Notes under the pieces: generated by a model
What the model saw: the letters and a program-made list of their open reading frames with translations, nothing else
Told to the model about the DNA's origin: nothing
The model's database searches: none
Assembly (NCBI GenBank): GCA_964526355.1
Contig: CAZGJE010000003.1
Coordinates: 1 to 24,426, forward strand
Length of the DNA: 24,426 nt
Origin: an uncultured Candidatus Saccharibacteria bacterium
Lineage (GTDB): Bacteria > Patescibacteriota > UBA1384 > XYA2-FULL-43-10 > 1-14-0-10-43-13
Reading direction: 5' to 3'
Made by a program: the position numbers and the translations under genes
In this document: positions 1-24,426 of the stretch, piece by piece
How positions within the stretch are numbered: position 1 is the first letter of the stretch
How the letters are laid out: each line of letters opens with the position of its first letter

Positions 1-144
1 GCTTCTGTAGTTGGTAATATTATTATTGTAAGCAGTTCTTAGAGCTATATTGGAATCCTTAAGCTCAATAAAGACCAGCGGAATGCCATTTACATACAGC
101 AAAACATCAGGACGGCGATATTTTCTCTCTTCGATTTGAGCCAT
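1..144 (-). CDS. hsdR: Type I restriction enzyme R subunit (HsdR_N nuclease domain) fragment; runs off the left edge, 5' end apparently truncated
   Basis: Manual translation, not in the ORF track: MAQIEERKYRRPDVLLYVNGIPLVFIELKDSNIALRTAYNNNITNYRS, containing the HsdR RRPD..NGIPLVxIELK (PD-ExK) motif. The frame is closed upstream by TGA at 319-321. Confidence 0.7.
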   Translation of the reverse strand, partial: MAQIEERKYRRPDVLLYVNGIPLVFIELKDSNIALRTAYNNNITNYRS

Positions 145-510
145 GTGAAGTTGAAAAAGCACTGCTAATACCGACGGATGCGATAAATATTGAATCCAAT
201 ACTTGGTTTCCCGGATTGTTCGACGACAAACCTTCGCAGATTGCCTGTTTCCCATATGCTCAACACTTCGTCTCCGATAGTCCTGGCGCCTCAAGCAATC
301 TGAAAAATGAAGAGGAGCTCATCGCCGCCGACAATGCCCTCGATTTTGAAAACATCGCAGTCTTTTCGACAAAGTCCTTCAAGACTTCAATTATTGTGAG
401 CTCGATTTTTTCATTCGCGCTTACTCTTACCTTTCTGCTTCTCTGGCTGTTAAAATAGGTGCAGAAATTTACATAATCGCAACTAGGCTTTCTGAAATTG
501 TTTATCGAAC

Positions 511-546
511 ATAAAAAGATCCCTCATCAATGAGGGATCTTTTTAT
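511..546. terminator. Bidirectional intrinsic terminator
   Basis: Perfect 16-bp inverted repeat ATAAAAAGATCCCTCA-tcaa-TGAGGGATCTTTTTAT just past the stop of the minus-strand gene at 557. Confidence 0.85.
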
Positions 547-556
547 GAGAAAAGAC

Positions 557-1147
557 CTATTTTTTCTTAACCGTAATCTTCTGGGCTTTCTTCGGCTCGG
601 CTTTCGGTACCGTGATCGAGAGAATTCCGTTCTTCATTTCGGCTTCGGCTTTGTCTGCTGTCACAACGGCTGGCAAAGTGAAACTCCGCTCAAAACTGCC
701 GGTATGGCTCTCTTTGTAATAATAGCGCTCTTCGTTATCGGAATATTCGCCCGCAATCGTCATCACATTGTCCATGATTTCTATATTGATATCTTCCTCT
801 TTCATCCCTGGCAATTCCGCCCGGACAATAATCGCATCATTGGTATCTAGAATATCGATCCTTGGCATTAAATTTGTTGGATTCGGTGTGGCGAAACCGC
901 CTTCTGTCTCTTCAACCAAAACATTTTCGATCTCATGGCTAAATTCAAAAATTTCTTCGAAGGAGGTGTCGAAAAAATGGCAGAGAGATACTGCTAGTGG
1001 CAGAGAAGGCATTGAGCGGCCTTGCTCTAAAGAGATAATCGACTGGCGGGAAATACCGAGTTTGTCAGCCAATTCCTCCTGGGAGAGATCGCGCTTCTTG
1101 CGCCAATCCCTAATCCTTATTTCGATTGGAAAATCTTTGTCATCCAT
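557..1147 (-). CDS. XRE-family helix-turn-helix regulator fused to an Hsp20/alpha-crystallin domain
   Basis: N-terminus IRDWRKKRDLSQEELADKLGISRQSIISLEQGRSMPSL is a classic HTH_3. C-terminus PRIDI..AELPGMKEEDINIE..GSFERSFTLP..AEMKNGILSITVPK is a classic Hsp20. Confidence 0.92.
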   Translation of the reverse strand: MDDKDFPIEIRIRDWRKKRDLSQEELADKLGISRQSIISLEQGRSMPSLPLAVSLCHFFDTSFEEIFEFSHEIENVLVEETEGGFATPNPTNLMPRIDILDTNDAIIVRAELPGMKEEDINIEIMDNVMTIAGEYSDNEERYYYKESHTGSFERSFTLPAVVTADKAEAEMKNGILSITVPKAEPKKAQKITVKKK

Positions 1148-1153
1148 ACCATA

Positions 1154-1182
1154 AATGTAAAGTAGACTTTACATTATGTCAA
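1154..1182 (-). promoter_or_regulatory. Sigma70 promoter of the XRE-Hsp20 gene with an overlapping palindromic operator
   Basis: Minus strand TTGACA (1182-1177), 17 nt, TACATT (1159-1154), 6 nt, ATG. Perfect inverted repeat AATGTAAAG-taga-CTTTACATT at 1154-1175. Confidence 0.75.
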
Positions 1183-1292
1183 GGGCTGATGCCTTATCAG
1201 CCCGCAGATCCCTTCGAAGCGAGGTTTCGTATGCGAACCTGTAAGATTCGAAATGAACCTGAGCAAAGGGGGATCAACCCCCCTTCTTCGGC

Positions 1293-1327
1293 AAAAAGCC
1301 TACGGGTCATGGGGTGACCCGTAGGCT
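1293..1327 (-). terminator. Intrinsic terminator of the cyclophilin gene
   Basis: 13-bp perfect stem AGCCTACGGGTCA/TGACCCGTAGGCT with a U5 tract on the minus strand. Confidence 0.85.
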
Positions 1328-1349
1328 GCTGAGATCGATCTGACGCTTA

Positions 1350-1961
1350 TTATTTGAGATCTTCGATTGTGACTGAGTCCATTTTGTCACCGACGACGAT
1401 ATTCTTGACTACGTCCATACCGCTGGTCACCTGGCCGAAAAGGCTATAGCTCTTGGGCAGACCGGGCTGATCTTCGAGACAGATGAAGAACTGTGAGCCG
1501 TTGGTGTCTGGGCCAGAATTCGCCATCGCTACGGTGCCCGCTAGATAATCGCCAACGACTGGCTCATCTGGGAATTTGTAGCCTGGGCCACCGCTTCCCG
1601 TACCGGTCGGATCGCCACCCTGAATTACAAAACTCGGGACAACTCGGTGGAAAATAAGTCCATCGTAGTATTTCTGCTCGGCAAGATATACGAAGTTGCT
1701 CACTGTCTTGGGCGCTTTGTCTGAATAAAGTGTAAATTCTATGATGCCCTTTGCGGTCTTGATCACTGCCTTTTTGCTGGCAATTTGGCTCTGATCCAAA
1801 GTCCCAGGGAATTGGTACTTGCTCACTTCTTTCTCCTTATTTTCATTAGTTGTTTGTTGTTTGCTATTGTCATTGACAGGCGCGACAGTTTTCTTGGGCC
1901 AGAGAAAATATCCTCCGATTAGGATGACGATGACGACTGAAAAAAAGATAAAGTTCTTCAT
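1350..1961 (-). CDS. Cyclophilin-type peptidyl-prolyl cis-trans isomerase with N-terminal membrane anchor
   Basis: YYDGLIFHRVVPSFVIQGGDPTGTGSGGPGY, VAMANSGPDTNGSQFFI. Start reassigned to MKNFIFF (1961), which begins a hydrophobic anchor. Confidence 0.93.
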   Translation of the reverse strand: MKNFIFFSVVIVILIGGYFLWPKKTVAPVNDNSKQQTTNENKEKEVSKYQFPGTLDQSQIASKKAVIKTAKGIIEFTLYSDKAPKTVSNFVYLAEQKYYDGLIFHRVVPSFVIQGGDPTGTGSGGPGYKFPDEPVVGDYLAGTVAMANSGPDTNGSQFFICLEDQPGLPKSYSLFGQVTSGMDVVKNIVVGDKMDSVTIEDLK

Positions 1962-2042
1962 ACGATGGCTTTCGTTACTTTCTTTTGCCCACTCATAATA
2001 ATGGAAGTCCGAAAGGTTAGTCAATGCCAAATCCCTCTCTGA

Positions 2043-2071
2043 TTGACAACAAGGCTCAATTTTGTTATTAT
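2043..2071 (+). promoter_or_regulatory. Sigma70 promoter of typA
   Basis: TTGACA-17nt-TATTAT. Confidence 0.65.
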
Positions 2072-2116
2072 AAATTAACACTATTAACTACAATCCCGAG
2101 GGGATTTTTTATTTCC

Positions 2117-3952
2117 ATGAAAAACAATACCATCAGAAACGTCGCTATTATCGCCCACGTTGATCACGGCAAAACTACTCTTGTCGACGGATTTTTGAAG
2201 CAATCCAAGACTTTCCGCGAAAATGAAGCTGAAATGGGTCAGGAACTGATCATGGACTCCAACGATCAGGAACGCGAACGCGGTATCACTATCCTAGCCA
2301 AAAACACTGCCATCAATTATAAAGGTGTCAAAATCAATATCATCGACACTCCTGGCCACGCTGATTTTGGCGGCGAAGTTGAGAGAACACTTAATATGGC
2401 AGATGGCGCCGTCTTAGTTATCGATGCCCAAGAGGGCCCGATGCCTCAGACCAAATTTGTGTTGAAGAAAGCACTCGAGCTTGGCCTCAAAGTGATCGTG
2501 ATTATCAACAAAATTGACAAAGCAAACGCTGATATTCCTGCCACCATCGATAAGACATATGACCTTTTCCTCGAGATGGCGACCAAGGATGAACAGCTTG
2601 ATTTTCCAATTTTCTACGCTATCGGACGTGAAGGTAAGGCTTGGGCAGAGTTGCCAGACGATGAAAGTCAGCCAGCTGATCTCTCCCCTATCCTAGACGC
2701 TATCGTCGAATCAATTCCTGCTCCAGAGGGCGATAACGAGGGTGGCTTCCAGATGGTCATCTCAGCCCTAGCGCAGGACAGCTTCATCGGCAAATACTCG
2801 ATCGGCCGCATTACTCGCGGAATTGCCAAGACAAATATGCCAGTAGTATTGATCAACGAAAATGGCATCATCGAGAGTGGCCGAATGGAAAAAATCTATG
2901 TAAATTCTGGACTCAAAAAAGTCGAGGTAACTGAAGCGACCGCAGGAGACATTATCTCTGTAGCCGGACTTGCCAAAGCTACGATCGGCTATACTATCGC
3001 TGACAAGGAAAATCCAGAAGCACTCCCATCTATCGAGATCGAAGAGCCAACGCTCTCAATCTCAATGTACGCCAACACCTCCCCATTTGCTGGGAGAGAA
3101 GGTAAATTTGTAACTGCTCGCCAACTTCTTGATCGAATTCAGAGAGAATTGGAGACAAATATTTCGATGAAATATCGACTTGGCGACGACAGTACTTACA
3201 TCGTCTCTGGCCGTGGTGAGCTCCACCTCTCAGTCTTTATCGAGACCCTTCGTCGTGAAGGATTCGAACTTCAGGTCGGCAAACCACAGGTAATTACGAA
3301 AATAATTGACGGTACAGTTTGTGAGCCTGTAGAAGAGTTGACCGTCGACGTACAAAATGATTTCACAAGCTCTGTCATCAGCGAAATTTCTCAACGTCGT
3401 GGCATCCTCCACAATCAAATGGAAAACGCCGATGGCACCACAAGACTTGTGTTTGAGATTACCACTCGTGGCACACTCGGACTTCGCAATACATTACTCA
3501 CCCTTTCCAAAGGCACAGCGATTACAAATACTATGTTCCTCCGTCACCAACCAATCGGAGCCAAGATTCCAAAGATGAGAAACGGCGTCCTGATAGCCTA
3601 CTCGGCCGGTAAAGCTGTAAGTTTTGGACTCAATATCGCTCAGCAACGTGGCACGACCTTCATCCATCCAAATACTGAAGTTTATGAAGGTATGATCGTC
3701 GGGCAGAATCAACGCGAAGACGACCTCGAGATCAATGTGACCAAAGAAAAACAATTGACCAATATGCGCGCCTCTAGCGCTGATGCAATCACAGTACTGA
3801 CTCCTCCGACCATCTTCTCCCTCGAGCAATGTATCGACTTCCTAGAAGACGATGAGCTTCTCGAGGTAACACCCAAAAGCCTACGCCTCCGCAAGAAACA
3901 CTTGGATGCGAACAGCAGAAACAAGGCCAGAAAATCTGCAGGCCAGTCCTAA
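2117..3952 (+). CDS. typA: Translational GTPase TypA/BipA
   Basis: [62 protein letters not shown]-terminal [25 protein letters not shown]. Start reassigned to ATG 2117. Confidence 0.97.
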
Positions 3953-3963
3953 CAAAATACTTT

Positions 3964-3998
3964 ATAAAAAATGGAGCCCAGTGGGCTCCATTTTTTAT
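3964..3998. terminator. Bidirectional terminator between typA and the small CxxC gene
   Basis: ATAAAAAATGGAGCCCA-g-TGGGCTCCATTTTTTAT inverted repeat. Confidence 0.85.
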
Positions 3999-4141
3999 TT
4001 CTTGACTGTTATCGAGGACATGCAATCTCTGCAATACCAAACTTTTTGAGTTTGTTTGACAATATTTCTACCGTCAGCACCCTTCTCAACGCAAAGCTTC
4101 TCTTTCTCAACCAAATTTCCGCTGCATCGAGGACAAATCAT
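3995..4141 (-). CDS. 48-aa putative zinc-ribbon protein (CxxC...CxxC), missed by the ORF track
   Basis: MICPRCSGNLVEKEKLCVEKGADGRNIVKQTQKVWYCRDCMSSITVKK*. Upstream TTGCTT-17-TACAAT promoter; the stop abuts the bidirectional terminator. Confidence 0.72.
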   Translation of the reverse strand: MICPRCSGNLVEKEKLCVEKGADGRNIVKQTQKVWYCRDCMSSITVKK

Positions 4142-4228
4142 TTGTTGTCTTTCTTTTAGTGACTCTTTATTGTATACTAATTTCTCGGATTAAGCAAGTT
4201 TTCTGGGCTATTTTTGAGCTCATAACGA

Positions 4229-4257
4229 TTGACAAAATACCAAATTTAGAGTATTAT
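4229..4257 (+). promoter_or_regulatory. Sigma70 promoter of ssrA
   Basis: TTGACA-17nt-TATTAT, about 85 nt upstream of the tmRNA 5' end. Confidence 0.7.
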
Positions 4258-4308
4258 TGATCTTGATTCAACCAATTGCTGACGGCTCGCTAAATAATTC
4301 AAAAAATC

Positions 4309-4338
4309 TTTTGACTTTTAACTTTCGACTTTTGACTT
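4309..4338. repeat. Heptamer tandem repeat (TTTTGAC)x4, imperfect
   Basis: TTTTGAC TTTTAAC TTTCGAC TTTTGAC TT immediately upstream of the tmRNA. Confidence 0.75.
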
Positions 4339-4343
4339 ATTTA

Positions 4344-4728
4344 GGGGGTGTATTAGCTTCGACAGCTGGAACATTGAAAACATATCGCAAGCAGGTAAGT
4401 CGGTCGCCTTAAAGCGCTGACAAATCCAAGTGCAAACTCACTTGTTAGCAAAGTAAAAGCTGCCTTCGGTAGCCTTAGCTTTGCGCCAGCTTTAGCTTAA
4501 TTGCTTTAGCCATACGTCCGAGGCTTTTCGACTTCGGGTCACGTGTGTAATATTCGAAATGCAGTTTTATCGGTTTTCAAGCGACTAAACGTAAGATTTA
4601 CTTGAGATAGGACAAAAGTTTCTTGGTGACTTTCCAAGCTTAGTCCGAATAAATTGAAGGTCACTACGCTTGTAGAAAATATGTTTCCAACCAGTTGGAC
4701 GCCGGTGCAACTCCGACCACCTCCACCA
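4344..4728 (+). ncRNA. ssrA: tmRNA (SsrA); tag ORF 4432-4500 ANSLVSKVKAAFGSLSFAPALA*
   Basis: 5' GGGGGTG pairs with 3' CACCTCC-ACCA with the G3.U alanine determinant. T-arm near the 3' end; resume codon GCA; tag ends ALA*. Confidence 0.95.
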
Positions 4729-4845
4729 AAAAATGAGCAGATTTATTCTGGTCTTTTTTTGTTGCATGCCATCTTCAGCCTTTACTCAGTTTGTTCGACT
4801 ATTATCTTATTGAGGTCGATAAGAAAATAATAAATAAGGAGAATT

Positions 4846-5310
4846 ATGAAGAATAAGAAAATTTTACTATCTGTAACCGCTCTGACACTGGCCGTAGCTG
4901 GCGCAGTCTGGTACGGCGGGAATAAGGTATTTGCAGCAAATGGTATGGGGCATGCCGCAGTGGTCTCGACATTATCAGAAAAGCTCGGAGTACCAGAGGA
5001 TAAGGTGACCGCGGCCTTCGACTCGATCGAATCAGAGAGACAAGCGACCAGAGTAGCAGAGCAGAAAACACAGCTCGATAAAGCCGTCTCAGCTGGTGTG
5101 ATTACGCAAGAGCAGGAAGATAAGCTGGTAGCAAAGCATGCTGAGCTGCAAGCGGCTCGAGAGAAAGAACGCACGGAGCTTGAGCAATGGTACACGGATA
5201 ACGGTATCGATCAGAGCAAGTTGTCTGAATATACCGGACGCGGAGGAATGGGTATGGGACAAGGTATGGGTAGAGGAATGGGCGGCCAAGGACATATGGG
5301 CGGAATCTAA
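4846..5310 (+). CDS. Secreted helical protein with Gly/Met-rich C-terminal tail
   Basis: RBS GGAGA, signal peptide ending VFA, coiled-coil-like core, tail GRGGMGMGQGMGRGMGGQGHMGG; followed by a terminator. Confidence 0.8.
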   Translation: MKNKKILLSVTALTLAVAGAVWYGGNKVFAANGMGHAAVVSTLSEKLGVPEDKVTAAFDSIESERQATRVAEQKTQLDKAVSAGVITQEQEDKLVAKHAELQAAREKERTELEQWYTDNGIDQSKLSEYTGRGGMGMGQGMGRGMGGQGHMGGI

Positions 5311-5321
5311 CAAGTAATACG

Positions 5322-5349
5322 AAACACCTCACATATGTGAGGTGTTTTT
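5322..5349 (+). terminator. Intrinsic terminator
   Basis: Palindrome AAACACCTCACATATGTGAGGTGTTT followed by T. Confidence 0.8.
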
Positions 5350-5533
5350 GTGATTCATACGAAATTTTGAAAAATCAGATGATTGTCCTGGATTAAAATC
5401 GGGTATTTTAGCGAAGGCAGTAGACTAATTTGTTAATTCAGAATTGTCCAATCTTAATATTTGTGTTATAGTACCGGCTATCCCGCCACCCTAGACCAGT
5501 GAGTCTATCGGTGACTTCAAGGCAGGTACGCAC

Positions 5534-6178
5534 ATGAAAAACCTATTTCTCGTCTGCGCGATTCTGATGATTGCGCTCTTCCTCAGTGGTTGCCCGAAGC
5601 AGAAGGCGTCTCAGCCAACCGAGCAGCCACCGACTGTCAGTCTCCCTGAACCCAAACCGGCGCCCAAAGCCGTTATGGTGCTCGGCGTAACCGCTTTCGA
5701 GGCCTGCTCGCCGCCCATCATGGGTGACATGTACAGCCGTGGCTATATCGGAGCGAGGGCTTATGCCAAAATTTCCAACGAAGGCGACGGAAACTACGTT
5801 TTCGACAAGTTGATCGAGGAATTCTACGACGGCTCTGATTTCGCCGGGAAGTCTGTTGTATTCTTCGAGGACAAGGTAACCTTGGAGGAGCACAGGGGCG
5901 AACAGATTATCGTTGGTAACTTCCTGGTCGAGGAAAAGATGAGGATTGGGGAGCGGCAATTCCGCGTGTTTTACGCCTGGAAACAGGATCCCGATTTGAG
6001 CTTGCAGGACAAGAAGGTGATAACCGTGAAACCAGGTTGCACTCTCGATTTCCCGATCAAGTGCGCCAACTCATACTTCGGTGAAGATCTGTCTGACCCC
6101 GACCTTCGAATCAAGGTCACTATCAAGTACAAGGGCGCAATTGTGGACTCGTTCCCCGTGCCTATCAATACGAACTGA
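5534..6178 (+). CDS. Putative lipoprotein, unknown function
   Basis: Lipobox LSG-C at residue 20 after a hydrophobic stretch, then a Pro-rich linker. Upstream TTGTCC..TG-TATAGT promoter and downstream terminator. Confidence 0.75.
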   Translation: MKNLFLVCAILMIALFLSGCPKQKASQPTEQPPTVSLPEPKPAPKAVMVLGVTAFEACSPPIMGDMYSRGYIGARAYAKISNEGDGNYVFDKLIEEFYDGSDFAGKSVVFFEDKVTLEEHRGEQIIVGNFLVEEKMRIGERQFRVFYAWKQDPDLSLQDKKVITVKPGCTLDFPIKCANSYFGEDLSDPDLRIKVTIKYKGAIVDSFPVPINTN

Positions 6179-6197
6179 ACCAAACCGTGATTTCGTT

Positions 6198-6226
6198 AGT
6201 CCGCCCCAGAGGCGGGCTTTTTATTT
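6198..6226 (+). terminator. Intrinsic terminator
   Basis: AGTCCGCC-ccaga-GGCGGGCT then TTTATTTT. Confidence 0.75.
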
Positions 6227-6281
6227 TCTTCTCTTGACTGTGATTGTCTATAGTGAGATAACGACCTCGGAGGGCACCATC

Positions 6282-6677
6282 ATGAACGCTCAAGAACTCC
6301 TGGACGATGGTTACCTGTACGAGGGTGACTATCCTTATCTTTCGCCTCAAGAGTGGCGGAAATGGGAAAAGCTGATCGAGTGCATCAAGCGAGATAGCGA
6401 TAAAACCGTCTGGAACTTTATCAGCAGGGCTGAGAGCAGCGCCCATCCATTCATGAGCGCTTCTTTACACCTGGACGCAATCGTCGAAATCTCGCCAAAG
6501 TACCAAGATTCATTCCCAAACGATCCGCTTGACAGCGGCTTCTTCGACAGAGTCCGAGGTTACTCCCAAATGCTGAGGGACGAGGATGACCTGACCGCGG
6601 GCTACGAGCATGTCATCCATGAACTCATCCTCGAGAACAAGCCAGGCTGGTGCGCGCTCTATTACAAGCACCAGTAG
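6282..6677 (+). CDS. Hypothetical acidic protein (131 aa)
   Basis: RBS GGAGGG upstream of ATG 6282; TTGACT-containing promoter region upstream and a terminator downstream. No motif recognised. Confidence 0.7.
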   Translation: MNAQELLDDGYLYEGDYPYLSPQEWRKWEKLIECIKRDSDKTVWNFISRAESSAHPFMSASLHLDAIVEISPKYQDSFPNDPLDSGFFDRVRGYSQMLRDEDDLTAGYEHVIHELILENKPGWCALYYKHQ

Positions 6678-6685
6678 CATCTACC

Positions 6686-6720
6686 TCCTCTCCTGATCCT
6701 TATCAGGGGAGGATTTTATT
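6686..6720. terminator. Intrinsic terminator between convergent genes
   Basis: TCCTCTCCTGAT-cctt-ATCAGGGGAGGA then TTTTATT. Confidence 0.75.
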
Positions 6721-6725
6721 CTTAC

Positions 6726-7409
6726 TTAATCTTTCTCGACACGAGGCCAAAAAGGGTTAAAGTTTGTTTTCGTATCATAATAATCCTCATGCTCGTGTCT
6801 CTTTAGAAAACCAACGATAGCATAGGTGATCGGGGTAAAAGCGACTTCGACAGCTGTTTTGAATAGATAATTGAATACGATAAGCTCATAAAGAAGTTCA
6901 CTTGGGAGCACTCCAGCGAAAGCGACGAGTATGAATATCGTACTGTCTAGAAGCTCACCGACCAAGGTCGAGCCGATGGTTCTGATCCAGAGCCATTTGC
7001 CCTTGGTCGCTATTTTGAGTTTGGCTAGAATGAAGGAATTGCTAAACTCCCCAACAAAATAGGCGATCAGACTAGCTAGCACGATCCTAGGAGCCTGGCC
7101 AAGGATCGTCATGTAAGCACCCTGGTTGTCCCAACCAGAGGCCGAAGGGAGAAGGCCAATGACGTAAAATGTCAGGCTCATCAATATCGCACTAGCAAAT
7201 CCAAGCCAAATAACTTTGCGAGATCGCCCATAGCCATATACTTCAGTTAGAATATCTCCGAAGATATAGGCGAGAGGGAAAAGTAGCGTGCCTCCGTCCA
7301 ACGACATGAATCCGACTTGTGCAATTTTGGTCGAGGCAATATTTGAGATTAGAAGCACTGCTACGAAAAAAACTGTAATAATATCTAAATATTTGAAATT
7401 TTTGGTCAT
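6726..7409 (-). CDS. yhhQ: Queuosine precursor transporter, YhhQ/DUF165 (VUT) family
   Basis: LLISNIASTK, GTLLFPLAYIFGDILTEVYGY, SLIAYFVGEFSN, RTIGSTLVGELLDS, DYYD..TNFNPF are family signatures. Confidence 0.9.
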   Translation of the reverse strand: MTKNFKYLDIITVFFVAVLLISNIASTKIAQVGFMSLDGGTLLFPLAYIFGDILTEVYGYGRSRKVIWLGFASAILMSLTFYVIGLLPSASGWDNQGAYMTILGQAPRIVLASLIAYFVGEFSNSFILAKLKIATKGKWLWIRTIGSTLVGELLDSTIFILVAFAGVLPSELLYELIVFNYLFKTAVEVAFTPITYAIVGFLKRHEHEDYYDTKTNFNPFWPRVEKD

Positions 7410-7491
7410 CTGATAATTTGATTAATTAATTTTGCCTTGAGAGTTTATCATAATTTGCACAATTTTCCTACTCATAAAGATAGAGAAATTA

Positions 7492-7527
7492 TTTACAATA
7501 TAGCTCTTTCGTGTTATTATCACGAAA
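7492..7527 (+). promoter_or_regulatory. plsX promoter with an inverted repeat bracketing the -10 box
   Basis: TTTACA-17nt-TATTAT (extended TG); TTTCGTG-ttattat-CACGAAA at 7507-7527. Confidence 0.6.
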
Positions 7528-7559
7528 TCTTACTGCATGCAAAACACAAGGGGGGTGTC

Positions 7560-8552
7560 ATGAAGAAGACTATAGTTGTGGACGCGATGGGCGGCGATAA
7601 TGCCCCCCGTGTCCCTGTCTTGGCTACGGTCAAGGCGATGTACCAACTGCCCGAATTTCAGTTTCTGCTGGTCGGAAATCCGGCTGCAATTACTCCCTTC
7701 ATGAAGGGGAATTGCTACCGGCGTATCGAGATCATTCCGTGCGAAGATATGATTGCGATGGACGAGTCGGTCAAATACTCGACATTCAAGCGCGAAAACT
7801 CGTCACTGTCGGTCATGCTGAAGTTACTCAAAGCTGGCAAGGCGGGCGGAGCGATCAGTTGCGGCAATACTGCCGTCTACGTGGCTATGGCCAACCACAT
7901 CCTCGGCACGATTGAAGGATTTGAACGGCCTGCACTGGCCGCGGTCCTGCCCACTTCCAAAGTGTTACTCGATGTTGGCTCCAATGTCGACTCGACACCC
8001 GAGATGCTGGCGTCGTGGGCGATCGGCGCGTCATTCTTCGCCAAGCAGATCCAGGGCAAGATCAACCCGACCGTTGCTCTGCTCTCCATCGGCAGTGAAC
8101 TTGGCAAAGCCAACAAACTGGTACGAGACACTTATCCGCTTCTGCAAGATTTGTCGGAGAAAGGGCTGTTTCGCCTTAGCAAAACTCACCTCGAGCCCAA
8201 CAAGTTGTTGCAGGATCTGGGAATAGACATTGCTCTGGCTGACGGCTTCGTCGGTAACATCGCCCTGAAGGCAACAGAGGGCGCCTCCGAAGTGATAAAG
8301 GAATATGGCCACCGTCTCTGGTATCTGGCACCGGCATTCCTGGCGGTGAAATGGGCCCTCCGGCCTCTGAGTTACGAGCGTTCCAATGGCGCGCCGCTCC
8401 TCGGGGTCAATGGCACCTGCATCAAGGGTCATGGACATTCGAACGTTGACGCCTACGTCAACGCCATCCACGTCACGGCACGAGCAATCGTGACTGACTT
8501 AACTGAAGTGATCCGGTACGGTCTCAACCCGTCCTCGATACTTCGCAATTAG
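7560..8552 (+). CDS. plsX: Phosphate acyltransferase PlsX, divergent
   Basis: IVVDAMGGDNAP, SCGNTA, IEGFERPALAAVLPT, LLDVGSNVD, DGFVGNIALKATEG, GAPLLGVNGTCIKGHG. Start reassigned to ATG 7560 after a G-rich RBS. Confidence 0.88.
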   Translation: MKKTIVVDAMGGDNAPRVPVLATVKAMYQLPEFQFLLVGNPAAITPFMKGNCYRRIEIIPCEDMIAMDESVKYSTFKRENSSLSVMLKLLKAGKAGGAISCGNTAVYVAMANHILGTIEGFERPALAAVLPTSKVLLDVGSNVDSTPEMLASWAIGASFFAKQIQGKINPTVALLSIGSELGKANKLVRDTYPLLQDLSEKGLFRLSKTHLEPNKLLQDLGIDIALADGFVGNIALKATEGASEVIKEYGHRLWYLAPAFLAVKWALRPLSYERSNGAPLLGVNGTCIKGHGHSNVDAYVNAIHVTARAIVTDLTEVIRYGLNPSSILRN

Positions 8553-8554
8553 CC

Positions 8555-8580
8555 ACAGCCTGCACCCGCAGGCTGTTTTT
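8555..8580 (+). terminator. Intrinsic terminator after plsX
   Basis: ACAGCCTGC-accc-GCAGGCTGT then TTTT. Confidence 0.8.
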
Positions 8581-8722
8581 AGTTGGATATAATATCCACA
8601 GGTTAATATACATAAAAGGCTGATATACTCATTAGCAATAGGAGGCGCTCGTACTTTAACATGTACTGCTTTTGTCCAAAAGAGCAGTTTTTGGTGGTAA
8701 CAAACCGACAAGGGGGACTCGA

Positions 8723-9709
8723 ATGGTTACATCACTGCATCAAAGCCATGCCCCTGAAGGTATTTCAGCGGCATATATGACTCCATTCTTCCGCGGCTTT
8801 TGCCCGGAACTCGACAAACCTACTGGTCATTGTGGCAGAAACCACTGCAAATTTGTCCTGGCTATCGCAAACCAGGACTTTGATGCATTGGAATCGCTAA
8901 TGGCCTGTAACGGCGAAGAATATTGCCGCGGCAAGCATCAGAGCCTCGGCAGAACAATGCTTCACCTCGCCGCGCAACATGGACGGGCTGGCACCGTTGC
9001 AAACCATCTGCAAAATGGTGCTGATATCAACTGCCGAGATGATTTCGGCAATACTCCTCTCGCACTGGCACTTTTTGCCCACCAGTACGAGGCGGCCGAC
9101 TTGTTGGCCCAATACGGCGCAGATCTCAACATCGCCGACAACCGCGGCCGAACCATCCTGCATTACGTTGCAGAACACAACTGGCGAGACACTGCCGAGA
9201 TTATGTTCACCTGGAGCATAGAAAAGCATCTCCAACTAAATTATTTCGATCGAAAATATCTGCTACCCAGCCATTATGCTTGGTCTATGAACAACAAGGA
9301 GATGTTTCTCCGGCTGGTGAAATTCGGCTCGATCGTCGGCGTGCATAGTCAGGCGCAAATGCTCGGTCAGTGGTTCGAGGGCGATGCCCTCGCCTTCGCT
9401 TGGCAACACTCTCCACTCAGGAGAATTGTCGAGAAACGCGACATCGATATACTCATGACAGTCTGCACCGTCGACTCCATCTTCCGACACCATCTCGGAG
9501 AGGAAGCGCTTCTGCTGACAAAATACGCTCGAAAGCTCTTCCCCGATCCCAACGATGGCTTCCCTCCGGCGATTCTCAGCCACTTCCACGGCCTAATCCG
9601 CCAAGCGGCCCGCCAGAATGCTGGGGTGGACGAACTGTTGTCTCAAATGCAACAGATGAACTCGCGACTAATGTTTGAACAGGATCCCGTCTTGCTCTTC
9701 GCAAGCTGA
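8723..9709 (+). CDS. Ankyrin-repeat protein (about 3 repeats) with unique flanking domains
   Basis: GRTMLHLAAQHG..GADINCRDDFGNTPLALA..GADLNIADNRGRTILHYVA. Start at ATG 8723 after RBS AAGGGGG. Confidence 0.88.
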   Translation: MVTSLHQSHAPEGISAAYMTPFFRGFCPELDKPTGHCGRNHCKFVLAIANQDFDALESLMACNGEEYCRGKHQSLGRTMLHLAAQHGRAGTVANHLQNGADINCRDDFGNTPLALALFAHQYEAADLLAQYGADLNIADNRGRTILHYVAEHNWRDTAEIMFTWSIEKHLQLNYFDRKYLLPSHYAWSMNNKEMFLRLVKFGSIVGVHSQAQMLGQWFEGDALAFAWQHSPLRRIVEKRDIDILMTVCTVDSIFRHHLGEEALLLTKYARKLFPDPNDGFPPAILSHFHGLIRQAARQNAGVDELLSQMQQMNSRLMFEQDPVLLFAS

Positions 9710-9729
9710 TCGTGCAAACACATTTCAAT

Positions 9730-9760
9730 GGCTCGAACCGACAACGGCTCGAGCCTTTTT
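9730..9760 (+). terminator. Intrinsic terminator
   Basis: GGCTCGA...TCGAGCC then TTTTT. Confidence 0.7.
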
Positions 9761-9763
9761 ATG

Positions 9764-9792
9764 TTGACAAACGCTCTCAAAGTAGTTATAAT
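9764..9792 (+). promoter_or_regulatory. Perfect consensus sigma70 promoter of the isomerase-like gene
   Basis: TTGACA-17nt-TATAAT. Confidence 0.85.
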
Positions 9793-9876
9793 GCGGCCAT
9801 TGTACAAGATCAAGATGGACTACTTCGGTATCTATTTTGGGCTTGGCAAAAATTCTGTGAGGAGGGATAAAATCCC

Positions 9877-11034
9877 ATGCATACCCCGACTTTCCGCATC
9901 TTATGCGGATCCTGGCATCTCCTGGAGCAACGAATGGCTTTCGGTAATCCCACCCATGGTGGGGCCACCGACATGGACCAAGCGCTGCGCCTGGTCGAGG
10001 GCCTCAACAAGGAGCTGTACGACGAGCACGGCTTCGAGATCGCGATCTCCGCTCATCTCTGGCACGAGCTCATGGTGCCCTGCAACAACGAGAAGCTGAC
10101 CAGCACCATGCAGTACAACAGCCCGCGCGCGATTTCACTCGACACCTGGATGTCCGGTATCGACGAAGGGGTTTACCCCCGCATCGGCCGTATCATCCCG
10201 CCCGGCTTTGGTCTGCCCTGGTCCGACGACGGCGCCCTGATCAACCCCGATCCGGTCGTGCGTCAGATCCACCACGACGCGATGGTCCACTCCTTCGCCG
10301 AGTCGGCACGCGTCCGTAAATCCAACCACGGCCTCGGCCACGTGATTTACTGGACCGGTCCCGACGGTCTGCGCTGGCAACGCCTGGTCAACGGCGACGA
10401 TCCGATGCTCAGCTACACCAACAACCCGAAGCTCGAAGAATGGGAAATGGTGATCGGCGGCCTGATCGGCGCTGTCAATGAAGCCCGCGACCTCGGCTAC
10501 ACCGACGAAAAGCTCCAGATCGAGGGCAAGGAAGCGGGTGACCCCTGCTTCCTCGACGCCTTTACCGACGTCCAGCTCCAAATCCTGGGCATCGAGCAGA
10601 TAAACCAGGGTGTCGGCGCAAAAGTAGTGGAGTGGCAGGGCGAGTTCTGCCACACACGCGGTGGCGGCGAAACTTTCGCAAACGGTATCAAGATGGCGAT
10701 CAACGGCGACGTCTTCGGCGGCCGGATTCACCTCAACAGCGGCCCGATCGCCTACAAGAAGTTCAGCTCCCTGCTGGCTTCCGGCACCCGCATGTCCATG
10801 TTCCAGCAGTACGTCGACAACGACTACCTGCCGGGACAGGGCGTGACCGAATGGCTGATTGACCAGCGCGAGTCGATCCGTCTCGGCGCCCTTTGGTCAG
10901 CCGAGACCGGGCTCCCCTTCGAGATCGAGTTCGACGCCCGTTTCTGCCGGTACGCCGACATGATGGGCGAACTGCGCAAAAGCACGCTCTGGACGCTCCA
11001 TGAGCTGCAACAGCACGGCGCCGTGCCGGCGTAA
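9877..11034 (+). CDS. Xylose isomerase / L-rhamnose isomerase-like TIM-barrel metalloenzyme
   Basis: DGALINPDPVVRQ, YWTGPDG, IEGKEAGDP (E-x-K), GEFCH (E-x-x-H), IHLNS, DND, EFDAR align to the xylose isomerase metal-site motifs. RBS GAGGAGG. Confidence 0.78.
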   Translation: MHTPTFRILCGSWHLLEQRMAFGNPTHGGATDMDQALRLVEGLNKELYDEHGFEIAISAHLWHELMVPCNNEKLTSTMQYNSPRAISLDTWMSGIDEGVYPRIGRIIPPGFGLPWSDDGALINPDPVVRQIHHDAMVHSFAESARVRKSNHGLGHVIYWTGPDGLRWQRLVNGDDPMLSYTNNPKLEEWEMVIGGLIGAVNEARDLGYTDEKLQIEGKEAGDPCFLDAFTDVQLQILGIEQINQGVGAKVVEWQGEFCHTRGGGETFANGIKMAINGDVFGGRIHLNSGPIAYKKFSSLLASGTRMSMFQQYVDNDYLPGQGVTEWLIDQRESIRLGALWSAETGLPFEIEFDARFCRYADMMGELRKSTLWTLHELQQHGAVPA

Positions 11035-11050
11035 CTTATCCCCTACACCC

Positions 11051-11086
11051 CCCCTGACGAATTCCTCGTCGGGGGAATTTTATTTT
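11051..11086 (+). terminator. Intrinsic terminator
   Basis: CCCCTGACGA-attcc-TCGTCGGGGG then AATTTTATTTT. Confidence 0.75.
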
Positions 11087-11173
11087 ACCGATCTCCGAGA
11101 CTGGCTTTTCAGGCCAAATTGTGTTATAAATTGAGTACTGCAGACGCAGAATTCCAGGAAAGTGAGATTCGAA

Positions 11174-11746
11174 ATGCGCTGGTATCACCCGACTATTATC
11201 TTATCACTGCTTGCTGGCATAGCTTGTCTGGCAATACTGATTTGCCAGAAACCTACGCCTCCGACAAAAAGGGAACGGGTAATTGCCAAGTCCCAACAGC
11301 CCAGCAAGGTACTCGGCCCTAGGGCGACCGATAATATCCGGCCAATCTCGGCAATCCGCAAACCCTGGGTTGCCCCAGGCCAACCGATCGGCTTAATCGT
11401 AACGGACGCACTGGGGAAGTCGATTCCCTTTGACAAGAAGCTTGGCATCTATCGATACCCGATCAATAAGCAGATCATCATCCAGATCATCGGCATGAAA
11501 CAGGGCGTCAAATACCTTGCGGCATTCGACGTCGTAGAGAAAATGATTAGTGTTGTAGATGTACCCAAGAATCCGATCAAGGTCAAGCGAGACCAGGTAG
11601 GGCCATGTATCATCAGAATTATGGATGATAAGTCATACAAAGAGGCGCAAAAGGGCGCCCCGTCAGACCGAAAGGTCAAAAACGGCATTGACAGCACTGT
11701 CCGTATCTTATTCGAAGCCCCGTCGCAAAAGCCTGCTCGCAAGTAG
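11174..11746 (+). CDS. Hypothetical basic protein with N-terminal signal/membrane anchor
   Basis: Hydrophobic N-terminus IILSLLAGIACLAILIC, Pro/Lys-rich linker. Start uncertain (GTG 11162 or ATG 11174). Confidence 0.7.
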   Translation: MRWYHPTIILSLLAGIACLAILICQKPTPPTKRERVIAKSQQPSKVLGPRATDNIRPISAIRKPWVAPGQPIGLIVTDALGKSIPFDKKLGIYRYPINKQIIIQIIGMKQGVKYLAAFDVVEKMISVVDVPKNPIKVKRDQVGPCIIRIMDDKSYKEAQKGAPSDRKVKNGIDSTVRILFEAPSQKPARK

Positions 11747-11765
11747 GCAAGACTGTGAGGTTAGC

Positions 11766-12197
11766 ATGACATTCGTGAAGAAGCCCTTCGACCAGGCCAA
11801 GCCCTGTGTACGTGATCTGGTCGAGAGGACCCGTCAGATCCTGAAAAGCGGCGAATACTTGCCGCCTCTTCGCCTGCTCGGCAAGCCGTTTGGCTACCGT
11901 ACCAGACAAGCTGTCGGCCGGATCCTGCTCCGACATCTTTCCCCCGGTGAAATCGAAGCTCTTGAGGAAATCCGCGCCAGACAGAAGTACGAGGAGAAGG
12001 AAGCTCGCCGAAGCCGGCCGAAAGTGCCCAAAGTTATGGATCGGGCCGCTGCCATCGCGACCAAGAAGGCGCGCTACGGTGACGACTATTTCCAGAAACT
12101 TGGAGTACGCGGAGGGACTGCCAGAGCTCGGTCTTTAAGGGCCGGTCACCTTCACAACATACCCGATACCGAGTCCAACAAGGCTTGGAACCAATGA
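11766..12197 (+). CDS. Hypothetical Arg/Lys-rich protein with a KGG/GsiB-like C-terminal motif
   Basis: RBS GAGG; TKKARYGDDYFQKLGVRGG resembles the general-stress KGG motif (G.EFY.EIG.KGG). Confidence 0.65.
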   Translation: MTFVKKPFDQAKPCVRDLVERTRQILKSGEYLPPLRLLGKPFGYRTRQAVGRILLRHLSPGEIEALEEIRARQKYEEKEARRSRPKVPKVMDRAAAIATKKARYGDDYFQKLGVRGGTARARSLRAGHLHNIPDTESNKAWNQ

Positions 12198-12230
12198 TCG
12201 TCTCTCGACGGTCATTTTTAGTACCCCCTC

Positions 12231-12259
12231 TTGATTTTTCTATGCAGTAGTGATATAAT
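12231..12259 (+). promoter_or_regulatory. Sigma70 promoter of the DEAD-box helicase
   Basis: TTGATT-17nt-TATAAT with extended TG. Confidence 0.7.
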
Positions 12260-12374
12260 AATATTATATTAAGATTGTTCTATAGATTTCCGAAGTAGTA
12301 ATAAATTCGATGTTCTATACGGCAATACGAATTTATTAATGGGTCCCCTTCGGGGCCCACACAGAAGGAAATCA

Positions 12375-13613
12375 ATGCAAACGCAAAAAAGGCGCCAATC
12401 CGCCTCTTATTACTTTATGCCCGCAAAAGCTCAGGGCAATCGCTTCTCTCACAACTCGAGAGGAAATTTTCGTGGTTCCCAGGGACCTCGCAAACGCAGC
12501 TTTAGCGAATCGATCGACATATCCAAATTTGTCAAAAAGGCCTCTCCAAAAGTAGAGACGGTCTACGAATCAGAGCGTACTTTTGCTGATTTCGGTTTTT
12601 GCCCAGAAGTTTACAAGAATTTGGCTTACAAGAAATACACCAAGCCAACTCCGATTCAGGACAAAGCTCTCCCATACATCAAAGAAGGACGAGACTTGAT
12701 CGGTCTGGCCAATACTGGCACCGGCAAAACTGCCGCTTTCCTCTTGCCTTTGATCGAAAAAGTTTATAAGGATAGGGATCAGAAAGTCATTGTGATCGCC
12801 CCTACTCGCGAACTCGCGCTTCAGATCGAAGTTGAGCTTCGTGATTTTTCGTGGAATATGAAAATATTCTCCGCTACCTGCGTCGGTGGTATGCCGATAT
12901 TTAAGCAGATTCAAAATCTGCGTCGTAATCCTGCCTTTGTGATTGGTACCCCTGGTCGGTTGAAGGATTTAGCCGAAAAAGGCTATATCGACTTCACCAA
13001 ATTCAACAATGTTGTCCTGGATGAAGTTGACCGCATGCTCGATATGGGTTTTGTTGATGAAATCAGAGAGATTTTGAACAAAATACCAGCCGAAAGGCAA
13101 ACTTTGTTCTTCTCGGCTACCATGCCTCCGAAGATCAAAGAATTGACAAGTAAATTCCTGAACGATCCGATTACTGTTGAGGTCAAATCTGGTGAAACTG
13201 CCGACAATGTCGAGCAAGATATCGTCAGAGTTCGAAGCAAGGATTCCAAATTTATCCAATTAACTGATCTTCTCAAGACTCCAGAATTCAAAAAGGTTCT
13301 GATCTTCGCGGAGACCAAATCAGAAGTTGATAAGTTGGCTACCAATTTGAAACATGAAGGCTTCCGAGCTGATTGTATCCACGGCGACAAGAGACAGCGT
13401 GAACGCGCTCGTTCTTTGACTCAGTTCAAGACCAATGATGTCAAAATTTTGGTCGCGACTGACGTTGCCGCTCGTGGACTCGATATCAAAGATATTACTC
13501 ACGTTATCAATTACACCGTTCCTCAAACTTACACTGACTATGTCCACCGAATCGGCCGTACCGGCCGCGGTGCTAGCATGGGTGTCGCTCTCACATTTGT
13601 ACCAAGCTACTAA
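12375..13613 (+). CDS. DEAD/DEAH-box ATP-dependent RNA helicase (RhlE/CshA-like)
   Basis: Q motif PTPIQ, NTGTGKT, PTRELA, TPGR, DEVDRMLDMGF, SAT, ATDVAARGLD, HRIGRTGR. RBS AAGGA before ATG 12375. Confidence 0.96.
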   Translation: MQTQKRRQSASYYFMPAKAQGNRFSHNSRGNFRGSQGPRKRSFSESIDISKFVKKASPKVETVYESERTFADFGFCPEVYKNLAYKKYTKPTPIQDKALPYIKEGRDLIGLANTGTGKTAAFLLPLIEKVYKDRDQKVIVIAPTRELALQIEVELRDFSWNMKIFSATCVGGMPIFKQIQNLRRNPAFVIGTPGRLKDLAEKGYIDFTKFNNVVLDEVDRMLDMGFVDEIREILNKIPAERQTLFFSATMPPKIKELTSKFLNDPITVEVKSGETADNVEQDIVRVRSKDSKFIQLTDLLKTPEFKKVLIFAETKSEVDKLATNLKHEGFRADCIHGDKRQRERARSLTQFKTNDVKILVATDVAARGLDIKDITHVINYTVPQTYTDYVHRIGRTGRGASMGVALTFVPSY

Positions 13614-13626
13614 GCAAGTCTCAAAG

Positions 13627-13655
13627 AAACGCCTTCGATATGTTGGCGTTTTTTT
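13627..13655 (+). terminator. Intrinsic terminator
   Basis: AAACGCC...GGCGTTT then T4. Confidence 0.7.
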
Positions 13656-13700
13656 GATTGGTACTTTCACAATTCTCCAAAATGATCTATCATTCAAGGT

Positions 13701-14255
13701 ATGATTTTATATGCAATTTTGTTGATCATAGTTGCCGTTGTACTGTTTGTTACAATTTTCTGGCAAAGCTCTCTTCTCTGGGCCGCCCTGACTGGAGTAC
13801 CGATCGTCTATTCATGGAGGGGAGCAGTCGAGGACTCTTTCAAATTGGCCGGGCTTAAATCCGGAGAAACAGTCATAGATCTTGGTTCGGGTGACGGCAA
13901 AACGCTGATAATGGCAGCCAAAACGTTTGGAGCCAAGGGCATCGGGGTAGATCGCTCGATTTGGTGCTATCTCAAAGCCAAGTTGAATGTCTGGTTAGCT
14001 GGAGAAACAAATAATATTAAGATTATTAGAGGCGATTTTAGAAGTGTTGAGAAAGAACTCAAAACCGCCGACGTAGTATACGTTTATCTGTTGGATCAAG
14101 TCTTGGCCCAGATTGAGGAGTGGCTTTTCTCCTCGATCGGAGACAAAACTCGCGTCGTCTCACTTTCGTTTCTATTTAAAATACGGAAGCCAATATCTGA
14201 AGCAGGTACACGCAATCTATTTCAGGATACGAAAGCTCGACTTTATAAAAAATAA
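13701..14255 (+). CDS. Membrane-anchored class I SAM-dependent methyltransferase
   Basis: N-terminal TM, GVPIV, VIDLGSGDG motif I, GVDRS, IIRGDF, ADVVYVYL. Confidence 0.88.
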   Translation: MILYAILLIIVAVVLFVTIFWQSSLLWAALTGVPIVYSWRGAVEDSFKLAGLKSGETVIDLGSGDGKTLIMAAKTFGAKGIGVDRSIWCYLKAKLNVWLAGETNNIKIIRGDFRSVEKELKTADVVYVYLLDQVLAQIEEWLFSSIGDKTRVVSLSFLFKIRKPISEAGTRNLFQDTKARLYKK

Positions 14256-14267
14256 TAAGAGGATCTT

Positions 14268-14987
14268 ATGGCTCTGATCGTCAGTCTCGCTACAATTGTT
14301 AGTACTTTCCTGGGCGGGCTTTTCGCAATTCGTTTCAAAGACAAATTACATTTGATTCTCGGCTTTTCGGCTGGCTCCGTGATTGGTGTCGCCTTTTTTG
14401 ACCTGCTTCCAGAATCACTGGCTCTGGTCAGCGGCACATATAGCATTAACACCACCATGCTTCTAATCGCTGCCGGTTTTGTCATTTATATGCTCCTAGA
14501 CAGAGCTTTTTCACTTCATGGCCATAGCCACGGTGAGCACTGCGAGAATCCAGATCATAGTGGCAAATTGGGTGCTTCAGCCCTGATCTTCCATAGTTTC
14601 CTAGACGGTCTTGTCATCGGTCTTGCTTTCAAAGTCTCCCCTGCAGTCGGCTGGATTGTAGCGGCCGCCGTCCTGGCCCATAGCTTCTCTGACGGAATCA
14701 ACACCGTCAGCATGATTTTGAAGGAGAAGGGCAGCAAGAAACAAGCACTCAAATGGCTGATTTTGGACGCTTTGGCTCCTGCTCTTGGTGTGTTAATCGC
14801 CTTTTTGCTCAACGTGAGTGAAGCCACACTTGGACTGATCCTGGCCATCTTCACAGGCTTCTTCTTCTACATCGGTGCCAGCGATCTGATTCCAGAGAGC
14901 CATCATCATCACCCGACCTTCTGGACCACCTTCATGACCATACTCGGGATGGCCGTGTTATACTTCGCAATCCGTCTCGCTCTTTGA
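14268..14987 (+). CDS. ZIP family divalent metal transporter (ZupT-like)
   Basis: LGFSAGSVIGVAFFDLLPES, His-rich loop HGHSHGEH, HSFLDG, HSFSDG, YIGASDLIPE. Confidence 0.92.
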   Translation: MALIVSLATIVSTFLGGLFAIRFKDKLHLILGFSAGSVIGVAFFDLLPESLALVSGTYSINTTMLLIAAGFVIYMLLDRAFSLHGHSHGEHCENPDHSGKLGASALIFHSFLDGLVIGLAFKVSPAVGWIVAAAVLAHSFSDGINTVSMILKEKGSKKQALKWLILDALAPALGVLIAFLLNVSEATLGLILAIFTGFFFYIGASDLIPESHHHHPTFWTTFMTILGMAVLYFAIRLAL

Positions 14988-14990
14988 ACT

Positions 14991-15017
14991 AAAAAGCTCT
15001 GCTTAATTAAGCAGAGC
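14991..15017. terminator. Terminator palindrome between convergent genes
   Basis: AAAAA-GCTCTGCTTAA/TTAAGCAGAGC; overlaps the stop of the minus-strand gene. Confidence 0.7.
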
Positions 15018-16083
15018 ATGTAACCTCCGGTCTCACATATCGATCAAGCTGCCTCATCCAAGGCGGTAATTCTCCGATGAGGCAGTGAATGCCGGCTTGA
15101 TCGAGAGTCGGATAGTAGCGTATCGGGGCAGAGGTAGTGTAGATGTTCTCCTCGCCGATGATTCCAGCGATGATTTCGGCGACCTGGTCCTCACCCCCGG
15201 TCATCAAGACTTTACCGGAGAGCGGTGACCGATAGAAGCAGAGCGATGCCGGTATCCGTAGCGGGTCACTCGGGATGTGAAGCTCGATCTGGTACTGATC
15301 GCAGGCTCGGCGATATGCGTCGAGCGTTTCTCCGACAGACATGAAACCAGAAAGATCGCGCCGCCAGGCTTGCATCTTGGGATCGACGATAAGATGTGCC
15401 CCGCCAGCCTCGTCAACCACCAATCCCATCGTGAGATCAAGGTGGTTGCAGAAATGAGAGTGGTTGCCGGGAAGTTTGATCATGAGCGGGGTGGGCAAGG
15501 CTATTGCCTCTAGCCCCGAATCTCGCACAAATCTGTCCCCAGGCCGCCTAATCTCTACATAGCCTTCTTCGTGATCGGTAGTCGGTTCGAGGGCTAGAGT
15601 CTCGGGATAGAGCGCCTTGCCGCCTCCGATTAGTATTCGGCCACCTTCACCGAGCTGACTCAAGGCCACCTTCAATCCGGCATCTTCCATAAGATCAAAA
15701 TCGTAATCGAGGTGGTAGCAGAAGAGTGTTCGTCCGTCGGGCAGGTATACCGCCAAGTCCCTCGGGTAGAGCAGCCTGGAATATCGGATCCGGGGGAAAT
15801 CCACGAACTTGAAGCCGGCAGACTCGAAACGATTGAGCATCTCTTCCCAGCCAGGCTGGACATATGAGCGGATCACGCTGAATTCCTCGCCCATATCCAT
15901 GAGCGCTGAGGCGATTGAACAGTATTCGAAGTAGATGATCTCGCGCGAGCGCTCGACATCGCCACCGGCCTGTTCGAGGATTCGACGATAACAGTCTACC
16001 TGACCAGCCGGATACTCCGGCTTGGGAATGAATTGGGCGCCAAAACTTGGCAGGCCCAAGTATATCTCTGGTATGTGCTTCAT
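15007..16083 (-). CDS. Pentein superfamily (amidinotransferase / arginine deiminase / DDAH-like) enzyme
   Basis: YPRD, GEGG, HLD, AGIHC in the canonical order give a complete Cys-His-Asp/Glu site. Start reassigned to MKHIPE (16083) after RBS GAGAGG. Confidence 0.8.
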   Translation of the reverse strand: MKHIPEIYLGLPSFGAQFIPKPEYPAGQVDCYRRILEQAGGDVERSREIIYFEYCSIASALMDMGEEFSVIRSYVQPGWEEMLNRFESAGFKFVDFPRIRYSRLLYPRDLAVYLPDGRTLFCYHLDYDFDLMEDAGLKVALSQLGEGGRILIGGGKALYPETLALEPTTDHEEGYVEIRRPGDRFVRDSGLEAIALPTPLMIKLPGNHSHFCNHLDLTMGLVVDEAGGAHLIVDPKMQAWRRDLSGFMSVGETLDAYRRACDQYQIELHIPSDPLRIPASLCFYRSPLSGKVLMTGGEDQVAEIIAGIIGEENIYTTSAPIRYYPTLDQAGIHCLIGELPPWMRQLDRYVRPEVTCSA

Positions 16084-16102
16084 TGCATTTGCCTCTCTCA
16101 AC

Positions 16103-16161
16103 AAAAAATGGTCTAGCAGTGCAAGACCATCCAATTTATCAATAAATTGTAAGGAAGTCAA
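16103..16161 (-). promoter_or_regulatory. tRNA terminator hairpin overlapped by the promoter of the pentein gene
   Basis: TTGACT (16161-16156), 17 nt, TAAATT (16138-16133). Hairpin ATGGTCT/AGACCAT at 16108-16130 with a U tract. Confidence 0.55.
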
Positions 16162-16171
16162 TCAATATTTG

Positions 16172-16247
16172 TGGTACCCGCGAAGGGAATCGGACCCCCG
16201 ACCTCTCGGACCGGAACCGAGCGCTCTATCCACTGAGCTACGCGGGC
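16172..16247 (-). tRNA. tRNA-Arg (anticodon CCG), 76 nt, CCA encoded
   Basis: GCCCGCG TA GCTC AGTGGATA GAGC G CTCGG TTCCGGT CCGAG AGGTC GGGGG TCCGATT CCCTT CGCGGGT A CCA folds as a cloverleaf. Promoter TTGAAT-17-TATAAA at 16299-16271. Confidence 0.96.
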
Positions 16248-16306
16248 ACAACAAAACAAGATACCATCCATTTATACTTTAGATGTACATAATATTCAAC
16301 TAGAGT

Positions 16307-16759
16307 TTATTCATCTGCGTTGCGATAGTCTTTGCGAAAGATAAGTTGCATGAATTCAACAACAATTCCGATAGTAGTGCCAAAGGAGGCTGCAGCAAGT
16401 ACTATCTTGGCTAGTTTGTCCCAGTTGAAACTGGTATACATAGAAAAATCAAATGGAAAGACGAAAAATAGCGACAAAAGCGCCAGAAGCCCGAAGCTGT
16501 TCATGATAAGGCGGACAAAACCATGGAACCATTTGGGATCGTGTAGGATAAGCAGAAGATTCCCGACGATGGTCGCAAGGTAAGAGAGAGTCAAAATCCA
16601 TTGGACAGAGTCAAAATCGGTGGTGAGAAACGGGACATGCCAGGCCAGTAAATTGCTTACGACCCAAATCATTACAGCGTTGGTTACAACAATACTAGCG
16701 TAACCTATTTTACCTGCATGGTGATTTTTTGCGCTATCGCTTGAGTTTTTCTTGGCCAT
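16307..16759 (-). CDS. Hypothetical integral membrane protein (about 4 TM)
   Basis: RBS GGAGGGG; four hydrophobic segments. Confidence 0.8.
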   Translation of the reverse strand: MAKKNSSDSAKNHHAGKIGYASIVVTNAVMIWVVSNLLAWHVPFLTTDFDSVQWILTLSYLATIVGNLLLILHDPKWFHGFVRLIMNSFGLLALLSLFFVFPFDFSMYTSFNWDKLAKIVLAAASFGTTIGIVVEFMQLIFRKDYRNADE

Positions 16760-16902
16760 TCCCCTCCTTGTGTTATTATTAATATTTTAACCCAAAATCA
16801 AGGTAATGTAAAAGATGGAGTTGACAGGAAAGGGTATGGGCGCTAGATTATACATACTGCCGATTATTTCATCGAGCAGATTTATTTGTAATAAAGGAAA
16901 AT

Positions 16903-17559
16903 ATGAGAGATAAGATTATATTTGTAACAATTGCTGCAGTCTTAGTATCAGGGCTAAGTTATTTTTTGATAAAGGGACGAGGCAAATTGCCAACACCAAA
17001 TCTGAATACTGAAAAAGCAGAAATACTGAAAATTAAAGCTAACGACCATGTTCGTGGCAATTTGAACGCACCAATCACTATCGTCGAATACTCCGATTTT
17101 CAGTGCCCGTATTGCGTAAAATACGCCTATACTCTCCAGGAAATTATGGTTGCCTACCCAGGCAAGATCAAATGGGTCTTCCGTCATTATCCGCTACCAT
17201 TTCACCAAGCAGCCAAGGGAGCCGGTACTGCAGCTGAGGCAGCCGGAAACCAAGGTAGATTCTGGGAGTACGCAGATATATTGTTCGAAAAATCTCAGGC
17301 CGATGGCACAGGGTTTTCGAATGATGATTTAGTCCAATATGCAGTACAACTCGGGCTGGATGTAAACCAATTTAGTAGCGACGCCGATAACCCGAAATAT
17401 GAGCAGAAGATCAATAGCGATACTGCCGATGGAGATAAGTTAAAAATTACTGGAACTCCAGCAAGCTTCCTTATCGATGACGAGGGCAACATTCAGGATC
17501 TGACCGGCAACGTTCCCTACGATCAGTTGAAGCAGAAGATCGATGCGATTCTGAAATAA
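16903..17559 (+). CDS. DsbA-family thioredoxin-fold oxidoreductase, membrane anchored
   Basis: DHVRGNLNAPITIVEYSDFQCPYC, WVFRHYPL, ITGTPA (cis-Pro loop). Confidence 0.93.
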   Translation: MRDKIIFVTIAAVLVSGLSYFLIKGRGKLPTPNLNTEKAEILKIKANDHVRGNLNAPITIVEYSDFQCPYCVKYAYTLQEIMVAYPGKIKWVFRHYPLPFHQAAKGAGTAAEAAGNQGRFWEYADILFEKSQADGTGFSNDDLVQYAVQLGLDVNQFSSDADNPKYEQKINSDTADGDKLKITGTPASFLIDDEGNIQDLTGNVPYDQLKQKIDAILK

Positions 17560-17566
17560 TTGAATT

Positions 17567-17600
17567 AAAAAAAATAGCTCCCTCGAAGGAGCTATTTTTT
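17567..17600. terminator. Bidirectional terminator
   Basis: AAAAAAAATAGCTCC-ctcgaa-GGAGCTATTTTTT between convergent genes. Confidence 0.88.
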
Positions 17601-17606
17601 GTATCC

Positions 17607-18176
17607 TCAACCTTTTGCTTTATATACTCCGCCGTGGCCAGGAATTATATAGTCCGAAAGGGTTAAAACTTTTTTGCGGGATTCTGATAATTTTTCATTA
17701 TCAAGTGCATATGGATCTTTGTCGGGATAATTTTCTTTCCAGAAAACATCGCCAACGATAGCGACTGTCCCCTTATCAGTTTTTACCAACATCGAAAGAC
17801 CATCATAGCTATGACCTGGAGTTTTGATTATTTCAATATCTGGCCCAATATTTTTGGGTCGCTCTTTTGGTTTTCCGCCGATCCACTCGCCCCAATATTC
17901 GACAACGGGCGTCGTTGCAGGAAACATGCCGACGTTCCGGTAGTGATCGATATGAGAATGTGTGATGAAGATATGGGTGATATCTTTGATCGCCAGACCC
18001 TCTTTGGCAAGCGAATCAACCAAGATTTGTTGATCGTTTAACACGCCCGGGTCAACAAGAATTCTGTACTCTCCAGCCAAAACCAGAGAGGTCGTGCAGG
18101 CGTCGTTCTCTTCTTCTCCTTTTTCGACTGAGTCAGCGTTGGTCCAGCCCTGTATCAGTATTTTGACTTCTGTCAT
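17607..18176 (-). CDS. MBL-fold metallo-hydrolase
   Basis: LVDPG, THSHIDH, TPGHS, IVGDVF, IIPGHG. Confidence 0.92.
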   Translation of the reverse strand: MTEVKILIQGWTNADSVEKGEEENDACTTSLVLAGEYRILVDPGVLNDQQILVDSLAKEGLAIKDITHIFITHSHIDHYRNVGMFPATTPVVEYWGEWIGGKPKERPKNIGPDIEIIKTPGHSYDGLSMLVKTDKGTVAIVGDVFWKENYPDKDPYALDNEKLSESRKKVLTLSDYIIPGHGGVYKAKG

Positions 18177-18646
18177 TTTTTGATCTCTTCTTTTCTTTTT
18201 TCAAATTTGAACCAGCCAAGAACAAGAGCAAATAGCATGCCTACAGTCACTATAATGAAGCGAAATTTTACATCCTCCGTCATCATTCCACGAATTATGC
18301 CATAGATGAGGGTGAAAAGACTCCCGAGCAAAATGCCGTCTGAAAAAATAACAACTTTGTCGACGATCAGCAAGCTTGTAACCATTAAAATGATACTGGC
18401 AGAGAGAGCAATAATAGAAACATTTCTGTTGTGCTTGCCGTCTCTCTCCTGATAGGCCTTCTGTATCTGGTCATAATTTCTCTGTGCCTCAATAGTCGCC
18501 AGTGCAGTGCCAGTTTTATCAGTGGAATATTGCAAGGCAGCTGGATACTCTGGTGCTTTCTCCCCAGGATAGAAGACTTCGATACCCAGACCAATAAATA
18601 GCGCAATTATCGCCCCGAGAAGTATCGAATAAAGTATTTTGATCAT
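18173..18646 (-). CDS. Hypothetical membrane protein (paralog of the next gene)
   Basis: TM-FYP..PEYP-helical loop-3 TM; overlaps the MBL start by 4 nt. Confidence 0.8.
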   Translation of the reverse strand: MIKILYSILLGAIIALFIGLGIEVFYPGEKAPEYPAALQYSTDKTGTALATIEAQRNYDQIQKAYQERDGKHNRNVSIIALSASIILMVTSLLIVDKVVIFSDGILLGSLFTLIYGIIRGMMTEDVKFRFIIVTVGMLFALVLGWFKFEKRKEEIKK

Positions 18647-18647
18647 A

Positions 18648-19124
18648 TTATTCCTTTGTGTCGCTAGCGCTATCTAGCTTGCCAAATTTTAGTAGGCCAA
18701 TGCCCTTCACGACCAGAAGACTGATCAAAACTGCATAAAAGTTGAATCTAGATGAAACAATGTATGGATTCGGTATGAATGTTAGGTAAAGAAGCACAAG
18801 GCCGCCAACTGCGGCGCCGTTATAAAGCGGGGCCAATTTTCCCGATGAACAGAATATACCGACTGCAATCAAGACCAAGCTTGCAGACAGTGCCATTGCC
18901 AATGATATCTGTGAGTGGGTATCAGATGATTTGTTGTAATCTTCAACCTTTGAATCATATTGTGTCTGAGCAGCTTGCTGAGAGGAAGTCAAATCACCTG
19001 AAACCATCTGAAGCTCAGCAGGATATTCAGGATAATTCGTGACAGGATAAAACGTCTGAATCGCAAAATTAATAGTGATAGCAGCCAGGACTCCCATAAA
19101 GATCGCATAAATTGCCTTGGTCAT
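18648..19124 (-). CDS. Hypothetical membrane protein (paralog of the previous gene)
   Basis: Same architecture: IY.I..G....I..FYP..YPEYPA.LQ, then 3 TM. Confidence 0.8.
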   Translation of the reverse strand: MTKAIYAIFMGVLAAITINFAIQTFYPVTNYPEYPAELQMVSGDLTSSQQAAQTQYDSKVEDYNKSSDTHSQISLAMALSASLVLIAVGIFCSSGKLAPLYNGAAVGGLVLLYLTFIPNPYIVSSRFNFYAVLISLLVVKGIGLLKFGKLDSASDTKE

Positions 19125-19146
19125 TTAGCTCCTTTTTAATACTTTG

Positions 19147-19704
19147 TTAGATTATATTCCGCAATGCGTCGTCGAGCAAGTTAACATCCCGACTGTATAG
19201 CGGTGTCGCCAGCTCTTTGGCCTTGGTCGAGGAAATTCTCTTATACATCCAATCAAACTTTTTTCTCATTTCTGCCTCTGGAACTTCGCCGAGATGGCCG
19301 ACATGCCTAGGAGCATTTACCTCAAGGTAGCTTAAGGAATCGGCATCTTTGAGCAAATTTTGGTCATCGCTACCGCCTATCTCGTGCTTTGATATTATCT
19401 CGCTAACTAAGTTTGCAAACTCCTTGGCCATCCCCTCTTGTGTGAGAAAATCATACATTATCGAAGCACTTTTTTCTTGATGTTCCGTCAATTGTTCAGG
19501 CCGCTCATATATCAGTCGCATACGGTCCCCCTTCGTGGTCTTAAATGCTCTCTCTACATCATGACTATACGCAGCAATCTGGAGAGTCAAATCGGCCTTG
19601 GGTCGCAACACTAGGAGCCAATGTAGGGTTCTCTCATAGTGCGGCTTCTTCTTGCCGAATGCCCCGTCAACAAACTCAATTGTTTTTGCTAGAATGCTTT
19701 CCAT
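19147..19704 (-). CDS. HD-domain-like protein (DUF4202-like)
   Basis: HYERTLHWL, IAAYSHDVER, HQEKSA, ISKHE, LLKDADSLSY. Confidence 0.75.
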   Translation of the reverse strand: MESILAKTIEFVDGAFGKKKPHYERTLHWLLVLRPKADLTLQIAAYSHDVERAFKTTKGDRMRLIYERPEQLTEHQEKSASIMYDFLTQEGMAKEFANLVSEIISKHEIGGSDDQNLLKDADSLSYLEVNAPRHVGHLGEVPEAEMRKKFDWMYKRISSTKAKELATPLYSRDVNLLDDALRNII

Positions 19705-19709
19705 CTGAA

Positions 19710-20624
19710 TTATCTATTTAATAAATATGTGCCTAAAAAGATTACCCCGATTGCGATAATTTTTTGGACCAGATTTCGCTTTGATAATGTTTCGTGTGCA
19801 AGTTTCGGTGTAAGAAGAGTGAGAATGACACCGAAGAGAAGGACGAAGAACGGCTGCAACCCGTTACTGACTACCGAAACGATAGCAAGAGGCATTAGCA
19901 ACATCGCATATGTGAAAATCAAGCCAGCCGCCACATTGATAATCTCATTGAAAAAAGTAATGCCCAGGACAAAGGACTTTCTGTGGCCGATGATCTCAGA
20001 AAAAACTTTTCTCCAGCTTGGGTTCAAGTTAAATACGACGACACCAGCGATGAAGAGGCCCAAGAAATCCCAAAACTGTGTATTCCAGTAGTTGCTCTCT
20101 ACCGCCACATACTTGAAGGCCAATCCGTTGACAGCTGTGACTAGAGTGCACAATAGCATCGGTAATATGACATGCATCTTGAGTTTAAATTTGTTACCAA
20201 CAGATTCTAGAGTTAGGATCATCGAACCGGCGATAACTAGCAGACAAGCAAAAATCTGGGGGCCAGACAGGAATTCATTTAAGAAAAACATGCCGAGGAA
20301 ATAGCGAAAAATAGGGATGAGCTGAAACAGTGGTACGACGACTGATGGACTATCCTTTTTTAGCGCAACTAGATAGAGATAACCACTCAGGAAACTAGCT
20401 GCCCCAGAAACCAACATTATCAGTGCTGATTTTGGCTCAATAGAGATGGAGCTGAAACGGAACAATAATACATAGAGAGCGACCAATACACCAAAGAATG
20501 CGGTAAATAACATAAAAGGACCGCCATCGCGGTTCTTGAAAAATTTACCCAGCATGTATTTGTCGATGTGGTTAGAAAGTGCCCAGAGAGCTGGCGGAAT
20601 GATAGAAAATATTAACCAATTCAT
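19710..20624 (-). CDS. EamA/DMT family transporter
   Basis: About 10 TM in two repeats; LWALSNHIDK, SVVVPLFQLIP, FLNEFLS. Confidence 0.85.
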   Translation of the reverse strand: MNWLIFSIIPPALWALSNHIDKYMLGKFFKNRDGGPFMLFTAFFGVLVALYVLLFRFSSISIEPKSALIMLVSGAASFLSGYLYLVALKKDSPSVVVPLFQLIPIFRYFLGMFFLNEFLSGPQIFACLLVIAGSMILTLESVGNKFKLKMHVILPMLLCTLVTAVNGLAFKYVAVESNYWNTQFWDFLGLFIAGVVVFNLNPSWRKVFSEIIGHRKSFVLGITFFNEIINVAAGLIFTYAMLLMPLAIVSVVSNGLQPFFVLLFGVILTLLTPKLAHETLSKRNLVQKIIAIGVIFLGTYLLNR

Positions 20625-20707
20625 AATGAAATTATACGCTTTTTAGACCGTTTATTCAATTTTGAAATACATAAATTCGCGATGTTATCCTTGCATAAGA
20701 ACACATT

Positions 20708-20736
20708 TTGCGCTATAGTGTCAACATCCAAACTTT
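20708..20736 (+). promoter_or_regulatory. Sigma70 promoter of the reductase-like gene; divergent promoter for EamA at 20659-20631
   Basis: TTGCAT-17-TATAGT on plus; TTGAAT-17-TATAAT on minus. Confidence 0.6.
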
Positions 20737-20775
20737 AGCAATCATGCTAAGTCGACGCACACAAGGGAGGGAGCT

Positions 20776-21957
20776 ATGCAACAACTACTGGAATTAGCGC
20801 AACCGAGAACTATTGAGGGCATTTTCCTCGTTAATTCTGAGACAATCGAACACATGAAGGGTCATGTGGTCAAGAAGTATCCGTTTTTCGCGAAATGGCC
20901 AGCCTGGGCTATCGCACCGCTAATGCAGATCGTGACCTTTCTGAAACCCGACATCTTAAAGATGGGGTTTATCTCGAAGGAGATCGGGACAGCGGGGAAC
21001 GAACAACTTGCCAAACTCTGGTTTGTGGGCGTGCCATTTACACCCAGGATGATGAAGAACTGGTTCCTATCCTGGATTACCATCGTCTTCATGATCCGGA
21101 TTATCCGACACTGGCTCAAGCGCAATGCAATGATAGTGGGTTTGGGCGGCTGGACTGCTATTGTCCGTGACAAAGGCCAGACAATCGCCGAGAAGTTCGG
21201 CTCTCATCTGGCTGTAACGACAGGTAATGCCTTTACTGCTCTGATGGCAGTACTTGGCCTCCGCGCTATGGCTGACAAGGTTGGCTATAATACCGAGACC
21301 ATGACGGCTGCAATTATCGGCGCAGGCGGAAGCTGTGGTCGCAACTGCGCCAAACTGCTGGCGCCGCACGTCAAAAAGCTTTTTCTGGTTGGACGTGCTG
21401 GCAGCGATATTAGCCCTTTGTTCGCGCTTTCAGCCGAAATCATGAAAGCCAACCCCCATTTGGAAGTTTATGTCACAGACATCATCCAGGAAGCGCTTTT
21501 CGAGTCACTTCTCGTAATTACAATTACCAGTGCTACAGACGTGTTGGACATCCAGGCAAGCGACTTCCTGCCAGGAACGATTGTAGCCGACGCCGCTAGA
21601 CCCAGGGATGTGGCGGCAAAGATTGCAGGCAATAAGAAAATCATGGTGATCGATGGCGCAGTTGTTGAAATCCCTGACATAGCTGAGCAAACCTGGTTCT
21701 TCGGCGACTTCCCCGAGGGGATTGTCTACGCCTGCATGGCAGAAACCTGGATTCTGCTCGTCGAAGGCTACGAGTGTGGAGTCTACTCGCTCGGTGATGT
21801 AGAACTCGAATGGATCAAACGGATTGCTGTCATGCCCGAGGCCAAGCGCCTCCGGGCAGCAGGTATTCGTTCGTTCGAACAGCGTGTTACCGAAGATCGG
21901 ATCGCCGAATTCGTCGCGATCATATGCGAGGAACAGGCAAAATTGTGCGTGAAGTGA
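20776..21957 (+). CDS. NAD(P)-dependent oxidoreductase, COG5322 / acyl-ACP reductase (AAR)-like
   Basis: IVGLGGWTAIV, VTTGNAFTA, Rossmann AAIIGAGGSCG, DAARPRD, IDGAVV, VYACMAETWIL (AAR catalytic Cys motif FACFAE). Confidence 0.78.
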   Translation: MQQLLELAQPRTIEGIFLVNSETIEHMKGHVVKKYPFFAKWPAWAIAPLMQIVTFLKPDILKMGFISKEIGTAGNEQLAKLWFVGVPFTPRMMKNWFLSWITIVFMIRIIRHWLKRNAMIVGLGGWTAIVRDKGQTIAEKFGSHLAVTTGNAFTALMAVLGLRAMADKVGYNTETMTAAIIGAGGSCGRNCAKLLAPHVKKLFLVGRAGSDISPLFALSAEIMKANPHLEVYVTDIIQEALFESLLVITITSATDVLDIQASDFLPGTIVADAARPRDVAAKIAGNKKIMVIDGAVVEIPDIAEQTWFFGDFPEGIVYACMAETWILLVEGYECGVYSLGDVELEWIKRIAVMPEAKRLRAAGIRSFEQRVTEDRIAEFVAIICEEQAKLCVK

Positions 21958-21968
21958 GACCCATATCA

Positions 21969-22004
21969 AGGTGGAAGATATTATATCTTTCACCTATTTT
22001 ATTT
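21969..22004 (+). terminator. Intrinsic terminator of the reductase-like gene
   Basis: AGGTGGAAGAT-attat-ATCTTTCACCT then ATTTTATTT. Confidence 0.75.
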
Positions 22005-22013
22005 GTGAAAAAC

Positions 22014-22545
22014 AAAAAATCCCCAGAGGGGAAATTGATATGAAGGTTGCCTGGTGTGGCCCCCGGAAAGCCCGGGGACCACGCTTACGGATCGTGTTTT
22101 CAGTGGCGGCTGCCCGCCTCGAGCCGGTACGTAACCGATGTTTCGGAATTCTTCCGTGACTGTGGGCGCTCTCGCCCGATCTGTGCCGCACCAGCGGCTG
22201 GACTAGGTTGTTTGACCCAGAGAGGAGAAGATAGGGTCACCCCGACATCTCTCTCCGGGTGCCGTGACAGGATGCAAGCTTACACAGGGTGGCGCTTGAG
22301 CAGCGATACCAAATGTTGCGTCGTCTGGCACGAGGGCCAGAGCTGCCACCAAGACGCTTGCGAGGCCTGTCGAGCGGTAGTAAAAGGCTACCCTCTGCAT
22401 AAGCACCTCCAGCGCAGTCGGGACCAGAAGAGTGGTCTAACTCTTTGGTCAAAGGAAAGAAGCGATCATTTTCCAATGGGGAGGCGTTTTAAGCCGCATA
22501 GACCGTGGAACGCGATCACTATAGGGATCCAGCTGGGTACTGGAT
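22014..22545 (-). ncRNA. Candidate large structured non-coding RNA (about 530 nt), family not recognised
   Basis: Dedicated promoter at 22580-22552, putative terminator at 22032-22008, about 13 helices tiling the interval, strand-specific G.U pairs and GNRA loops, no credible ORF. Confidence 0.62.
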
Positions 22546-22551
22546 GGAGAG

Positions 22552-22580
22552 ATAATATCAAAAGATTTTGGCTAAATCAA
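22552..22580 (-). promoter_or_regulatory. Sigma70 promoter pointing into the 22.0-22.5 kb non-coding region
   Basis: TTGATT (22580-22575), 17 nt, extended TGa-TATTAT (22557-22552). Predicted start A at 22545 is the first base of a 5' hairpin. Confidence 0.7.
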
Positions 22581-22624
22581 TATTTCCAATTATATCTGGC
22601 TTTTCAATGTGGTAAAATATATTA

Positions 22625-23422
22625 ATGAACAAGTATTTCCAATACTTTTTGACCACGATGAAGGTCAATACTGCCTACACTGGCAACTATTTTCTCCTGG
22701 TCACCTTCGATCTAGTTTATTTTTTCGTGTTCTTTGCCCTCTGGACTTCCGTATATAAATCGGGCAACATTGTTGAAATCGCTGGCTATACTCTTTCTGG
22801 TATTATTTCATACTATTTCATATCAGAAATAATTTTTAAATTCGCCGATGTGATGACCTCGATGTATGTGAACTGGCAAATCTGGTCAGGGTATTTCACC
22901 AACGATCTAATAAAACCCTGGAATGTGCTATCGATTAGTTATATCGACGCATTCAGCGAAAAAATAATAAATTTGATCGTGTCATTACCTGCCTCCATAA
23001 TCATGTTCCTGATCGCCAGAGAGTTTATTACGCTCCCCTCCGGCCCGAATACTCTGTACCTCGTAATCACAATTATGCTTGGATTCGTTATGAACTGTGC
23101 CTTCAATATCTGCTTGCACGTACTTTGCCTCAAATTTGGCGATCAGGAGTCGAATATCGAGCTTGGAAACTATTTAGCGATGTTTCTAGCTGGCGCCTTC
23201 TTCCCGCTCGCTTTTCTCCCAGAAAAAATAGAATTTATTTTTAATCTCTTGCCCTTTAAATATATTTTTTACGTCCCGGCCAATATATTTTTGAACAAGA
23301 TGAGTCTGCATGAAATCTTAACAGCTTGGGCGATGATAATTTTCTGGTCTGTTATCTTCATTTTGACATACAAAATCATATACAAAAAAACGATCAAATA
23401 TTATACGGGAACGGGAAGATGA
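22625..23422 (+). CDS. ABC-2 family transporter permease (DUF990/ABC2_membrane_6 type)
   Basis: 6 TM; IWSG.FTNDLIKP, FLAGAFFPLAFLP, LPFKYIFYVPANIF, YYTGTGR end. Confidence 0.88.
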   Translation: MNKYFQYFLTTMKVNTAYTGNYFLLVTFDLVYFFVFFALWTSVYKSGNIVEIAGYTLSGIISYYFISEIIFKFADVMTSMYVNWQIWSGYFTNDLIKPWNVLSISYIDAFSEKIINLIVSLPASIIMFLIAREFITLPSGPNTLYLVITIMLGFVMNCAFNICLHVLCLKFGDQESNIELGNYLAMFLAGAFFPLAFLPEKIEFIFNLLPFKYIFYVPANIFLNKMSLHEILTAWAMIIFWSVIFILTYKIIYKKTIKYYTGTGR

Positions 23423-24207
23423 AGAAATTTTTGAGAATCAATCATATCATTTGGAGGAATGCTCTTCTCCGAGATTCCAAGATATCTGGATTTATTTTGT
23501 CGAGCGTGCTGTTTCAGGTATTTGATATTATTAATTCCGTAATTTTTATCATTCTAATATTCATGAATACCAAAACCTTGGGTGGCTGGACCATCTACCA
23601 AGTTCTCTTTCTCTATGCCTTTTCCCAGACAATTAGCATTATCCATGGTGCATGGACAAAGGGAGGATTGAATTCTTTGGCAAATGAGCTGATACGACTT
23701 GGCGACTATGATTTTTATCGGACCAAGCCATTTGATGCCATGACTCTGGTATCGATCAGCAAGCCCAGGGCGTATGTATTGATCAAACTTCTTTTCAATC
23801 TGTCGGTACTCATATACGCCCTAGCGCACTGCGGGCCTCTGCCACTGATAAATTATTTTTGGTTCCTTATTTTATTCGGACTCTCATTCTTTCTGTATTA
23901 CGCGATCAAAGTTATCACCGTCGTCCCCTCTTTCTGGATTATTAAGAGCTGGGGGCTAACTGACCTCATGGACAAACTTTCTACCATAATGCGCTACCCC
24001 GCCAGTGTCTATCCATGGCTCCTGAATTTTCTACTCTCAACCATTCTTCCGATACTGGTTATCACCTACTTGCCCGTCAAAACCCTGCTTTTCGAGCCGA
24101 AGTTGAGTCAAGTCGCGTATATGTTGGTACTGACGATTGTCTTCGTCTTCTTGGCCAGGTTTGTATGGAAGTTGGGCGAAAAAAATTATGGAAGTGCGTC
24201 GAGTTAG
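23419..24207 (+). CDS. ABC-2 family transporter permease, second subunit
   Basis: ATGA overlap with the previous stop; LGGWTIYQVLFL, IRLGDYDFYRTKPFD, RYPASVYP, KNYGSASS end. Confidence 0.88.
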   Translation: MKKFLRINHIIWRNALLRDSKISGFILSSVLFQVFDIINSVIFIILIFMNTKTLGGWTIYQVLFLYAFSQTISIIHGAWTKGGLNSLANELIRLGDYDFYRTKPFDAMTLVSISKPRAYVLIKLLFNLSVLIYALAHCGPLPLINYFWFLILFGLSFFLYYAIKVITVVPSFWIIKSWGLTDLMDKLSTIMRYPASVYPWLLNFLLSTILPILVITYLPVKTLLFEPKLSQVAYMLVLTIVFVFLARFVWKLGEKNYGSASS

Positions 24208-24257
24208 TCGGGAGTCAACAGTTGGGACTTAGGAGAATAATAAAATAAGGAAATATA

Positions 24258-24426
24258 TGAGCATTATCTCAGCAAAAGGAATCACAAAAACCTTTAGCAA
24301 ATCAAAGTTTGACTGGCGACATTTTAAGATGCAAAGAGAGGAACATATTGCCGTCAACAAGCTAGACCTTGAAATAGAAGAAGGAGAGTTTGTCGGTTTC
24401 TTGGGGCCAAACGGCGCCGGTAAAAC
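24258..24426 (+). CDS. ABC transporter ATP-binding protein (partial, runs off the right edge)
   Basis: MSIISAKGITKTF..AVNKLDLEIEEGEFVGFLGPNGAGK (Walker A); RBS AAGGA. Confidence 0.92.

What the first reader, a model, noticed from the sequence alone, without database searches (positions are those of the whole stretch)
22008..22580. Candidate novel ~530-nt stand-alone highly structured ncRNA
Seen: this interval is clearly GC-richer than the flanking ABC genes and lies between a terminated gene and a divergent operon. On the minus strand, TTGATT-17-TGaTATTAT predicts a start at 22545, exactly the first base of hairpin ATCCAG/CTGGAT (22527-22545). A CCCC/GGGG hairpin plus U-tract (22032-22008) would end it. 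Helices tile the interval: 22467-78 (CATT-GGAA-AATG), 22422-50 (11 bp), 22403-15, 22372-95, a nested multi-helix arm (22266-71/22366-71, 22274-79/22356-61, 22288-93/22345-50, 22324-29/22336-41), a long arm 22215-60 capped by GGG-GUGA-CCC, then 22185-98, 22164-77, 22144-56, 22124-38, 22105-18 and 22058-80. Four helices contain G.U pairs and two have GNRA loops only when read on the minus strand, matching the promoter direction; two helices read slightly better on plus. Knowledge: I find no RNase P, SRP, 6S, T-box, B12, group I or group II core motifs. Inference: an independently transcribed ornate RNA, comparable in size to OLE/ROOL-class RNAs but possibly a new class.
Basis: partly seen in the sequence, partly recalled or inferred. 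Interest (0 to 1): 0.88.

Follow-up and report, generated by a model that had tools for sequence, protein, structure and literature searches.

The report
Expressed orphan structured RNA gene
A small-genome freshwater bacterium carries a separately transcribed, strongly folded non-coding RNA of about 440-535 bases that is abundant in lake metatranscriptomes, matches no known RNA family, and has no relative in any collection searched, so its function is unknown.

Summary
Window 22008-22580 has a minus-strand sigma-70-type promoter and an intrinsic terminator. It folds far better than shuffles: z -5.1 for the full stretch and -4.2 for the core, against -0.1 to -0.6 for the equally GC-rich neighbouring gene. 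It matches no Rfam family even at E 10.

New here:
- Contigs from three freshwater metatranscriptome runs (two studies) lie wholly inside the region: 22086-22525, 22092-22519 and 22124-22278. Both flanking genes have no RNA contigs.
- The two long contigs end where a predicted long-range closing helix ends (22521-22481 with 22120-22086). This suggests a stable core of about 440 nt trimmed from a primary transcript of about 535 nt.
- The RNA and the adjacent acyl-ACP-reductase-like gene form one 1.97-kb, higher-GC insertion that the same-genus genome lacks.

No homologue turned up in about 560 phylum genomes, plasmids, phages, viral, genome or metagenome contigs, or in searches with translated frames. 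Covariation is therefore untestable and the RNA remains a singleton.

Rivals still open are an embedded 65-codon ORF with a strong Shine-Dalgarno site (an RNAIII-like dual-function RNA) and transcribed foreign junk.

This scan has noted similar orphan GC-rich RNA genes in other Patescibacteria genomes. None shares sequence words with this one.

The parts
22552..22580 (-). Sigma-70-type promoter. The -35 is TTGATT (22580-22575), followed by a 17-nt spacer and an extended -10, TG-n-TATTAT (22559-22552). The predicted start is near 22545.
   Evidence: Promoter scan, 9 of 12 matches with the TG extension. The sequence was also read directly.
22527..22545 (-). 5' leader hairpin of 7 bp with loop ACCCA. 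It lies outside the RNA-library contigs and may be trimmed off.
   Evidence: Pair probability 0.89. The RNA contigs end at 22525 and 22519.
22086..22525 (-). Core of about 440 nt, the stable and abundant RNA species. A long interrupted closing helix encloses two hairpins, a large multi-arm domain (22413-22197) and a three-way 3' domain (22195-22123).
   Evidence: Metatranscriptome contigs at 22086-22525 (X2), 22092-22519 (X4) and 22124-22278 (X8), with no RNA contigs on either flank. Fold z -4.21, with the centroid close to the minimum-free-energy structure.
22481..22521 (-). 5' strand of the long-range closing helix. It pairs with 22120-22086 in about 26 bp spread over six segments separated by internal loops.
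   Evidence: The five main segments have pair probabilities of 0.74-0.79; the outermost 2-bp segment has 0.31. The fold was computed before the RNA contigs were seen, and the helix ends match the contig ends.
22086..22120 (-). 3' strand of the closing helix.
22266..22371 (-). Long nested arm made of helices 22371-66/22271-66, 22361-56/22279-74 and 22350-45/22293-88, plus distal helices.
   Evidence: Pair probabilities 0.98-1.00 for the three basal helices.
22215..22260 (-). Long hairpin arm capped by a GUGA tetraloop. A natural variant at 22236 (C to U on minus) turns the loop-closing G-C pair into G-U.
   Evidence: Pair probability 0.91. The variant is in RNA run X8. The fold is kept on minus (base-pair distance 2) but not on plus (39).
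22123..22195 (-). 3' domain: a 9-bp stem closing a junction with hairpins at 22177-22164 and 22156-22144.
   Evidence: Pair probabilities 0.84-0.97.
22203..22410 (-). Embedded small ORF. A Shine-Dalgarno site GGAGGUG (22410-22404) is followed 5 nt after the GGAGG core (3 nt after the full motif) by an AUG (22400), 65 codons and a UAG stop (22205-22203). The N-terminus looks like a signal peptide. Whether it is translated is unknown.
   Evidence: Translation. Codon score 0.13, at the 5th percentile of real-gene windows, with the other two frames at -0.58 and -0.28. No homologue and low protein-likeness.
22056..22082 (-). 3' trailer hairpin of 11 bp, G+C-rich, followed directly by ACCA. It lies outside the RNA contigs and may mark a processing site.
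   Evidence: Pair probability 1.00. The RNA contigs stop at 22086 and 22092.
22008..22033 (-). Intrinsic terminator of the RNA gene: a CCCC/GGGG hairpin followed by a U-run.
   Evidence: Terminator scan. Pair probability 0.89.
20776..21957 (+). Co-inserted gene for an acyl-ACP-reductase-like, PigE-N-terminal-like oxidoreductase of 393 aa. It is convergent with the RNA gene.
   Evidence: NCBIfam and Pfam hits. It is absent from the same-genus genome together with the RNA.
20641..22606 (.). 1.97-kb insertion relative to the same-genus genome G001. There, the EamA and ABC-2 genes are about 128 nt apart (only ~94 nt of it unalignable to the window).
   Evidence: tblastn and blastn of the window against L026.

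Best explanation
This is a stand-alone gene for a trans-acting, highly structured non-coding RNA on the minus strand.

Proposed sequence of events:
1. A sigma-70-type promoter starts transcription near 22545, and an intrinsic terminator ends it near 22010. This gives a primary transcript of about 535 nt.
2. The 5' leader hairpin and the 3' trailer (a GC hairpin plus the terminator) are trimmed off.
3. What remains is an abundant, stable core of about 440 nt (22525-22086). Its two ends are locked together in a long interrupted helix, as in other stable bacterial RNAs.

The core most likely works through its folded shape, by binding or scaffolding protein or by self-assembly, rather than by antisense pairing. 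It is an accessory gene, acquired together with the neighbouring acyl-ACP-reductase-like gene, and not a housekeeping RNA.

Shown here: transcript presence limited to this interval, non-random foldability, promoter and terminator motifs, insertion status, and absence of any known-family match. Inferred: the strand, the processing, and the mode of action.
For: Expression:
- RNA-library contigs from three runs in two studies lie only within 22086-22525. The flanks 21100-22085 and 22526-23500 have none, although DNA run X1 covers 21100-22632.
- A control stretch containing tmRNA (19% of its length) is held at shares of 0.16-0.32 in RNA runs of the same study. The organism's other stable RNA is therefore probably assembled there too.
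- The two long contigs end within 0-4 nt of the outer limits of the predicted closing helix.

Structure:
- Fold z is -5.13 (full stretch) and -4.21 (core) on minus, against -3.14 and -3.42 on plus.
- The minus-strand centroid lies close to its minimum-free-energy structure.
- The coding control gave z -0.55 and -0.13.

Strand:
- The region's promoter and U-run terminator are on the minus strand; the only plus-strand terminator is the upstream gene's own.
- The natural variant in X8 keeps the minus-strand fold (G-C to G-U, plus one unpaired site; base-pair distance 2). It disrupts the plus-strand fold (base-pair distance 39).

Not a known RNA:
- There is no Rfam match.
- RNase P RNA is elsewhere in the genome and tmRNA is elsewhere in the window.

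Not the annotated protein:
- The long plus-strand ORF has non-coding codon usage, -0.09 against 0.31 +/- 0.07 for the genome's genes. It is 5.7% Cys and 3.6% Trp.
- It has no relative among 5.8 billion clusters or 1.84 billion representatives, and it scores low on protein-likeness.

Not an antisense regulator:
- Complementarity to the rest of the genome reaches at most 15 nt, E 0.34.
Against: - No homologue was found, so there is no covariation and no evidence of selection on the structure beyond thermodynamics.
- The strand was not measured. Contigs carry no strand information.
- On the minus strand C exceeds G (135 to 117). The genome's RNase P RNA has G above C, which would suit the plus strand better.
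- A 65-codon ORF with a canonical ribosome-binding site lies inside the RNA.
- The 193-codon open frame on the plus strand is longer than in all but 13 of 5000 shuffles. This is unexplained.
- The contig ends come from low-depth assemblies (depth 4.7-10), so they are only rough transcript ends.
Confidence: 0.62

Rival explanations
1. It is a dual-function RNA or small-protein mRNA. The minus-strand transcript encodes a 65-aa secreted or membrane peptide (22400-22203) inside long structured untranslated regions. This is the layout of Staphylococcus aureus RNAIII with hld, or of SgrS with SgrT.
For: - A canonical GGAGGUG lies 5 nt (from the GGAGG core) upstream of the AUG.
- The 65 codons begin with two Arg followed by a 13-14-residue hydrophobic run and an A-x-A motif.
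- The in-frame codon score is 0.13, against -0.58 and -0.28 in the other two frames.
- The one natural variant inside the ORF is synonymous, GAC to GAU.
- High abundance would also fit a strongly expressed small gene.
Against: - The codon score is only at the 5th percentile of real-gene windows and below every window of the co-inserted gene.
- GC at codon position 2 is 0.57, against 0.40 in the neighbouring gene.
- There is no homologue, and protein-likeness is in the range of shuffled sequences.
- The Shine-Dalgarno site is paired in the predicted fold, with probability 0.63-0.75.
- One synonymous change is not evidence.
- Ala-, Leu- and Val-rich 'signal peptides' arise easily from GC-rich sequence.
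Confidence: 0.15
2. It is transcribed foreign junk. The region would be a decaying remnant of horizontally acquired DNA, such as a fragment of a donor's RNA or gene, that happens to carry a promoter and has no function in this host.
For: - It lies in a 1.97-kb higher-GC insertion that the same-genus genome lacks.
- It has no relatives anywhere.
- The same-genus relative does without it.
Against: - The promoter and terminator are cleanly matched, the ends are paired, and folding is strongly non-random.
- It is abundant in several samples and in two studies.
- Small reduced genomes rarely keep and strongly express 0.5 kb of junk (general knowledge).
Confidence: 0.12
3. It is a plus-strand product. 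This would be either the 192-aa hypothetical protein that gene callers annotate (22047-22625, its stop overlapping the ABC-2 start as TAATG) or a long structured leader of the ABC-2 operon.
For: - The frame is open for 193 codons, matched by only 13 of 5000 shuffles.
- The stop and the next start overlap.
- Gene callers in two sources called it.
- G exceeds C on the plus strand.
- The plus strand also folds better than shuffles, z -3.1 to -3.4.
Against: - Codon score is -0.09, more than 5 SD below the genome's genes. The composition is Cys- and Trp-rich.
- Only self-hits came back from 1.84 billion and 5.8 billion proteins, and protein-likeness is low.
- No plus-strand promoter was found, and the only plus-strand terminator belongs to the upstream gene.
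- RNA contigs omit the first 39 and last 100 nt of the ORF and the downstream ABC-2 genes.
- The same-genus ABC-2 operon has no such leader.
Confidence: 0.07

Closest known systems
Large 'ornate' bacterial ncRNAs of unknown or emerging function: OLE, ROOL and GOLLD (Rfam families; cryo-EM homo-oligomers in PMC12286853)
   Same: It is a stand-alone gene several hundred nucleotides long, with many helices, high predicted stability, no coding role, accessory distribution and unknown biochemistry.
   Different: There is no covariance-model match even at E 10. There are no associated oap genes, and no prophage or tRNA neighbourhood. Oligomerisation is untested.
Staphylococcus aureus RNAIII (514 nt, encodes delta-haemolysin) and other dual-function RNAs
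   Same: It has about 0.5 kb of highly structured, abundant RNA. Long-range helices bring distant parts together, and a small ORF with its own Shine-Dalgarno site is embedded in it.
   Different: There is no sequence or model similarity. Translation of the ORF is unproven. Only one C-rich loop (ACCCA) is present rather than several UCCC loops. No target complementarity was found.
Processed stable RNAs with paired 5' and 3' ends (RNase P RNA, tmRNA, 6S RNA)
   Same: It has its own promoter and terminator. The apparent mature species is shorter than the primary transcript, the ends are closed by a terminal helix, and its abundance is probably comparable with the organism's tmRNA in the same libraries.
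   Different: It matches none of these models. RNase P RNA and tmRNA genes are present elsewhere. It is not conserved even within the genus.
Other orphan GC-rich structured RNA genes noted by this scan in Patescibacteria genomes (e.g. e1-993353, e1-1185531, e1-3376960)
   Same: The pattern is the same: a GC-rich, ORF-poor island with its own promoter and terminator in a reduced genome, no Rfam match, and few or no relatives.
   Different: It shares no sequence words with any of them. Those are unchecked notes, not evidence. Here there is direct metatranscriptome support but no relative at all.

Membership tests
Any Rfam 15 family (including OLE, ROOL, GOLLD, HEARO, raiA, RNase P, SRP, 6S, tmRNA, group I and II introns, T-box, riboswitches) | Covariance-model match at or near the family's gathering score | tested here: not met
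   No match in the region at the gathering threshold. At E up to 10 there were only two chance hits of 14.7 and 16.5 bits at the terminator hairpins.
RNase P RNA | It would be the genome's only RNase P RNA | tested here: not met
   A full-length RF00010 match of 182 bits lies on another contig, C52.
SRP RNA or 6S RNA (divergent housekeeping RNA) | Model match, and conservation in close relatives | tested here: not met
   RF00169, RF01854 and RF00013 give no match anywhere in the genome, including this region. The locus is absent from the same-genus genome.
ROOL / GOLLD | Prophage or tRNA-adjacent context | tested here: not met
   The nearest tRNA is at 16172-16247. There are no phage or viral matches for the RNA or the neighbouring gene.
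ROOL / GOLLD / OLE | Formation of an RNA-only homo-oligomer | not testable with these tools
   This needs native gels, SEC-MALS or cryo-EM.
Group II intron (ORF-less) | Domain V/VI match, a GUGYG 5' end, and an intron-encoded protein or a host exon | tested here: not met
   There is no RF00029 or D1-D4 model hit at E 10. The RNA has its own promoter and terminator rather than exons.
Dual-function RNA (RNAIII-like) | An embedded small ORF with a ribosome-binding site | tested here: met
   GGAGGUG, then AUG 5 nt after the GGAGG core, then 65 codons.
Dual-function RNA (RNAIII-like) | The ORF is translated, or conserved as coding | tested here: inconclusive
   Codon score at the 5th percentile. 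No homologue and low protein-likeness. No proteomic data are available.
Protein-coding gene (the annotated 189-192-aa hypothetical protein, plus strand) | Coding-type codon usage and composition; homologues | tested here: not met
   Codon score -0.09 against 0.31 +/- 0.07, with 5.7% Cys and 3.6% Trp. Only self-hits.
Conserved structured RNA family (any new class) | Homologues with compensatory base-pair changes | tested here: inconclusive
   No homologue in any search. The only variation is two SNPs in one RNA contig, both compatible with the minus-strand fold.

The most novel reading that the evidence does not exclude
The RNA and the neighbouring reductase may form a mobile two-gene module in which the RNA is more than a bystander. 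Two readings are not excluded.

(a) It is an RNAIII-like dual-function regulator that also encodes a secreted 65-aa peptide, used by an ultra-small, possibly host-dependent bacterium.

(b) It is an ornate RNA that self-assembles, or scaffolds or presents a substrate to the acyl-thioester (Glu-tRNA-reductase-like) enzyme. In this reading its 3' end is made by cleavage at a minihelix-plus-ACCA element that mimics a tRNA acceptor arm.
Probability: 0.12. Interest if true: 0.8.

Novelty: new member of a known kind. Interest (0 to 1): 0.55.

Why it matters
Large structured bacterial RNAs without a known job are rare, and they have repeatedly led to new biology. OLE, ROOL and GOLLD, for example, were recently found to form RNA-only assemblies.

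This candidate is unusual in having direct environmental expression evidence: it was assembled from small rRNA-depleted lake metatranscriptomes in which its neighbouring genes are invisible. It also sits on a recently gained cassette in a genome of only about 0.8-0.9 Mb, where spare DNA is scarce.

If the many similar orphan RNA genes noted in other Patescibacteria are real, these reduced bacteria may rely on fast-evolving, lineage-specific structured RNAs. That hypothesis can be tested directly with the existing lake RNA samples.

The weakness is that this RNA is a singleton. Without relatives its structure and function cannot yet be pinned down.

Tried and rejected
Homologue searches, all negative apart from self-hits:
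- BLAST of the region against 40 relatives, all 162 genomes of the class and 400 sampled genomes of the phylum. Only chance matches of 21-34 nt came back.
- A single-sequence covariance model of the best-determined arm (22215-22371, model R1) against 150 relatives.
- blastn against plasmid and phage collections.
- nhmmer against the organism's own genome for paralogues.
- Spurious-ORF searches, which use translated frames of the RNA to find DNA relatives:
  - 5.8 billion protein clusters.
  - 1.84 billion representatives with HMMER.
  - Metagenome contigs, searched with two different frames.
  - Genome contigs and viral contigs.
  - The only hits were the window itself and one identical 1065-nt JGI contig whose DNA could not be fetched.
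- An exact look-up of the downstream ABC-2 protein to reach strain variants. It is not on record.

Linkage to the reductase gene:
- Homologues of the acyl-ACP-reductase-like protein reach at most 41% identity.
- The contexts examined in G009, G016 and a JGI contig show no similar RNA. G009 has a small basic-protein gene there instead.
- The association is therefore not conserved.

Other ideas checked and dropped:
- Defence system: no PADLOC hit.
- tRNA-like element: ARAGORN finds none in the region.
- Antisense target: complementarity in the genome reaches at most 15 nt, E 0.34. The 10-11-nt matches to the neighbouring gene are about what chance gives.
- Insertion scars: there are no convincing terminal repeats at 20641 and 22606.
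- Literature: full-text searches found no description of large ncRNAs in candidate phyla radiation bacteria.

Full report
**What is in the sequence.** The interval 22008-22580 lies between two genes.
- Upstream is a plus-strand gene for a 393-aa acyl-ACP-reductase-like, PigE-N-terminal-like oxidoreductase (20776-21957).
- Downstream is a plus-strand pair of ABC-2 permease genes starting at 22625.

It also finds a minus-strand intrinsic terminator, a CCCC/GGGG hairpin at 22033-22020 followed by a U-run. The upstream gene has its own plus-strand terminator at 21969-21995. Two back-to-back terminators therefore mark two converging transcription units, and the minus-strand unit contains no credible protein gene.

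**Is it more than chance?**
- The 538-nt minus-strand sequence folds to -214 kcal/mol, z = -5.13 against dinucleotide shuffles. The plus strand gives z = -3.14.
- For the 440-nt core the values are -4.21 on minus and -3.42 on plus. The minus-strand centroid stays close to its minimum-free-energy structure, while the plus-strand centroid does not.
- A 440-nt control from the neighbouring gene has similar GC. It folds 35 kcal/mol less stably, with z -0.55 and -0.13.
The most important is an interrupted closing helix of about 26 bp that joins 22521-22481 to 22120-22086.
- One correction: the region is GC-richer than the ABC-2 side and the genome (0.57 against 0.36-0.39 and 0.445). It is not GC-richer than the upstream gene (0.51-0.54).

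**Known families.**
- Rfam 15 gives nothing in the region at gathering thresholds. At E up to 10 it gives only two chance hits on the terminator hairpins.
- The genome's RNase P RNA is on another contig, and tmRNA is at 4344-4728 in this window.
- SRP and 6S models match nothing in the genome.
- ARAGORN sees no tRNA-like element here.

**Expression.** The stretch is held by public freshwater metatranscriptomes. I laid three RNA runs and one DNA run on 21100-23500.
- The RNA runs each gave a single contig: 22086-22525 (X2, identical), 22092-22519 (X4, identical) and 22124-22278 (X8, a different study, two differences).
- None of the RNA runs had any contig on either flanking gene.
- The DNA run covered 21100-22632.
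- The flanks therefore serve as the silent control. The signal is a transcript confined to this interval, not DNA carry-over.

A 2-kb control stretch of which tmRNA makes up 19% is held at shares of 0.16-0.32 in RNA runs of the same study. This fits the organism's tmRNA also being assembled there. I could not lay that stretch to confirm which part is held.

The ends of the two long RNA contigs fall within 0-4 nt of the outer limits of the closing helix, which had been predicted before the contigs were seen. The 5' leader hairpin (22545-22527) and the 3' trailer (22085-22010) are not in the contigs. The trailer holds an 11-bp GC hairpin followed by ACCA, and then the terminator.

I infer a primary transcript of about 535 nt that is trimmed to a stable core of about 440 nt with paired ends. 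Contig ends at depth 5-10 are only approximate, so this is inference.

**Strand.** Contigs carry no strand information.
- For minus:
  - the promoter and the U-run terminator;
  - the better z-score and better-defined ensemble;
  - the natural variant in X8. At 22236 it turns the G-C pair closing the GUGA loop into G-U on minus, which would be A-C on plus. At 22196 it hits an unpaired junction base.
  - With both changes the minus fold is kept (base-pair distance 2), while the plus fold rearranges (39).
- For plus:
  - G exceeds C on that strand, as in the genome's RNase P RNA;
  - there is a long open frame.
- I judge minus to be clearly more likely, but it is not proven.

**Coding rivals.** Gene callers annotate a 189-192-aa protein on the plus strand (22047-22625), whose stop overlaps the ABC-2 start.
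- The frame is unusually long: only 13 of 5000 shuffles match it.
- Its codon score is -0.09, against 0.31 +/- 0.07 for the genome's genes and 0.35 for the co-inserted gene. It is 5.7% Cys and 3.6% Trp.
- It has only self-hits among 5.8 billion clusters and 1.84 billion representatives.
- It looks like shuffled sequence to the language-model index.
- The RNA contigs miss both of its ends and the downstream genes.
- I reject it as a protein. The length of the open frame stays unexplained.

A more serious rival is on the minus strand.
- GGAGGUG (22410-22404) is followed, 5 nt after the GGAGG core, by an AUG and 65 codons with a signal-peptide-like start.
- The in-frame codon score of 0.13 beats the other two frames, but sits at the 5th percentile of real-gene windows.
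- No homologue exists and protein-likeness is low.
- The ribosome-binding site is paired in the predicted fold.
- An RNAIII-like dual-function RNA therefore remains possible, at about 15%.

**Evolutionary context.** The genome is 0.82 Mb in 128 contigs. Flanking-gene relatives are candidate phyla radiation genomes assembled from metagenomes.
- The same-genus genome G001 is syntenic on both sides: EamA at 90% and ABC-2 at 81-90% amino-acid identity.
- G001 lacks window 20641-22606 entirely. There the two flanking genes are about 128 nt apart.
- The RNA gene and the reductase-like gene therefore form one 1.97-kb, higher-GC indel. This is most simply a joint horizontal acquisition.
- The RNA is accessory, not housekeeping.
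- The reductase's nearest homologues are at most 41% identical, and those I inspected have no similar RNA beside them. Functional linkage is unsupported.

**Homologue hunt.** Nothing related to the RNA was found in any of these searches:
- BLAST in 40 relatives, 162 class genomes and 400 phylum genomes;
- a covariance model of the best arm in 150 relatives;
- plasmid and phage collections;
- translated-frame searches in protein, metagenome, genome and viral collections.

Only one identical JGI contig exists. Covariation, the decisive test for a structured RNA family, therefore could not be run.

**Mechanism.** No extended complementarity to the genome was found (at most 15 nt), and there are no repeats or guide-like arrays. 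With its paired ends and many stable arms, the RNA most likely acts through its three-dimensional shape. It could serve as a protein-binding or scaffolding RNA, or as a self-assembling ornate RNA of the OLE, ROOL and GOLLD kind (PMC12286853). This step is inferred. The hairpin-ACCA element just 3' of the mature end resembles a tRNA acceptor minihelix and could direct 3' processing, but that is a post hoc idea.

**Verdict.** This is a real, expressed, strongly folded and unclassified RNA gene, and a singleton so far. It counts as a new member of the known kind 'large orphan structured bacterial ncRNAs', not a demonstrated new class. This scan has noted similar orphan GC-rich RNA genes in other Patescibacteria genomes. 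None shares sequence words with this one. Those notes are leads, not support.

Noticed in passing
whole genome G000 and relatives G001, G002, G009: No SRP component is detectable. There is no SRP RNA (RF00169, RF01854), no SRP54 M domain (PF02978) and no SRP54/FtsY GTPase domain (PF00448) in the window's genome. Three near-complete relatives of the same family also lack them, while all 14 control genomes match the protein families. A P-loop motif scan of the organism's own ORFs also shows nothing Ffh- or FtsY-like. This may be a lineage-wide loss of the SRP pathway.
   Followed up: partly
window 20641-22606: The acyl-ACP-reductase-like gene and the RNA gene form one 1.97-kb, GC-richer indel that the same-genus genome lacks. 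A homologue of the reductase in relative G009 is likewise a GC-rich island (0.54 against 0.35-0.40), next to a small basic-protein gene.
   Followed up: partly
window 22047-22625 (+): A 193-codon open frame runs through the whole RNA gene and ends in TAATG at the ABC-2 start. It is longer than in 4987 of 5000 dinucleotide shuffles, yet it has non-coding codon usage and no homologue. It is annotated as a hypothetical protein in public records, which is probably a mis-call. Why the frame stays open is unexplained.
   Followed up: yes
window 22056-22082 and 22052-22055 (-): An 11-bp GC hairpin is followed directly by ACCA, immediately 3' of where the RNA-library contigs stop. It resembles a tRNA acceptor minihelix with a discriminator base and CCA, and might be an RNase P or 3'-processing signal.
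   Followed up: no
window 21977-21988 and 22548-22559: A 12-nt inverted repeat (11 of 12 complementary) brackets the RNA gene. One arm is in the upstream gene's terminator hairpin and the other is in the RNA promoter's -10 region. It may be chance.
   Followed up: no
window 4344-4728 (+): A full-length tmRNA gene (99 bits). A 2-kb stretch around it is partly held by the same lake metatranscriptomes that hold the candidate RNA.
   Followed up: partly
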